From contig NZ_SBIV01000008.1 in NCBI RefSeq assembly GCF_004765795.1, positions 124,001 through 188,000 on the forward strand: a stretch of 64,000 bases of DNA, written 5' to 3'. How positions within the stretch are numbered: position 1 is the stretch's first letter; each line of letters begins with the position of its first letter. The position numbers were made by a program, and so were the translations under genes. Below are positions 1 through 64,000 of this stretch, in pieces. This stretch comes from Halorussus marinus. Its GTDB lineage: Archaea; Halobacteriota; Halobacteria; Halobacteriales; Haladaptataceae. Under the pieces are notes generated by a model, which was not told where the DNA came from, searched no databases, and worked only from the letters and a program-made list of their open reading frames with translations.

Positions 1-2021
1 GCGGCCATCTCCCATCGGTTCCGATCGTCCGAGAGCAACGCGTCGAGGAGCCGATCCAGTTCGGCCCGCAACGCCGGCGACTCGATCGGCGCCACCGCCT
101 CGACTCGATTGTCGAGGTTCCGACTCATCCAGTCGGCCGACCCGAGGTAGTAGCCGGGGTCGTCGTTCGCGAAGCGCCAGACCCGCGAGTGTTCGAGGAA
201 TCGCCCGACGACGCTGTAAACGTCGATGTTCTCGCTGACGCCCTCCACGCCCGGTCGGAGCCGGCAGATGTCTCTGACCACGAGGTCGACGTCGACGCCG
301 GCCATCGACGCCTCGTACAGTTCGGCGACGAGTTCGGGGTCCTCGAGCCGGTTCATCTTCGCGACGATGCGGGCGTCCTCGCCCCGACGCGCACACTCGG
401 CCTCGTTCCGGACGAGGTCGACGAACCGCTCGCGCATGTTGCCGGGCGCGACCAGCAGCTTGCGGTACTGCTCGTGGAGCGAGTGGCCGGTGAAGTAGTT
501 GAACAGCTTCACGAGGTCCTGGCCCACGTCCCGATCGGCGGTCAGCAGTCCGAGGTCCTCGTAACGCTTTGCGGTCTCGGAGTGGTAGTTGCCCGTCCCG
601 ACGTGCGAGTAGAGCCGGACCCGATCGCCCTCGTCGCGGACGACCAGCGACACCTTGGTGTGGGTCTTGTAGCCGATCGTCCCGTAGGCGACGTGGATGC
701 CCTCGGATTCGAGCTTCTTCGCCCACTCCAGGTTGTTCTGCTCGTCGAACCGGGCCTTGAGTTCGACCATCACCGCGACCTGCTTGCCGTTGCGCGCGGC
801 CTCGATGAGCGTCTCGATAATCCGCGAGTCGCTGGCGGTCCGGTAGATGGCGGCCTTGATCGCGAGCACGTCGGGGTCGCGAGCCGCGGATTCGAGGAAT
901 CGCTGGACGGTGCCTCCGAACGAGTGGTACGGGTGGTGGACGAGCACGTCGTCGTCCCGGATCGTGGCGAAGATGTCGTCGCTGTCGGCCAGCCGCGGGT
1001 GGGGCTTTGGAGTCCACTCGGCGAGCTTGTGGTCCGGGTACTCGAGGTCGGTCAGCGACGCGAAGTCCCGGAAGTCGAGCGGGCCGGGCAGTTCGAACAC
1101 CTCCCGCTCGGTGAGCCCGAGCTGTTCGGTGAGCACCTCGCGGATCGCGGGATGGGCGTCGGACTCGATCTCCAGTCGGACCACGGTGGCGAATCGGCGC
1201 TCTTCGAGGACCTCCTCGATCATCTCGATGAGGTCCTCGGCGACCTCCCCGTCGCGGCCGACCTCCGCGTTCCGTGTCACCCGAAACAGCGAGTGGTCGA
1301 CGAGTTCGACGTTCGGGAACAGCAGTTCGAGGTTGTCGGCGATCACGTCTTCGAGCAGGACGAACCGGTCGTCGGCGTCGTCACCGACCGAAACGAGCCG
1401 CGAGCGGTTCTGGGGCACCTTCACCCGCGAGAAAGTCGGATCAGCGCCGGGGTCCTCGCGGGTCAGCACCGCGAGCGACAGGCTCAGGTTCGAGATGTGG
1501 GGAAACGGATGCGCGGGGTCGAACGTCAGCGGCGTCAGCGTCGGCAACACCGAGCTCTCGAAGTACGTCCGCAGGTCGGCCCGCTCGGCGTCGGTGAGAT
1601 CGTCGTACTCGAGGATCTCGACGCCGATCTCGGCGAGCGCGGGCCGGATCGCCTCGCGGTAGCACTCGGTCTGGCGCTCGAAGAGCGGCCGAGCCGTCTC
1701 CAAGACCTCGATCCACTGCTCGCGGGGCGTGCGGCCGTCGGGGGTGCGCTCTTCGACGCCCGCCGCGATCTGCTGTTTCAGCCCGCCGACCCGCTTGCGG
1801 AAGAACTCGTCGAGATTCGTGGTGACGATCGCGAGGAACTTGACCCGCTCTAGGAGGGGGTTGTCGTCGTCGAGGGCCTCCGCGAGGACGCGCCGCTGAA
1901 AGGCGAGCTCCGAGAGCTCGCGGTTGAGATAGAGGTCGGGGTCGGTCCGATCGAAGCAGTCGAGCGTCCCGTCGTCGGCCGGTGGTTCGGCGTCGCCGGC
2001 TATCGACTCGTCGTCCGCCAT
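1..2021 (-). CDS. ppk1: polyphosphate kinase 1 (3' end runs off the left edge of the window)
   Basis: ATG at 2021. Minus-strand translation gives YLNRELSELAFQRRVL, NLDEFFRKRVGGL, PFPHISNLSL, VHHPYHSF, ELKARFDEQNN, KTHTK, GTGNYH, GSADWMSRNLDNRVE, all PPK1 motifs. Not in the ORF track because it is truncated. Confidence 0.95.
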   Translation of the reverse strand, partial: MADDESIAGDAEPPADDGTLDCFDRTDPDLYLNRELSELAFQRRVLAEALDDDNPLLERVKFLAIVTTNLDEFFRKRVGGLKQQIAAGVEERTPDGRTPREQWIEVLETARPLFERQTECYREAIRPALAEIGVEILEYDDLTDAERADLRTYFESSVLPTLTPLTFDPAHPFPHISNLSLSLAVLTREDPGADPTFSRVKVPQNRSRLVSVGDDADDRFVLLEDVIADNLELLFPNVELVDHSLFRVTRNAEVGRDGEVAEDLIEMIEEVLEERRFATVVRLEIESDAHPAIREVLTEQLGLTEREVFELPGPLDFRDFASLTDLEYPDHKLAEWTPKPHPRLADSDDIFATIRDDDVLVHHPYHSFGGTVQRFLESAARDPDVLAIKAAIYRTASDSRIIETLIEAARNGKQVAVMVELKARFDEQNNLEWAKKLESEGIHVAYGTIGYKTHTKVSLVVRDEGDRVRLYSHVGTGNYHSETAKRYEDLGLLTADRDVGQDLVKLFNYFTGHSLHEQYRKLLVAPGNMRERFVDLVRNEAECARRGEDARIVAKMNRLEDPELVAELYEASMAGVDVDLVVRDICRLRPGVEGVSENIDVYSVVGRFLEHSRVWRFANDDPGYYLGSADWMSRNLDNRVEAVAPIESPALRAELDRLLDALLSDDRNRWEMA

Positions 2022-2023
2022 GA

Positions 2024-2764
2024 CTACGGGATCACGGCGTCGCGGTCGCCGTCGGGCGCGACGACCTTGTCGTCGCTCCTGTCGAGGTACTGCTCGCGGG
2101 CCGGCACCGAGACGAACGCCCCGGCCGCACAGTCGTAGGCGGTCAGCTCGCCGCCGTGGACACAGCCGGTGTCGAGCGCGACCGCGTGCTCGCGCTCGGT
2201 CGCGCGCCCGTGGACGGTGTGACCGAAGAAGATCCGGGGCGGGCCCTCGTACTCGTCGTACCAGAGCGGGCCCTCGTAGGCGTCGTCGGCCCGGGGCGCG
2301 CGCATGTTCAGCAGGTCGGTCGCATCGTGGTCGGCCAGCGCCCGCCGGGGGTCGACGCCGCCGTGGACCACGAGCCCGCCCGGCCACGAGATCGCGACCG
2401 GGAGGTTCTCGACGAACGTCGCGAGCGACTCGGGGAGGTCGAGTCCGGTCTCTCCCCGGAGGTACTTCGCCTCGTTGTTCCCGAGCACGCTCCTGAGGTT
2501 CGGGCTGTCGCGGACGAGTTCGAGCACGCCCCGGGTGTCGGGGCCCTTCCGGACCAGATCGCCGACGAACACGACGAGGTCGTCGTCGCCGGGGTCGAGC
2601 CGATCGAGGAGGGCTTCTAGCTCCCGACGACAGCCGTGGACGTCGCCGACGACGGTGACGCTGTGCCACTCGTCGGCGTCGAGGCGCTCGTGGCGGGGCT
2701 CGACTGCGGGGCCGAACACCGGTCGGATCTCCGAATCGCGTCGCTCGGTCCGTGTAACTCCCAT
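2024..2764 (-). CDS. metallophosphoesterase (PPP/ApaH-like family)
   Basis: GDVHG, GDLVRKGPD, LGNNE, FFGHT, LDTGCV motifs; ends 2 bp before the ppk1 start. Confidence 0.9.
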   Translation of the reverse strand: MGVTRTERRDSEIRPVFGPAVEPRHERLDADEWHSVTVVGDVHGCRRELEALLDRLDPGDDDLVVFVGDLVRKGPDTRGVLELVRDSPNLRSVLGNNEAKYLRGETGLDLPESLATFVENLPVAISWPGGLVVHGGVDPRRALADHDATDLLNMRAPRADDAYEGPLWYDEYEGPPRIFFGHTVHGRATEREHAVALDTGCVHGGELTAYDCAAGAFVSVPAREQYLDRSDDKVVAPDGDRDAVIP

Positions 2765-2870
2765 GTGATCGTCCAGCGGTTCGGAGAGCCGGTATTAACG
2801 GATTGCTATGAACGCTATATAGGGGCCGGTAGCGGTCCGAAACCGACGGTCGAGGCGGGCGGTCGGGACC

Positions 2871-4049
2871 TCAGCCCCGGAGGGCCTCGACGGGCTCGGA
2901 CTCGGCGGCCTTCCACGCCGGATAGAGCCCGCCGACGACGCTCGCGGTCACGCCGAAGGCGAACCCGACCACGGCGTACCGGAGCGCCTCCGCGCTGAAC
3001 GCGAGCGGATCGCCGAGCAACGCGCCGTTGATCAGCGACCCGACCGCGAAGCTGATCGCGGTCCCGAGGATCGCGCCGGTCAGCCCGAGCAGCGCCGCCT
3101 CCGCGAGCATGATCCGGAGCACGTCCATCCGGTGGTAGCCGACCGCCCGGAGCACGCCGATCTCCTGCTTGCGTTCGATGACGCTCATCAGCATCACGTT
3201 GGTGATGCTGACCCCCGCCACCACCAGCGAGATGGCGCCGATCCCGATGAGAAAGAGGTTGATCTGTGCGAACGCCTGATCGATCTGCTCGGAGACGTCG
3301 GCGCGCTCGAAGACGTTGATGAGCTCCTCGCGACCGTTGAACTCGTCGCGGATCGCCATCGCGGTCGCGTTGGCCTCGGTCGCGCCGTCGGTCCGGACGA
3401 TGACCTGGCTGTAGCCCTCGCCGTCGAACTGCTCGACCGGCAGGACGACCGCGTCGTTCGGGCGCGCTGGCGCGGCCTGACCCTCGTCTTGGAGGACGGC
3501 CTGCACTCGATAGGTCTCGGTGACCTCGACCGGCTGGCCGTCGCGGGTGACGGTGCGCCGGAGTTCGAGCTTGTTGCCCGGTTCGAGGTCGTTCCGATCC
3601 GCGAACGTCTGGCCGATCAGCGCGCCCTTCCGCCAGTTGCCCGGGATCGACCCCCGACGGACCTCGTAGAGCGACTCGGGATCTGTGACTCCGTAGACGG
3701 TCACGCCGCCCGACCCCTCGCCGACCGTCCGGGACTGTCGCTGTTTCAGCGGCACGATCTCGCTGTCGCCGGCGAGGCGGTCGATGATCTGGACGTCGCT
3801 GTCGGTGAGGTAGGCGGGGTCTTTCTCGCCGCTCGCGTACACCTGGAGGTCGCTCCCGATCTCGCCGATAGTCTCGAGCTGGGCCTCCTTGAACGCGACG
3901 CCGAACATCCCGAGCGACGCGATGGCGACCACGCCGATGACGATCGCAAGCACCGCGAGCGCGGTCCGGGTGCGGGCCCGCGCGAGGTTTCGGCGGGCCA
4001 TCAGGAACGTCGGGACGCGCCGCCACAGCGGCTCAAGCACGCCGGTCAC
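2871..4049 (-). CDS. ABC transporter permease (MacB/FtsX type)
   Basis: ARRNLARARTRTAL, ITNVMLMSVIERKQEIGVLRAVG, GLYPAWKAA..PVEALR. Confidence 0.92.
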   Translation of the reverse strand: MTGVLEPLWRRVPTFLMARRNLARARTRTALAVLAIVIGVVAIASLGMFGVAFKEAQLETIGEIGSDLQVYASGEKDPAYLTDSDVQIIDRLAGDSEIVPLKQRQSRTVGEGSGGVTVYGVTDPESLYEVRRGSIPGNWRKGALIGQTFADRNDLEPGNKLELRRTVTRDGQPVEVTETYRVQAVLQDEGQAAPARPNDAVVLPVEQFDGEGYSQVIVRTDGATEANATAMAIRDEFNGREELINVFERADVSEQIDQAFAQINLFLIGIGAISLVVAGVSITNVMLMSVIERKQEIGVLRAVGYHRMDVLRIMLAEAALLGLTGAILGTAISFAVGSLINGALLGDPLAFSAEALRYAVVGFAFGVTASVVGGLYPAWKAAESEPVEALRG

Positions 4050-4740
4050 CCCGACTGTGTTCGGCGTCCGCGCCCGACACGATCGAGCCGTCGATGAGCT
4101 CGACCACCCGGTCGGCGTAGTCGGCGACGTAGTCGTCGTGGGTGACCGTCACCACCGCGACGTCGTCGTCCTCGCAGATCTGGCCGAACTCGTCGAGGAT
4201 GACGTCGCCGGTGTCCCGGTCGAGGTTGCCGGTCGGCTCGTCGGCCAACAGGAGGTCGGGCTGGTTCACCAGCGACCGGGCGATCGCGACCCGCTGTTTC
4301 TGGCCGCCCGACAGCTCGTCGGGGTAGTGGTCGAGCCGGTCGCCCAGCCCGACGCGTTCGAGCAGTTCGGTCGCCCGCCGGGTGGTCTCTTTGGGCTCGC
4401 CCGCGAGCAGTCGCGGGACCTCGACGTTCTCCCGGGCGGTCAGCGTCGGCACGAGGAAGAAACTCTGGAAGACGAATCCGATGGTCTCGCTCCGGCGGTC
4501 GGTCCGCTCGGCGGTCGTCAGCGTCGAGACGTCCTCGCCGTCGAGCAACACGGTTCCCCGCGTCGGGACGTCGAGCAGCCCGAGGATGTTGAGCAGGGTC
4601 GACTTCCCGCTCCCGCTGGGGCCGACGATGGAGACGAACTCGCCGCGCTCGACCTCGAAGTCGATGCCAGCGAGCGCGCGGACCGTCTCCCCGCCGGTCT
4701 CGTACTCCTTGACGACGTCGGTTCCGGTGACCAGCGACAT
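4033..4740 (-). CDS. ABC transporter ATP-binding protein (LolD/MacB type)
   Basis: Walker [34 protein letters not shown]. Confidence 0.95.
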
Positions 4741-4741
4741 C

Positions 4742-6235
4742 TTACCGGCGGGTCCACCAGACGCCCGCGACGATCAGGAGCGCGACCAGCCCGCCGATCG
4801 GGACCAGCGGGATCGAACTCCCGCCCGAGTTCGATTCGTCGCCGGACGGCGCGGGGCCGACGTCGACCTCGACGGTCCGAGTCCGGGTCACGTCGTCGAC
4901 GACGTAGCTCACCCGAAGCGGGACGGTCGTCCGGTTGTTCGAGAGTTCGGCGTTCACGTCGAAGGTGACGAAGTCGCTCGAGTCGACCGTCCCGACGAAG
5001 TACTCGGGCTGGGGCTGGGCCTTCCGGACGTTCTGGGCGTCGGCGACGCTCACGACCACGCTCTCGACCGCTTCGCCGCCGAGGTTGGCGGCGCTCCCCG
5101 AGACGGTGAGCCGGTCGCCCTGCCACTCGGCGTTCACGCCCGTCAGCGAGACGTTACCGGGGTTGTCGGGCGGAGTCAGGTCGGCGGTGGCGGTCCGGGT
5201 GATCCGGCGTTCGACGCCGTCGCCGTCGGTGTAGGTCAGGGTGAGGTTCACCGGATACGTCCCCGACTCGGCGCTCCGGGCGCGGTAGGAGAACGTCCGC
5301 TCGGACCCGCCGGCCAGCGAGGGAACGACCCGGCGGTTCTCGCGGATCGTGACGTCGTCGCTGTCGGCTTCGAGCGAGACCTGTCGGACCGCACTCTCCA
5401 TCCCGTTCGAGACGGTGACGTTGAGCGACCGCCACGCACCCTCGACGGCCGACTCCGTCTCGACCGCGAGCTGGGGGTGGTCGGTCGGCTGGGCCGGCGG
5501 CGTGAAGTCAGCCCGCAACAGCCGGGTCAGCCGGCGGCTCTCGCCGTCGGCGGTCGTGTACGAGAGCTCGACCTCGACGGGGTACTCGCCGGCTTCCTCG
5601 ACCCCGCCGGTGAACTCGAAGTCGGTTTCCGCGCCGCTCTCGAGGCGGGCTCGGATCTTGGCGTCCTCCTCGATCGAGACGTCCTCGCCGTCGACGTCGA
5701 CCGAGAGCTGTCTGATGGCGTCGTCGCGGCCGTTCGAGACGGTGACTGTCATCGTGCGGGCGTCGAGCGAGACCGCCGACTCGGTGTCGAGCGACAGCTG
5801 GGGGTGCTCGCCGTTCACGCGGAGCGTGAGCGGGTGGACGACCCGCCGCTGTTGGCCGTCGCGGCTCTCGAGGACGACGTGGACGTAGAGGTCGCGCTCG
5901 CCGGTGTTGTTGAGCGTGGCCTCGAACCCGCGACGTTCGGTCTCGCCCGGTTCGACCGTGGTCGGGCCGGGCTGGTGACTCTCGCGGAGCTTCGAGCTTC
6001 GCATCTCGCCGTCGCGGAGTTCGAGCCGGCTCACGCTGTAGGCGGTGTTCGACGACTCGGCGTTCGTGACGGTGGCCGCGATCCGGAACGGCTGTTCGGG
6101 CGACGGGAAGTCGGGGGCGTCGACCGACACCGAGACGAAGTCGTCGTCGGCGACCGCGGTGCCCGCGCCTGCTGGCGCGACGGTCGCGACGACGAGAATC
6201 GTTACGAGCAACGTTGGGACGGATTTTCGCGTCAT
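4742..6235 (-). CDS. secreted, membrane-anchored COG1361-type (S-layer/Ig-like repeat) protein
   Basis: N-terminal signal peptide, repeated beta-rich modules (HPQL...V.V.NG...RQ.S), C-terminal TM helix plus RR; first gene of the ABC operon. Confidence 0.75.
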   Translation of the reverse strand: MTRKSVPTLLVTILVVATVAPAGAGTAVADDDFVSVSVDAPDFPSPEQPFRIAATVTNAESSNTAYSVSRLELRDGEMRSSKLRESHQPGPTTVEPGETERRGFEATLNNTGERDLYVHVVLESRDGQQRRVVHPLTLRVNGEHPQLSLDTESAVSLDARTMTVTVSNGRDDAIRQLSVDVDGEDVSIEEDAKIRARLESGAETDFEFTGGVEEAGEYPVEVELSYTTADGESRRLTRLLRADFTPPAQPTDHPQLAVETESAVEGAWRSLNVTVSNGMESAVRQVSLEADSDDVTIRENRRVVPSLAGGSERTFSYRARSAESGTYPVNLTLTYTDGDGVERRITRTATADLTPPDNPGNVSLTGVNAEWQGDRLTVSGSAANLGGEAVESVVVSVADAQNVRKAQPQPEYFVGTVDSSDFVTFDVNAELSNNRTTVPLRVSYVVDDVTRTRTVEVDVGPAPSGDESNSGGSSIPLVPIGGLVALLIVAGVWWTRR

Positions 6236-6399
6236 TGTGTACAGTGAATCTCGTGGGGGTTGAAGCGGCGTCAGACGGCGACTCCGCGTGTGGAGGGTCG
6301 TGGTTCGGCGCCGTCGACTGAACCGTTCGGCTACCTGTGTAGACGTAACACGGGAAAGCGGCCGGATAACTATTACGATACAGACAGGAAAGTGTCGGT

Positions 6400-7551
6400 C
6401 TACAGCCGATCGAGGGCGAACAGGTCGAGGTCGTATTCGCGCTCGACAACCCCATCCACTGATAGGTCCGCGAGCGCCTCGCCGACCGCGCTACAGAACT
6501 TGAAGCCGTGGCCGGTGAACCCGGCGGCGACCGCCACCTGCGGGTGGTCGGGGTGGCGCCCGAGGTAGTGGTGGCCGTCGTGCGACCGGGTCAGGAGACA
6601 CGTCTTGAGCCCGAGAGTGGTCCCGGCGGCGGCCGGAAACTGGGCCTCGACGGCCGCCCGCAACCGGGCCGCCTCGGCGTCGGTCGGCTCGCGGTCCATC
6701 CGATCGGGGTCGACCGCCTCCGGATCCTCCGGGGTCCGGCCGATCTTGATGCCGGGCACGTCGTGGATCGGGAAGCCGTAGGTGTGGTGGTCCTCGCCGT
6801 CGACGATGAAGACCGGGAACGACTCGGGGGTGAACCGCTCGGGCGCCTCCGGACGGAACCACGCCATGACCCGGCGCTCGGGCGTGAGGTGCTCGCGCAA
6901 CGCCGGCAGGACCTCGCCGGTCCACGCTCCGGCGGCGACGACGAGTCGGTCCGCACGGTACCGACCCCGCTCGGTGGTGACCTCGACGCCGTCGCCGACG
7001 GGCCGCCAGTCGACCGCCGGCTCCCGGGCGCGGATCTCGGCCCCGGCGTCGAGCGCGCCTTCGACGTGGCCGACGATGCAGTCTTCGGGCACGAGAAAGC
7101 CGCCGTCGGGCTGGACGACCGCGCGGTACGACGCCGGGAGATCGTAGCCGGGGTATCGCTCGGACAGTTCGGCGCCGGTGAGCAGGTCGTACTCGAAGGC
7201 GTTCGCCTCACAGCACTCGATCGCGTCCGCGACGTACTCGCCGTCGGCGGGGCCGGCGTGGACCGACCCGGTGCGGTGCAGGAGGTCGCGGTCGGTCTCG
7301 GCCGCCAGCTCGTCCCAGAGGTCGCCGGCCCGGCTCGCGAGCCCCACGTAGTCGGGATGTTTCGTCTGGACGAGCCGGAAGATCCGGGTCTCGCCGTGCG
7401 AAGACCCCATGTCGTGTGGCACGTCGTAGCGTTCGAGTCCGAGGACGTCCAGTCCCCGGCGGGCGAGGTGGTAAACGGCCGCGCTTCCCATGCCGCCGAC
7501 GCCGACGACGATGACGTCGCGGCGCGCGCCGGTGTCGTTCGCGCGAGACAC
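6400..7551 (-). CDS. solA: N-methyl-L-tryptophan/sarcosine oxidase family flavoprotein
   Basis: VGVGGMGS FAD motif, GSSHGETRIFR, KTCL, GFTGHGFKF. Confidence 0.85.
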   Translation of the reverse strand: MSRANDTGARRDVIVVGVGGMGSAAVYHLARRGLDVLGLERYDVPHDMGSSHGETRIFRLVQTKHPDYVGLASRAGDLWDELAAETDRDLLHRTGSVHAGPADGEYVADAIECCEANAFEYDLLTGAELSERYPGYDLPASYRAVVQPDGGFLVPEDCIVGHVEGALDAGAEIRAREPAVDWRPVGDGVEVTTERGRYRADRLVVAAGAWTGEVLPALREHLTPERRVMAWFRPEAPERFTPESFPVFIVDGEDHHTYGFPIHDVPGIKIGRTPEDPEAVDPDRMDREPTDAEAARLRAAVEAQFPAAAGTTLGLKTCLLTRSHDGHHYLGRHPDHPQVAVAAGFTGHGFKFCSAVGEALADLSVDGVVEREYDLDLFALDRL

Positions 7552-7735
7552 TGACGGTACTCCCGAGAGCGCGATATTATATCTTTCCCGTCCGACAGGG
7601 TCGCGAGGCCGACTCGCTTCGCGCGGGCTCGATCCGTCGGTCGCGAACGGGACGACCGACCGGCCGGGAATGTACGTCGACTAATACTTATGCGTGACGT
7701 GTAAACGCACAGACGACCGAACGGAGAGTTCGAAT

Positions 7736-9295
7736 ATGGTTGATCAATCGCTTCCCGGTTCGGACGACGGCGGCGGCAGAGAGATAACGCGCGGCGTCGC
7801 GGTCGCGGCGGCGGTCCTGGTGGCCGTCGCGCTCGCGATAGGGTGGTACTTCAGGCCGTGGTTCCAGGGGCTCGTCTACCTCCTGTACACGACGCCGATG
7901 GTGCTCGTCGCGGGCGCGGTCGCGGCCGCGGTGACAGCGACGCTGTGGCGGCGGGACTTCCCGCTCACCGCGAACGCCGCGCTCGGCATCTTCGTCGTCG
8001 TGCTCGTCGCGGGCACCGGCGCCGCGGGGCTGTTCGCGGGCGAGGAACTCGGGACCTCGACGATGGCCGACTCCGAGGTCACCGGCGGGCTCTCGGAGGT
8101 AGACCCCGACCGACCGCGGGTCGTCACCAAGAGCGTCGCGAGCCGGTACGCCTCGAACACGCTGAACTTCCCCCAGTACCGGATCAGCGGCGGCGACATC
8201 ACCGTCTACAACGGGACGCCCCACTGGTCGTACGCGCTCTCGCCCGACGGGACGTGGAACCACCTGACGAAACAACAGCACGGCACCGTTCTGGTCGATA
8301 TGACCCGCCAGAACGCCCAGACGGAGGTCGTCACCGGCGACCTCCGGAAGGGGATCGGGACCGCGTTCTACAACCACTACAAGTGGCACACCGTCAAGAA
8401 CGGGGAGTACCTCGTCGACTACGAGGACCCGTTCATGGTCGTCCACGAGGGCGAACAGTACGTCGCGGTCCCCTACACCAAACCGGAGTTTCACTGGACG
8501 CCGGTCCCCCACACGACGCCCGAGTGGGGCGGCGTCGCGCTGATCGACAGCGACGGCTCGCTCGAAGACCTCTCGCCGGCCGAGGCCCGGTCGCATCCGG
8601 TCCTCGAAGGCCAGAAGCTCTACCCGCTCTCGCTGGCGCGCCAGAAGGTGGCCGCGACCAAGTACCGCAACGGCATCGTCAACACCTTCACGAGCCACCG
8701 CGACGAGATCGAGGTCGCGCCGGTCCCCGGCGAGGACAACGACCAGCCGTTTGTGGTGCTGACCGAGAACGGCCCCGAGTACGTGGTGGCGGTCGAGCCC
8801 TACGGCGATGCACAGGGGCTCAAAGAGGTCTGGACCGTCGACAGCCGGACCGGCGACTTCCAGCGGTACTCGCCAAACGAGTCGCTGTTCGGGCCCCGGA
8901 AGGCGACCGACTACGTGCGACAGGCCGCCCGGACGACCGACTGGAACCGGTTTACCCCCTCCGAGCCGATCCCGGTGGTCGTTGACGGGGAGTTCTACTG
9001 GGAAGTCCGGGTGGTACCCGAGGACAGCAGTGGGATCGCGTACATCGCGTTCGTGAACGCGCGATCGAGCGACGTCGTCGAAGTCGAGCAGACCGAGGAG
9101 GTGTCGGCGTTCCTGCGGGGCGCGACCGTCGCGCCCGACGCCGGCGACGGCGAGGGGTCGACCGACGGCGACGCCCCCGAGATGATCGTCCAGCGCGTCG
9201 CCGATAACGGCACCGTGCTCGAAACGCTGGAAGTGTACGGCAACGAGTCGATCCAGATCGAACGGGGCGCTCGCAACGAAACCGACGGTCGGTGA
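7736..9295 (+). CDS. hypothetical membrane protein (3 N-terminal TM helices plus large soluble domain)
   Basis: Acidic ORF with halophile-like codon use; ATG at 7736 preferred over 7694. Confidence 0.75.
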   Translation: MVDQSLPGSDDGGGREITRGVAVAAAVLVAVALAIGWYFRPWFQGLVYLLYTTPMVLVAGAVAAAVTATLWRRDFPLTANAALGIFVVVLVAGTGAAGLFAGEELGTSTMADSEVTGGLSEVDPDRPRVVTKSVASRYASNTLNFPQYRISGGDITVYNGTPHWSYALSPDGTWNHLTKQQHGTVLVDMTRQNAQTEVVTGDLRKGIGTAFYNHYKWHTVKNGEYLVDYEDPFMVVHEGEQYVAVPYTKPEFHWTPVPHTTPEWGGVALIDSDGSLEDLSPAEARSHPVLEGQKLYPLSLARQKVAATKYRNGIVNTFTSHRDEIEVAPVPGEDNDQPFVVLTENGPEYVVAVEPYGDAQGLKEVWTVDSRTGDFQRYSPNESLFGPRKATDYVRQAARTTDWNRFTPSEPIPVVVDGEFYWEVRVVPEDSSGIAYIAFVNARSSDVVEVEQTEEVSAFLRGATVAPDAGDGEGSTDGDAPEMIVQRVADNGTVLETLEVYGNESIQIERGARNETDGR

Positions 9296-9316
9296 GCAAG
9301 CCCCCGGTCGCCGGCC

Positions 9317-9685
9317 TCAGAGCCGATCGCGACACCCGTCGATGAACGACGAGAGCTTCGACCCGACTTCGGGCTCGACGCTCAACAGGACGCTGTGACA
9401 CTGCTCGTGGGGGAACTGGAACACGTAGGCGTTGTCGTGGTAGTGGACGATCGCGGCCTTCGATCCGATCTCGGTCTCGGGACGCTCGTGAACCCCCGCC
9501 TCGAAGTCGATCCGAAACGACTCGGCGACTCGCTCGTAGCGGTCCTCGGTGTAGGTCTGTCGGACGTCGTCGCGGATGTAGATCGGCTTCCAGTCGTCTT
9601 CGAAGAGGACGAACACGGTCCGTAAGGCGTCGCCTAACTGATCGGTCGCGTAGCCCGCCAGTCGCTCGCCCGTGGCAGACGGCAT
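9317..9685 (-). CDS. small hypothetical haloarchaeal protein
   Basis: 122-aa acidic ORF (LGDALRTV...YIRDDV...VLLSVE) with a TATA-like CTCTAAG upstream. Confidence 0.7.
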   Translation of the reverse strand: MPSATGERLAGYATDQLGDALRTVFVLFEDDWKPIYIRDDVRQTYTEDRYERVAESFRIDFEAGVHERPETEIGSKAAIVHYHDNAYVFQFPHEQCHSVLLSVEPEVGSKLSSFIDGCRDRL

Positions 9686-9875
9686 GCGCTGGAGATGGCA
9701 ACACCCCCACTTAGAGCTAGTGGTACGGAATCACCGTCGGCCTCGTCCGGATCGACCGACGTCCGCCGACCGGCGCTGACGAGCGGGACGCTGTCGAAAG
9801 ATAAGTGCCGAAGTTAGGTGGCTGGGGAGTTGCGGCCCCAGTTTCCGGACGGACAGTCCCCGCCCGGAAAGGAGG

Positions 9876-9949
9876 TGGGCCAACACGGATTTGAACCGCG
9901 AACCTCCCGGTTATCAGCCGAGCGCTCAACCTGATTGAGCTATTGGCCC
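9876..9949 (-). tRNA. tRNA-Ile (anticodon GAU), CCA not encoded
   Basis: Reverse complement GGGCCAATAGCTCAATCAGGTTGAGCGCTCGGCTGATAACCGGGAGGTTCGCGGTTCAAATCCGTGTTGGCCCA folds as a cloverleaf; anticodon loop CT-GAT-AA; promoter CTTAAA at about 9984-9989. Confidence 0.97.
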
Positions 9950-10074
9950 AGGTGAGCGCATTCTTTGGTTGCCCCCTCGGATGTTTAAGCGTTTCCTTTC
10001 GCCGACGGTTCGGTACGCCCTCACGGGGTTTTCGACGCCGAGCCCCCCACGGCGATCCGATCGAAGCCGCCGGT

Positions 10075-10665
10075 CTACCGGTTTTCGTCGTCCTCGAAGT
10101 CGATGTCGTAGGCGTCGTCGTCCATCCGATAGGTGTCGTCGTCGGTCGACGAGTCGCGCGTCGCCTCCCCGGAGTCGGTACCGCCCGTGCCGGGACCGCC
10201 GGGACCGAACCCGCCGCCTGCGCCCGGACCCGCGCTCGCGTCCTCGGCGTTCGGGAACCCGAACGTGTAGACGTTGCCGGTGGCGAACCCGCCGGTCTTC
10301 TGCTCGACGTAGGGTTTGATCACCCACTTCTGGACCGCCTCGCGGACGAGGATGCGACTCGGCGGGAAGGCCAACAGGAACCCGACCGCGTCGGTCACCA
10401 GCCCGGGCGTGAGCAGGAACGCGCCCGCGGCGATGAGGAGCGCGCCGTCGGTGAGTTCGTCGGTCGGGACGCCGCCCTCGGCGAGGCGCCGCTGGAGTTT
10501 GCGGACGGTGTGGCGGCCCTCGGCGCGGACGAACAGCATGCCGAGCAGTGCGGTCAACACCACGAGCGCGACGGTCGGGACCGCGCCCAACTGCGCCGCC
10601 ACGAAGACGAGGAACAGGGCGTCCAGCAGCGGGATGAGGAGGAGCGCGGCGAGTGCGCGTTTCAT
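10075..10665 (-). CDS. fxsA: FxsA family membrane protein
   Basis: LLIPLLDA...FLLTPGLVTDAVGFLL, acidic tail. Confidence 0.88.
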   Translation of the reverse strand: MKRALAALLLIPLLDALFLVFVAAQLGAVPTVALVVLTALLGMLFVRAEGRHTVRKLQRRLAEGGVPTDELTDGALLIAAGAFLLTPGLVTDAVGFLLAFPPSRILVREAVQKWVIKPYVEQKTGGFATGNVYTFGFPNAEDASAGPGAGGGFGPGGPGTGGTDSGEATRDSSTDDDTYRMDDDAYDIDFEDDENR

Positions 10666-10708
10666 CGGTCGTTCTTGATCCGGATTGTCGCTCGCGCGGT
10701 AAAACCCT

Positions 10709-11374
10709 TTAGGTGCGAGGGCTTTCGTCGCGAAGCCGTCTCCAGTCGAGACGGAGGTAATGAACCAGCGTCCCGGTCAGCCCGAGGCGCTCGACGCGTC
10801 GCGGGGACGTCTCGACCAGCGCCTCGGGGTGGTAGCCCGTCGGGTACCGCCGCGCGAGTTCGCGGCTGAAGGCGGTGTCCTCGTTGGGCACGTTCGGGAA
10901 CCCGCCGACGTCGGCGTACGCGTTCCGGCGCACGAAGCAGTTGAACCCCGGAAGGATCGGCCGACCGAGCCGCGGGAAGACGTGGTTGATCGTCGCCGCC
11001 ATCGCCGTCGCTCGCAGACAGTCGGGCATGCGACATCGCGAGGACGCGGCCGCGAGCCCGTTCTTGCGGACGAACGCCAGCATCGCGTCGAGGTAGTCCG
11101 GATCGACCGCGGTATCGGCGTCGACGAACGCCAGCCACTCACCGTCGGTGGCCTGCGCCCCGCGGTGGCGGGCGGCGCCGATGCCGGGGTCGCGCTGGTC
11201 GACGACCGCGGCGCCGTACCGTCGCGCGATCGCGGCGGTGTCGTCGTCGCTGTCCCCATCGACGACGACGATCTCGTACTCTCGGTCGGTCCGCTGGTCG
11301 CGGATGCTCGCCAGCGCGTCCGGGAGGTAGGCCGCCTCGTCTTTCGCGGGGACGACGAAGCTGACTGCGGGCAT
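10709..11374 (-). CDS. glycosyltransferase family 2
   Basis: VSFVVPAKDE, VVDGDSDD, FVDAD, VGGF..EDTAFS, ETSPRR. Confidence 0.9.
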   Translation of the reverse strand: MPAVSFVVPAKDEAAYLPDALASIRDQRTDREYEIVVVDGDSDDDTAAIARRYGAAVVDQRDPGIGAARHRGAQATDGEWLAFVDADTAVDPDYLDAMLAFVRKNGLAAASSRCRMPDCLRATAMAATINHVFPRLGRPILPGFNCFVRRNAYADVGGFPNVPNEDTAFSRELARRYPTGYHPEALVETSPRRVERLGLTGTLVHYLRLDWRRLRDESPRT

Positions 11375-11549
11375 GGTGGGGACTCCGGTTCGGGTCGACG
11401 GAGTTCGAGGGCGAGGAGTAAGGGTCTTTCCGCCGGAGGTCGTAGGACCGACCGGCCGATGACGAGGCGATCGCTCCGAGCCGGTCTCGGCAGCCGGCGG
11501 TGACGAGCCCTATGAGTGCCGAGGCCGACGCCGTTCGAGCCGACGGGGC

Positions 11550-12098
11550 TCACTCGTTTCGTTCGCGATGACGCGCTTCGAGCCGCTGGTATCGGTCGTC
11601 GGCCCGCGCTCGCTCCAGCCAGACCGCGTAGACCAGCGCGGCCTCTCGCTTGTCGTGGTCGGCCCAGTGGACCGGCTCGCGAGGCTCGCCGTCCTCGTAC
11701 TTGCGCCCGCCGGGGTACCGGGCGTAGCGCATCGCCCGGGTGTAGCCCATCTGGAGGTACTTGCGCGCCATATCCATCCCGACGAACTCGCCGGTCCGGC
11801 CGTAGGCCCGAAACTGGTTGTAGATCGCTTCGCCGGCCTCGTCGGCGGTCTCGCGGTCGGCGTACCCCCACAGCGGGAGGAGTTCGGACTTGTACGGCTG
11901 GACTTTGAACACGCCCTCCTCGCCGCGGCCGATATCGTAGCGCTCGGGATGTCGCCGGTAATCGACGTCGTGGGCCGCCTCGTCGCGGACGTGGGGCGGC
12001 GCGGTCGCCTCGGCGCTATCGGGCGGCGAGTCTGTGGCCTCGTCGCCGTCGGACGCTCCGACCGTCTTCTCGTCCGGGTGCGAGTCGTCGGGTGTCAC
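11550..12098 (-). CDS. DUF4385-like protein
   Basis: IGRGEEGVFKVQPYKSELLP and MDMARKYLQMGYTRAMRYA..GGRKY signatures. Confidence 0.75.
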   Translation of the reverse strand: MTPDDSHPDEKTVGASDGDEATDSPPDSAEATAPPHVRDEAAHDVDYRRHPERYDIGRGEEGVFKVQPYKSELLPLWGYADRETADEAGEAIYNQFRAYGRTGEFVGMDMARKYLQMGYTRAMRYARYPGGRKYEDGEPREPVHWADHDKREAALVYAVWLERARADDRYQRLEARHRERNE

Positions 12099-12275
12099 GC
12101 TTTCGAGTTCGCGTTCGTCGGTGAAATGTCCTGCTCACCCGCCGGCCGACCGACAAAACAACCATGGGCCTGTCGTCCGAAGGGCCGGTATGAACAGCAC
12201 GTCCGTCCCCGCGGAGGGCCGACCGCGGCCGGCCGCGTCGGGGTCCGATCGCGACAGACGACCGCGAGGGCCGCG

Positions 12276-13802
12276 ATGACGGTCCTCGTGCTCGGCGACC
12301 AGCTCACGCGGCGGGTCGGGCCGGTCGCGGCCCGGCCCGACGACCGCGTGCTGTTGATCGAGGCCCGCGAGTTCGCCCGTCGGCTGCCGTACCACCCCCA
12401 CAAGCTCACGCTCGTGTTCGGCGCCATGCGGGCGTACCGCGACGAGCTCCGAGACGCGGGCCGCGAGGTCGAGTACGTCCGCGCCGAGACGTTCCGGGAG
12501 GGGCTCGCGACCCACTTCGACGCCCACCCGAACGACGACCTGACGGTCATGCGACCGTCGAGCCACGGCGGGGCCGAGCGGCTCCGACGGCTGGTCGAGC
12601 GTGAGGGGGGCCGGCTCGACGTCGTCGACAACGACCTGTTTCTCTGCTCGCGGTCGGCGTTCGCGTCGTTCGCGAGCGATCGGACCCAGCCGTACCGCCA
12701 CGAGGAGTTCTACCGGTTCATGCGCCGGAAGACCGGCTACCTGATGGCCGACGGCGAGCCGGTCGGCGGCGAGTGGAACTACGACGACCAGAACCGCGAG
12801 TTCCCCGACGAGTCGTACGATCCGCCCGACCCGCCGGCGTACGACCCCGACGAGCGCACTCGCGAAGTCGCCGAGTGGGTCCGCGAGGAGTTCGACGGCG
12901 GGTACGAAGCGCCGCCGTACGGCGGCGACTGGGCCGACCCCGAGCCGTTCCGCTGGCCGGTCACCCGCGCCGACGCCCTCGACGCGCTCGATCGGTTCGT
13001 CGACGAGCGCCTCGCGGCCTTCGGGCCGTATCAGGACGCCATGCTCGAAGACGAGTGGGCCATGCACCACGCCCTGCTGTCGGTCCCGCTCAACCTCGGG
13101 CTCCTCGGTCCCGACGAGGTCATCGAGCGAGTGCTCGACGGCGCCCGGGCCGATCCGGACGTCCCGCTGAACAGCGTCGAGGGGTTCGTCCGCCAGGTCC
13201 TCGGCTGGCGGGAGTTCGTCCGGGGCGTCTACGCCGAGACGATGCCGGAGCTCGCGACCGCGAACCAGCTCGAAGCCAGCCAAGCCCTCCCGGAGTTCTA
13301 CTGGACGGGGGAGACCGAGATGGCCTGCCTCGCGGACGCGGTCGACGGAGTTCGAAAGCGCGGGTACAGCCACCACATCCAGCGGCTCATGGTGCTTTCG
13401 AACTTCGGGCTCCTGTACGGCGTCGAGCCCCGCCGGCTCAACCGGTGGTTTCACGCCGGCTACGTCGACGCCTACCACTGGGTGACCACGCCCAACGTCG
13501 TCGAGATGGGCCTCTACGGCGCGGGGGCGTTCGCGAGCAAGCCGTACGCCGCGTCGGCCAACTACGTCGACGGGATGAGCGACTACTGCGGGGGCTGTGC
13601 CTACGATCCCGACGCGACCACGGACGAGGGCGCCTGCCCGTTCAACGCCCTCTACTGGGACTTCCTCGATCGGAACGAAGAGCGCCTGGGCGACAACTAC
13701 CGGATGGGCCTCGTCTACTCGCACCTCGAAGACAAGGACGTCGAGGCGATCCGCGAGCGCGCCGAGACGGTCCGGCGCATGACCGACGACGGGGTGGTCT
13801 GA
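12276..13802 (+). CDS. Fe-S cryptochrome/photolyase (PhrB/CryB-like, putative (6-4) photolyase)
   Basis: True start ATG 12276 (MTVLVLGDQL); WNYDDQNR, FGPYQDAM, HHIQRLM, KPYAASANY; four cluster cysteines (MACL, YCGGC, ACPFN). Confidence 0.9.
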   Translation: MTVLVLGDQLTRRVGPVAARPDDRVLLIEAREFARRLPYHPHKLTLVFGAMRAYRDELRDAGREVEYVRAETFREGLATHFDAHPNDDLTVMRPSSHGGAERLRRLVEREGGRLDVVDNDLFLCSRSAFASFASDRTQPYRHEEFYRFMRRKTGYLMADGEPVGGEWNYDDQNREFPDESYDPPDPPAYDPDERTREVAEWVREEFDGGYEAPPYGGDWADPEPFRWPVTRADALDALDRFVDERLAAFGPYQDAMLEDEWAMHHALLSVPLNLGLLGPDEVIERVLDGARADPDVPLNSVEGFVRQVLGWREFVRGVYAETMPELATANQLEASQALPEFYWTGETEMACLADAVDGVRKRGYSHHIQRLMVLSNFGLLYGVEPRRLNRWFHAGYVDAYHWVTTPNVVEMGLYGAGAFASKPYAASANYVDGMSDYCGGCAYDPDATTDEGACPFNALYWDFLDRNEERLGDNYRMGLVYSHLEDKDVEAIRERAETVRRMTDDGVV

Positions 13803-13832
13803 GATGGCGACGATCGCCGACCGGAGGCACCG

Positions 13833-15269
13833 ATGAGCCGGCCCCGGACCGCCGTGGTCTGGTTCCGGCGGGACCTCCGGACCCACGATCACGAGCCCCT
13901 CGTCGAGGCCGCCGCGGCCGACCGGCTCCTGCCGGTCTACGTGTTCGACCCCGAACGCTACGGGACGCGGGAGTTCGGCGGCGACGACTCGTTCGCCTAC
14001 GAGAAGACCGGCGGGTTTCGCACGCGGTTCCGTCTGGAGGCCGTCGCGGACCTCCGGTCGCGGCTCCGGGCGGCGGGCAGTGACCTCCTCGTCCGCGTCG
14101 GCCCGGCGCCGGCCACGGTGGCCGACCTCGCCGACGACGTCGACGCCGACGCCGTGTACGCACACACCCGCCCGACGCCCGAAGAGCGCGCCGTCGAGAC
14201 CGCCCTCGCCGAGCGGCTCGCCGACGCCGGCGTCGCGTTCGAGCGGTACTGGGGCCACACGCTCTATCGGCCCGAGGACCTCCCCTCGAGCGTCGAGGAG
14301 ATCGACGACACGTACACGCCGTTCAGACACGCCGTCGAGTCGGAGGCGACCGTCCGGGAGCCCCTCGATCGGCCCGCGGTGCCGGCGCGACCGGCGGTCG
14401 AACCGGGCGAGATCCCGACCGCCGAGGCACTCGGCGTCGAGCCCGCGACCGACGACGACCGGGCGGCGCTGGCCTTCGAGGGCGGGGAGACCGCGGGACT
14501 CGACCGACTGGAGACGTACCTCTGGACGACCGACAGCCTCCGGGAGTACAAACAGACGCGCAACGGACTGGTGGGTCGGGACTACTCCTCGAAGCTCTCG
14601 GCGTGGCTCAACGAAGGGTGTCTGTCCCCGAGACGGGTCCACGAGGCGGTCGAGCGATACGAGGCCGAACGCGTCGCCAACGACTCGACCTACTGGCTCG
14701 TCTTCGAACTGCTGTGGCGGGACTTCTTCCAGTTCCAGTTCGCCAAACACGGCGCGCAGTTCTTCGCGCGGGAGGGGATCCGGCGCCGGGAGATCGACTG
14801 GCGCGAGGACCCCGCGGCGCTCGCCCGCTGGAAGCGGGGCGAGACCGGGATCCCGTTCGTCGACGCCGCGATGCGCGAACTCACCGAGACCGGCTACCTC
14901 TCGAACCGGGGCCGCCAGATCGCCGCGTCGTTTCTCGCCAACGACCTCCGGATCGACTGGCGACGCGGCGCCGCGTACTTCGAGACTCGGTTGGTCGACT
15001 ACGACCCCGCGTCGAACTACGGCAACTGGGCGTACGTCGCCGGCGTCGGCAACGACTCGCGGAACCGGAAGTTCGACGTGCTGGGTCAGGCCCACTACTA
15101 CGACCCCGAGGCGGCGTACGTGAAACGCTGGGTGCCCGCGGTCGAGCCCCTGGAGCCGGCGGACGCCCACGCACCGTGGCGGCTCTCGGCCGAGCGCCGA
15201 CGCGAACTCGGCGTCGAGTACCCCGACCCGGTGCTCGAACTCCCGCCCGCCGACGAGACCGACGAGTGA
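13833..15269 (+). CDS. DASH family cryptochrome
   Basis: [58 protein letters not shown]. Confidence 0.92.
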
Positions 15270-15397
15270 CCGGCGGGGCGGACCGACCTCGCGCTTGCCG
15301 GCGCGGCGTCGCCGACGAGGTCCGACCGCGTCGCGTGCCCGCGGTCTCCGTGGGCGGAGAGCGAACGGTTTTTGGAGCGGTTGTCCGAACACGCGCC

Positions 15398-15943
15398 ATG
15401 GAGAAGCTACGCGAGTCGCTCCACGACGCACCGATCGTCGACAAGGACGGCTACCAGTACCTCGTCCACCCCATCAGCAACGGGGTGCCGATGCTCGAAC
15501 CCGAACTGCTCCGGGAGGTCGTGGTCGGGATCACGCAGGCGGCCGATCTCGACGTGGACAAGATCGTCGCGCCCGAGGCGATGGGGATCCACATCGCGAC
15601 CGCGCTGTCGCTCCAGACCGACGTGCCCCTCGTGGTCATCCGCAAGCGCGAGTACGGCCTCGACGGCGAGGTCGCGCTCCACCAGACCACCGGCTACTCG
15701 GAGTCAGAGATGTTCATCAACGACGTCGAGGCGGGCGACCGCGTGCTGATCGTCGACGACTTGCTGTCGACCGGTGGCACGCTGGTGGGCATCACCGACG
15801 CGCTCGACGACATCGGCGCCGAGATCGCCGACATCGCGGTGGTCATCCGGAAAGTCGGCGGATCGGCGCTCGACGACACCGACTACGAGGCGACCAGCCT
15901 CGTCGACATCTCGGTCGAGGACTACGAAGTGACCATCCACTGA
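15398..15943 (+). CDS. hpt: purine (hypoxanthine/guanine/adenine) phosphoribosyltransferase, archaeal type
   Basis: ATG 15398; [37 protein letters not shown] motif. Confidence 0.88.
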
Positions 15944-16125
15944 CCCGCAGGTCCGGCCGTCGCGGACGCCGAGCGCGCGACGGTGATCGGCGAACCGCGC
16001 CGTCGGTCTCTGCGGGTCGCCAGATTCTTATGCACGAATTTGCCCATATCTCTGCATTCAGGGCCCGAATATACGCTCGAACGCGGAACTATTATTGAGG
16101 GCGACCGTCTCGTGGGGCGTACACA

Positions 16126-17508
16126 ATGTCGAGCGAGACGGACGGAGAGATAGACATCGAGTACGACCTCGACGAGCGACCGCCGCTGGCGAAGTCGCTC
16201 CTGCTCGGGGTACAGCACGTCGCGGTGATGATCGTGCCGGCGACCGCGGTCGCGTACATCGTCGCGGGCGCGGTCGGGCTGGACGCCGCCAACACCGCCT
16301 ACATCGTCCAGATGGTGTTGCTGTTCTCCGGGCTGGCGACCGTGGTACAGGCGTACACCGTCGGGCCGGTCGGCGCGCGCCTCCCGATCGTGATGGGGAC
16401 CAGTTTCACCTTCGTGGGCGCGGCCTCGACCATCGGCGTGAACTACGGGCTCGGCGCGGTGTTCGGCGCGATACTCGTCGCCGGCTTCGCGGTCGAGGGG
16501 CTGATCGGCTGGCAGTTCAAACGCATCAAACCCTTCTTCCCGCCGCTGGTGACCGGACTCGTGGTCCTCATCATCGGGCTCTACCTGATCCCGGTCGCGA
16601 TGGACTACTCGGCCGGCGGCGTCGGCGCGAGCGACTACGGCGCGCTCCACAACGTGGGGCTGGCCGCGCTGGTGCTTTTCGTCTCGGTCGGGCTCAACCT
16701 CTTTACCGACGGCGTCACGCGCCTACTGAGCACGCTGGTGGGGCTGGCGGTCGGCTACGTCGCCGCGCTCGGGATCGGACTGGTCGACTTCGGGCCCGTC
16801 GGGGCGGCGTCGTGGGTCGCGGTGCCCCAGCCGGGCGCGTTCGGCTTCGCGTTCGAACCGGTCCCGATCGTCACCTTCGCGTTCCTGTTTCTGGTGTCGG
16901 CGATGGAGACGGTCGGCGACATGTCGGGCATCACGGCCGCCGAGGGGCGAAACCCCGACAACGACGAACTCCGGGGCGGGCTGTTCACCGACGGCCTGCT
17001 GAGTTCGATCGGGGCGGCCTTCGGTGCGTTCCCCGTCACCTCGTTCTCCCAGAACGCCGGCATCGTCAACTTCACCGGCGTGATGAGCCGCCACGTCGTC
17101 GGCGTCGCCGGAGTGATCCTCGCCGTGCTGGGACTCAGCCCGAAGGTCGGCGCCGCGGTCGCTACCATCCCGAGCGCGGTGTTCGGCGGCGCGGTGTTGC
17201 TGATGGCCGGGATGGTCGCCGCCAGCGGGGCGCGGCTCGTCTTTCTCCACGTCGACCTCGACCGGCGGAACATGGTCATCCTCGCGACCTCGCTCGGGCT
17301 CGGGCTCGGGGTCGCGACCCGCCCCGACGCGCTCCAGGGCCTCCCGCAGGCCGCCCAGACGTTCTTCGGCGAGCCCGTCGTGGTGACCGCGCTCACGGCG
17401 CTGGTGTTCAACACGCTCACGCCCGGCGACCAGAGTCCGCTGTTCGACGCGCCGCCCGAGGAGACCGTCGACGAGGTCTCCGAGAGCCCCGCCCCGACCG
17501 ACGACTGA
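16126..17508 (+). CDS. NCS2 family xanthine/uracil permease
   Basis: LLGVQHV, FPPLVTG, ETVGD, TSFSQNAGIVNFTG NAT signature. Confidence 0.93.
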   Translation: MSSETDGEIDIEYDLDERPPLAKSLLLGVQHVAVMIVPATAVAYIVAGAVGLDAANTAYIVQMVLLFSGLATVVQAYTVGPVGARLPIVMGTSFTFVGAASTIGVNYGLGAVFGAILVAGFAVEGLIGWQFKRIKPFFPPLVTGLVVLIIGLYLIPVAMDYSAGGVGASDYGALHNVGLAALVLFVSVGLNLFTDGVTRLLSTLVGLAVGYVAALGIGLVDFGPVGAASWVAVPQPGAFGFAFEPVPIVTFAFLFLVSAMETVGDMSGITAAEGRNPDNDELRGGLFTDGLLSSIGAAFGAFPVTSFSQNAGIVNFTGVMSRHVVGVAGVILAVLGLSPKVGAAVATIPSAVFGGAVLLMAGMVAASGARLVFLHVDLDRRNMVILATSLGLGLGVATRPDALQGLPQAAQTFFGEPVVVTALTALVFNTLTPGDQSPLFDAPPEETVDEVSESPAPTDD

Positions 17509-17602
17509 CCGGGCGGCGCTCGACCGAGTCGGCCCGTCTCCGCGTCGTCGGGCCGGCGTGTCGACCCACCGGTCCGAATCGCCGAACGGTTCTTTTCGTG
17601 CG

Positions 17603-20389
17603 TCACTCCGCGGCCGACGCGCCGCTCCCGGCGTCGTACTCGTAGTCGTCGCCGATCTCGTCGAGGACCCGATCGTGGAACTCCTGGAGGACCGCGCTCT
17701 CGTCCTCGGCGAGCACCACGTCGCTCGCCATCAGGGTGGCGAGTCCGAACGCCTTCGGCGTCGGGGAGTCGACTCGGTGTTGGACGACCTCGATGTCGCC
17801 GGCCCGCACGTCGGCGATCACGTCCTCGATCGCCGACACCGCCAGTTTGTCCTCGACGATCTCGCGGTAGGTCTCCTCGACGACCGCGAACCCGTCTAAC
17901 TCCTCGGCGAACCCGAGGAGCATCTCGCTCGAGATCTGCTGTTCGCTCGCGGACTTCTCGTAGCCCTTGTAGCGTTTGAGGATCATCAGCGCCCGAGTCG
18001 CGTTGATCCGGAAGTACCGCTGGAGGAGTTCGGTGCCCCCGAGCGCCGCCCGGAGGTCCGGCCGCACGTCGTCGGGGTCGATGTCCCGGACGATCTGGGC
18101 CACGTCGACCTTCCGGTTCAGCGGCATCGACACCGTGAAACCGTGGTCGGCGACCGCGACCGAGACGTTGGTGTTGGCGGCGTTGGCACACCGGTAGGCG
18201 ACCAGTCGCGAGAGGCCGTCGTTGAACTGCCGGCCGTAGTTCGAGTGGACGTAGTACCGGCGCTCGTACTCCGACCGGTCGAGTTCGACCTCGACCGGGA
18301 GCCGCGCGTCGGTCGCGACGCTCGCGGGGCCGGCGTACCGGACCTGCTCGTCGAACATCCGGGCGATCGCCCGGACGCTGTTCTCGTCGAGCGGGAACTC
18401 CCGGAGCCACACCCGGACCGCCGGCCGACCGCGCTTCTCGAAGCGATCGAGGAGGTCGGCCTGAAACGCGAGGATCCCCCGACCGAGGTCGTAGGACAGC
18501 GGGAGTCGCTCGGAGAACCACGACGGGACCGTCGGCCGGGCGTTGGTCCGATCGGCGTACACCTTCGAGCCACGTCGGTACCGGAACTCGAAGTTCTGGC
18601 CGCCGAGGACGAACACGTCGCCTTTCTCCAAGGTGTCGAGATACGACTCGTCGAGGTCGCCGACCCACTCGTCGTCGGCGCGGGTGAACACGTCGCAGGT
18701 GAACGAGTCGGGGATGGTTCCGATGTTGGTCATGTAGATGACCCGAGCCAGCCGGCCGCGCTTGCCGACCAGCGCCTCGCCCACGTCGTACTCGGGGTAG
18801 TGGTACTCGCCGTCGGGCGGGTCGTTGTCGTCGCGCCAGATCTTCGCGTAGACGTTCTTGTCTTCGAGCCCCTCGTAGTCCGAGGTGAGATACCGGAACA
18901 GCGTCTCGAACTGGCCGTCGTCGAACCCCCGGTACGGGTAGGCCCGCCGGAGCGTCTCCCGGACCTCTCGCTCGGGCCGGACCGCGTTTATCGCCATCCC
19001 GTAGACGTGCTGGGCCGCGACGTCGTAGGCCTCCTCGGGGACGAACACCCGGTCGACGAACCCCTCTTGGGCCTTCTTGAGCATGACCGCACACTCGACG
19101 AGTTCGTCGCGGTCGAGCGCCACGACCCGACCGGTGACCGTCTGGCCCAGCTGGTGGCCCGCCCGTCCGACGCGCTGGAGGAGCGACGCCACCGACTTCG
19201 GGGAGCCGACCTGCACCACCAGATCGATGTAAGGCATGTCGATGCCGAGTTCGAGGCTGGTCGAAGTGGTCACCACGTCGAGGCTCCCGGTCTTGAGGTC
19301 GGCCTCGATCGACTGGCGGGCCTCCTTCGAGAGACTGCCGTGGTGACAGCCCGAGTTAGACTCGTCGTAGGCGTCGTAGCGCTCCCGGAGGTTCTGGAGG
19401 ACGCGCTCGGCCCCCGACCGGGTGTTGGTGAACACCAGCGTGTTGGTGTGCTCCCCGATCAGATCGTGGAGTTGGTCGTAGAACCGGTCGGTGACGACCT
19501 CCCGGGGCGTGTTCACGAGGTCGTCGGTCGGACACCGGAGCTCGATGTCGAACTCCCGGACGAACCGGGTGTCGACGATCTCGCAGTCGCGGGGCGGTCC
19601 GACCGGCGCGGTCGAAGCGCCGTCGCCGTCGTCCGCGCCAGCGCTCGGCTCCCGGCCGACGAGGAACTCCGCGATGGTGTCGAGGGGCTCGACGGTCGCC
19701 GAACAGCCGATCCGGGTCGGCGACGACTCGGTCATGTTCTCCAGTCGCTCGAGGCTCACCGCGAGGTGGGTGCCTCGCTTGCCGCCGGCGAGGCTGTGAA
19801 TCTCGTCGACGACGACGTACTCGACGGTTTCGAGCTTCCGCTTGAACTTCGGGGAGTTGAGCAAGATCGCGAGCGTCTCGGGAGTCGTGTTCAGGATGTG
19901 TGGCGTCTCCTCGAGCATCCGCTGGCGCGCCGAGTCCTCGGTGTCGCCGTGCCGGATGGCGTGGCGGATCTCGGGGTCGCCGTCGGCCCGCGCCGCGATC
20001 CCCGAGAGGGGTACCTCCAGATTCCGGTGGATGTCGTTGGCAAGCGACTTGAGCGGCGAGACGTACAGGCAGTAGACGGAGTTTTCGAGTCCCTCCTCGC
20101 GTTCGCGGCGGAACAGTTCGTTGAGTATCGCCGTGAACGACGCCAGCGTCTTCCCGCTCCCGGTCGGGGAGGCCACCAGCGCGTTCTCGCGCTCGCGGAC
20201 AAGCGGGATCGCCTCCTTCTGGGGCGGCGTGAAGAAGCCGCCGTTCTCCGGGACGAACTCGCCGAACCGATCGACCCACCACTCCCGGACCGCGGGTTCC
20301 AGCGACTCCAGCACCGGGGCGTCGTCTATCTCGACCGATTCCGGGTCGAAGTCGTTCTCCCCGCGCGCCAGCAACTCGCGGGCTCCCAT
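17603..20389 (-). CDS. lhr: Lhr-type ATP-dependent helicase
   Basis: SPTGSGKT, SPLKSLANDI, TTPETL, VDEIH, HHGSLS, LELGID, QRVGRAGH. Confidence 0.93.
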   Translation of the reverse strand: MGARELLARGENDFDPESVEIDDAPVLESLEPAVREWWVDRFGEFVPENGGFFTPPQKEAIPLVRERENALVASPTGSGKTLASFTAILNELFRREREEGLENSVYCLYVSPLKSLANDIHRNLEVPLSGIAARADGDPEIRHAIRHGDTEDSARQRMLEETPHILNTTPETLAILLNSPKFKRKLETVEYVVVDEIHSLAGGKRGTHLAVSLERLENMTESSPTRIGCSATVEPLDTIAEFLVGREPSAGADDGDGASTAPVGPPRDCEIVDTRFVREFDIELRCPTDDLVNTPREVVTDRFYDQLHDLIGEHTNTLVFTNTRSGAERVLQNLRERYDAYDESNSGCHHGSLSKEARQSIEADLKTGSLDVVTTSTSLELGIDMPYIDLVVQVGSPKSVASLLQRVGRAGHQLGQTVTGRVVALDRDELVECAVMLKKAQEGFVDRVFVPEEAYDVAAQHVYGMAINAVRPEREVRETLRRAYPYRGFDDGQFETLFRYLTSDYEGLEDKNVYAKIWRDDNDPPDGEYHYPEYDVGEALVGKRGRLARVIYMTNIGTIPDSFTCDVFTRADDEWVGDLDESYLDTLEKGDVFVLGGQNFEFRYRRGSKVYADRTNARPTVPSWFSERLPLSYDLGRGILAFQADLLDRFEKRGRPAVRVWLREFPLDENSVRAIARMFDEQVRYAGPASVATDARLPVEVELDRSEYERRYYVHSNYGRQFNDGLSRLVAYRCANAANTNVSVAVADHGFTVSMPLNRKVDVAQIVRDIDPDDVRPDLRAALGGTELLQRYFRINATRALMILKRYKGYEKSASEQQISSEMLLGFAEELDGFAVVEETYREIVEDKLAVSAIEDVIADVRAGDIEVVQHRVDSPTPKAFGLATLMASDVVLAEDESAVLQEFHDRVLDEIGDDYEYDAGSGASAAE

Positions 20390-20812
20390 TTACCCACGGT
20401 TGGGACCCGGCGCATAAGACCGTTTGGCCACCGGAGTGAAAGTGAAACCGCCACCGGTCGATCGCCTGCGGTGTGGGGGAGTTCGGTTCGATACCTCCTC
20501 GGAGGAGGCAAGCGAAAATAGTATTTAAATTTATGCCACCTTGTGGAAGTGTATTCCGATCCGAGACAGCTTCCTGCTCTGCTTAGGAGCGGTCGCGCCA
20601 TCACACGTACTACTTAAAGAGATTCGGGTCGGTCCCCGATGCGCCGGTGAGCGACCAGCGAGCCGGTTTCTGAGGCCGGGATACCGAGAGCGATTCGGGC
20701 GAAAGGGCCCCAGGCTGGCCGTCGGTCGCCGGCCGTGCCACGGGCCCCCGAATAACTGGCGATAGGGCGCGCACCCGAAGCCGTTAACCGGGTCCGACCC
20801 GCCGGTTCCCAC

Positions 20813-21550
20813 ATGCGAGTCACGTTTCTCGGAACCGGGAGTGCGATGCCGACGGGCGAGCGCTACCAGACCGGCCTCGTGGTCGAGGACGACGACCGCA
20901 CCCTCCTCGTGGACTGCGGGAGCGGGATCCTCCACCGCCTCCAGCAGTCGGGCGTCGGCTACGAGGCGATCTCGACGGTGCTTTTGACTCACCACCACCT
21001 CGATCACGTCGCGGACCTCCTGCCGCTGTTGAAAGCCCGGTGGCTCGCGGGCGAAGACCACCTCGAAGTCGTCGGCCCGGCGGGCACGAAAGACTTCGTC
21101 GACGACCTGCTCGGGGTCCACGACTACCTCGAGGGCCGGGTCGATCTGCAGGTCCGGGAGGTCGGCGAGCACGGCTTCGAGGCGGCGGGATTCGAGATCG
21201 AAGGGTTCGAGACCCGCCACTCGGTGCCGTGTCTGGCCTACCGCTTCGGCGACGCGGTCACCTTCGGCGCCGACAGCGAGGCGTTCGAGGGGCTGGCGAA
21301 CTTCGCCGACGGCTGTTCGGCGCTGGTCCACGACTGCTCGTTCCCCGACGACGTCGACGTCGACAACCACCCGACGCCGACCCAGCTCGGCCGGGCGCTC
21401 GCCGACTCGGAGACCCGGGTCGAGACGGTGTTTCTGACCCACCTCTACCCCCACACCGACGGTCGCCACGAGGAGATGCTCCAGTCGATCGAAGCCGCCT
21501 ACGACGGCGACGTGCGGTTCGCCGAGGACCTCCGGTCGATCGAGGTGTGA
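20813..21550 (+). CDS. MBL-fold metallohydrolase (RNase Z/ElaC-like)
   Basis: FLGTGSAMP, VDCGSG, THHHLDH, NHPT, LTHLYP. Confidence 0.85.
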   Translation: MRVTFLGTGSAMPTGERYQTGLVVEDDDRTLLVDCGSGILHRLQQSGVGYEAISTVLLTHHHLDHVADLLPLLKARWLAGEDHLEVVGPAGTKDFVDDLLGVHDYLEGRVDLQVREVGEHGFEAAGFEIEGFETRHSVPCLAYRFGDAVTFGADSEAFEGLANFADGCSALVHDCSFPDDVDVDNHPTPTQLGRALADSETRVETVFLTHLYPHTDGRHEEMLQSIEAAYDGDVRFAEDLRSIEV

Positions 21551-22618
21551 TCACTCCAGGCGGTAGCGCAACAGCGCCGCGATCCCGCCGAACCCCGAGA
21601 GCTGATCGCCGGGGGCGAACTCGCTGGAGAAGACGGTCACGTCCCCGCCCTTGCGCTCGACCGACGTGATGAGGTCGTTGACGTCGAGGTCCCACTCGCC
21701 CTCGCCGCCGCGCTCGGCCCGGAGTCGCTCGTCGAGGATCAGGAGGTGCTCGATCGCGCCGAAGTCGGCGGCCTTCTCGACCTGATCGATGCCGTACGCG
21801 ACCCTCGCGCCCTCGCCGATGCGCTTGGTGAGTTCGTCGATGAGTTCGGCCTCCTCGGCGATCCGGGTCTCCTGTTGGACCTCCTCGACCGCGCCGCGCT
21901 TGAGCACCTCGTGGACGCCCCGGTCGCCGACCGCGCTGGTGTCGACCGTCGAGATCTTCTCGGTGAGGTCGGGCGCGTTTTCCTCGATGTAGTCGTAGGC
22001 GTCCTGCTTGGTGAACCCCGGACCGGCGAGCACGATCGCGTCGACGTCCATCCGCGCGAGCGCGTCGGTGAGTTCGGCGAACAGCTCGTCGCGACCGCGG
22101 GCGTACTCGCCCTTGCCGGTCGTCCCCGAGAACTCCCCCTGCTCGTCGGCGCCGTACTGGGTGACGGCGTGGATGTGTGCCTTGCCCTCCTCGACGGTGG
22201 CGATGGCCACGTCGGGGTTGTCGGTGGCCGCCTCGGCCTCTTCGAGTCGGTCGAGCTGGTCGCGCTTCCAGCGTTTTTCGATCTCGATCTCTTTGGTCTC
22301 CTCGACGTTGAGGGTGTGGTGCTGGTCGAGCTGATCTTCCCGCGAGCAGTCGGCGATGGTGCCGCTCACCCGGAGCCGGTTGGCGAACTTGTGGAACTCC
22401 ACGTCGTCGACCTCGATGGTGACGTACATGTGCTCGCGCTCGCCGCCGGTGTCGCGCATCTGGTCGTCGTTGCGCTGGATGCGCCGGGTGGTGTCGCCCG
22501 ACACCCGGTCGCCGGGTTCGAGCACGTAGGTGAGATGCCAGAGGTCGTCGAGGCTCTCGGGGACGAGCGAGATGCGCTCGCCGCCGCCCTCGACGCGCTG
22601 GCGGCTCTGGATTCGCAT
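21551..22618 (-). CDS. pelA: mRNA surveillance protein pelota
   Basis: [39 protein letters not shown]. Confidence 0.96.
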
Positions 22619-22646
22619 GTGTCGACGTGGGCCGCCGGTCGATAAG

Positions 22647-23330
22647 TCACCTGCGGTCGACGCCGCCGGCCGCCCGCGCGCCCAGCCCCGCGAGGCGAGC
22701 GACCGCGACGAGCGCGTAGGCGCCGACCGCGAGCCCGACCAGCTCGCCGACCCGGCCCAAGCCGGCGAGCGCGAACCCCGCGGTACCGCCGACCGCGAGC
22801 AGAATTAGCGCGAACGTCCACGCCACGAAGTAGCCCCCGTCGGTCGCGCCGGTCCGGAGCGCGCTCGAATCCAGCGCACCGCGGAGCGACCGACGCTCGG
22901 CGGTCGCGGCGAGCGCCGCGGGCAACAGGTACGCGAGACCGGCCGAGACGAAGAGTAACGCCGTCCCCGCGCCGAAGACGAAGACGCTCGTCGCCGGCGT
23001 CTCGGGGCGCCCGGCGGCGGCCGCACCGTCGAGCGTGACCCCGAGGGCGAGGCCCGGAACGAGCAGGTAGCCGACCGCGACCGCCAGCGCGCGCGCGCCG
23101 TCGCGTGCCAGCGTCCGGAGGTCGGCGAACGCGGGCGGCTCGGCCGCGCCCTGGGCTGTCGTCCGGATCACGGCGAGCGCGTAGCCGGCGAGCAACACCA
23201 CCGCCGGGACCGCCAGCACCGCGAGCGCGCCGAGGCGAGCGAACAGTCCGGCGGCGACGGCGAGCGCCGCCCCGGCAAGCAGGGTCTCCTCGTCGGCCCG
23301 ACCGGGGTACGTGAGCGCCTCGCGGAACAC
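22647..23330 (-). CDS. DUF4013-like membrane protein
   Basis: ALTYP...GY..AVIR...EPPAF..L...LLPAAL pattern; hydrophobic; GTG start. Confidence 0.7.
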
Positions 23331-23382
23331 GGTCGAGCATTCGGACGCGGGAAGATAGGTCTGACTACTCGGGGTCGTCGGA

Positions 23383-24138
23383 CTACGCGACTGTCCGGCG
23401 ATCCCCGGCGGCCTCGCGACCGCCGGCCCGGGTCGCCTCGCGGTAGCCCTGTCCGTAGAGCGAGACGGCGACGGCGGTGAAGTAGAAGATCGCGAACGGG
23501 GCGAGCGCCCACCCGAGGAACGGGATCGACGCCAGCGCGCCGACGACGGCGCCGTCGACGACGAGCACGGCGAGCGCGAGCAGCCAGCCGGTCGCGTACG
23601 GGGCGGTCGCGACGACGCTCGCGAGCTCGCGGAGCTCGAACGCCGCGCCGAACCGCCCCTCGACCGCCAGCCGGGCGAGCGCGGCGGGCAGGACGTACCA
23701 CGCCACCAGTCCCGTGACGCCGGCGAGCGCGAGGCCGCCGAAGACGACCGCGACTCCGAGGAGCCCGGGATCGGCCGAGGCCACCGGCTCGACGACCGCC
23801 CGGGGATCGGTCGCGACGCCGGCGTCTGTCACCACGGTCGTCTCGACCGTGAACGCGAGCAGGCTCGCCAAGACCGCACCCAGCAGGACGACCGGGAGCG
23901 CGGCGTACGCCACCACGACGCCGATCGCTCGCAGTCCCTCGCCGAACAGGCCGCCCCAGTCGCCGAACGACGGGGCGGGCTCGCCCGCGTTCGTGGCGGC
24001 GAGCGCGCGCTGGAAGTAGCCCGCGACGACGATCGCCGGGATCAGGAGCCACGCGAGCAGCGTGAGGATACTCCCGGTCAGGGTGGTTTCGACGCCGTCG
24101 TCGCTCTCTACGAGATACGTGAGTGCTGTTTCGAACAT
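23383..24138 (-). CDS. DUF4013-like membrane protein (paralogue)
   Basis: ATG 24138; MFETALTYL...AGYFQRAL...PSFGDWGGLF.EG...YVLPAALAR...AF. Confidence 0.75.
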   Translation of the reverse strand: MFETALTYLVESDDGVETTLTGSILTLLAWLLIPAIVVAGYFQRALAATNAGEPAPSFGDWGGLFGEGLRAIGVVVAYAALPVVLLGAVLASLLAFTVETTVVTDAGVATDPRAVVEPVASADPGLLGVAVVFGGLALAGVTGLVAWYVLPAALARLAVEGRFGAAFELRELASVVATAPYATGWLLALAVLVVDGAVVGALASIPFLGWALAPFAIFYFTAVAVSLYGQGYREATRAGGREAAGDRRTVA

Positions 24139-24234
24139 CGTGGGCTCCGGATCGAGAGAAACGGCTCGATTGACGTACAGACACACGCGACGGGCTTAAC
24201 CGTTGTGTGGCGGGGTCGGGCGAGCCGACCGGAC

Positions 24235-26331
24235 TCAGTCGTCTTTCGTCCGGCTTCCGCCGGGGGGCAGGAACTCCTGTATCAGGTCCGGGCTCGCGAC
24301 CTTCCGCACGAACGAGGTGTCCTCGAAGCGCTCGCGGAACGTCCGGTAGATGCGCTTGCCGACGTCGTTCTGGGCGTACCGGCCGGGTTCGACCTCGACG
24401 TGGGTCTCGACTCGCGGGACGATCGCCTCGGGCGGCCCGCCGAGCACCCGAGTGTGGGGCTCGCAGGCGATCCCGACCGCGACCCCGACCGCCACGTCCC
24501 GGAAGTATGTGCGGTCCCCGCGGATCGCGAACCCGCCTTTTTCGAGGTACTCGCCGCTCTCGGGGGTCTTGCTCACCTGATCCGGGGTCACCATGTAGGC
24601 GTCCCCGGAGAACCGAGCGTCCTTCCAGACCGACGAGTACGAGACCGCGAACTGGGCGGCCTCCCGCTTGCTCGCGTCGGGCACGTCCACGTCCCGGGAG
24701 GGCTCGCTCGGGTCGGAGGTCTTCAGGATCGTCACCGGGCCGCCGTGGGCCTGCGCGTGGAAGAACAGGTCGTTGCCGTCCATGTACTTCTGGACGAGCT
24801 CCTCGTTCTGGTCGGCGTTCCGGCCGCCGATCACGAGGAAGTCGTCGCTCGTGCGGAACCACCGGAAGCGCTCGTACCACTGCTCCTGTTTGCGGATCGG
24901 GATCGAGGGCCGCGAGAGCCAGTCGACGTCCTCGCGGTCGCCCTCGTCGTCGGGCTCGTCGTCGGGGTCGGCCTCCCACTCGTCCCTGCGGCGCTTTGCC
25001 GCGGCCAGATCCTCGCGGGTGTCTTCGATCGCGGCCTTCGCGCCCTCCTTTTTGTCTTCGATGCGCTTTGCCTCCTTGTAGAGCCGGTCGGCGTTCTTCT
25101 CGACGCCCATCGAGGCGTCGAGGGGCACCTCGACGCCGTCGAGTTCGACCGTGACGACCCCCGACTCGGGGTCGACGCGCCGGACGGCCTCGGCGGCCTC
25201 GATCCCCTTCTGGGCGCCTTCCTCGAACCGGGCTTCGATCTCCGCCCACGAGGTCCCCTCCTCGAGGGCGTTCCGGACCGTGGTGAGGATGTCGTCGGCC
25301 AGCCCGTAGTGACCGTAGAGGCGCTCTGCGCGCTCGCGCTCGGCGTCGGCCTGCTCGTCGAACCCCTCGATCGCCTGCTCTTGCTGTTCGATGATCCGGC
25401 GGTGTTTCTCGATCTCGGCCTCGAAGTCGGGGCGCTGGTCGCCGGGGTCGGCGTCGCCGGGCTCGTCGGGTTCGAGGTTGTGGTAGTAGAAGTCGACCGC
25501 CTCGTTGAAGGTGTCGAACGCCTCCGATTCGAGGTCGTCGTACTCCGCGAGCGGGAGCGGCGTCACGTCCACCGGCCGGCCGTCCTCCCGATAGACGCGG
25601 GGGTCGAACTGGGCCTCTCGCACGGGGTCGGCCAGCCGCTCGATGGCGTCGAAGATCGCCTCGTAGTCGGTCTCGTCGGCGTCGGCGATGTCGATTCCCT
25701 TCTCGACCCCGGCGCGCGTACACACCTCCTCGGCGTAGAGTCCGCCGAAGTTGAGCTGGGTCGCCAGCGTCCGCACGATGTCGGTGTCCGACTCCTCCAT
25801 GTAGGCGACGAACGTCTCGTAGTCGACGTCCAGCGGATCGATGCGCTCGTCGGGGAACTCGTACTGGCTCCCGGGCGCGACCGTCCGGGACTTGAGCCGG
25901 ACGGTGTCGAGGCTGTCGACGACCTCGCGGCTCTCGTCGAGGACCGCGAGGTTGCCCTGACCGAACAGCTCGGCGACGATGGTCGTGTCCTCGTCGTCAC
26001 GCTCGAAGTGAAACTCCAGAATCCGGTCGAAGCCGTACTGCTCGACGCCCGCGAAGTCCGCGCCCGACAGCCGGTTGCGAAGCATCATGGCGAAGTTCGG
26101 CGGCCGGCCCGGCGCGTCGGGTACGTTCTCGGGCGCGGAAACGTGGGCGCGCTTGTTCTCGCCGACCTCCACGATGAGCTCGACCCGTCCGCGGTCGAAA
26201 TCCCGCATCTTGAGTCGCAAGAGGTCGTCGCCGTAGAGGTACGCCTTGTCGAGCTTCGCACCCTCGTAGGCCCCGAGCTCCGCGACCACGGCCGCGAGGT
26301 CGATGCTCGACAGTTCCCGCTTGCTGTCCAT
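24235..26331 (-). CDS. rqcH: ribosome rescue protein RqcH (Rqc2/NEMF/NFACT family)
   Basis: FAMMLRNRL, FDRIL, ELFGQGN, coiled coil, WYERFRWF, GGRNADQNE, YLEKGGFAIRG. Confidence 0.94.
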   Translation of the reverse strand: MDSKRELSSIDLAAVVAELGAYEGAKLDKAYLYGDDLLRLKMRDFDRGRVELIVEVGENKRAHVSAPENVPDAPGRPPNFAMMLRNRLSGADFAGVEQYGFDRILEFHFERDDEDTTIVAELFGQGNLAVLDESREVVDSLDTVRLKSRTVAPGSQYEFPDERIDPLDVDYETFVAYMEESDTDIVRTLATQLNFGGLYAEEVCTRAGVEKGIDIADADETDYEAIFDAIERLADPVREAQFDPRVYREDGRPVDVTPLPLAEYDDLESEAFDTFNEAVDFYYHNLEPDEPGDADPGDQRPDFEAEIEKHRRIIEQQEQAIEGFDEQADAERERAERLYGHYGLADDILTTVRNALEEGTSWAEIEARFEEGAQKGIEAAEAVRRVDPESGVVTVELDGVEVPLDASMGVEKNADRLYKEAKRIEDKKEGAKAAIEDTREDLAAAKRRRDEWEADPDDEPDDEGDREDVDWLSRPSIPIRKQEQWYERFRWFRTSDDFLVIGGRNADQNEELVQKYMDGNDLFFHAQAHGGPVTILKTSDPSEPSRDVDVPDASKREAAQFAVSYSSVWKDARFSGDAYMVTPDQVSKTPESGEYLEKGGFAIRGDRTYFRDVAVGVAVGIACEPHTRVLGGPPEAIVPRVETHVEVEPGRYAQNDVGKRIYRTFRERFEDTSFVRKVASPDLIQEFLPPGGSRTKDD

Positions 26332-26433
26332 GCCTACCCGTTTTCCGTTGCGGGGGAAAGGCCTATCGTTACGTCGGGTCGTCGCCCCCGGAGTCGGGCG
26401 CGACGGCGCCCGTTCGACCCACTCGACGGCCCC

Positions 26434-26835
26434 TCACAGGGCCAGCGCCACGAGCCGTCGGGCTCCGGCGCCGACCGCGAACCCCACGAGCCCGAGCGGC
26501 ACCGCGAACGTCGCGGCGCTCGCGACCCCCCACAGGACCGACTCGCTCGGGGAAACAAGCTCGAACAGCGTCAGCGGGACGTAGAACCCGAGGGCCGGTC
26601 CCGCCGCGAGCGCGACGCTGACCAGCGCCCCGTCGTTGAGATACGCCCCGGCGACGGGCAGAACCGTCGCGAGCCCGAACAGGACCGCCAGATTCGGCCG
26701 GACCGCGAGGTCGACCCCCAGAACCGACGGCGGGGTGTGGAAGACGAAGACGGCGACGAACACCGCGACGGCGACCGTCAGCAGTCGCTCGGTGGTCGCC
26801 CGGTCGCGGCCCACCACCAGTCCCGAGTACTCCAT
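26434..26835 (-). CDS. hypothetical membrane protein (about 4 TM)
   Basis: ATG 26835 (MEYSGLVVGRD...); hydrophobic, AYLNDGALVS motif. Confidence 0.65.
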   Translation of the reverse strand: MEYSGLVVGRDRATTERLLTVAVAVFVAVFVFHTPPSVLGVDLAVRPNLAVLFGLATVLPVAGAYLNDGALVSVALAAGPALGFYVPLTLFELVSPSESVLWGVASAATFAVPLGLVGFAVGAGARRLVALAL

Positions 26836-26897
26836 ACGGTCCGAACGGGCGTCGAGGCCAAAACGCTTCGGCCCCGGCCGGCTCCGGGACCGGGCGT

Positions 26898-27767
26898 TCA
26901 GAGTTCGATGTCCATCCCGTCGCGGCCGAACTCGACGCTGAGATCGGCGTGCTCGGTCGCCAGTCGGGCGTACTCGTCGGGGCGGCGCCGGTAGATCTCC
27001 TCGATTTCGGTGAGGACGGTGCGGTCGGGGTCGACGGTCCGGACCTGTTCGAGCGTCTGGTCGAAGGTGGTCTGGTGGTCGCGCTCGTCGGCCCACAGGT
27101 CGTCGCTCAGGATGGGGTCGCCGTCGGGCGTCTCGCGGAACATGCCACACTCTTTGACCCACAGGTCGAGGTCCTCGGGCACCTTCTCGAGGTCCAGAAA
27201 CGTCGTCTCGTCGGGGGAGACGAGCGCCGAGTCGTCGCTCTCCTCGAACAGATACCCCATCGCGGCGTCCGCCGGACCGCCGGGGTCGAGGGGCGCGCCG
27301 AGCCCCGTCACTTCGACGCCATCTCCGAGCGCCATCGTCTCGCCGTCGGCCAGAAACTCGAACTCGGCGTAGCCCCGATCGTCGTACTGGGCCTCGATAT
27401 CGAGCGAGTCGGCGATGCGGTCGTAGGTGGTCTCGCTCATCACGACGGTGGCGGGGTCCTCGTTGTCCCAGTCGTCGAGGGGGTACTGCGGGCGACCAAT
27501 CGCCTGGACGACGCGCAGGCCCCCGACGTGGTCCATGTGGTGATGCGAGAGGAAGATGTACGCCACGTCGCGCACGTCCTCGCGGTTGAGCATCGCCCAG
27601 ACGGACTCGGGGGCGTCCACTACGGCGTCGGCCTCGTGGACGAACGTGGCGTTGCCGTATCTCGCGTGGGGAAGGCCCTCCTCGCGGGCGGGGTCACAGA
27701 CGCGACACTCGCAGGTCGGCATCGGGGTCTGGGAGTCGCCGCCCGAGCCGAGCAGGGTGAGACGCAT
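26898..27767 (-). CDS. MBL-fold metallohydrolase, PhnP-like
   Basis: ATG 27767; LGSGG..TPMPTCECRVC (Cys3 Zn site), SHHHMDH. Confidence 0.82.
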   Translation of the reverse strand: MRLTLLGSGGDSQTPMPTCECRVCDPAREEGLPHARYGNATFVHEADAVVDAPESVWAMLNREDVRDVAYIFLSHHHMDHVGGLRVVQAIGRPQYPLDDWDNEDPATVVMSETTYDRIADSLDIEAQYDDRGYAEFEFLADGETMALGDGVEVTGLGAPLDPGGPADAAMGYLFEESDDSALVSPDETTFLDLEKVPEDLDLWVKECGMFRETPDGDPILSDDLWADERDHQTTFDQTLEQVRTVDPDRTVLTEIEEIYRRRPDEYARLATEHADLSVEFGRDGMDIEL

Positions 27768-27898
27768 GGAACCGGTAGCCGACCCGCGGTAAAGAACTCG
27801 GTGGCCGGACCGACCGCCCCGAGAGCCGACCCGTCGGACGCTGGGTGGTCGTTCCTTCCAAGGAAATGCTTTTGACGCTGACCGGCGGAGAGAGTCCA

Positions 27899-30007
27899 AT
27901 GACTCCCGGTCGAATCAGCCCCGAGGCGGTACTCGCCGCGAGCGAGCGCGCGGGAATCCGCGACGAGCCGGTGACCGCAAGCGAGGTCGCCGCGGAGGTG
28001 GGATGTACTCGCCGGACCGCGCTGAGCAAACTCGATACGCTGGCCGACCGGGGGACGATCCGAACCAAGAAGGTGGGCGCCCGGAGCCGCGTCTGGTGGC
28101 TCCCCGACGACGGCGACGCGCCGCCCGAGCCCGCGACGGCCGGCCTCGACGGCGTCCCGCCGGACGGCGGCGAGTCCGACCGCCTCGAGAGCGAGTTCCG
28201 CGAGATGTTCGAGCGAATCTCCGACGCGTTCTACGCGCTCGACGACGACTGGCAGTTCACGTACGTCAACGACCGCGCCGAGGAACTCATCGACTACCGC
28301 GACGCGGGTCTCGTCGGGCAGGACTTCTGGGAGGTGTTCGAGTGGGCGACCGACTCGACGCTCGGCGAGGAGTACCGGACCGCGATGGAGACCCAGGAGC
28401 CGACCGCCTTCGAGTTCTACTACCCGGAACCGCTCGAAGCGTGGTACGAGGTCTCGGCATACCCCTCCGAGACCGGGCTGTCGGTCTACTTTCGGGACAT
28501 CACCGACCGCAAGCGACGCGAGCGCGAGATCGAGGAGTACCGCTCGCAGTACGAGACGCTGGTCGAGAACTTCCCGAACGGCGCCGTCGCGCTGGTGGAC
28601 CCGGACCTCCGGTACGAGGTCTTTGGCGGTTCGCCCGAGAGCACCGAGGAGCTGACCCGGACGGACCTCGAAGGCAAAGGCGTCCGGGAATCACTGCCCG
28701 AAGAGCTCGCGGACGTCGTCGTCCCGGGCTACGAGGCGGCGCTCGACGGCGAGTCCTCGGAGTTCGAGGCCGCGGTCGGCGACCGATCCTACCGGTTTCA
28801 CTTCCTCCCGGTCCGGGACGACGCCGGCGACGTCTTCGCGGCACTGGGGATGTCGCAGGACGTAACCGAACGCAAGGAGCGCGAGCGGCGGCTCCAGCGG
28901 TATCAGGAGTACATCGACGCCGTCCTCGACGCGATCGACGACGTGTTCTACATCCTCGACGAGTCCGGACAGTTCCGACAGTGGAACGACAGCGTGCCCG
29001 CGGTGACGGGCTACCGCGACGAGGAGATCGCCTCGATGTCCCCGCTCGAGTTCTTCGACGAGTCGGATCGGGCGCGGGTCGCGGCGGCGATCCGGGAGGG
29101 GTTCGAGAACGGGAGCGTACAGATCGAGGCCGAGACCGTGACCAAGACCGGCGATCGAGTCCCCTTCGAGTTCGTCGCCTCGGCGCTCGACAGCCCGTCG
29201 GGCGACCGCGTTCTGGCGGGCGTCGGACGCGACATCACCGAGCAGGTCGAGCGCGAGCGAAAGCTTGAAGCGGCGGTCGACGAACTCGAAGCCTCGAACG
29301 AGCGCCTCGAGAGCTTCGCGAGCATGCTCGCACACGAGCTCCGCAACCCCGTCACGATCGGCCAGATCTACACCCGCCAGCTCCCCGACGAAACCGACTC
29401 GACGGCGGTCGAGTACGTCACCGAGGCGTTCGACCGTATCGAAGACATGATCGACGTGATGTTGGTGTTGACCCGCGGCACCGAAGCGGTCGGCGAGCGA
29501 GTGCCGGTCGATCTCGCGGCGGTCGCTCGTTCCGTGTGGGACGAGCTTTCGGTCCCGGACGCGACGCTCACAGTCGCGGTCGACCGCACGATTCGGGCGG
29601 ACGAGACGTACGTCCGCCACCTGTTCCGGAACCTCTTCGAGAACGCCGTCGAGCACGGCTCGACGAGCAATCGTCCGGAGGACGATGACGCCGTGGAACA
29701 CTGTTCGACGGGGGATCAGCCGTCTGCCGCCGAGCGCGACGGCCGCGGTGTGGCGGTGACGGTCGGCGACCTGCAGACCGGGTTCTACGTCGCCGACGAC
29801 GGCGCCGGGATTCCGCCCGACGAGCGCGACGCGGTGTTCGAGGCCGGCTACACGACCGCGGCCGACGGGGGCGGAACCGGCCTCGGGCTGGCGTTCGTTC
29901 AGGAGCTCGCCGACGTCTACGGCTGGGAGTGTACCGCGACCGAGAGCGACGCCGGCGGTGCGCGATTCGAGTTCCGAGACGTCGAGCGCGACCCGCCGTG
30001 TCTCTGA
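27899..30007 (+). CDS. cytoplasmic sensor histidine kinase: N-terminal HTH, 3 PAS domains, HisKA/HATPase
   Basis: TASEVAAEVGCTRRTAL...KKVGARSRVWW; PAS ends RDITDRK, QDVTERK, RDITEQ; AHELRNP, NLFENAVEH, DDGAGIP, GTGLGL. Confidence 0.92.
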   Translation: MTPGRISPEAVLAASERAGIRDEPVTASEVAAEVGCTRRTALSKLDTLADRGTIRTKKVGARSRVWWLPDDGDAPPEPATAGLDGVPPDGGESDRLESEFREMFERISDAFYALDDDWQFTYVNDRAEELIDYRDAGLVGQDFWEVFEWATDSTLGEEYRTAMETQEPTAFEFYYPEPLEAWYEVSAYPSETGLSVYFRDITDRKRREREIEEYRSQYETLVENFPNGAVALVDPDLRYEVFGGSPESTEELTRTDLEGKGVRESLPEELADVVVPGYEAALDGESSEFEAAVGDRSYRFHFLPVRDDAGDVFAALGMSQDVTERKERERRLQRYQEYIDAVLDAIDDVFYILDESGQFRQWNDSVPAVTGYRDEEIASMSPLEFFDESDRARVAAAIREGFENGSVQIEAETVTKTGDRVPFEFVASALDSPSGDRVLAGVGRDITEQVERERKLEAAVDELEASNERLESFASMLAHELRNPVTIGQIYTRQLPDETDSTAVEYVTEAFDRIEDMIDVMLVLTRGTEAVGERVPVDLAAVARSVWDELSVPDATLTVAVDRTIRADETYVRHLFRNLFENAVEHGSTSNRPEDDDAVEHCSTGDQPSAAERDGRGVAVTVGDLQTGFYVADDGAGIPPDERDAVFEAGYTTAADGGGTGLGLAFVQELADVYGWECTATESDAGGARFEFRDVERDPPCL

Positions 30008-30029
30008 GCTCGCCCGTCAACAGCCCTCG

Positions 30030-30271
30030 CGCGACTTCCGGTCGCGCTCTCGCTTGCAAAACGTCGACGAAAAGCCCTCAGAGTCGCTTCGAAACGTACG
30101 GCCCGTCCTGATGGTACCCTAATTTCTCGCGATAGCACTCGACCTTTTCCGGCGCTCGATCGCGACTTCCGGTCGCGCTCTCGCTTGCAAAACGTCGACG
30201 AAAAGCCCTCAGAGTCGCTTCGAAACGTACGGCCCGTCCTGATGGTACCCTAATTTCTCGCGATAGTACTC
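30030..30271. repeat. direct repeat: 30030-30140 and 30161-30271 (111 bp, 1 mismatch, 20-bp spacer), duplicating the elp3 3' end and terminator
   Basis: Manual alignment, offset 131 bp; identical over 106 bp, then one C/T mismatch (30136/30267) and 4 more matches. Confidence 0.95.
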
Positions 30272-31864
30272 CCGGGCGCCGATCCCCGAGATGACGCTGA
30301 CCTTGTCGTAGCCCGCGTCGGCCGCGAGGCCCTCGGCCTTCCCGAGGAGCTTCCGTCCGTATCCCTTGTGCTGCCAGTCGTGGCTCTCGTCGCCGACTTC
30401 GACCATGGGGCCGTAGACGTGGAGCTCCCGGACGAGCGCGGCGTCGGTGAGCTCCCGACGGACGGGGTCGCCCGGGAACCGGAGCCGACAGAACCCGATC
30501 AGGAGGTCCTTGTCGGGATCCTCGTAGCTGATGAAGTGTTCGGTGCCGCCCGCGGCCTCGTAGGTCGTGACGTCGAGTTCGACGTTCTCGGGGTTCTCGT
30601 CGTTCATCCCGACCTCTCGACACCGGATACAGTCACAGCTCCAGCCGTGCTCGTCCATGCGCTTTCGGGCGAGCTGGCGGAGGTTCGACTTCCAGACGCC
30701 GGCGTCGATGAAGTCGGCGGGGATATCGCGCTGGACCCGCTGGAGCCGGGTGTACTTCGGGATCATCGACTTGATCTCGGCGACGAGCTCGGCGGCCTCC
30801 TCGTTGGTGAGCGGGTCGTACTCGTCGCGGTGCCACCAGTCGTAGGTCGCGGTCCCGCGGACCACCAGCGTGGGGTAGATCTTGAGGTAGTCCGGGCGCC
30901 ACTTCTCGTCCTCGAACAGCCGCCGGAAGTCCTCCAGACACATCTCCTGGGACATGCCGGGCTGGCCGGGCATCATGTGGAACCCGACCTTGAACGCGGC
31001 GTCCCGGAGCCGCCGGTTCGCGTCGATCGACGCCTGCACGCCGTGGCCCCGGTGCATCTCGCGGTTGATTCGCTCGTAGGTGGTCTGGACGCCCACCTCG
31101 ACCTTCGTCCCGCCCAGATCGAGCATCCGGTCGATCTGCTCGGGATCACACCAGTCGGGCTTGGTCTCGAAGGTAGTGCCGATGTTGCGGACGTCGTTGG
31201 TCTCGTTTTCGGCGATGACGTCTTCGAGGTACCGGAACTCGACCTCGTCGGGGTCCTCGGCGAAGCTCTCGCCCTCGGCGGGCGCGGGCTCGCCGTTCAC
31301 GTCGTAGTCGTTCATTGCCTCCAGCGCGCGCTTGACGAACCACTCCTGGTAGTCGTGGCTCCGGGCGGTCATCGTCCCGCCCATCAGGATGAGCTCGACC
31401 TTGTCGACGGGGTGGCCGATCTCCCGGAGCTGTTCGAGCCGCAAGGTGACCTGTCCGTACGGGTCGTAGTCGTTCTGGACCCCGCGGGCGGCCGCCGGCT
31501 CGTGGCCGGTGTAGCTCTGCGAGGAGGAGAACTCCGAACCGGGCCCGCCCGGACAGTAGAGACACTTGCCGTGGGGACACTGGTGCGGGCTGGTCATGAT
31601 TGCGACCGGCGAGACGCCCGACGCGGTGCGGACGGGCTTGTTCTGGAGGACCTCCTGGAGGTCCTCGCGTCGCTCGTCGGGCGCGTAGTCGAGCAGTTCG
31701 GAGTTCTTCGGCACCTTCGGCGAGGAGAACTCCGAGCAGACCTCGAGCTTCGCACTCTCTAGGTCGTCGCGCTCGATGTCGTCGGCGAGGATGCGCTCGA
31801 CCAGCTCCTCACAGACCCGCTCGAACGCCTCGGTCTCGGTGGCGTCCGGCGTCTCGGTACTCAT
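30209..31864 (-). CDS. elp3: Elp3 radical SAM/GNAT tRNA uridine(34) acetyltransferase
   Basis: KPVRTASGV, CPHGKCLYCPGGP, YLKIYPTLV, QRVQRDIP, CDCIRCRE, RELHVYG, QHKGYG, VISGIGAREYY. Confidence 0.96.
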   Translation of the reverse strand: MSTETPDATETEAFERVCEELVERILADDIERDDLESAKLEVCSEFSSPKVPKNSELLDYAPDERREDLQEVLQNKPVRTASGVSPVAIMTSPHQCPHGKCLYCPGGPGSEFSSSQSYTGHEPAAARGVQNDYDPYGQVTLRLEQLREIGHPVDKVELILMGGTMTARSHDYQEWFVKRALEAMNDYDVNGEPAPAEGESFAEDPDEVEFRYLEDVIAENETNDVRNIGTTFETKPDWCDPEQIDRMLDLGGTKVEVGVQTTYERINREMHRGHGVQASIDANRRLRDAAFKVGFHMMPGQPGMSQEMCLEDFRRLFEDEKWRPDYLKIYPTLVVRGTATYDWWHRDEYDPLTNEEAAELVAEIKSMIPKYTRLQRVQRDIPADFIDAGVWKSNLRQLARKRMDEHGWSCDCIRCREVGMNDENPENVELDVTTYEAAGGTEHFISYEDPDKDLLIGFCRLRFPGDPVRRELTDAALVRELHVYGPMVEVGDESHDWQHKGYGRKLLGKAEGLAADAGYDKVSVISGIGAREYYREKLGYHQDGPYVSKRL

Positions 31865-32010
31865 TAGGTGCTAATTGGTCGGTTCGCCGGGATAAGGGTG
31901 TCGTCTACGGGTGCGCTCGGCGCCTCGACTCGGCCCTCGCGGACGGGTCGGCTCGGGCCTCGAAAGCCGAGTCCGCGCTCGAAAAGAGAGCTGAACCCGA
32001 ACCGGCCGAC

Positions 32011-34098
32011 TTACAGCCGGTCGGCGATGGCTTCGACGACGGCGTCCTCGGCGGCCTCGCGCTCGCCGGCGAGGAAGTCGATGGTGCCGTCGATGGTGCC
32101 CGACGCCGACAGGCCGGCCTCGGGGGCGATCTCGTCGGCGGCCGCCGCGACCTCGCGGGCGTTCACGCGACCGTCGCTCCGGATGTGGATGTCGTCCTCG
32201 TCGACGCCGAGGGTGACGTGGTCCTCGCCTGGGGCGCCCTCGGCGCCGAGCTTCCGGCGGTGGACCTCCTCGACCAGTAGGGCGGCCGGCGGGAAGTCGA
32301 ACCGGTGGGTGAACGACTCGGCGTCGAGGACGGTGAACGACACGTCGCCGACGCCCCGGACCGAGAGGTTCGGTTCGACGGTGTCGAGTTCGGTCTGGAG
32401 CTTCTGGCGGAACTGCTCGGCGACGTGCTCGGCGAGGTCGCGCTTCTCGTGTTCGAACAGGAGGTCGGTGATGAGCTCGCGTTTGTCCTCGTAGGACTGG
32501 TAGAACGCTTCGAGCGCGACCGCCTCGCGGAGCGCGGTGGTGTGGTCGGCGTCGTAGCCGGCCTCGTCGGCGAGGTCGACGTACGCCTGCGGGGCGTCCT
32601 CCCAGTAGCTGACCGCCGGGAGGTGAGAGACGCCGCTCCGGACGTCGTCGTTGACGTGGGCCGCGAGGTTCGCGCCCAGCGCGCCGACGGTCACGTCGCT
32701 CGCGTCGCCGCCGTCGAGGTGGGGGTTGACCGCCACGTCGGCGAGGTCGGCGACGCCCTCGTCGGGGAAGGTCGCGTCGACGGTGACCCGCGGCGCGTCG
32801 TAGATGTCGAGCAGTTCGAGACCGTCGCGGGACTCGTCGGTGCTTCCGGCGGCCGCCAGCACGAATAGCGGGAGCTTCTCGTCGTGGCGATCGCGGTTCT
32901 CCAGCATCTGGGTCACGTCCTTGGTGGCGTCGGCCATGTCGTAGTCGCCGCCCTCCAAGGGACGCCGGTCGAAGTAGTGGTACTCGGCGTCGCTTTTGGC
33001 GTGCTCGTCGCGGACCAGCGGGAGGACCGCCCGCTCGATGGCCGCGCCGGCCACGTAGCCGTCGGCGGTGGCGTTGTGCCGAACGATGACCGGCCGGGAC
33101 TCGATGACCGCCCGGCGGATCGCCTCGGCCGCGTCGCGGATGGTGTCGTGAACCGCCGCGACGCCGTCGTGGTCGGCGAGCAGTTCGACGTCCTCGGGGC
33201 GGGCCTCGTCGCGCAGGGCGTCTTCGAGCCGGGTTTCGACCGTCTCGCGGCCCTCACCGGTCAGCTTCTCGAGCTCCTCGGTCTCGACCTGAAGCTCGTT
33301 GTGGCGGAGTTCGACCTCGCCGTCGAGCCGGACGAAATCGCCCGTGTCGACCTCGGGGTAGGCCCGGACGCCGGCCTCGACGAACGCGGCGCAGTCGACG
33401 GTCGCGGTCTCGTCGCGGACCTCGAACACCGTCGGGCCGCTCGTCTGGCGGGCGCCGACGACCTCGCCCTCGATGCGGAGCGTCTCGCCGACCCGGTCGC
33501 GAAGCGACGCGATCTGGGCGCGGGGCGGGGCCGACTCGGTCTCCGAGTCGGCGTCGGCGCCGACGGCGTTCGCGCCGGCGCCGTCGGTGGTCGCCTGCTG
33601 GCCGTCGTCGGCGTCGTCGGTCTCGTCGGTGTCGGTCCCGCGGTCGGCGTCGGTCTCGTCGGGCTCGGCGCGGCGAGTCGACGCCGACACCGCCCCGTCG
33701 TCGTCATCGTCGGACTCGTCGGCGGGGACCGCCCCGCGCTCGGGGTCGTCGATCAGCTTCCCGCGGAACTCGCGCTCGGACTGGCGGAGCGACCAGCCGA
33801 GGTCGACGTTACCGTTGTCGCGGACGCCGGTAACTTGGACGAACACGGTCTCGCCGTCGTCCCAGTCGAGCGAGTCGAGACGGCGGTCGAGCTCGCTCTT
33901 GTGGAGGAGCCCCGTAACGTGGTCGCTGATGTTGATGAACACGCCGAACTCGGCGAACCCGTCGACTGTTCCTTTGTAGTAGCGACCCGAGGTCAGCTGA
34001 TCGGGCGAATCGCCGGCAAACTCGAAGAGGACGTCCTGCTCGTGGCTCTGACAGATCGCGCCGTCGGCAGGAGTCCCGCAGATGATACACGAACCCAT
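32011..34098 (-). CDS. RecJ-like DHH-superfamily protein with S1 and OB domains (RecJ4-like, degenerate active site)
   Basis: ATG 34098 MGSCIICG; S1 (FGVF...GLLHKSEL), OB ([16 protein letters not shown]), DHH-like region, FPPAALL. Confidence 0.82.
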   Translation of the reverse strand: MGSCIICGTPADGAICQSHEQDVLFEFAGDSPDQLTSGRYYKGTVDGFAEFGVFINISDHVTGLLHKSELDRRLDSLDWDDGETVFVQVTGVRDNGNVDLGWSLRQSEREFRGKLIDDPERGAVPADESDDDDDGAVSASTRRAEPDETDADRGTDTDETDDADDGQQATTDGAGANAVGADADSETESAPPRAQIASLRDRVGETLRIEGEVVGARQTSGPTVFEVRDETATVDCAAFVEAGVRAYPEVDTGDFVRLDGEVELRHNELQVETEELEKLTGEGRETVETRLEDALRDEARPEDVELLADHDGVAAVHDTIRDAAEAIRRAVIESRPVIVRHNATADGYVAGAAIERAVLPLVRDEHAKSDAEYHYFDRRPLEGGDYDMADATKDVTQMLENRDRHDEKLPLFVLAAAGSTDESRDGLELLDIYDAPRVTVDATFPDEGVADLADVAVNPHLDGGDASDVTVGALGANLAAHVNDDVRSGVSHLPAVSYWEDAPQAYVDLADEAGYDADHTTALREAVALEAFYQSYEDKRELITDLLFEHEKRDLAEHVAEQFRQKLQTELDTVEPNLSVRGVGDVSFTVLDAESFTHRFDFPPAALLVEEVHRRKLGAEGAPGEDHVTLGVDEDDIHIRSDGRVNAREVAAAADEIAPEAGLSASGTIDGTIDFLAGEREAAEDAVVEAIADRL

Positions 34099-34151
34099 CT
34101 TATACGCGAGCAAAATAGCCCCGGCCTAAAACTGTTGTCGAAATCCTCGGG

Positions 34152-34361
34152 CTACTCCTCGAACGCCTCGACCCCCGGGAGGTCGGCGATGCCGTCGTGG
34201 GTGCCGAGGTAGTCGGCGTCGGCGACCGCCGCCGCGAACGCCTCGACGCTCGGATACTCCCGAACCGCGAGGACGCGACCCTCCTCGACCGCGAAGACGA
34301 TCTCGTCGGTGCCGTCGCCGTGCTGGTAGTGGTCGGCCTGCTGTGGGTCGTCTGGCTCCAT
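34152..34361 (-). CDS. small acidic hypothetical protein (69 aa)
   Basis: MEPDDPQQADHYQH...GRVLAVREYPS; TATA-like TTCAAG about 25 nt upstream. Confidence 0.65.
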   Translation of the reverse strand: MEPDDPQQADHYQHGDGTDEIVFAVEEGRVLAVREYPSVEAFAAAVADADYLGTHDGIADLPGVEAFEE

Positions 34362-34506
34362 CGACAGTAGTCGCGACGCCGAGGCCCTTGAACCTTGGCG
34401 GCGTCGAACGTCCCGTCCGATCGACGGCTCGGCGAACCGCCGCGCGATCCCCGGACGAGGCCGCGCCATCGCCGGGGTTAAGCCGGGCGAGCGCCCACGG
34501 TCGGCC

Positions 34507-35013
34507 ATGTTCCGACCCGGCCACTACGGGGTCTCGCTGGTCCTGTACGCCCCCGTGGGGTGTTGGCTCCTCGTGCTCGGCGAGCCAACCGCCGCGCTGG
34601 CGGGCGGGGCCGCGCTGTTGTGGCTCGCGATGCTCCCCGACTGGGACTCCCGGCTCCCGTTCGTCTCCCACCGCGGACCGACCCACACGCTCCCGTTCGG
34701 GGCGTTGGTCGCCGGCGCCGGGTGGGTCGCGGCGACCGCGTCCGGGTTCGGCTCGGCCCCGATCGGGCCGATCGACCTCCGGACGTTCGCGGCCGGCATC
34801 GGCGGGCTCGCCGTCCTCGCGCACCTCGCGGCCGACCTGCTCACGCCGATGGGCGTCGCCCTCCTCTGGCCGGCGACGGGTCGCCGGTACACGGTGTCTC
34901 TGTGCCGGGCGGACAACCGCCTCGCGAACGCCGCGCTGTTCGCGCTCGGGGTGTTCGCCGCCGCGAGCGCGACGTACCTCGGAGTCGTGCTGTTCGCCGG
35001 CGGACCGACGTAG
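34507..35013 (+). CDS. membrane-bound metal-dependent hydrolase (YdjM family)
   Basis: GH, LPDWD, HRGPTHT, HLAADLLTPMG. Confidence 0.88.
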   Translation: MFRPGHYGVSLVLYAPVGCWLLVLGEPTAALAGGAALLWLAMLPDWDSRLPFVSHRGPTHTLPFGALVAGAGWVAATASGFGSAPIGPIDLRTFAAGIGGLAVLAHLAADLLTPMGVALLWPATGRRYTVSLCRADNRLANAALFALGVFAAASATYLGVVLFAGGPT

Positions 35014-35087
35014 CGCCCGCGACGGGCGACCCTCGCGGCGGTCGTGAGACCGGACCGGGCGGCCGACGCGCGATCCGAACCGGGAAC

Positions 35088-35504
35088 CTAGAACTCCGAG
35101 AGCGTCGCGCTCGCCGACGCCCGGCGGAGGGTCAGCCCTTCGTCGGCCGCGGCGGCGGTGAGGTACTCGCGCAAGCGCCCCGAGTCGTCGCCGAGCCGGA
35201 CGCTTCCCGTCTCGTGGTCGAACTCGACCGCACCGGCGTCGTCGAGCTTTGGCAGGTGGACGTGCCGGAGCGCGGTGGCGACGCGGGGGAGTTCGACGCC
35301 CTCGCGGGTCGCCACCTCGTCGGCGAGCGCCGAGACCTGAATCGGGCCGGGACGCCGGTACAACACGTACAGCGCGTTCCGTCGGCGCTCCGACCGCAAC
35401 ATCTCGAAGACCGCGTCCAGCGACCGATCGCGCGAGCCATGGCCCGCCCCGGACGGCTCGCTTGTCTGTTGTACCCCGGCAAAGGTGTTGGGAGTCTGAC
35501 CCAT
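35088..35504 (-). CDS. haloarchaeal winged-HTH protein (DUF7344-like)
   Basis: FEMLRSERRR.AL..L...LADEVA...LRHVHLPKLDDAGAVEFD; strong TATA TTTATAA upstream. Confidence 0.8.
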   Translation of the reverse strand: MGQTPNTFAGVQQTSEPSGAGHGSRDRSLDAVFEMLRSERRRNALYVLYRRPGPIQVSALADEVATREGVELPRVATALRHVHLPKLDDAGAVEFDHETGSVRLGDDSGRLREYLTAAAADEGLTLRRASASATLSEF

Positions 35505-35584
35505 GACTCTAGCGGCCGTATGTAGACCTTCATTATAAATCTACGTAGAACTGGCACGTCCGTGAAAATTTCCTCGTCGTGATA

Positions 35585-35731
35585 TTACCACTCCCGATAG
35601 CTGAGTTCGTCGGCCTTGTTCGTGACCGCCCGCATCATACAGCCGTGACACACCCACAGGTCAGCGCCGGTCCGCGCGACCAGTCTGGTGCCGTCGGATT
35701 TGCGCTCCTCGCAGACGTCACACAACCGCAT
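35585..35731 (-). CDS. small zinc-finger microprotein (48 aa, two CxxC)
   Basis: MRLCDVCEERKSDGTRLVARTGADLWVCHGCMMRAVTNKADELSYREW; TTGAAA box about 24 nt before the ATG. Confidence 0.6.
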   Translation of the reverse strand: MRLCDVCEERKSDGTRLVARTGADLWVCHGCMMRAVTNKADELSYREW

Positions 35732-35842
35732 AGCTCCGGTTCGGCGCCGGAGGGTTTCAATCTCTCGCCCGGAGTCCCGGCGCCGGGGCGTCGGCTGTCG
35801 GACACGCGCAAGCCCTAACGGGCTCGCGCCCCTACGGATGGT

Positions 35843-36247
35843 ATGAGCGGAGAGGCGACCGACGACGTGCCCGAGACCGACGCCGAGTGGCGCGAGCGAC
35901 TGACCGACGAGGAGTACCGCGTGCTCCGCGAGCAGGGGACCGAGCGCCCGTTCTCCGGCGAGCACGTCGACCGCAAAGACGACGGCACGTACGCCTGTGC
36001 GGGCTGTGGGGCCGAACTGTTCGATTCGGACACCAAGTTCGAGTCGAACTGCGGGTGGCCCAGTTTCTACGACACCGACGACGACCGCATCGAGACCCGC
36101 GAGGACCGGTCCAACGGCATGGTCCGGACCGAGGTCGTCTGCGCGAACTGCGGCGGTCACCTCGGCCACGTCTTCGACGACGGCCCGGAGCCGACCGGCA
36201 AGCGCTACTGCATCAACTCGGTCGCGATGGACTTCGAGGGGGAGTGA
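35843..36247 (+). CDS. msrB: peptide-methionine (R)-S-oxide reductase
   Basis: [41 protein letters not shown]. Confidence 0.96.
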
Positions 36248-36334
36248 CCCGCGGCGCGTCGCTCGACTCGGCGGCGATCACCGAGCGGCGACGAGCGCGC
36301 TTGCGCCCGCACCGTCCGGGACTGTCGCGCGAGA

Positions 36335-36571
36335 CTACACTCGCAACCGGACCGTCTGCTCGGTGATATCGGTCACGTAGCTGTCTTCGAGCCGGTGGAC
36401 GTCCTGGTTCACCTGTCCGTCCCAGCCGAGTTGGGACACCGCGTCCCGGTCGGCGTCGGGGTCGACGCCGACGTGGAGGTCCCCGTCGCGCACGTCCTCG
36501 ACCGTCCCCAGCCGCGTTCCGTTCTGGGCGAGGACCCGCTTGCCGACGTGGTCGTCGGAGAACGCCGCCAT
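36335..36571 (-). CDS. small PRC-barrel-like protein
   Basis: HVGKRV...G..LGTVEDV; ATG 5 bp after the catalase stop. Confidence 0.65.
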   Translation of the reverse strand: MAAFSDDHVGKRVLAQNGTRLGTVEDVRDGDLHVGVDPDADRDAVSQLGWDGQVNQDVHRLEDSYVTDITEQTVRLRV

Positions 36572-36576
36572 GGCGA

Positions 36577-37386
36577 TCAGTTGACCTCGTTGTGCATCTC
36601 CTCGATTGCCTTTTCGAGGTCGGGTTCGCCCCCGCCGGGCTGGCGGCCGAACGAGAACTCCCCTTTACCGTCGAACGACGTGCCGGTGGTCCAGGGCTGT
36701 TCGGGGTCCTCGTGCTCCTCGCGGAACGTGGACATGAACTCGTAGTTGAACTCCTGGTTCTCTTTCTCTTGAGGGAAACTAGCCGGGACCGGGACGTGTT
36801 CGCCGAGGCTCTCGAGGGCGGCGTGCCACTGGTTCTGGTGCATGGTGTCCCGCGCGATCAGATACGACAGCATGTCCTCCATACCCGGGTCGTCGGTGAT
36901 CTCGTAGAGCCGGCTGGCGAGCAGTCGCCCGGTCGACTCGGCCATCACGTTGGCGTACATGTCGGCCGCGAGGTTGCCGCTGGCGACGACGTAGTTGCCG
37001 GTGAACGGGGCGCCGTTGGCGTCGACCGGCATCGCGTTGAGCCCGGCCGAGAGGGCTTGGCGCGGTTGACCGCCGCTCAGCATCATGTCGATCACGGCGT
37101 CGTCGCGGGCCTGCTCGCGGACCTCCTCGGGCGCGCCTTCGAGGTTCTTCGCGATGGCGGTCGCGAGCATCTCGATGTGGCCCAGCTCCTCGACCGCGGT
37201 CTCCATCAGCAGGGTGCGGTACTCGGACATCTCCTTGGGCACGCCGAACGCCTGAAACATGTACTGGAGCGCGACCCGCATCTCGCCCTCGGCCCCGCCG
37301 ACCGCCTGCTGGAGCATCTTCGCGAAGTACGGATCCGGTTCCTCGACCTCGACCTCGTACTGCAGTTCGTTGTCGTGGAAGAACAT
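36577..37386 (-). CDS. manganese catalase
   Basis: ATG 37386; GGAEGEM..ALQY, EELGHIEM, ANVMAES, LIARDTMHQNQW. Confidence 0.93.
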   Translation of the reverse strand: MFFHDNELQYEVEVEEPDPYFAKMLQQAVGGAEGEMRVALQYMFQAFGVPKEMSEYRTLLMETAVEELGHIEMLATAIAKNLEGAPEEVREQARDDAVIDMMLSGGQPRQALSAGLNAMPVDANGAPFTGNYVVASGNLAADMYANVMAESTGRLLASRLYEITDDPGMEDMLSYLIARDTMHQNQWHAALESLGEHVPVPASFPQEKENQEFNYEFMSTFREEHEDPEQPWTTGTSFDGKGEFSFGRQPGGGEPDLEKAIEEMHNEVN

Positions 37387-37513
37387 TCCGGGAACTGTTG
37401 CTACGCTAACGTTCTTAACGGTCGTGGCCACGTCTCACGATCCATTAATAACGGGCCTGATACCCGGACTCCCCGAGGCTTATGCGTGTCGGCCGGGTAC
37501 TATCGACCGTCGC

Positions 37514-38044
37514 ATGGAGGGAGCCGCCCAGCGGACGGGAACCGAGAAGCGCGAGTACGAGCGACTTCGGGCCAGCAAAAAGCGGCGCACGGGCAACGAG
37601 GAGGTCGCGACGGTTCGGGACGTGTTCGTCGGCGAGGAGCGGGTCGTCCTCACGCTCGGGTTCGAGTGGACGACCGACACCGAGCGGCTCGCCTACGATC
37701 TGGCCGACGACCGCGACGTCCTCAAGCTGGAGGCGCTCGCCGAGTCGCAGGGCTTCGAGTTCGAGCACGTCTCGTTTCTGGAGGGCGAGCGCTTGCCGGT
37801 GGTCGCCACCGAGGGCGGCTGGGTGCCGAGCGCCCACCGGGGGTACGCCCCCGACGAGGGGTCGGTCCGGGAGACGTTCGTCACCGAGTGCAGACTGCTG
37901 GCCCGCGAACTGGCTCAGACGCCCGGCGTCTTTCGCCGGCTGGTCCGGATCGGCCGGACGATGACCACCAGACAGCTGATCATCGCGGTCATCGTCGTCA
38001 AGAAGCTCCTCATCGTGGCGCTGGTGGCGTGGCTGGTGCTGTGA
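37514..38044 (+). CDS. hypothetical protein with C-terminal TM helix
   Basis: ATG 37514; acidic domain then hydrophobic tail. Confidence 0.6.
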   Translation: MEGAAQRTGTEKREYERLRASKKRRTGNEEVATVRDVFVGEERVVLTLGFEWTTDTERLAYDLADDRDVLKLEALAESQGFEFEHVSFLEGERLPVVATEGGWVPSAHRGYAPDEGSVRETFVTECRLLARELAQTPGVFRRLVRIGRTMTTRQLIIAVIVVKKLLIVALVAWLVL

Positions 38045-38087
38045 TCCGGACCAAACCGTTTTGTCGGGGTCGGCCGTGTGTCGCGCC

Positions 38088-38477
38088 ATGTCGAACCCGG
38101 TTCCCGAGGCCGCCGAACAGCTCCTGACCAGCGAGCCGCTGATGGCCCACTTCGGGACGTGTGCCGACGGCCGCCCGCACGTCGCCCCGGTGTGGTACCA
38201 CTACGACGACGGCGTCGTGGAGGTGCTGACCGGCGGCCGGAAGCTCGCGAACGTCCGACAGAACCCGCGGGTCGCGATCTCGGTCCAGAAAGACGAGGGC
38301 GGGCGCGCCGAGTGGATGGTGTCGCTCCGCGGCACCGCGACCGTCCTCGAAGACGAGGACGCCCGCCGCGAGGCCGCCGCCCGCATCAACCCGAAGTACG
38401 ACGCCGACCCCGACGAGTACCCCGAGAACCTGCTGGTCCGGGTCGAGGTCGGGTCCGCGAGCTACCAGACCTACTAG
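38088..38477 (+). CDS. pyridoxamine 5'-phosphate oxidase-like (PPOX/F420-binding) protein
   Basis: T..DGRPHVAPVWY, RKLANVRQNPRVAISV. Confidence 0.85.
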   Translation: MSNPVPEAAEQLLTSEPLMAHFGTCADGRPHVAPVWYHYDDGVVEVLTGGRKLANVRQNPRVAISVQKDEGGRAEWMVSLRGTATVLEDEDARREAAARINPKYDADPDEYPENLLVRVEVGSASYQTY

Positions 38478-39583
38478 TCGATCGGGAACCGGAGGAGCGC
38501 GCCCGCGCCCCCGAACCCGTCGCGGAACTGGACGCCCCGCTCGAAGTCCTCGGGGACGACCAGACAGTCCCCGCCCGCTTCGGTCGCACGCTCCTGTAAC
38601 TCCCGGACATCGGCGATCGATTGGGCCCCGGAGACCAGCAGGGTCTCGACCGCGTCGTACTCCAGCGCCGTCTCCACGTCCTCGCGGCCGTAGACGACGT
38701 CCCCGTCGTCGCCGTCGTGAAGCGCCTCGAAGAAGCGATCGAGCGCCGCGTCGGTCTCGCGGCGTTCCTCGTCTTCGATGCGATCCGTGGCCTTCTCGGC
38801 GAGTTCGCGGAGCCCCTGCTCGGAGGCGTACTCGACCGAGAACGTGTCGACCAGCGCCTCGCGGAGGCGGTGATCGAGGTGGTCGCCCTCCCGGAAGTCC
38901 TCGGCCGTGACGGTCGTTCCGCCGAGCACCAGCCCCTCGACCGTCGTCTCGGCGCTGGCCGACTCGGCGGCGTGCTCGCCGAGGAACGCCCGCCGGGCCT
39001 CGTCGGCGACCGTCTCGAAGAACTCCTCTTTCTGGCGTTCGCGGTCGCGCTCGAACCGGTCGGCCGACTGGCCGCCGGCCTTCGTCTTGCCCATCACGTC
39101 GCTGTCGATCGTCTCGACGACCGTCACCGAGTCGCCGGCGGTCAGACCGAGCGCCGCGCCGCCGCGCTCGACCACCAGCAGGCCGTAGGTGCCCGACGAC
39201 TCGGCGACCGCGTCGAGCGGACCGGGGTCGAACTCGTTGTCCCGGACGTACTGGTACTCCGGGACCGGCGTCGGCAAGTCGTCGAAGACGTAGTCGACGA
39301 CCTCGCCGTCGACGACCCCCGCGTAGACGACGAGCCCGGATTCGGGAGTCCCGTCGTACCCCTGCACGACCCGCCGGACGCGTTCGAGCGCCCGACGAAC
39401 CGCCTTGTCGGACTCGTCGGCGTCGATGTACTCGGCTTGGGCCCGATCTTCCTCGATCCGTTCGAGCGCCGCCCCGAGGGACTCGTCGGGCGGCACCGCG
39501 AGGGTCACCAGATCGTCGCCGTTCGCGCTCGCCGCCCGAACGCGTTCGATGCGCTCGCGGAGCTCGTGGCTCTCGACGTTCAT
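38474..39583 (-). CDS. aRF1/eRF1-like paralogue with GGQ motif (candidate peptidyl-tRNA hydrolase)
   Basis: ATG 39583; three eRF1-like domains, VMGKTKAGGQSADRFER, FGGAGALLRF; NIKS and YxCxxxF degenerate. Confidence 0.85.
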   Translation of the reverse strand: MNVESHELRERIERVRAASANGDDLVTLAVPPDESLGAALERIEEDRAQAEYIDADESDKAVRRALERVRRVVQGYDGTPESGLVVYAGVVDGEVVDYVFDDLPTPVPEYQYVRDNEFDPGPLDAVAESSGTYGLLVVERGGAALGLTAGDSVTVVETIDSDVMGKTKAGGQSADRFERDRERQKEEFFETVADEARRAFLGEHAAESASAETTVEGLVLGGTTVTAEDFREGDHLDHRLREALVDTFSVEYASEQGLRELAEKATDRIEDEERRETDAALDRFFEALHDGDDGDVVYGREDVETALEYDAVETLLVSGAQSIADVRELQERATEAGGDCLVVPEDFERGVQFRDGFGGAGALLRFPID

Positions 39584-39747
39584 CGGCGATCGGCTACCCT
39601 CCCGCGGAGGGTCGGGGCTGTCTCGTCGGCGGGCGCCGGCCGGGAGTCGAGTGGGTCGTCCATCGTCGGGGTGACGACCCGGCGGGTCAAAGGCCTGCGG
39701 GCCGGAACGAGCCGACTCGCCTCGCGACACTGCCGCGCACTCGGAAC

Positions 39748-40377
39748 TCACTCGCCGTCGCGCGACCGGGAACACTCGACGCTCGCCTCACAACAGGACG
39801 AACGGTACCGCTCGGGCTCGCGGACGATAGCACACTCCCGATACCGTCGTCCGACCACCGTACCGCACGCCGAACACCGGAGGACGTACTTCGGGTCCGC
39901 GAACGGCCGACACCGGACCGCGGCGTCGACCGCCTCGGCGCGCTCGCGGAACGCGGCGCCGTGGTCGGTCGTTCCGAACCGCTGGAACTGCTCGACGTGG
40001 ATCAGTTCGTGGCGGAGCGTCGCGGCCCACTCCGCCCGGTCGAACGCCTCGTAGGCCGCCCACGTCAGCGACACCGTACACCGCCGCGGGTCGGTCCCGT
40101 CGGCCCAGTCGCCGGCGAGCGACGCCCAGTCGAGGGGGTCGCCGATCTCCGCGTCCGGGATCTTCGGTCGCTTGACCGCGGCCGCCCGGCGCTTCGCGCG
40201 GGTCGAGACCTCCCAGTCGAGCCGGGAGAACGCCACGTCGAGGCCGTACTCGCGGGCGGCCTCGCGGCAGTAGGCCCGCGAGGCCGGAATCAGCTCCTCC
40301 CGACGCCCGACCGCGCCGAGCGCCCGCTCGGTCGGGGAGGGCGACTCGGGCGCGTCGATCGCCTCGAACGCTGTCAT
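39748..40377 (-). CDS. SprT-like metalloprotease domain protein
   Basis: RHELIH, HGAAFRE, C-terminal CSAC and SCC Zn ribbon. Confidence 0.8.
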   Translation of the reverse strand: MTAFEAIDAPESPSPTERALGAVGRREELIPASRAYCREAAREYGLDVAFSRLDWEVSTRAKRRAAAVKRPKIPDAEIGDPLDWASLAGDWADGTDPRRCTVSLTWAAYEAFDRAEWAATLRHELIHVEQFQRFGTTDHGAAFRERAEAVDAAVRCRPFADPKYVLRCSACGTVVGRRYRECAIVREPERYRSSCCEASVECSRSRDGE

Positions 40378-40438
40378 CCGTCGGCGGACGCGACGCAGTC
40401 GGGGCTCATCGGTCTCCCGGCTTCGCGGGCCGGGTCGA

Positions 40439-41458
40439 TCACTCGATCCGTTCGCGGGCGGCCGCGACCACCAGCGGCAGGGTGATCGTCGCGTCGGCGT
40501 ACACCGAGGCGTTGCGCGCGGCCTTCTCCAGCTTGCCCCACGAGCGGGCCTCGTCGAGCGTCGCGCCCGAGAGGCCGCCGGTCTGGGGCGGGTCCATCGT
40601 GAGCTGGACCGCGTAGTCGTAGGCGTCGGGCGCGACCAGCATGGTCTGGAGGACGTAGTTCTTCGGGACGCCGCCGCCGACCACCACCGCGCCGGCCTCC
40701 TCGGCCTCGAACGCCTGATCGGTGATGGTCGTCATGTCCGCGAGCGCGTCGAGCGAGAACTCCGACGTCTGGGAGTACATCCACGCCTGCAGGCCGAGCA
40801 CGGAGTCTTGAACCGCCGGACAGTAGATCGGCACGTCGTTCTCGGAGGCCGCGGCCGCGATTCCCGGCCCCTCGTCGATCTCCTCGCGGGCGTTGACCTC
40901 GCTGTTCGCCCGGCCGAGCGCCTCGGTGAACCGCTGGATGCTGACGACGCCCTCCGCTTCGAGCGGCGGGAACACCTCGGATCGAAGGTGGTTCTCGAAC
41001 AGCGCGAAATGCTCCTGGGGGAGATAGACGTTGTATATCCGGTCGACCTGCTCGTCCCGAAGCCGTTCGTCGTGTTCGCGGGGCGTCTTGTCCGGCGCTT
41101 CTTCCGATCCATGGTGGTGCTTGCCGCCGATTGCCTCGATCGCGTCGTGGGTCAGGTTCGCACCAGTGGTGACCAGCGCGTCGATGTGGCCGTCCCGAAT
41201 CAGATCGGCGACGATCCGTCGCATCCCGGTCGGCACCATCGCGCCCGCGAGTCCGAAGAAGGTGGTCACGTCGTCGTCGAGCATCTCGGCGTAGACGTCG
41301 ACCGCCTCGTGGAGGTCGGCCGCGCCGATGCCCGCCGCGCCGTACTCGTCGACGAGCTCGCCGACGGTCATCCCCGCCCGCGCCTCGGCGTGGGCGATGG
41401 GGTCGTGGCGGAACTCCTCGCGGTGGGGCTCGTGGGCGTCGTCGTGGTCGTCGCTCAT
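40439..41458 (-). CDS. dhs: deoxyhypusine synthase
   Basis: GAMVPTGMR, TGANLTHD, GGGVPKN, GGLSGATLDEARSWGK, DATITLPL. Confidence 0.95.
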   Translation of the reverse strand: MSDDHDDAHEPHREEFRHDPIAHAEARAGMTVGELVDEYGAAGIGAADLHEAVDVYAEMLDDDVTTFFGLAGAMVPTGMRRIVADLIRDGHIDALVTTGANLTHDAIEAIGGKHHHGSEEAPDKTPREHDERLRDEQVDRIYNVYLPQEHFALFENHLRSEVFPPLEAEGVVSIQRFTEALGRANSEVNAREEIDEGPGIAAAASENDVPIYCPAVQDSVLGLQAWMYSQTSEFSLDALADMTTITDQAFEAEEAGAVVVGGGVPKNYVLQTMLVAPDAYDYAVQLTMDPPQTGGLSGATLDEARSWGKLEKAARNASVYADATITLPLVVAAARERIE

Positions 41459-41513
41459 GGTCCGACGTGTGAGGTCCAGCGGCTTGAACGCCGCGGTACG
41501 AAAAAGAGCGCGG

Positions 41514-42230
41514 TCAGTCGGCGGTCGACAGCTCGGCCGAGTCGGCGAGCGCCGCGCCCGTCCGGAGCTGGTCGAGCGCGTCGGCGCCGTTGACCGCCAT
41601 CGCCACGAACCCGACCTTGCTGATGAGGTCGAGGTAGGTGACGACCATGATCTCGGTCCCCGGCTGGAGCAGTCCGGCCCCGAGCGGCCCGAGGATCCAC
41701 ACGACCGGGTAGAGCGTCCACAGCACCACGGTCAGGTTCCGGAGCTTGGTGAACACCGCATCGACCCGATCGCCGTGGAGGGTGGCCTGCTGGGGCAACA
41801 CCACGACCAGCAGGTAGAGCAGTCCCACGTAGGCCACACAGCCGACGACGTACGCGGCGAGGCCGTAGGGGTCCGGCAACAGTCCGGCGGCCACGCCCGC
41901 ACCGATGACGACCACGTCGACCCCGACAAGCGCGGTGTAGATTCGCCGGTCGGGCCGACAGAGCATCCCGAGGAACAACACCAAAAGCGGCGTCGTCACG
42001 AGCCAGTCGACGTACCGGGGGACGTACAGCACGCCCTCGCCGACCGGAATCCGCCCGATGTCGAAGAACATCGCCAGATACGCGACCGCCGCGAACCCGG
42101 TGACGCCCGCCAGCACCGCGTAGTAGGCCCGATCGCGGGGGTCGGTCGCGAGCCGCCACAGCGGCGGTACGGTCCCGGCCGCCATCCCGATCGTTCCCAG
42201 CAGGAACCACACCGACGTGAGGTCGATCAC
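41514..42230 (-). CDS. sop2: sensory rhodopsin II (Halobacterium SRII-like)
   Basis: 7 TM; RYVDWLVTTPL (counterion Asp), Phe at the proton-donor position, LWTLYPVVW, YLDLISK retinal Lys; overlaps the htr stop codon. Confidence 0.9.
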   Translation of the reverse strand: MIDLTSVWFLLGTIGMAAGTVPPLWRLATDPRDRAYYAVLAGVTGFAAVAYLAMFFDIGRIPVGEGVLYVPRYVDWLVTTPLLVLFLGMLCRPDRRIYTALVGVDVVVIGAGVAAGLLPDPYGLAAYVVGCVAYVGLLYLLVVVLPQQATLHGDRVDAVFTKLRNLTVVLWTLYPVVWILGPLGAGLLQPGTEIMVVTYLDLISKVGFVAMAVNGADALDQLRTGAALADSAELSTAD

Positions 42231-44548
42231 GCGTCGTTCACCTCCGCGGACTGGAAGTCGGTCTCGTCCATCGGCCCGGCGCCCTGCGCGACCCGGAAGT
42301 CGTCGAGGAGCCGGGAGAGTTCGGCAGAGCGTTCGGCGAGGTCTTCGGCGTCCTCGCTGACCGACGCGAGCGTCTGAGTCTGTTGCTCGGCGGCGTCGGC
42401 GACGCCCTCGGCCTGACTCGCGGTCTCCTCGCTGATCGAGGCGACCTCGTCGACCATCTCGACGACCGCGCCCGAGGAGTCGGCCTGGGCCTCGGTCGCC
42501 TCGTGGATCTCCTGAATCCGTCGGTCGGTCTCCTCGACGTACTCGGCGATCTCTTCGAGCGCGTCGATCGCGCCCTCGACCGTCTCGACGCCGGCCGAGA
42601 TGCGGTCGCTCGTCTCGTGCATCCCCTCGACGGACCGCTCGGTCTTGGCCTGCACCCGCTCGATGCGGCCCTCGATCTCGGCGGCCGATTCTTTGGTCTC
42701 CTCGGCGAGCGCCTTCACTTCGTCGGCGACGACCGCGAAGCCCTCGCCGCCCGCCTCGGTGCGTGCGGCCTCGATAGATGCGTTGAGCGCGAGCATGTTG
42801 GTCTGTTCGGCGATCTCGGTGATGACCTCCACGACGTCGCCGATCGCGGCCATCTCCTCGTCGAGTTCCTCGATCTCGGAGGCGGTCTGTTCGGTCGCCT
42901 CCTCGACGGCGTCCATCTCGGCGAGGGCGTCCTCGGCGGCCTCGCGGCCGAGTTCGCCCGCGGCGGCCGCCTGCTCGGAGGTGGCCGCGACCTCCTCGAC
43001 GGTCGCCGCGACCTCCTGAGCGCTCGACGAGAGGGTGTTCATCTCGTCGGCGACCTCGCCGAGGTGGTCGGTCTGGCGGGTCGCGCCGGCCGAGATCTCC
43101 GACACCGATTCGCTGACCTCCTCGCCGGTCGCCATCACGTCCTCGGCGCTCTCCTCGACGTCGACGACCGCGTTCGAGACGTGCGAGGAGAACCGCTTGA
43201 CGTTGGCGACGGTCCGCTCGATGTCGACGAGCATGTCGTTGAGCGACTCGCCGATGGCGACCATCGCGTCGCTCCGGCTCTCGGGTTCGACCCGGACGCT
43301 GAGATCGCCGTCGGCGGCCGCGTTCATCACCTCCTCGTAGTGGCTCGCCTTGGTTTCGAGGTGCGTCGACAGCGTCTGGGCCTCCTCGCGTTCGGCCTCG
43401 GCCTTCTCGCGTGCGGTCTCGGCCTCGGCTTTCGCGGCTTCGGCCGCTTGGCGGGCTTCGCGGGCCTCGGTTATCTGTTCGCGAAGCGAGTCGCGCATGC
43501 CGGCGAACGACTTGTACAGCGTGCCGAACTCGTCGGTCCGCGGGGTCTCGAGTTCGACGTCGAGGTCGCCGTCCTCCATCGCCCGGGCCTTCCGGGAGAG
43601 CTGGCGAAGCGAGATGACGGTGTTGCTCCCGACCGAGACGCCCACGAGCCCGAGGCTCACCACCGCGATCAGGATGAGCCCGAGGATGTTCGACGTGACG
43701 GTCTCGCTGAGGGCGTAGGCCTCGCTCGCCGGCGCGTGGACCACGACCACCCAGTCCGACGACGACATCGGAGCGTAGGCCATCAGAGTCCCGCCGTCCA
43801 TCTCCATGAAGCCGGTCTCGCCAGCGAGCCCGTTCTCGACCGCCATGCTGTCGGCGCCGCCGTGATGCTGGGTCAGCAGTTTCTCGCCGTCGGGGTGTGC
43901 GATGAAGTGCCCCGTCGAGTTGAGAACCGCGGTGTAGCCGCCCTCGACGCCGCCGGTCACCGACGCGGTGCGCTTTTCGATGTTCACCATATAGATAACG
44001 CGCTTGTCGGGTCGATCGGCGACCGGCGAAATCACCGCCACGACCGGGAAGTCGACGGCCGGCACCGTGAACGGCGAGGAGACGTAGACGTCGTCGCCGT
44101 CGAACGACGGCGGATCGGCGGCGAACGGCGCGCCCTGCTCGGCCGGGCTGACGCCGGTCATCGCGTCGCTCGAACTCGCCACGATCGTTCCCTCGGCGGC
44201 GTCGTAGTAGTGGACCGCGACCACGCCATCAGGCGTCTTTCCGTCCTCGACCAGTCCCGAGACGTGCGAGTCGATCGCGTCGGTGTCGCCCGTCCGAAGG
44301 GTGGGGTGGTCCGCGGTCATCCGCGTCTGGGACTTCACGCTCGAGAGCCACGTATCGAGGTTGTCCGCCCGCGACTCCGAGAGCGCGCTCAACTCTTCCT
44401 GTACGTCGGTCCGTACCTGATCGGCGGTCTGGGCCTGAACCACCGCGCCCACCGCGACCGTGAGCGCGACGATCGACACCAGCGCGACCGCCAACTTCAA
44501 CGCGTAGCTTCGTCGAATACGCTCGACGATTGACGATCCTTGTTCCAT
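42227..44548 (-). CDS. htrII: sensory rhodopsin II transducer with extracellular Cache-like domain, HAMPs and MCP signalling domain
   Basis: 2 TM flanking a ~250-aa external domain; IAEQTNMLALNASIEAAR..GEGFAVVADEVKALA; directly upstream of the opsin. Confidence 0.9.
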   Translation of the reverse strand: MEQGSSIVERIRRSYALKLAVALVSIVALTVAVGAVVQAQTADQVRTDVQEELSALSESRADNLDTWLSSVKSQTRMTADHPTLRTGDTDAIDSHVSGLVEDGKTPDGVVAVHYYDAAEGTIVASSSDAMTGVSPAEQGAPFAADPPSFDGDDVYVSSPFTVPAVDFPVVAVISPVADRPDKRVIYMVNIEKRTASVTGGVEGGYTAVLNSTGHFIAHPDGEKLLTQHHGGADSMAVENGLAGETGFMEMDGGTLMAYAPMSSSDWVVVVHAPASEAYALSETVTSNILGLILIAVVSLGLVGVSVGSNTVISLRQLSRKARAMEDGDLDVELETPRTDEFGTLYKSFAGMRDSLREQITEAREARQAAEAAKAEAETAREKAEAEREEAQTLSTHLETKASHYEEVMNAAADGDLSVRVEPESRSDAMVAIGESLNDMLVDIERTVANVKRFSSHVSNAVVDVEESAEDVMATGEEVSESVSEISAGATRQTDHLGEVADEMNTLSSSAQEVAATVEEVAATSEQAAAAGELGREAAEDALAEMDAVEEATEQTASEIEELDEEMAAIGDVVEVITEIAEQTNMLALNASIEAARTEAGGEGFAVVADEVKALAEETKESAAEIEGRIERVQAKTERSVEGMHETSDRISAGVETVEGAIDALEEIAEYVEETDRRIQEIHEATEAQADSSGAVVEMVDEVASISEETASQAEGVADAAEQQTQTLASVSEDAEDLAERSAELSRLLDDFRVAQGAGPMDETDFQSAEVNDA

Positions 44549-44912
44549 CTATTGTGTCTTATTCTGGATATTTGGATTGATACAGTATAAGCGTACGTGG
44601 TCGTATCATTGGTGATAATCACGCTCTGGGGACCGATACGTCGCTCGAAAAGCGGTGTTGCCAACTACCGCGGGGGCCCGCGTGACGGCGGTCGGTCGCC
44701 AGCGGCGGTTCAATTAGCCGCAACCGTGAGGTTCGGCTGTTGGGGCCGGTTGGCCGCGGCCCGTGTCCGGCGAGAACCGTCGCGTGACCGATAGCTCCGG
44801 CAACCGCAGGGGTTGTTGAAACCCGGCGGACACGTAAATCAACTTCGCCGGAGGGGTTTTAATAGTATCCCTTTCGACCGCGTCCGACGAGCGACGCCAC
44901 GCCCGGCGGCGG

Positions 44913-45680
44913 TCAGAGCCCGGTCGGCGCGTCGACGAACGTCGTCTCCAGCCCCCAGTCTTCGGCGAGCGCCTGTAGCGAGCGCACGCCGAACGTCTCG
45001 GTCGCGTAGTGGCCGGCCAGAAACACGGTGAGCCCGGCTTCTCGGGCCTCGTGGTAGGCCTTCTGCTTGCCCTCGCCCGTGATCAGGGCGTCGACGCCCT
45101 TCCGGGCGGCCTCGTCGATCCAGTCGACCCCGCTCCCGGTGACGACCGCGACGTCCTCGATGCGCTCGGGGCCGAACTCCAGCACGCGGACGCCCTGCCC
45201 GAAGTGATCGAGTTCCGCCTCCAGCGTCTCGCGCATCCGGTCGGTCGGCACCGGGTCGGGCGTGCGACCGCGCTGGCCGACGTGTTCGGGGCCCAGCTCG
45301 CCGAACGGCTCGCGGTCGCCGAGGTCGAACACGTCGGCGACGCCGGCCGCGTTGCCCAGTTCGGGGTGGGCGTCGAGCGGGAGGTGTGCGACGTACAGCG
45401 CCAGATCGTTCTCGACGAGCGGTGCGATGCGACCGTACGCCCGGCCGGTCACGCGCTCGATGCCGCCCCACGAGACGCCGTGGTGGACGACGAGCGCGTC
45501 GGCACCGCGGTCGGCGGCCGTCTCGATCGTCTGCTCTGCGGCGTCCACCGCGAACGCCGCGGTCTCGACCTCCCGGTGGTCGGGGCCGACCTGGAGGCCG
45601 TTGGCGCTGGCGTCCACGTCGGCGAAATCGCCCGTGCGTAGCTTCTCGTCGTATCGCGCGGTGAGGTCGGCGAGGTCCAT
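44913..45680 (-). CDS. Nif3-like dinuclear metal-centre protein
   Basis: NGLQVG, VHHG, HLPLDAHPELGN, ITGE, AGHYATE. Confidence 0.92.
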   Translation of the reverse strand: MDLADLTARYDEKLRTGDFADVDASANGLQVGPDHREVETAAFAVDAAEQTIETAADRGADALVVHHGVSWGGIERVTGRAYGRIAPLVENDLALYVAHLPLDAHPELGNAAGVADVFDLGDREPFGELGPEHVGQRGRTPDPVPTDRMRETLEAELDHFGQGVRVLEFGPERIEDVAVVTGSGVDWIDEAARKGVDALITGEGKQKAYHEAREAGLTVFLAGHYATETFGVRSLQALAEDWGLETTFVDAPTGL

Positions 45681-45822
45681 GCGTGAGGTGTGTGGCCGGG
45701 AGGGGCTTGTATCTGTATGACTCGACGCTTCGTCGACGAGGTCGGGGCCGCGGGTCCGACCGCCCGCTTAATTGATAACAGTTAACACACACCGGGTCGA
45801 AGGTCGTCGGGGTGCAACGGGA

Positions 45823-46542
45823 GTGACAGACGACATATCGCGTCGGCGAGTGCTCGAACTGGGGGGTGCGGTGCTCGGCGGTGGCTTCGCGACCGGGACG
45901 ACCGGAGCCGACCAAGCGCAGTTCGAGGCCGAGATACAGGGATGGGTGATACGCGGCGACCGGACCGAGATCACCGGGCGGGTGAGCGTCGTCGAGGCGT
46001 TTCAGCACCGGGGAATGAACCTGTGTAACGACGGGAAGGTCTATCGGTGTCGGACGTGCGAGAGAGTAGCGTTCTACCTCCTCGTGGCGAACGGCGCCTC
46101 GGAGCCGACGCCCGGCGACAGGTACCGCGTCGAGTCGACCGGAGAGGAGAGTAGGTGTGGCAACGTCCGCGTTCGCCTCCGCGCCGGCGCGGAATGTGGC
46201 GACAGCGGTGGCACGCCGGAGAACACGTCGACTCGATCCGACGGCGACGGTCCGGAATCGCAGTCAACCGAGGAACCGGAAACACGGTCAGCCGACGGTC
46301 GCACGACGACCGGCGATCCGGAACCGCCCTCGACTGACGATCCGGAAACGACAACGACTGACGATCCGGAACCGCCCTCGACCACCGTCGAAGCCGACTC
46401 CGAGACGGCCCCCGCCGGCGAGCAGGCGGACCCCGCGACGACCGACGCCGCCGCGAGGACGACACCCGAGCCAGCACCGGCGCCGACGAGCGAGGCGACG
46501 CGACTCCCGACGGACACCGAGACGACGACCGACGGGGACTGA
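45823..46542 (+). CDS. putative Tat-secreted Cys-containing protein with Thr/Pro/acidic repeat tail
   Basis: GTG 45823; [15 protein letters not shown] twin-arginine signal; 5 Cys; DPEPPST repeats. Confidence 0.6.
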
Positions 46543-46627
46543 GGGCGCCGATCGGCGAGCGTCGCGTCGGCCGAACCCCTCGGCGTGCAGGAAAAAGTTG
46601 TTTAGCCGGGGGGGAGTACCGTACGGT

Positions 46628-47353
46628 ATGATACCACTCGAAGAAGCGGTGACCGCGCGCCTCGAATCCCACGGCGAGCGGTTCGAAGTGCTGGTCGACC
46701 CCGACGCCGCGCTCGCGATCAAGCGCGGGGAGTTCGACGGCGACCTCGAAGACGTCATCGCGGCCGAGGACGTCTTCGAGGACGCGAGCCGGGGCGACCG
46801 CCCCGCCGAGAGCGCGCTCGAAGAGGTGTTCGACACGACCGAGCCCCTCGAAGTCATCCCCGAAGTCATCGAGCGCGGGGAGATTCAGATCACCGCCGAA
46901 CAGCGCCGCGAGATGCAAGAGCAAAAGCACAAGCAGTTGGTCAACCGGATCACGCGCAACGCGGTCAACCCCCAGATGGACAACGCGCCCCACCCGCCCG
47001 AGCGGATCGAGAGCGCTCTGGAGGAGACCGACTTTCGCATCGACCCGATGGAGCCGGTCGAGACGCAGGTCGACGACGCGCTCGACGCGCTCCGGCCGGT
47101 GATCCCGATCCGGTTCGACGAGGTCACCATCGCGGTCCAGGTGCCGGCCGACTACGCCGGGAGCGCCCAGTCCCAAATCCGGCAGTTCGGCGAGCTCGAA
47201 CGCGAGGAGTGGCAGAACGACGGCTCGTGGGTCGGCGTACTCACGTTCCCGGCGGGGATGCAAAACGAGTTCTACGATCTGGTCAACGAGATCACGAGCG
47301 GCGAGGCCGAGACCCAGATCATCAAGGACGAAGACGAACTGCAGACGCGGTGA
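46628..47353 (+). CDS. ribosome assembly factor SBDS
   Basis: ATG 46628; [35 protein letters not shown]. Confidence 0.95.
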
Positions 47354-47363
47354 GCGCGGGAAA

Positions 47364-47684
47364 CTATCCCTTCCGGAAGCCGACCATGAAGCCGCCGGTG
47401 AACCCGGCGCCGATCGAGAGCGTCGAGATGACCGAAGTCAGCCACGAGGGCGGGGTGCCGTTCTGTGCGACTTCGCCGGTCTTCAGCACCCCGGCCGAGA
47501 GCCGGTCCCAGTCGACCGTGAGGATGCCCCGAGATTCGAGGAATTTGAACAGCGCGAGTTCGATGCCGACGATCACCGCGATGAGCTTCGCGATCTTTTT
47601 CGCCGCGAACCCGATCACGCCGCCGATGACGGCGCCCGAGCCGAATTCCAGCCCGAGTTGCTGGGGGTCGATTCCGAGTTCCAT
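47364..47684 (-). CDS. FUN14 domain membrane protein
   Basis: GAVIGGVIGFAAKKIAKL...L...G.LTVDW...GFTGGF..GF. Confidence 0.88.
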   Translation of the reverse strand: MELGIDPQQLGLEFGSGAVIGGVIGFAAKKIAKLIAVIVGIELALFKFLESRGILTVDWDRLSAGVLKTGEVAQNGTPPSWLTSVISTLSIGAGFTGGFMVGFRKG

Positions 47685-47849
47685 GGCCGGATGATCTAAG
47701 TACTACGTTAAGACTTTTGTGGGTTAGAGAGGTTCGGCGCTGAACGTTTCTGGGTCGGTCGACGATCCCGGAGTTCGGGGAACGGGCGTTCGATTCGGGG
47801 CGGGCTTTCGACCCGACCCCGAGCGATCGACGCCGACGCCGAGCCGAGA

Positions 47850-49160
47850 TTACCAGTTGTAGAGGGCGTCGGTGAAGATCTCCTCGGCGTCTTCTTTCGT
47901 CACCGGTCGGGGGTTGCACCGAAGCAGACGCTTTTGGGTCTCGACGGTCTGGTCGGCGAGCCAGCCCACGTCCTCCTCGGTGATGCCCGCCAGCTCGTTG
48001 AGACCGCTCGGCAGGACGTTGAGGTCTCGCTGTAACCGGACGTACTCCTCTTTCGCGCGGTCGGCGGCCTCGCGCGTGCTCACGCCGTCGGTCTCGGCGC
48101 CCAGCATCTCCGCGATCCGCGCGAAGCGTTCTGGGTCGCTCGCGGCGTTGTACCCGAGCGTGCTCGCGGGGGTGAGCGCGGCGATCGTCTCGCCGTGGTA
48201 GGTGTGGTACTTGTTTCCGACCGGATACGCCATCGCGTGACAGAGGCTCGCGCCGGCGGTCAGTCCGGCGATGGCGCCGAACAGCGCCCCCTTCAGCATC
48301 TTCGAGCGGGCCTCCAGATCGTCGCCGTTGTTGACGACCCGCCGGACGTTGTTCGACAGCAGTCGGATCGCCCGTTCGCTGAACGCCTCGGTGAAGTCGG
48401 TCCGGCCGGCGTACACCGGTCGTTCGGCCGGGTCAGACGGCCGGAGCAGGTCGTCGTAGCGGTGGGTCGTGTACCCCTCGATGGCGTGGCCGAGCGCGTC
48501 CATCGCGGTCTTGGCGGTCACGTCGGCGGGCAGAGTCGTCGTGAGCGTCGGGTCGAGCACCGCGGCGTCGGCCCGGACGTGGTGGCTCGAAATGGCCTCC
48601 TTGATGTCTTTGTCCTCGACCGAGAGGATGGCGACCGGCGAGATTTCGGCCCCGGTGCCCGCGGTCGTCGGCATCAACACGAGCGGCGGCCCCGACTCGG
48701 TCAGGTCCTCGCCGCGGCCGGTGGGCTCGGCGACGTAGTCGAGGATCTCACCGCCGTTGGCGGTGACCGCCCGGGTCGTCTTCGCGATGTCGATACAGCT
48801 CCCGCCGCCGAGCCCGACGTAGAAGTCGTAGCCGTCCTCGCCGCGCTCGTCGCGGACGAACGAGATGCACGACTCGACGGTCTCGATCGAGGGCTCGCGT
48901 TCGGCGCCGTCCCAGACGTCGACGCCGAACCCGGCGGCCTCGAGCTGGTCGGTGACCCGATCGGCGTGACCGAGGTCGACGAGCGTCTGGTCGGTCACCA
49001 CCAGTCCGGCGGCGCCCTCGGCCGCGCCGAGGTCCCCGAGCTGAAATCCGAGCTCTTCGACGGCGTTCGCGCCGAACCTGATCTCGGGCATCTGGATGTG
49101 CCAGACAGTCTCGGAGCCGAGTTCGTGGGCCGACGCCGAGACCGAGCGGTCGTAGCTCAC
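47850..49160 (-). CDS. hydroxyacid-oxoacid transhydrogenase (Fe-ADH family, ADHFE1-like)
   Basis: GTG 49160 overlaps the lactonase TGA; GGGSCIDIAK, PTTAGTGAE, DALGHAIEGYT, RPVYAG, LCHAMAYPV, HG. Confidence 0.82.
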   Translation of the reverse strand: MSYDRSVSASAHELGSETVWHIQMPEIRFGANAVEELGFQLGDLGAAEGAAGLVVTDQTLVDLGHADRVTDQLEAAGFGVDVWDGAEREPSIETVESCISFVRDERGEDGYDFYVGLGGGSCIDIAKTTRAVTANGGEILDYVAEPTGRGEDLTESGPPLVLMPTTAGTGAEISPVAILSVEDKDIKEAISSHHVRADAAVLDPTLTTTLPADVTAKTAMDALGHAIEGYTTHRYDDLLRPSDPAERPVYAGRTDFTEAFSERAIRLLSNNVRRVVNNGDDLEARSKMLKGALFGAIAGLTAGASLCHAMAYPVGNKYHTYHGETIAALTPASTLGYNAASDPERFARIAEMLGAETDGVSTREAADRAKEEYVRLQRDLNVLPSGLNELAGITEEDVGWLADQTVETQKRLLRCNPRPVTKEDAEEIFTDALYNW

Positions 49161-49963
49161 TGGCCCCACCCCGAGCGGATCGCCTCGAACTGGTCGGGGT
49201 CGTGGCCGTACACCACCTCGGCGTCGTGGGTCCGCTGGAGGTCCTTGATGCGCTGGAGGCTCTCGAACCAGTCGCGTTTCGCCCAGGTCAGCGGGCCGCC
49301 GAGGGGCTGTTCGTCCTCGTAGTTCTCCGACTGGTACACCTCGTCGCCGGTGAAGATGACCGTCCCGTCGCCGTCGAGGTGGATCACGGTTCCGGTCAGC
49401 CCCGGGGTGTGGCCCGGGAACCGGACGAACTCCACGTCCTCGAAGTGCTTTTCTCGGTCGCGGTGGAGGACCCGCCAGTTGAGGTCCCGATCGAAGTCCT
49501 CGAGGACGTACGCGTCGCTTCCCTTCGAGGTCTTTGCGCTGTAGTACGCGAACTTGAGCTCTTCTTCGTGGACGAAGATCGGCACGTCCGTCCCCTCGAA
49601 GAACTCCAGTCCGCCCGCGTGGTCGAGGTGGAGGTGGGTCTGGAACACGTAGTCGATGTCGTCGAGCGCGTACCCCGCGGCCTCGAGGTCGTCGTCCAGC
49701 CGGTGGTCCCGGACGTCGTGGGGGTAGAACGCCTGGAGGAGCCCCTCGGGCCAGTAGCCGTCGAGCGCCTCGTGGTGCGAGCCGGTGTCCCAGAGGATCG
49801 TCCCCTCGGGGTGGTCGATCACGAGGCTCCACACCGGAATCTCGACGTAGTCGGTGTCGGGGTTCGGCGCGTCGTGGGAGCCGATGGTGTTCGCCTCGAC
49901 GAGGTAGTTGAGGTCGCACTTGAGTCCGCCGCGGTCGAGCACGTCGACGGTTGCCTGAACCAT
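49157..49963 (-). CDS. N-acyl homoserine lactonase family MBL hydrolase (AttM/BlcC/AhlD-like)
   Basis: IPVWSLVIDHPEGTILWDTG, THLHLDHAGG, PGHTPG, FTGDEVY, YGHD. Confidence 0.88.
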   Translation of the reverse strand: MVQATVDVLDRGGLKCDLNYLVEANTIGSHDAPNPDTDYVEIPVWSLVIDHPEGTILWDTGSHHEALDGYWPEGLLQAFYPHDVRDHRLDDDLEAAGYALDDIDYVFQTHLHLDHAGGLEFFEGTDVPIFVHEEELKFAYYSAKTSKGSDAYVLEDFDRDLNWRVLHRDREKHFEDVEFVRFPGHTPGLTGTVIHLDGDGTVIFTGDEVYQSENYEDEQPLGGPLTWAKRDWFESLQRIKDLQRTHDAEVVYGHDPDQFEAIRSGWGQ

Positions 49964-50125
49964 GTTGCGAACGGTACGTCGGATGTCAGTATCATAAACT
50001 TTCTGTGCGTGTTAACTTATCCGGGTGCGAATACGTACGCTGGAAACCGATCCCGGGATGCGTTCGGACGATGGAGCGCGAAACGAAAAGTCGGATTCAA
50101 AAGGCCCGACGACGTACCCGGGGGT

Positions 50126-50173
50126 ATGGGCACCGTGGGTGCGCCAACCGAGGTGAAGGGCCGGCGCGGCTGA
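50126..50173 (+). other. 15-codon leaderless upstream ORF (MGTVGAPTEVKGRRG*)
   Basis: ATG about 24 nt after TATA-like TTCAAAA (50096-50102); contains GAGGTGA; stop TGA 50171-50173. Confidence 0.45.
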
Positions 50174-50183
50174 GGTCGTCGGC

Positions 50184-50540
50184 GTGGACGTGAGCGGCCG
50201 CCACGAGGAGGACGGCGAGTACCTCATGGTGGCCGCGGCCGTCCACGCGGTCGTCGGCGCTACCGCTCCGCGGAGCGTCGAGGGGATGGGCTTTGCCACC
50301 GACCGCAGTCCGCCGACCTTCGAGAACGTCGCCCGACTCGTCGCCGACGCGGTCGCCGACCTCCCCGCGCCGCCCGACGGCCCCGTGGTCGCCGAGCGCG
50401 GCGAGTTCTACGAGGAGCCCGAGTGGGAGGTCGCGCCGTTTTTCGACACGGAGTTCAAGTACGTCGAAAGCATAGCTCAACGCGAGACAGTGCAGGCCGC
50501 ACACCACGCCGCGTACGCCGCCCGAAAACTGCTCTTATGA
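50184..50540 (+). CDS. DUF2209-like protein (start uncertain; frame is open from 50157)
   Basis: DVSGRH...YLMV, E.GEF, ES..ER..V..AHH.A motifs; stop overlaps hflX ATG (ATGA). Confidence 0.7.
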   Translation: MDVSGRHEEDGEYLMVAAAVHAVVGATAPRSVEGMGFATDRSPPTFENVARLVADAVADLPAPPDGPVVAERGEFYEEPEWEVAPFFDTEFKYVESIAQRETVQAAHHAAYAARKLLL

Positions 50541-51832
50541 AAGCGATAATCGCAAAGCGAGTCGACTCAGGCACGCCAGACACCGAGGAGATCCGCGACC
50601 TGACCCGCGCCGCGGGCTACGACGTGGTCGCGGAGTTCACCCAGACGCGCACCGAGGACGCCGCGCTCCAGATCGGCGAGGGGAAAGCCGAGGAGCTGGC
50701 GGCGGCCGTCGCCGACACCGGCGCGGAGGTCGTGGTCTTCGACAACGAGCTCGGGCCGTACCAGACGTACAATCTGGGCCAGAAGCTCCCCGATGGCGTC
50801 AAGGTGATCGACCGGTTCCGGCTCATCCTCGAGATCTTCGGCCAGCGCGCACAGACCCGGAAGGCCCAGCTCCAAGTCGAGCTCGCCGAGCTCCGGTACG
50901 AACTGCCGCGTGCGGAGGCCAAGACCAGCCTCGCCAAGCGCGACGAGCGCCCGGGGTTCATGGGACTGGGCGAGTACGACGAGAGCCGCGAGCAGGACAT
51001 CAAAGACCAGATCTCCCGGATCAACGACGAGCTAGACTCCATCGCCCGGACCGAGGCCGACCGCCGCGACCGGCGCCGCGAGTCGGGGTTCGATCTGGTG
51101 GCGATGGCGGGCTACACCAACGCCGGCAAGTCGACGCTGATGCAGAGCCTCGCGGCCGACATCGAACTGGGCGAGAACGACGACCTCCACCCCGACCTCG
51201 ACACCACCGCCGAGGCACAGGACCGGCTGTTCACGACGCTCGGCACCACCACCCGGAAGATGGACATGGACCGCCGGGACGTGCTGTTGACCGACACGGT
51301 CGGGTTCATCAGCGACCTGCCCCACTGGCTGGTCGAGTCGTTCAAGTCCACCCTCGATGCGGTGTACTACGCCGATCTGGTGTTGCTCGTCGTCGACGTG
51401 AGCGAGCCGATCGACGAGATCCGCGAGAAGCTGGTCACCTGCCACGACACCCTCTACGAGCGCAACGAGGCGCCGATCGTCACGGTACTCAACAAGATCG
51501 ACGCGGTGAGCGACGCGGAGCTCGAAGAGAAACGCGAGGCCCTCTCGGCGCTCGCGCCCGATCCGATCGCAGTCTCGGGCAGAGAACAGCTCAACCTCGA
51601 CGACCTTCGGGCCCGGATCGACGCCGAGCTCCCCGACTGGCGGCGCGAGCGGCTGGTCCTCCCGATGACCGACGACACCATGAGCGCGGTGTCGTGGATC
51701 CACGACCACGCGCGGGTCGACGACGTGACCTACGCCGACGACGAAGTGGTCGTCGACTTCGAGGCCCGGCCCTCGGTCGTCGAACGGGCGCGGGCGAAGG
51801 CCGGCGATCTGGCGTCCGCGCCCTCGGCGTGA
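50537..51832 (+). CDS. hflX: GTPase HflX
   Basis: DRFRLILEIFGQRA, LQVELAEL, GYTNAGKSTL, LFTTL, DTVGFI, NKID. Confidence 0.96.
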   Translation: MKAIIAKRVDSGTPDTEEIRDLTRAAGYDVVAEFTQTRTEDAALQIGEGKAEELAAAVADTGAEVVVFDNELGPYQTYNLGQKLPDGVKVIDRFRLILEIFGQRAQTRKAQLQVELAELRYELPRAEAKTSLAKRDERPGFMGLGEYDESREQDIKDQISRINDELDSIARTEADRRDRRRESGFDLVAMAGYTNAGKSTLMQSLAADIELGENDDLHPDLDTTAEAQDRLFTTLGTTTRKMDMDRRDVLLTDTVGFISDLPHWLVESFKSTLDAVYYADLVLLVVDVSEPIDEIREKLVTCHDTLYERNEAPIVTVLNKIDAVSDAELEEKREALSALAPDPIAVSGREQLNLDDLRARIDAELPDWRRERLVLPMTDDTMSAVSWIHDHARVDDVTYADDEVVVDFEARPSVVERARAKAGDLASAPSA

Positions 51833-51919
51833 GCGGCGCTCTCGGCCCGGTTTTTCTCGCCCGGCGCGACCCCATAACTGACAAACACCTATAATTAGCG
51901 GTTCGGTGTACCCCGGGCC

Positions 51920-52846
51920 ATGGCGGCTATCGAAACGACGGGGTTGACCAAGCGGTTCGGCGACGTACGGGCGGTCGAGGAGCTCGATCTGACCGTCGAG
52001 TCCGGGGAGGTGTTTGGCTTTCTCGGCCCGAACGGCGCGGGCAAGTCGACGACGATCGACATACTGCTCGATTTCGTCCGGCCGACGGCGGGCACCGCGG
52101 AGGTGCTCGGCTACGACGCCCAGCGGTCGCCGACCGAGATCCACCAGCGCGTCGGGATCCTGCCGGAGGGCTACGGGCTCTACGACCGGCTCTCGGGCCG
52201 GAAGCACGTCGAGTTCATGATCGAGTCGAAGGAGGTCGACGACGATCCCGGCCGGCTCCTCGATCTGGTCGGGCTCGACGCCGAGGACGCCGAGCGAGCC
52301 GTCGGCGGTTACTCGAAGGGGATGGCCCAGCGGCTCGTGCTCGGGATGGCGCTTGTCGGCGACCCCGACCTGCTGATCCTCGACGAGCCCTCGACCGGTC
52401 TCGACCCCAACGGCGCCCGGGAGGTCCGCCGGATCGTCCGGGACCTCGCCGACGGCGGGACGACGGTGTTTTTCTCGAGTCACGTCCTCGGGCAGGTCGA
52501 GGCGGTGTGTGACCGCGTCGGCATCATGCGCGAGGGGCGGCTTGTCGCGGTCGACACCATCGACGGGCTCAGAGACTCCATCGGGAGCGGCGCGACAATC
52601 GAACTGGAAGTCGATCGAGTTCCCGACGGCGTCGAGTCGCTGTCGATCGACGGCGTCAGCGACCTGACCGCGGCGGACGGGACGATCCGGGCGACCTGCC
52701 TCGACCCGAGCGCGAAGCTGGCCGTGATCGATCGGGTCCGCGAGGAGGGCGCCGCGATCCGGGACATCACGACCCGCGAGTCGTCGCTCGAAGACCTCTT
52801 TACGGCCTACACGGTCGACCGCCAAACGGAGGGGGTTCGGGCGTGA
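51920..52846 (+). CDS. ABC-2 transporter ATP-binding protein
   Basis: GPNGAGKST, YSKGMAQR, LILDEPSTGLDP. Confidence 0.94.
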   Translation: MAAIETTGLTKRFGDVRAVEELDLTVESGEVFGFLGPNGAGKSTTIDILLDFVRPTAGTAEVLGYDAQRSPTEIHQRVGILPEGYGLYDRLSGRKHVEFMIESKEVDDDPGRLLDLVGLDAEDAERAVGGYSKGMAQRLVLGMALVGDPDLLILDEPSTGLDPNGAREVRRIVRDLADGGTTVFFSSHVLGQVEAVCDRVGIMREGRLVAVDTIDGLRDSIGSGATIELEVDRVPDGVESLSIDGVSDLTAADGTIRATCLDPSAKLAVIDRVREEGAAIRDITTRESSLEDLFTAYTVDRQTEGVRA

Positions 52847-53706
52847 GCTGGCGCGTCGTCGCCCGGAAGGACTTCGCGGACGCGGTCCGGTCGCGGATGC
52901 TGTGGGGCATCGTCGGGCTGTTCGCGCTCCTGATGGGGGTCTCGGCGCTCGTCCCGAGCCTCCTCGATATCGGGGGAGCGACCCTCGGTTACAATTTCGC
53001 GGCGGACCTCGCCCAGACGCTGGTGCCGGTGACCGCGCTCGTCGCGGCCTACCTCGCTATCGCGGGCGAGCGCGAGTCGGGCAGTATCAAGCTCCTGCTC
53101 GGGGCGCCCCACTCGCGGTTGGACGTGACCGTCGGGAAATTCGTCGGGCGCGCGGGCGTCGTTCTGGTCGGCGTGCTCGCCGGGTTCGTCGTCGCGGGGC
53201 TGGTCGCGGTGGTCGCTTACGGCGAGCTCGCGATCGGCGAGTTCGTCTCGGTGACGGTGCTGACCGCGGCGCTCGGGGTGACGTTCGTCGGCATCGCGGT
53301 CGGCATCTCGGCCGCGACCAGCACCCGCTCGCGGGCGATGGCGCTGGCTATCGGGGTGTTCTTCGTGTTCGCGCTCCTGTGGGATCTGGTCCCGTTCGCG
53401 CTCACCTACCTCCGGACCGGCGGGCTGGATCTCGGCGGAACGGTGCCGGCCTGGCAGGTGCTCGTCGAGCAGTCGAACCCCTCGCGGGCGTTCAGCCAGC
53501 TCGTGGACGCCGCACTCGGCTCGGGCGCCGAGATGACCGCGGGCGGTGGCGGGGGCGGCGAGGGCGCCGCCAACCCCTTCCAGAGCCGGATAGCCGGAGC
53601 AGAGCCGTTCTACCTGAAAGACTGGTTCATGCTCGTCATCCTCGGGGCGTGGACCGTCCTGCCCGTGATCGCGGGCCACCTCCGATTCCGGAGCGCCGAC
53701 CTATAG
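52843..53706 (+). CDS. ABC-2 transporter permease (NosY-like)
   Basis: ARKDFADAVRS, IAGERESGSIKLLL..PHSR..V.VGKF. Confidence 0.9.
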   Translation: MSWRVVARKDFADAVRSRMLWGIVGLFALLMGVSALVPSLLDIGGATLGYNFAADLAQTLVPVTALVAAYLAIAGERESGSIKLLLGAPHSRLDVTVGKFVGRAGVVLVGVLAGFVVAGLVAVVAYGELAIGEFVSVTVLTAALGVTFVGIAVGISAATSTRSRAMALAIGVFFVFALLWDLVPFALTYLRTGGLDLGGTVPAWQVLVEQSNPSRAFSQLVDAALGSGAEMTAGGGGGGEGAANPFQSRIAGAEPFYLKDWFMLVILGAWTVLPVIAGHLRFRSADL

Positions 53707-54183
53707 CTCGCGTTTCTGCTTGTCGAGGACCCGGACGCGGTCGATCGCGGTGTCGGGGTACTGGCCGTCGGCGTCCTTCTCGGCGGCCTTCACCATGTCC
53801 CAGACCACGTTCAGCCCGGTCGTGACCCCTTCTAAGGCCTCCATCTCACAGCCGGTCTTGCCGGTCGTCTCGACCGCGACCTCCAGAGTCACCCGATCGT
53901 CGTCGAGTTCGAAGTCGGTCTCGACGTTCGTGATCGGGATCTGGTGGCACATCGGGATCGTCTCCCAAGTGTGTTTGACCGCCTGCACCGCCCCGACCCG
54001 GGCGGTCGCGAGCACGTCGCCCTTGCTCACTTCGTCGTCGCGGATGGCCGCGATCGTCTCGGGCCGGAGGGTGAGTTCGCCCGCCGCGACCGCCCGCCGG
54101 GCGGTGTCTGGCTTGTCGCCCACGTCGACCATCTGGACGTCGCCGTCGGCGTCGGTGTGGGTCAGGTCGTCGGAGTCACTCAT
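53701..54183 (-). CDS. moaC: cyclic pyranopterin monophosphate synthase
   Basis: LTH...MVDVGDK, KGDVLATAR, IPMCHQI, GCEMEAL, WDMVKA. Confidence 0.95.
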   Translation of the reverse strand: MSDSDDLTHTDADGDVQMVDVGDKPDTARRAVAAGELTLRPETIAAIRDDEVSKGDVLATARVGAVQAVKHTWETIPMCHQIPITNVETDFELDDDRVTLEVAVETTGKTGCEMEALEGVTTGLNVVWDMVKAAEKDADGQYPDTAIDRVRVLDKQKREL

Positions 54184-55672
54184 CGCGATCACCCCACACG
54201 GCGCGGGGCAGGGCATCCAGCAGGTCCGAGGCGACCAGTCCGCCGCGGCGGTCGTCGAGCAGTTCGGCCGCCCGGCCGTTCGCGTAGGTCCCCATGCAGG
54301 CGGCCGCGAACGCGTCGTGGCCGGCGAGCAGGCCGGCGATCGCGCCCGCGAGGGTGTCGCCGGTGCCGCCGACGGTCATGCCGGAGGTGCCGGCTCGCGA
54401 GACGCGGGTCCGCTCGCCGTCCTCAGAACTCTGGGAGTTCTGATGGGCTCGGAAATCGTCCGCCGATTTCCGACCGTCGGCCACGACGTCCTCGCGGGCC
54501 TTCGCGACCACGACGTGGCCGAGGTCGGCCGCGAAGTCCGCGATCTCGTCGGCGCGCTCGCCCAGTTCGTCGGCGCCCTCGATCTCGGGGCCGCCCATCT
54601 CCGCGAGTTCTTTGCGGTTCGGGGTGCAGACCAGCTCGGCGTCGGTCTCGACTGCGGGCACCACCGACACTGCGTCGGCGTCGACGACCGCCCTCCCGGA
54701 GAACGATTCGAGGAAGCGCTCGGCGGCCTCGACGGTCTCGTCGGCGGTCCCGAGGCCGGGCCCGAGCACCACGACGTCGTCGTACGCCTCGGCGGTCTCG
54801 ACGAGGGCGTCGACCTGATCGGGCGCGAGTCGCTCGCCGTCGTACGACTGGACGATGAGGTCCTCGGCGAACCCCTGAATCCCGTCGGCGACCGTCTCGG
54901 GCGCGGCGACGAACGAGAGGTCCGCGCCCGCCCGGAGGGCGGCCTGCGCGGCGAGCGCCGGCGCTCCGGTGTAGGGGCCGCCGCCAACGACGAAGACCCG
55001 GGCGTCGTCGGCCGGGGGACCGCGACGGACCGGTCGCATGTCGCCGGGCCCGAGGTATCGTTCGGCGGCCGCTGGGATGCCGATGTCCGCGACCGTCACC
55101 GCGGCCTCGAGCGCGTCGAGGCCGGGCTTTTGGTCGTGGAAGGTCACGACGCGGTCGGCCGCGACCGCGGCGCCCGGGGCCACACCCGTGTCGGCGTCGA
55201 CGCCCGACGGGACGTCGACCGCGACGACGGTCGCCTCGGCGTCGTTGATCGCTCGGGCGGCGGTGGCCTCGGGGTCCCGAAGCGCGCCGGTCACCCCGGT
55301 CCCGAGCATCGCGTCGACGACCACGTCGGCGTCCGGGAGGTCGACGTCACGGGAATCGCCGACCGCCTCGCGGTCGATCCCCGCCCGCCCGAGCGCGTCC
55401 CAGTTCTCGCGGGCGATGTCGGTCGCGATCGTCTCGGCCCTCCCGAGGAGGTGGACCGACACGTCGTACGCCGAGAGAAACCGGGCGGCGACGAAGGCGT
55501 CACCGCCGTTGTTACCCCGCCCGGCGACGACCGCGACGCGGGCGCCCGGATCCGCGACCGCTCGGACTTCGCGGGCGACGGCGTTGCCGCTCGACTCCAT
55601 CAACTGCTTGCGCGGGATTCCGAGTGCGGCCGCGTTCTCGTCGACCTGCGCCATTCGCTCGGCGGAAATCAT
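54176..55672 (-). CDS. nnr: bifunctional NAD(P)H-hydrate epimerase/dehydratase
   Basis: LMESSG, GRGNNGGD, DAMLGTG, VDVPSG, GPGLG, VVDADA, MTVGGTGDTLAG; carries a 19-aa insertion. Confidence 0.94.
   Translation of the reverse strand: MISAERMAQVDENAAALGIPRKQLMESSGNAVAREVRAVADPGARVAVVAGRGNNGGDAFVAARFLSAYDVSVHLLGRAETIATDIARENWDALGRAGIDREAVGDSRDVDLPDADVVVDAMLGTGVTGALRDPEATAARAINDAEATVVAVDVPSGVDADTGVAPGAAVAADRVVTFHDQKPGLDALEAAVTVADIGIPAAAERYLGPGDMRPVRRGPPADDARVFVVGGGPYTGAPALAAQAALRAGADLSFVAAPETVADGIQGFAEDLIVQSYDGERLAPDQVDALVETAEAYDDVVVLGPGLGTADETVEAAERFLESFSGRAVVDADAVSVVPAVETDAELVCTPNRKELAEMGGPEIEGADELGERADEIADFAADLGHVVVAKAREDVVADGRKSADDFRAHQNSQSSEDGERTRVSRAGTSGMTVGGTGDTLAGAIAGLLAGHDAFAAACMGTYANGRAAELLDDRRGGLVASDLLDALPRAVWGDRDE
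54417..54478. mobile_element. 57-bp double-hairpin palindromic insertion flanked by 5-bp direct repeats (CCGTC), in frame within nnr
   Basis: Hairpins TCAGAACTC-TGG-GAGTTCTGA (54423-54443) and TCGGAAATCG-TCCGC-CGATTTCCGA (54449-54473); CCGTC at 54417-54421 and 54474-54478. Confidence 0.75.
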
Positions 55673-55765
55673 ACCCGGGCGTTGGCCTGCGAGCGCGTTA
55701 AATGCTGTCGTCGACGGATCGCCGCGAGGACACGTTTTATCGGGGCGGCCCGCAATTGAGAGAGT

Positions 55766-56668
55766 ATGTCACCCGAGACGGTCGGCTTCGTCGGCCTCGG
55801 ACTCATGGGCGAACCGATGGCGAAAAACCTCCTCGACGCGGGCTACCTCGTGGTGGGCCACAACCGCTCGCAGGAGCCGGTCGAGGCGATCGTCGAGTAC
55901 GGCGGGGAAGGCGCCGACACCGCGAGCGAGGCCGCCTCGCGGTCGGACGTGGTGATCACCTGCCTGCCGGACTCGGCGGTCGTCGCCGAGGTGATGCGCG
56001 CCGACGACGGTATCATCGCGGGGCTCGACGGCGGCGAGACGGTGATCGACATGTCGACCATCTCGCCGACCGTGACCGAGGAGCTCGCCGAGGAGCTCGC
56101 GGCGATCGACGTCGAGATGCTCGACGCGCCGATCAGCGGCGGCGAGGAGGGCGCGATCGACGGGACGCTCTCGATCATGGTCGGCGGCGACGAGGCGGTG
56201 GTAGACGACCACCGCGACCTGCTTTCGGCGATGGGCGAGACCATCACCCACTGCGGGCCCGCCGGCTCGGGGCAGGTCACGAAGGCGTGCAACCAGATCG
56301 TCGTGGCCAACACGATGGAGGCGATCAGCGAGGCGCTGGTGTTCGCCGAGAAGGCGGGCGCGGACCTGCAGGCGGTAGTCGACGCGATCAGCGGCGGCGC
56401 CGCGGGCTGTTGGGCGCTCGACAACCGCGCGCCGTCGATGATCCGGGGCGACTTCGAGCCGGGCTTTTTCGCGAGCTACCAGTACAAGGACCTCCGGATC
56501 GCGACCGACGCGGGCGAGGCGTTCGGCGCGCCGATGCCGGCGACCGAGGTCACCCACGAGATGTACAAGTCGATGGAGGAAAACGGGATGGGCCTCGACG
56601 ACAACTCCGGGGTCATGCAGGTGGTCGAGATGCTCGCGGGAACCGAGGCCCGGGTCGACGAGGAGTGA
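55766..56668 (+). CDS. beta-hydroxyacid dehydrogenase (2-hydroxy-3-oxopropionate reductase-like)
   Basis: GFVGLGLMG, DAPISGG, GTLSIMVGG, KACNQ, F.PGF....YKDL. Confidence 0.9.
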   Translation: MSPETVGFVGLGLMGEPMAKNLLDAGYLVVGHNRSQEPVEAIVEYGGEGADTASEAASRSDVVITCLPDSAVVAEVMRADDGIIAGLDGGETVIDMSTISPTVTEELAEELAAIDVEMLDAPISGGEEGAIDGTLSIMVGGDEAVVDDHRDLLSAMGETITHCGPAGSGQVTKACNQIVVANTMEAISEALVFAEKAGADLQAVVDAISGGAAGCWALDNRAPSMIRGDFEPGFFASYQYKDLRIATDAGEAFGAPMPATEVTHEMYKSMEENGMGLDDNSGVMQVVEMLAGTEARVDEE

Positions 56669-56712
56669 CACCGGCGGCGTCGGGGCGACCGCTCGTCGGC
56701 GTCGGGGCGACG

Positions 56713-56994
56713 CTACCGGCGGATCCGGAACCCGTCCTCGCCCTCGGGGTCGGCGTACTCAACCGCGACGTCCCCGACCTCGGCGGCCGGACTGCCGGTG
56801 TGACACCACTCGACCATCGACTCGACGGCCGCCACGGGCCCCTCGAAGACGGCCTCAACCCGACCGTCGGCGAGGTTGCGGACCCAGCCGTCGACGCCCT
56901 TCTCGCGGGCCGCGTCCCGGGTGTTCGCCCGGTAGTAGACGCCCTGTACCGTGCCGGAGACGAAGACGTGTGCGCGGGTTCGGTCCTCGGACAT
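56713..56994 (-). CDS. acyP: acylphosphatase
   Basis: ATG 56994; VSGTVQGVYYR, GWVRNLADGRVE, GSPAA. Confidence 0.93.
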   Translation of the reverse strand: MSEDRTRAHVFVSGTVQGVYYRANTRDAAREKGVDGWVRNLADGRVEAVFEGPVAAVESMVEWCHTGSPAAEVGDVAVEYADPEGEDGFRIRR

Positions 56995-57076
56995 AGTCGG
57001 TCGGGAGTTCGTCCGGGAGGGGTAAAGTCGGTCGGGGTTCGAAGAGTAGTTAGGCGCCCACGCCGACGTCCCGACC

Positions 57077-58594
57077 ATGAAAGCCGCGCTCATCGTGCTG
57101 GACGGGTGGGGGCTCGGACCCGAGGACGGGAGACGGAACGCGGTCGAGGCCGCCGACACGCCGAACTTCGATCGGTTCGTCGCGACCGGCGCCGACGGCA
57201 CCCTCACCGTGTCCGGACGGCGGGTCGGCCTCCCGGAGGGACAGATGGGCAACAGCGAGGTCGGCCACCTCAACATCGGGGCGGGCCGGGTCGTCAAACA
57301 GGAGTACACCCGGATCACCGACGCGATCGAGGCGGGTGAACTGGGCGACAACGACGCGATCGCCCGGGCGTTCGACTACGCGACCGACAACGACGGCCGG
57401 GTCCACTTCGTGGGGTTGGTGAGCGACGGCGGGGTCCACTCCGATCAGGACCACCTCCACGCGCTGATCGCGCTCGCGGCCGACCGGGGCGTCGACGCCG
57501 TCACCCACGCGTTCACCGACGGTCGGGACACCCCGCCCGAGAGCGGCGCGGGGTTCCTCGGTGACCTCCGAGACGTGATCGACCGCGAGGGGACCGGCGA
57601 GGTGGCGACCGTCTCGGGACGCTACTACGCGATGGACCGCGATCAGAACTGGGATCGCACCCGGCGGGCGTACGACGCCATCGTGAACCGGGAGGCCGAC
57701 CACACCGCCGAGTCGGGGGTCGGCGCCGTCGAGGAGAGCTACGACCGGGGCGAGACCGACGAGTTCGTCGAGCCGACGCTGATCGAGGGCGGCCCCGCCC
57801 TCTCGGACGGGGACGCGGCGCTCTTTTTCAACTTCCGGGCCGACCGCGCGCGCCAGCTCACCCGGATGCTCGCGGACATCGAGCCGGCGTGGCCGTTCGA
57901 GACCGACCCGCCCGAGATCGAACTGGCGACGATGACCCAGTACGACGCGGCGTTCGACCTGCCGGTCGCGTTCCCGCCCCACCGCCCCGAGGACGTGCTC
58001 GGCGAGGTGCTCGCCGAGGCGGGGCTCACCCAGTTGCGGATCGCCGAGTCCGAGAAGTACGCCCACGTCACCTACTTCCTGAACGGCGGCCGAGAAGTCG
58101 AGTTCCCGGGCGAGCGCCGCGAGATCGTCCCCTCGCCGGACGTGGCGACCTACGACCGCCGGCCCGAGATGAGCGCGCCCGAGGTCACAGACACCGCGAT
58201 CGCGTCAATCGAGGAAGACGACCCCGACGTGTTGGTGCTCAACTACGCGAACCCCGACATGGTGGGCCACACCGGCGACTTCGACGCCGCGGTCGCGGCG
58301 GTCGCGGCGGTCGACGAACAGCTCGGCCGGCTCGTCGCCGCGGTCGAATCGGCGGGCGGCCACGTCCTGGTGACCGCCGACCACGGCAACGCCGACGACA
58401 TGGGGACGCCCGAGGACCCCCACACCGCCCACACGCGCAACCCGGTGCCGTTCGTCTACCGGTCGCCGGCCGGCGACGACGCCGGGCGACTCGTCCGGGA
58501 GGGCGGGTCGCTCTGTGACGTCGCGCCGACGCTACTCGAACTCGTCGGCGTCGACCGGCCGGCCGCGATGACCGGCCGGTCGCTGTTGGAGTAG
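57077..58594 (+). CDS. gpmI: 2,3-bisphosphoglycerate-independent phosphoglycerate mutase
   Basis: LDGWG, GQMGNSEVGH, GRYYAMDRD, NFRADRAR, ESEKYAHVT, NPDMVGHTG, TADHGN. Confidence 0.96.
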   Translation: MKAALIVLDGWGLGPEDGRRNAVEAADTPNFDRFVATGADGTLTVSGRRVGLPEGQMGNSEVGHLNIGAGRVVKQEYTRITDAIEAGELGDNDAIARAFDYATDNDGRVHFVGLVSDGGVHSDQDHLHALIALAADRGVDAVTHAFTDGRDTPPESGAGFLGDLRDVIDREGTGEVATVSGRYYAMDRDQNWDRTRRAYDAIVNREADHTAESGVGAVEESYDRGETDEFVEPTLIEGGPALSDGDAALFFNFRADRARQLTRMLADIEPAWPFETDPPEIELATMTQYDAAFDLPVAFPPHRPEDVLGEVLAEAGLTQLRIAESEKYAHVTYFLNGGREVEFPGERREIVPSPDVATYDRRPEMSAPEVTDTAIASIEEDDPDVLVLNYANPDMVGHTGDFDAAVAAVAAVDEQLGRLVAAVESAGGHVLVTADHGNADDMGTPEDPHTAHTRNPVPFVYRSPAGDDAGRLVREGGSLCDVAPTLLELVGVDRPAAMTGRSLLE

Positions 58595-58657
58595 CCGTCG
58601 TCGACGTCGCCTCCGGAAGTGGAAGCCGTTTAGTGGCCCGGCCGTCTCGACCGTGAT

Positions 58658-58816
58658 ATGATCTCACCGTTGCACGTCGGGGTCGAACATCCGAACCTGC
58701 TCTGGGTCGGCGCGGCCGGGCTCGTCGCGTTCGTCGCGGGGCTCGCGGTCAACCTCTATCGGTCGACCCGAGACGCCGCCCCGACCGAGTCGCCAGCGCC
58801 CGACGACGCGGAGTAG
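58658..58816 (+). CDS. small single-TM membrane protein (52 aa)
   Basis: MISPLHVGVEHPNLLWVGAAGLVAFVAGLAVNLYRSTRDAAPTESPAPDDAE; TTTAG box about 25 nt upstream; below the ORF-track size cutoff. Confidence 0.7.
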   Translation: MISPLHVGVEHPNLLWVGAAGLVAFVAGLAVNLYRSTRDAAPTESPAPDDAE

Positions 58817-58883
58817 CCGACAGGGCCGACCGCCCCAGCTCTCGGCCGTGTTCGCCGCGGGTCCCAGTCGCCCCGTTCGGTCG

Positions 58884-59696
58884 CTACTCGCCGGTCCGGA
58901 ACGACAGGTCCAGCGACGCCGCCGAGTGGGTCAGCGACCCCATCGAGATCACGTCCACGCCGGTGGCCGCGTACTCCCGAACGGCTTCGACGGTGATCCC
59001 ACCGCTCGCCTCGGCGAGAACGCCGTCCGGGAGCGTCTCGACGCTCTCGCGGACCGTCTCGGGGTCCATGTTGTCTAACAGCACGACGTCCGCCCCGGCC
59101 TCGGCGGCCCGGACGGCGTCGTCGGGGGATTCGACCTCGACCTCGATCTTCGTCGCGAACGACTTCTCGGCGCGGAAGTGCGCCACCGCATCCTCCAGCC
59201 CCATCTCGGCGACGTGGTTGTCCTTGACCATCACCAGCCCCGACAGCGTGAGTCGGTGGGTGTCTCCGCCCCCGGCCGCGACCGCGCGCTTCTCCACCCC
59301 GCGGAGGCCGGGCGTGGTCTTGCGGGTGGCCGCGACGGCGACGTCGTCGTTCACCTCGCGGACCGCTTCGACCGCCCGGCGAGTCTTCGTCGCCACCCCC
59401 GAGGCGTGGCCCGCGATGTTGACCGCGACGCGCTCGCCCCGGAGGACCGATTCCGCGGGCCCTTCGACCGCGAGAACCGTCTCTCCCGGTGCGATCCTGT
59501 CGCCGGCTTCCGCGGTCGCTTCGCAGTCCGCGTCGAGGTACTCGAAGACGGCCCCGGCGGCGTCGAGTCCCGCCGCGACGCCGCCCTCCTTCGCGACGAG
59601 GCGACCTGTGGTCTCGCCGGGAACGTGGTTGGTCACGTCGCGGTGGCCCACGTCCTCTCGGAGCCACTCCTCGACCGTCCGGTCAGTCACTCGCAT
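58884..59696 (-). CDS. nadC: nicotinate-nucleotide diphosphorylase (quinolinate phosphoribosyltransferase)
   Basis: TRKTTPGLR..EK, HRL.LS..MVKDNH, EVEVE, LLDNM, EASGGIT. Confidence 0.96.
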   Translation of the reverse strand: MRVTDRTVEEWLREDVGHRDVTNHVPGETTGRLVAKEGGVAAGLDAAGAVFEYLDADCEATAEAGDRIAPGETVLAVEGPAESVLRGERVAVNIAGHASGVATKTRRAVEAVREVNDDVAVAATRKTTPGLRGVEKRAVAAGGGDTHRLTLSGLVMVKDNHVAEMGLEDAVAHFRAEKSFATKIEVEVESPDDAVRAAEAGADVVLLDNMDPETVRESVETLPDGVLAEASGGITVEAVREYAATGVDVISMGSLTHSAASLDLSFRTGE

Positions 59697-61251
59697 TCGC
59701 GGTCACCTCCTCGGCGTCCGCCAGCGCGTGACAGCCAACTGGCTCGGCCGCCATCGCCTCGCGCGCGACGAGGAGCGCGACGACGCTGGCGTTTCTGAGC
59801 TCGTAGAGGCTCCGACTCGTCCGGGTGCGCGTGTAGGCGTCGACCTCACCCTTGAGCCGCCGAAGGACCGCAGTCGCCCGCTCGAGTCCCTCGGGCGTCC
59901 GCCGGAGTCCCACCCGGTCGTCCATCACGCGACGCAGGCGGACGAACTTCTCGCGGGCGAACCCCTCGGGGAGGTCGGGGTCGCTATCGCGGCAGTCCGG
60001 CGCGTCGACGCGGTCGTGGTCGAGGCCGGTCGCCGACTCGTCGGCCGCCGACTCCCCGGCGCGCAGGCCCCAGACCAGCCCCTCCAGCAGGCTCGTCGAG
60101 GCGAGGCGGTTCGCGCCGTGGACGCCGGTCCGGGCACACTCGCCGACCGCGAACAGCCGGTCGAGGTCGGTCCGGCCGCGGTCGTCCACCGCGATCCCGC
60201 CACAGAGGAAGTGCTCGCTCGGTTCGACCGGAATCCCCTCGCGCCAGTCGACGCCCCGGGCCTCGCACTTGGCCGCGAGACCGGGGAACTCCCCGGCGAA
60301 CTCGACGGGCCCCACGTCCAGCGCGACCTCGCCCGTGCGCTCGCGCTCGTCGGCGACGGCGCGGGCGACCACGTCGCGGGGGGCCAGTTCGGCGTCCTCG
60401 TGGTAGTCGGGCATGAAGCGCTCGCCGTCCCCGTTCCAGAGGAGCGCGCCCTCGCCCCGGACCGCCTCGCTGACGAGGAAGGGGTCCTCGCCCGCGTACG
60501 CAGTGGGGTGAAACTGGACGTAGGCCACGTCTTCGACGTCTGCCCCCGCCAGCGCGGCCATCGCGATGCCGTCGCCCGTCGCGGTCGCCGGGTTGGTCGA
60601 GCGCTCGTAGAGCGCGCCGATTCCGCCGGTGGCGAGGACGGTCGCGCCCGCGAAGACCGGGGCCGTCTCGCCGTCGGTCTCCACGACCGCGCCGTGGACC
60701 CGGCCCTCGTCGGCGATCAGGTCGAGCGCGGCGGTGTCCTCTCGCAACGTCACGCGTTCGTGGGCGTCGAGATGATTCAGGAACGGTCCGCGGACGTGCT
60801 TGCCGGTGCTGGCGTCGACGTGCAGGATGCGCTCCTCGGAGTGGGCGGCCTCGCGGGCGTAGTCGAACCCGGCGGAGTCGGACTCGTCCGCCACGCGGTC
60901 GAAGGGCACCTCGAGCGTCTCGACCAGTACGTCCTCGACCGCCTCGCGCGATTCGTCGACCAGCACCGCCACGGCTTCGGGGTCGGCGGTGGCGGCGCTG
61001 GCGGCGAGCACGTCCTGCTCGAACGACTCGGGATCGCTCCGGGCGATGGCGACCCCGCCCTGCGCCCAATGGGTGGTGGTCTCCTCGGGCCGAGTCGCCT
61101 TCGTGACGAGGAGCACGTCCGCACCCTCGCGTGCGGCCGCGAGCGCGGTTGCACAGCCCGCGATACCGCTTCCGACGACGAGGACGTCGGTCTCTGTCGG
61201 AGCGTCGAGTACGTCGGGCTCCGATGGGGTGTGGCGTTCGTGCATCGTCAT
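59683..61251 (-). CDS. nadB: L-aspartate oxidase
   Basis: Start 61251 (ATGA overlap with nadA); VGSGIAG, WAQGGVA, REAAHS, VQFHPT, SEAVRGEG, GVHGANRLASTSLLEG. Confidence 0.95.
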   Translation of the reverse strand: MTMHERHTPSEPDVLDAPTETDVLVVGSGIAGCATALAAAREGADVLLVTKATRPEETTTHWAQGGVAIARSDPESFEQDVLAASAATADPEAVAVLVDESREAVEDVLVETLEVPFDRVADESDSAGFDYAREAAHSEERILHVDASTGKHVRGPFLNHLDAHERVTLREDTAALDLIADEGRVHGAVVETDGETAPVFAGATVLATGGIGALYERSTNPATATGDGIAMAALAGADVEDVAYVQFHPTAYAGEDPFLVSEAVRGEGALLWNGDGERFMPDYHEDAELAPRDVVARAVADERERTGEVALDVGPVEFAGEFPGLAAKCEARGVDWREGIPVEPSEHFLCGGIAVDDRGRTDLDRLFAVGECARTGVHGANRLASTSLLEGLVWGLRAGESAADESATGLDHDRVDAPDCRDSDPDLPEGFAREKFVRLRRVMDDRVGLRRTPEGLERATAVLRRLKGEVDAYTRTRTSRSLYELRNASVVALLVAREAMAAEPVGCHALADAEEVTANASD

Positions 61252-62381
61252 AGCTCCAGCATGCGCTCCATCGCCGCGTTCGCCAGTTTCGCCTCCCGGG
61301 GCGGGACCTCGACGACGTTGCGTTCGCGCCCGGCGACCAGTTCCTCTAGCACCCACGTCAGGTAGTTGGGGTCGATCTGGCGCATCGCGTTGCAGTCCAT
61401 GCAGGCCTCCCCGCAGAGGGGCACGACGTTCACCTCGGGGTGCCACCGCTGGAGGTGGTTCACGAGGTGGATCTCCGTCCCGACGGCCCACGTCTCGCCG
61501 GGGTCGGCCGCCTCGATCGTCCGGGTGATGGTCGACGTCGACCCCGCCACGTCGGCGGCCTCGACGACCTCTCGGCGGCACTCGGGGTGGACGACCACCT
61601 CGGCCTCGGGGTGGTCGTCGCGTATCCGCTCGACGTGGTCGGCCCCGAAGCGCTCGTGGACCTGACAGTAGCCGTCCCAGAGGACGATGTCGGCCGCCGC
61701 GACCTCCGCGGCCGACTTGCCCGCGGGATCCCACGGGTCCCACTCGGCGATCTCGTCGGCCATGCCGAGCCGGTGGGCGGTGTTCTCGCCGAGGTGCTTG
61801 TCGGGCAGGAACAGCACCTTGTCGCCCCTGTCGAGCGCCCACTCGAACACGTCGTGGGCGTTCGAGGAGGTACAGACCGCCCCGCCCTGCTCGGCGCAGA
61901 ACGCCTTCAGGTCGGCGTAGGAGTTCATGTACGTGACCGGGACGATCTCGGCGTCGGGCGCGGCGTCAGTGATCTCGGCCCACGCCGCGTCCACCTGCAG
62001 GGCTTCTGCCATCCCCGCCATCGGACACGACGCCTCCATCGAGGGCAGGAGGACCGTCTGGTCGTCGCCGGTGATGATGTCGGCCGACTCGGCCATGAAC
62101 GTCACGCCCCCGAAGACGACGTACTCGGCGTCGGCCTCGGCCGCCTCGACGCTCAACTGGTAGGAGTCCCCGACGGAGTCGGCGTGCTCGACGATCTCCC
62201 GGCGCTGGTAGTTGTGGCCCAGTATCACGACGTCGTCGCCCAGTTCGGCCTTCGCGGCCGCGATGCGCTCCGTTCGCTCTTCTTCGCTCAACCCCCGATA
62301 CGTTTCGGGTAACTGCTCGACGTCGTCGTATTTGAAGAGGCTCAGTTCCGTTTCGATGTCTGCCGTTTCCATTTTTGGCAC
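61248..62381 (-). CDS. nadA: quinolinate synthase
   Basis: LGHNYQ, GDSYQL, FMAESA, ASCPMA, YMNS, CTSSNA, CQVH, HPEC, CNAM; start GTG 62381 or ATG 62372. Confidence 0.95.
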   Translation of the reverse strand: MPKMETADIETELSLFKYDDVEQLPETYRGLSEEERTERIAAAKAELGDDVVILGHNYQRREIVEHADSVGDSYQLSVEAAEADAEYVVFGGVTFMAESADIITGDDQTVLLPSMEASCPMAGMAEALQVDAAWAEITDAAPDAEIVPVTYMNSYADLKAFCAEQGGAVCTSSNAHDVFEWALDRGDKVLFLPDKHLGENTAHRLGMADEIAEWDPWDPAGKSAAEVAAADIVLWDGYCQVHERFGADHVERIRDDHPEAEVVVHPECRREVVEAADVAGSTSTITRTIEAADPGETWAVGTEIHLVNHLQRWHPEVNVVPLCGEACMDCNAMRQIDPNYLTWVLEELVAGRERNVVEVPPREAKLANAAMERMLEL

Positions 62382-62423
62382 AGTCGTTTGCACCGAGTTC
62401 TCTAGGCATCATAGGACTGTATT

Positions 62424-62435
62424 GAAAATATTTTC
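62424..62435. promoter_or_regulatory. perfect palindrome GAAAATATTTTC upstream of nadABC (candidate operator or promoter overlap)
   Basis: 12-bp AT-rich palindrome about 45 nt upstream of nadA. Confidence 0.45.
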
Positions 62436-62655
62436 TCTTCACAGACGCGGTTCGGAGCTCAAGCAGACTACGAAGAGCGAACAGAGTGAGGAGAGGTCTG
62501 TTTAGGTAGTTTCGAATAGGATTCTCCGAGAGAGCCGCGGAGAAAAGCGCGGCGCGCACGCCTCCGACAGTTACGTCGTCGAAGATTCCGGTATCCGACT
62601 CGCCGCCGCCGACGATTCCGCCGGTCTACCGCCCCTCGTCGATAGTCTCGCGGGT

Positions 62656-64000
62656 TTATCGTCCGTCGTAGACGACCTCGCCGTCGACGACGGTCATCGC
62701 CACGTCGATGTCCTCGATCGTCTCGGGGTGGTCCCACGGGGAGCGCTCAAGCACCGTGAAGTCGGCCCTTTTGCCCGGTTCGACCGTCCCGAGTCGATCC
62801 TCGTCGAAGCCCGCGTACGCCGCCCCGCCGGTGTAGGCCCGGACCGCCTCGGTGACCGAGAGGCGCTGGCAGTCGGCGGGCGCGTTGACGGTCTGGTGGA
62901 TCCCGAGCAGGGGGTCGAGGGGCATACAGTCGCTCCCGAACGCGAGGTTCACGCCGGCTTCGAGCATGTCGGCGTAGCGGTTCGAGCGCTCGCGGCGCTC
63001 GGTGCCGATCCGGTCGTCGTAGAGGCCGCCCTCCCGGGCCCACTTCAGGAAGTTCGGCTGGACCGACGCGACCGCGCCCGAGTCGGCGAACCGATCGAGC
63101 GCGTCGTCGTCGGTGAGTTCGGCGTGCTCGACCCGGTGGCGGGCCTCGCCGGGGTCGTCGGTGTCGTCGTACGCGGCCAGCACCTCTCGGACCGCCTCGT
63201 CGCCGATGGCGTGGGCGGTCAGCTGATAGCCCGCGTCGGCGGCCTCCTCGACGAACGCCCGGAGCGACTCGGGATCGACCACCCACTGACCGGTCTCGCC
63301 GTCGGCGTCGGCGTACGGCTCCGAGAGCTTCGCGGTCCGGCCGCCGAGGCTCCCGTCGGTGAACGTCTTGACGCCCCCGACCGCGACGAACTCCGAGCCG
63401 TGGTTCGTCCGGAGCCCCGTCTCGATCAGGGCGTCGAGGTGGTCCGACCAGTAGTTGAGCCGGACCCGGAGCGACAGGTCGTCGTCGAGATCCATCTCGC
63501 GGTACACCTCCGGAGCCCGCGAGTTCCGGACCATGTCGTGGACGCCCGTCACGCCCTTGCGGTTGGCCTCCCGCTGGGCCGCCTCGAGGAGTTCGCGCAT
63601 CTCCGCGGCGTCCGGTTCGATGGCCTCGTAGACGACGTCGACCGCCTCCTCGACGATGACGCCGGTCGGCTCGCCGCCCTCGGCCTTCACGTCGGCGTCG
63701 GGCATCTCGTCGCCGTACCGGTCGAGCGCGACGGAGTTGACCGCCGCGATGTGCATGTCCTCGCGGAACGCCGCGACCGGCCGCTCCTCGCTCACTCGAT
63801 CGAGATCGGCACGGGTGAGGTATCGGGAGTCGTCCCACGTACTCTCGTCGTAGCCGAACCCGAGGACCCACTCGCGGTCGGTGTCGGCGGCGTCGGCGAC
63901 GCGCTCGACCGCGTCGGCCGGCGAGTCGGCCCCCGAGAGGTCGGCGTAGACCAGCGAGCGACCGAGGTGCTGGAGGTGGGTGTGGGCGTCGATGAACCCC
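62656..64000 (-). CDS. amidohydrolase family 3 (YtcJ-like); 5' end runs off the right edge
   Basis: Frame continues to the edge (GFIDAHTHL); KTFTDGSLGGRTA, HAIGD, HRVEHA, FGSD, GTVEPGKRADF. Confidence 0.92.
   Translation of the reverse strand, partial: GFIDAHTHLQHLGRSLVYADLSGADSPADAVERVADAADTDREWVLGFGYDESTWDDSRYLTRADLDRVSEERPVAAFREDMHIAAVNSVALDRYGDEMPDADVKAEGGEPTGVIVEEAVDVVYEAIEPDAAEMRELLEAAQREANRKGVTGVHDMVRNSRAPEVYREMDLDDDLSLRVRLNYWSDHLDALIETGLRTNHGSEFVAVGGVKTFTDGSLGGRTAKLSEPYADADGETGQWVVDPESLRAFVEEAADAGYQLTAHAIGDEAVREVLAAYDDTDDPGEARHRVEHAELTDDDALDRFADSGAVASVQPNFLKWAREGGLYDDRIGTERRERSNRYADMLEAGVNLAFGSDCMPLDPLLGIHQTVNAPADCQRLSVTEAVRAYTGGAAYAGFDEDRLGTVEPGKRADFTVLERSPWDHPETIEDIDVAMTVVDGEVVYDGR

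Follow-up and report, generated by a model that had tools for sequence, protein, structure and literature searches.

The window analysed here is a 64,000-nt stretch of the Halorussus marinus genome (contig NZ_SBIV01000008.1). Its minus strand carries the gene for a bifunctional NAD(P)H-hydrate epimerase/dehydratase (Nnr), and a 57-bp element consisting of two hairpins lies in frame within this gene. The downstream open reading frame (window 53701–54216, minus), which we take to be moaC-like, abuts the end of nnr, so that the hairpins would lie in a shared transcript. The features are as follows.

54176..55672, minus strand: nnr, encoding bifunctional NAD(P)H-hydrate epimerase/dehydratase, 498 aa, with YjeF_N and Carb_kinase domains (Pfam)
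54418..54474, plus strand: 57-bp element in the tagged orientation (CG-TCC, hairpin 1, TGGGC, hairpin 2, C)
54418..54421, plus strand: left-end tag CGTC, in which CG is the junction core and TC comes from the element (basis: loci L274 and L296 and the IS605 left-end sites)
54419..54448, plus strand: hairpin 1 in its extended form, with the conserved core TCAGAA-N9-TTCTGA (54423–54443) and a predicted basal stem
54449..54473, plus strand: hairpin 2, with a 10-bp stem; the variable module of the family
54475..54478, plus strand: target-side CG core and CGTC, which fits the family preference CG-Y-C

The two perfect inverted repeats of the original prediction were found again, with a 9-bp stem at 54423–54443, a 10-bp stem at 54449–54473, the linker TGGGC, and CCGTC starting at 54417 and again 57 bp further at 54474; the order along the window is CCGTC-C-hairpin 1-TGGGC-hairpin 2-CCGTC. 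The perfect 9-bp stem of hairpin 1 stands, but the hairpin is predicted to extend over 54419–54448 through a basal stem that includes a bulged T at 54444 and a T.G pair. On the minus (coding) strand, the 57-bp element reads DGRKSADDFRAHQNSQSSE. As had been claimed, the stretch is more AT-rich than its gene (GC content of 58% versus 74% for nnr), and its folding is unusually stable (z = -4.4 and -4.7 for the two strands; none of 200 shuffles equally stable). The 3.76-Mb Halorussus marinus genome contains 608 perfect hairpins with stems of at least 9 bp and four adjacent pairs of such hairpins, among which the nnr pair is the only one with AT-rich stems. The further copies sought in the same genome did not turn up, as neither an own-genome BLAST search nor two structural scans yielded a second one, and Rfam gave no match at the gathering score for the nnr site.

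The nnr reading frame stays open across the insert, which corresponds to residues 399–417 (or 401–419, the same gap). A match to nnr is present in 41/41 genomes searched; 30 loci were fetched, and in all 29 of those from other genomes the gene has the compact form lacking the 19 codons, as had been expected, with a precise empty site that reads V/I-T/S-DG at the insertion point. Nnr of T. maritima (2ax3) is also compact, with a 19-residue gap at the insert. A contig from a halite metagenome omits precisely 54417–54473, and a contig of another DNA run, which may be the source sample itself, covers 54115–55000 with five differences and no gap. Judged from these alignments, the 57 bp are a lineage-specific in-frame insertion and one copy of a haloarchaeal double-hairpin family (see below). 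Nnr is a metabolite-repair enzyme that is generally reported to be dispensable, and calling its gene essential-type was an overstatement. In an alignment-based structure model (mean pLDDT 81), the insert sits between strands 395–399 and 422–425 with pLDDT <50, a value that owes partly to missing alignment depth at this position; a single-sequence model reached only pLDDT 39. Within the dehydratase domain, the insert would extend a predicted beta-turn; it is probably translated, and the protein probably tolerates it.

Other inserts occur in nnr as well. The nnr gene of a congeneric genome (G004, locus L016) has gained, independently and in another loop, a ~48-bp double-hairpin insert that keeps the frame; it follows the codons for ARFLD and has different stems and similar CG-bounded ends. 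That of G010 (locus L017) has a 14-residue insert near the N-terminus, which looks like a short tandem duplication and has no double hairpin.

The closest copy found in a scan of the genome collection differs from the nnr element at 3 of 57 bases and lies in frame in kae1/tsaD of Halogranum amylolyticum. For a census, a pattern consisting of hairpin 1 and the two following bases was used, in which the tag is not demanded and the end letter leaves out the Halorussus marinus copy itself. It matches 204/401 genomes of the order, in 59/89 genera, with no match for the reversed-pattern control, so that the suggested check for copies in other Halobacteria came out positive; related genomes are not independent observations, and the scan total (~150 matches listed and 594 more counted) includes some copies counted on both strands. 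By this pattern, there are 1–35 copies per genome. At the level of the phylum, 15/27 haloarchaeal genomes match, compared with 0/134 other genomes. Among 72,556 plasmid records, 24 match; the 20 listed are all haloarchaeal, and one copy resides on plasmid pHM300 of Haloferax mediterranei. Viral scans gave 12 and 10 matches, none with the two-hairpin layout. A metagenome scan with the hairpin-2 pattern returned 120 stretches, nearly all of unrelated bacterial DNA. A recurrent, apparently bacterial repeat in many metagenome contigs holds the same GGAAATCG-N5-CGATTTCC hairpin inside a longer palindromic context (L054, L064–L066, L082–L084, L091, L092, L096 and about ten more loci).

These findings bear on the simplest explanation, in which the insert is a local duplication or a chance palindrome in a tolerant loop and is not mobile. 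The single copy in the Halorussus marinus genome would suit it, as would the acceptance of unrelated inserts by the kae1 loop (two matches in a 331-genome survey, whose gap range was short and missed the positive G121). The insert is unlike its flanks, though, and a copy identical at 54/57 positions in an unrelated gene of another genome, together with several hundred family matches in the order against none for the control, refutes this explanation, to which we assign practically no weight. The empty site and the in-frame copies in unrelated genes instead agree with the non-autonomous palindromic repeat that had been proposed.

From the fetched loci, 104 non-redundant oriented copies were taken (113 in a later set), and 81 of them parse as CG-TC(C/A), hairpin 1, a 5-nt segment, hairpin 2, 0–3 nt and CG. 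The parsed copies are 51–63 bp long. A length divisible by three, thought to let the repeat colonise genes, holds for the 57-bp nnr copy and does not hold in the family, as 34/81 copies are 52, 55, 56 or 58 bp long. Copies outside the parse include arrays of at least three hairpins with similar ends. Arrays of 3–5 hairpins with similar CG-T...AA-CG ends (L187, L189, L038–L048, L197) are common in two genera of family f6 and are probably longer members of the same superfamily. In G197 and G343 (L329–L357, L382), most copies share one site inside an intergenic repeat of greater length, possibly a mobile carrier in its own right; three of these loci gave no match in Rfam. Copies at L033, L183, L199 and L130 adjoin tRNA genes or tRNA-like remnants, and an Rfam search of 12 family loci found nothing but tRNAs near some copies.

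The 113-copy set contains 66 different hairpin-1 and 85 different hairpin-2 sequences. The predicted extension of hairpin 1 pairs GTC(C/A) with the segment that follows and leaves a bulged T; across this bulge, the basal pair of the stem covaries (A-T in 31 and C-G in 31 of 66 sequences, compared with a mean of 31.6 and a maximum of 43 in the shuffles). Just 2/66 sequences have a Watson–Crick pair at the T.G position, and the variable inner pairs are Watson–Crick in 63–64 of 66. The bulge and the wobble weigh more than the inner pairs, because relatedness among the sequences is disregarded by the shuffles and template switching alone, with no selection, can produce perfect stems. In 75/81 copies, the stem is followed by TGGGC, TTGGC, TGTGC or TTGCC. 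The hairpin-1 loops are 3 nt long, and in 41/66 one of the two strands reads GNA. GNA triloops are very stable in single-stranded DNA, which points to hairpins that form in DNA; since the two strands carry them nearly equally (19 and 22), the active strand is not fixed by this feature. When circularised, the element is predicted to fold as a two-hairpin dumbbell. In two pairs of loci at the same or a paralogous site (L225/L277 and L275/L276), the loop is inverted (GAA versus TTC), suggesting that loops flip in place, and hairpin 2 of the copies in some sensor kinases is similar to adjoining codons of the host gene, which suggests that it can be captured from flanking DNA.

The boundaries of the element are defined by comparison of empty and filled sites. 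By eye, 17 of the 104 copies correspond to a clean single gap of 51–58 bp against Halorussus marinus homologues. At locus L274, whose flanks are 90% identical to those of its empty counterpart, the empty site reads GG-CG-CA and CG alone is common to both junctions; clean empty/filled pairs in general have only CG in common, and the element supplies TC. The 5-bp target-site duplication that had been proposed is contradicted by these pairs and by the junction repeat over 46 target clusters, which is 2 bp in 16, 3 bp in 6, 4 bp in 16, 5 bp in 6 and 7 bp in 2. The CCGTC repeat in the window thus reflects a preferred target meeting an element that begins with CGTC. Outside CG, identity between the junctions equals the independent expectation at all positions except -1 (27 versus 17.9 of 81), where the excess comes from a subfamily ending in C (7/10 versus 15/65, p = 0.005). 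The right-end CG was demanded by the parser, and the A residues before it, which were not, are present in 68 and 62 of 81 copies. On the tagged strand, the target preference is CG-Y-C-G; position +2 is a pyrimidine in 51/55 sites and never A. There is no mirror (matching) bias at -1, no clear link between element variants and the +2 base of the target, and no difference in folding energy between targets and background.

Particular sites can be filled repeatedly. In an IS605 left end, L247 and L248 have an unoccupied ACAG-CG-CC site, at which L212, L218, L228, L268, L270 and L271 carry the element in the tagged orientation and L203 carries it the other way round; ~20 bp from this site lies a second CG, unoccupied in L247 and occupied in L228 and L251. 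On contig C11 of Halorussus marinus (~66,700–67,300), an IS605-type left end accompanies tnpB, and both usual insertion sites are empty.

Filling of one site in both orientations is what would be expected if the family were a miniature inverted-repeat element that moves as double-stranded DNA by a DDE transposase duplicating the dinucleotide CG. In most copies, each end, taken on its own strand, indeed shows CG-T (CGTC and CGTT), CG is present at both junctions, and the match of the base before CG to the target in the C-ending subfamily points the same way. However, the terminal repeat extends just 1–2 bp beyond CG, conservation sits in the internal bulged hairpin, the target preference is one-sided, with its +2 pyrimidine and its lack of matching at -1, and no transposon with such ends was seen. 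We consider this route improbable.

Copies within genes show how the family meets its hosts. Among the gene copies, 22 preserve the frame, and all 22 lie on the strand opposite the tag in the phase of the window copy, which yields acidic, Ser-rich, hydrophilic peptides; a hydrophobic one would result from the other orientation. Targets that keep the frame are about as frequent in one orientation as in the other (55,819 versus 60,453). By Pfam, the hosts are nnr, kae1 (2), MFS transporter genes (2), the gene for a DR2241-family protein, purK, a rhodanese-metallo-beta-lactamase gene, sensor kinase genes (7), an ETF subunit gene, amine oxidase genes (2) and purA; fibrillarin is a host by record annotation, and two further host genes are presumably YbhB-like and haloalkane-dehalogenase-like. 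The two kae1 copies occupy the same site in two genomes with different hairpins. An apparent ORF on the opposite strand at L215 overlaps a Pfam-annotated gene and was set aside. A profile search with the 22 insert peptides gave 19 matches, of which one is a WD40 false positive and the rest are mostly spurious short ORFs; the profile is too short for counting host proteins. This in-frame colonisation of unrelated genes agrees with the way of life, similar to that of Rickettsia palindromic elements (RPEs) or REP units, that the original prediction had suggested.

Genes disrupted by frameshifting copies encode a macro-domain protein, an acetyltransferase-like protein, two dehydrogenases, TnpB and IS6 transposases, and other copies occupy IS605 ends, tnpB and IS6 genes. 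The first RuvC motif of tnpB has been hit by a frameshifting insertion in two different genomes (L304 and L400), at positions that differ by a few codons. Frameshifting copies are mostly opposite the tag as well, with L316 and L311 as exceptions; given these exceptions, the frame bias probably stems from selection on the peptide, and it may also reflect a mechanistic strand bias. Gene copies would survive if their length and frame yield a hydrophilic loop peptide. The prevalence of one orientation relative to the host gene, even among frameshifting copies, could also be read as a sign of an archaeal intron-like insert that is spliced out of RNA and spreads by reverse splicing. Against this, both short-chain dehydrogenase genes that carry a 58-bp copy have further frameshifts, so that the insert appears to have killed them. 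Copies in the opposite orientation (L316, L311, L203), the single hydrophilic frame kept by all frame-preserving copies and the lack of an Rfam match also speak against splicing, which is very unlikely.

No mobiliser is encoded near the element, as originally noted, and the Y1_Tnp profile has no match even in the whole Halorussus marinus genome; the nnr copy may have inserted while a mobiliser was present or have come by recombination. An insertion sequence carrying the same ends, which had been suggested as something to look for, did not emerge from 22 tnpA loci (1.5 kb on each side, four element-rich genomes): hairpin 1 was never the end hairpin of the insertion sequence itself and occurred once, as an insertion into an end. 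The fetched copies include no autonomous version. Clustering of the ORFs around ~160 loci revealed no recurrent nuclease or recombinase and no dedicated gene; the recurrent neighbours are tnpB, IS6 transposase and sensor kinase genes. Three close pairs of copies enclose toxin-antitoxin-like genes, a tnpB or a duplicated spacer (labels by eye). The Y2_Tnp profile has no match in five genomes and equally none in the controls.

On the coding strand, a target GRCG stands 5' of the element, which terminates in GACG; this layout has been described for IS200/IS605 ends (PMC6006769, PMC8266576), and with it a true duplication is unnecessary. As far as the available text of PMC6006769 goes, no TnpA-Y1 class other than the IS200 type (subclass 1.1) has been reported in archaea. 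An attempt by eye to fit both element ends to the published 4-nt guide rule did not succeed. Our preferred reading, at a probability of roughly 0.55, is that this haloarchaea-wide, non-coding double-hairpin family is moved as folded single-stranded DNA by an enzyme acting in trans, most likely of the IS200/IS605 type. The element would fold as single-stranded DNA hairpins, perhaps through a small single-stranded circle as intermediate, and an enzyme encoded elsewhere, most likely a Y1 (HUH) transposase, would cut and rejoin the folded DNA at CG. That this enzyme is TnpA itself is a tentative suggestion, which we hold to be rather doubtful.

Two other routes would also start from a hairpin or a single strand. 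In the first, the family is a CGTC-REP-like repeat, and a small GIY-YIG single-strand nuclease (Ssn-like or UPF0213-like) nicks beside the tagged hairpin, after which host repair copies the hairpins in. CGTC stands directly 5' of the hairpin, as in NTS/SRM repeats, where the SsnA cut falls a few bases upstream according to the accessible parts of PMC11893778, and a stand-alone GIY-YIG gene is present in 5/5 genomes tested; but hairpin 1 lies within 1.5 kb of 0/5 small GIY-YIG genes, the published SRM pattern matches 0/113 copies, and Ssn is presented in those parts as a nuclease with no joining activity described (PMC11893778). This route seems unlikely.

In the second route, a host tyrosine recombinase or junction-processing enzyme would integrate a single-stranded DNA dumbbell by one strand exchange at CG, and replication would resolve the resulting four-way junction. 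Integron attC sites and the CTX phage integrate in this manner, through strand exchange on folded single strands. The predicted two-hairpin dumbbell, the four-way-junction topology of a filled strand paired with an empty one, the extrahelical T with a 2-bp core, and the absence of a dedicated gene near the ~160 loci are compatible with it, but no attC- or dif-like binding boxes were recognised and the targets share little beyond CGYC. We regard recombinase action as improbable too. Similarly speculative, and with the odds well against it, is the broader idea of a gene-free parasite of ~57 nt that circulates as a single-stranded dumbbell and enters by one strand exchange at CG via a four-way junction, with host recombination enzymes and no transposase. 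Were this true, it would be the smallest class of archaeal mobile element, would act as a hyperparasite on IS605 and IS6 elements, and would keep supplying core enzymes with new surface loops.

Selfish hairpins of the Rickettsia type that have probably turned into protein sequence are now found in archaea, in a group with good genetics. The movement of RPEs and CGTC-REPs is an open question, and PMC3733652 found no dedicated transposase for them. Because ends, 2-bp core and target preference are defined here from empty and filled alleles, exact substrates for candidate enzymes can be specified. For annotation, such inserts account for unusual Ser/Asp-rich loops in haloarchaeal proteomes and for part of the spurious short ORFs there.

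The family works like RPEs, CGTC-REPs and the PATEs of Haloquadratum, yet appears to differ from them in sequence. Like RPEs, it lies in frame in unrelated protein genes whose orthologues retain an empty site; RPEs, as described in the accessible sections of PMC3733652, are short palindromic repeats in housekeeping genes whose dimers add ~20 residues and for which no transposase is known, and RPE-4 and RPE-6 have been classed as CGTC REPs (Di Nocera et al., 2013, PMC3733652). It differs from them in its archaeal host, its stem sequence and loop length, its 1–35 copies per genome and its defined CG core and CGYC target. It may nonetheless be homologous in sequence to RPE families, for which the comparison, made through Rfam, gave no match at the gathering score. 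With CGTC-REPs, it has in common the CGTC tag directly 5' of the hairpin, the pairing of hairpins and the presence of intragenic and intergenic copies (PMC3733652, PMC11893778); by eye, the tag is on one side in all but about six of the roughly 150 matches listed. In contrast to the descriptions of these repeats in the text available, in which the tag is unpaired and the hairpin has an 8–9 bp stem, a 4–5 nt loop and a CCA tail, three of the four tag bases are predicted to be paired here, the loops are 3 nt long and there is no CCA tail. CGTC-REPs and NTS/SRM repeats are described in bacteria only, so far as the available text extends (PMC3733652; Chenal et al., 2025, PMC11893778), where the word Archaea is found only in the references of the former and is absent from the latter. 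The family is set apart from the SRM/Ssn system by the failure of the SRM pattern and, in the small sample of five genomes, by the lack of a GIY-YIG gene flanked by hairpins.

Within haloarchaea, the PATEs of Haloquadratum walsbyi (Dyall-Smith et al., 2011, PMC3119063, as far as available) are likewise transposase-free and non-coding, with near-terminal palindromes, no terminal inverted repeats and no target duplication, and PATEs reduced to 52 bp of terminal sequence appear mobile (PMC3119063). Unlike PATEs, with their one fused palindrome, the family has two hairpins in 51–63 bp; PATE ends are derived from IS605, and an insertion sequence whose own ends match the element may exist outside the 22 tnpA loci of four genomes, which contained none. 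Like SMR-A (PMC3119063), it inserts into the palindromes of IS605 ends, with two CG sites in one left end, but SMR-A is ~110 bp long with prominent terminal inverted repeats, and in-frame invasion of genes is not described for PATE or SMR-A in the sections of PMC3119063 at hand. These distinctions come from descriptions; the family may be identical with an HqIRS family, and the supplementary sequences of PMC3119063 may hold relatives. The bulged hairpin, the tetranucleotide at its foot, the dinucleotide-level junction and the lack of a fixed duplication recall REP/BIME units and IS200/IS605 ends (PMC6006769, PMC8266576, in part). In contrast to REPs and TnpA-REP (RAYT), the tag is CGTC and not GTAG, and the Halorussus marinus genome has no Y1_Tnp match; TnpA-REP classes are not reported in archaea in the accessible text of PMC6006769. 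A miniature inverted-repeat element with a fixed target-site duplication differs in that no constant 5-bp duplication exists here. A literature search that included the available text of PMC7002104 and PMC12306157 (the latter with no word beginning with "halo"), and outside which lay most subscription journals and ISfinder, found no published description of this haloarchaeal family. The kind of element (RPE, CGTC-REP, PATE-like) is already known, and what is new is a haloarchaeal family with defined ends and a CG junction.
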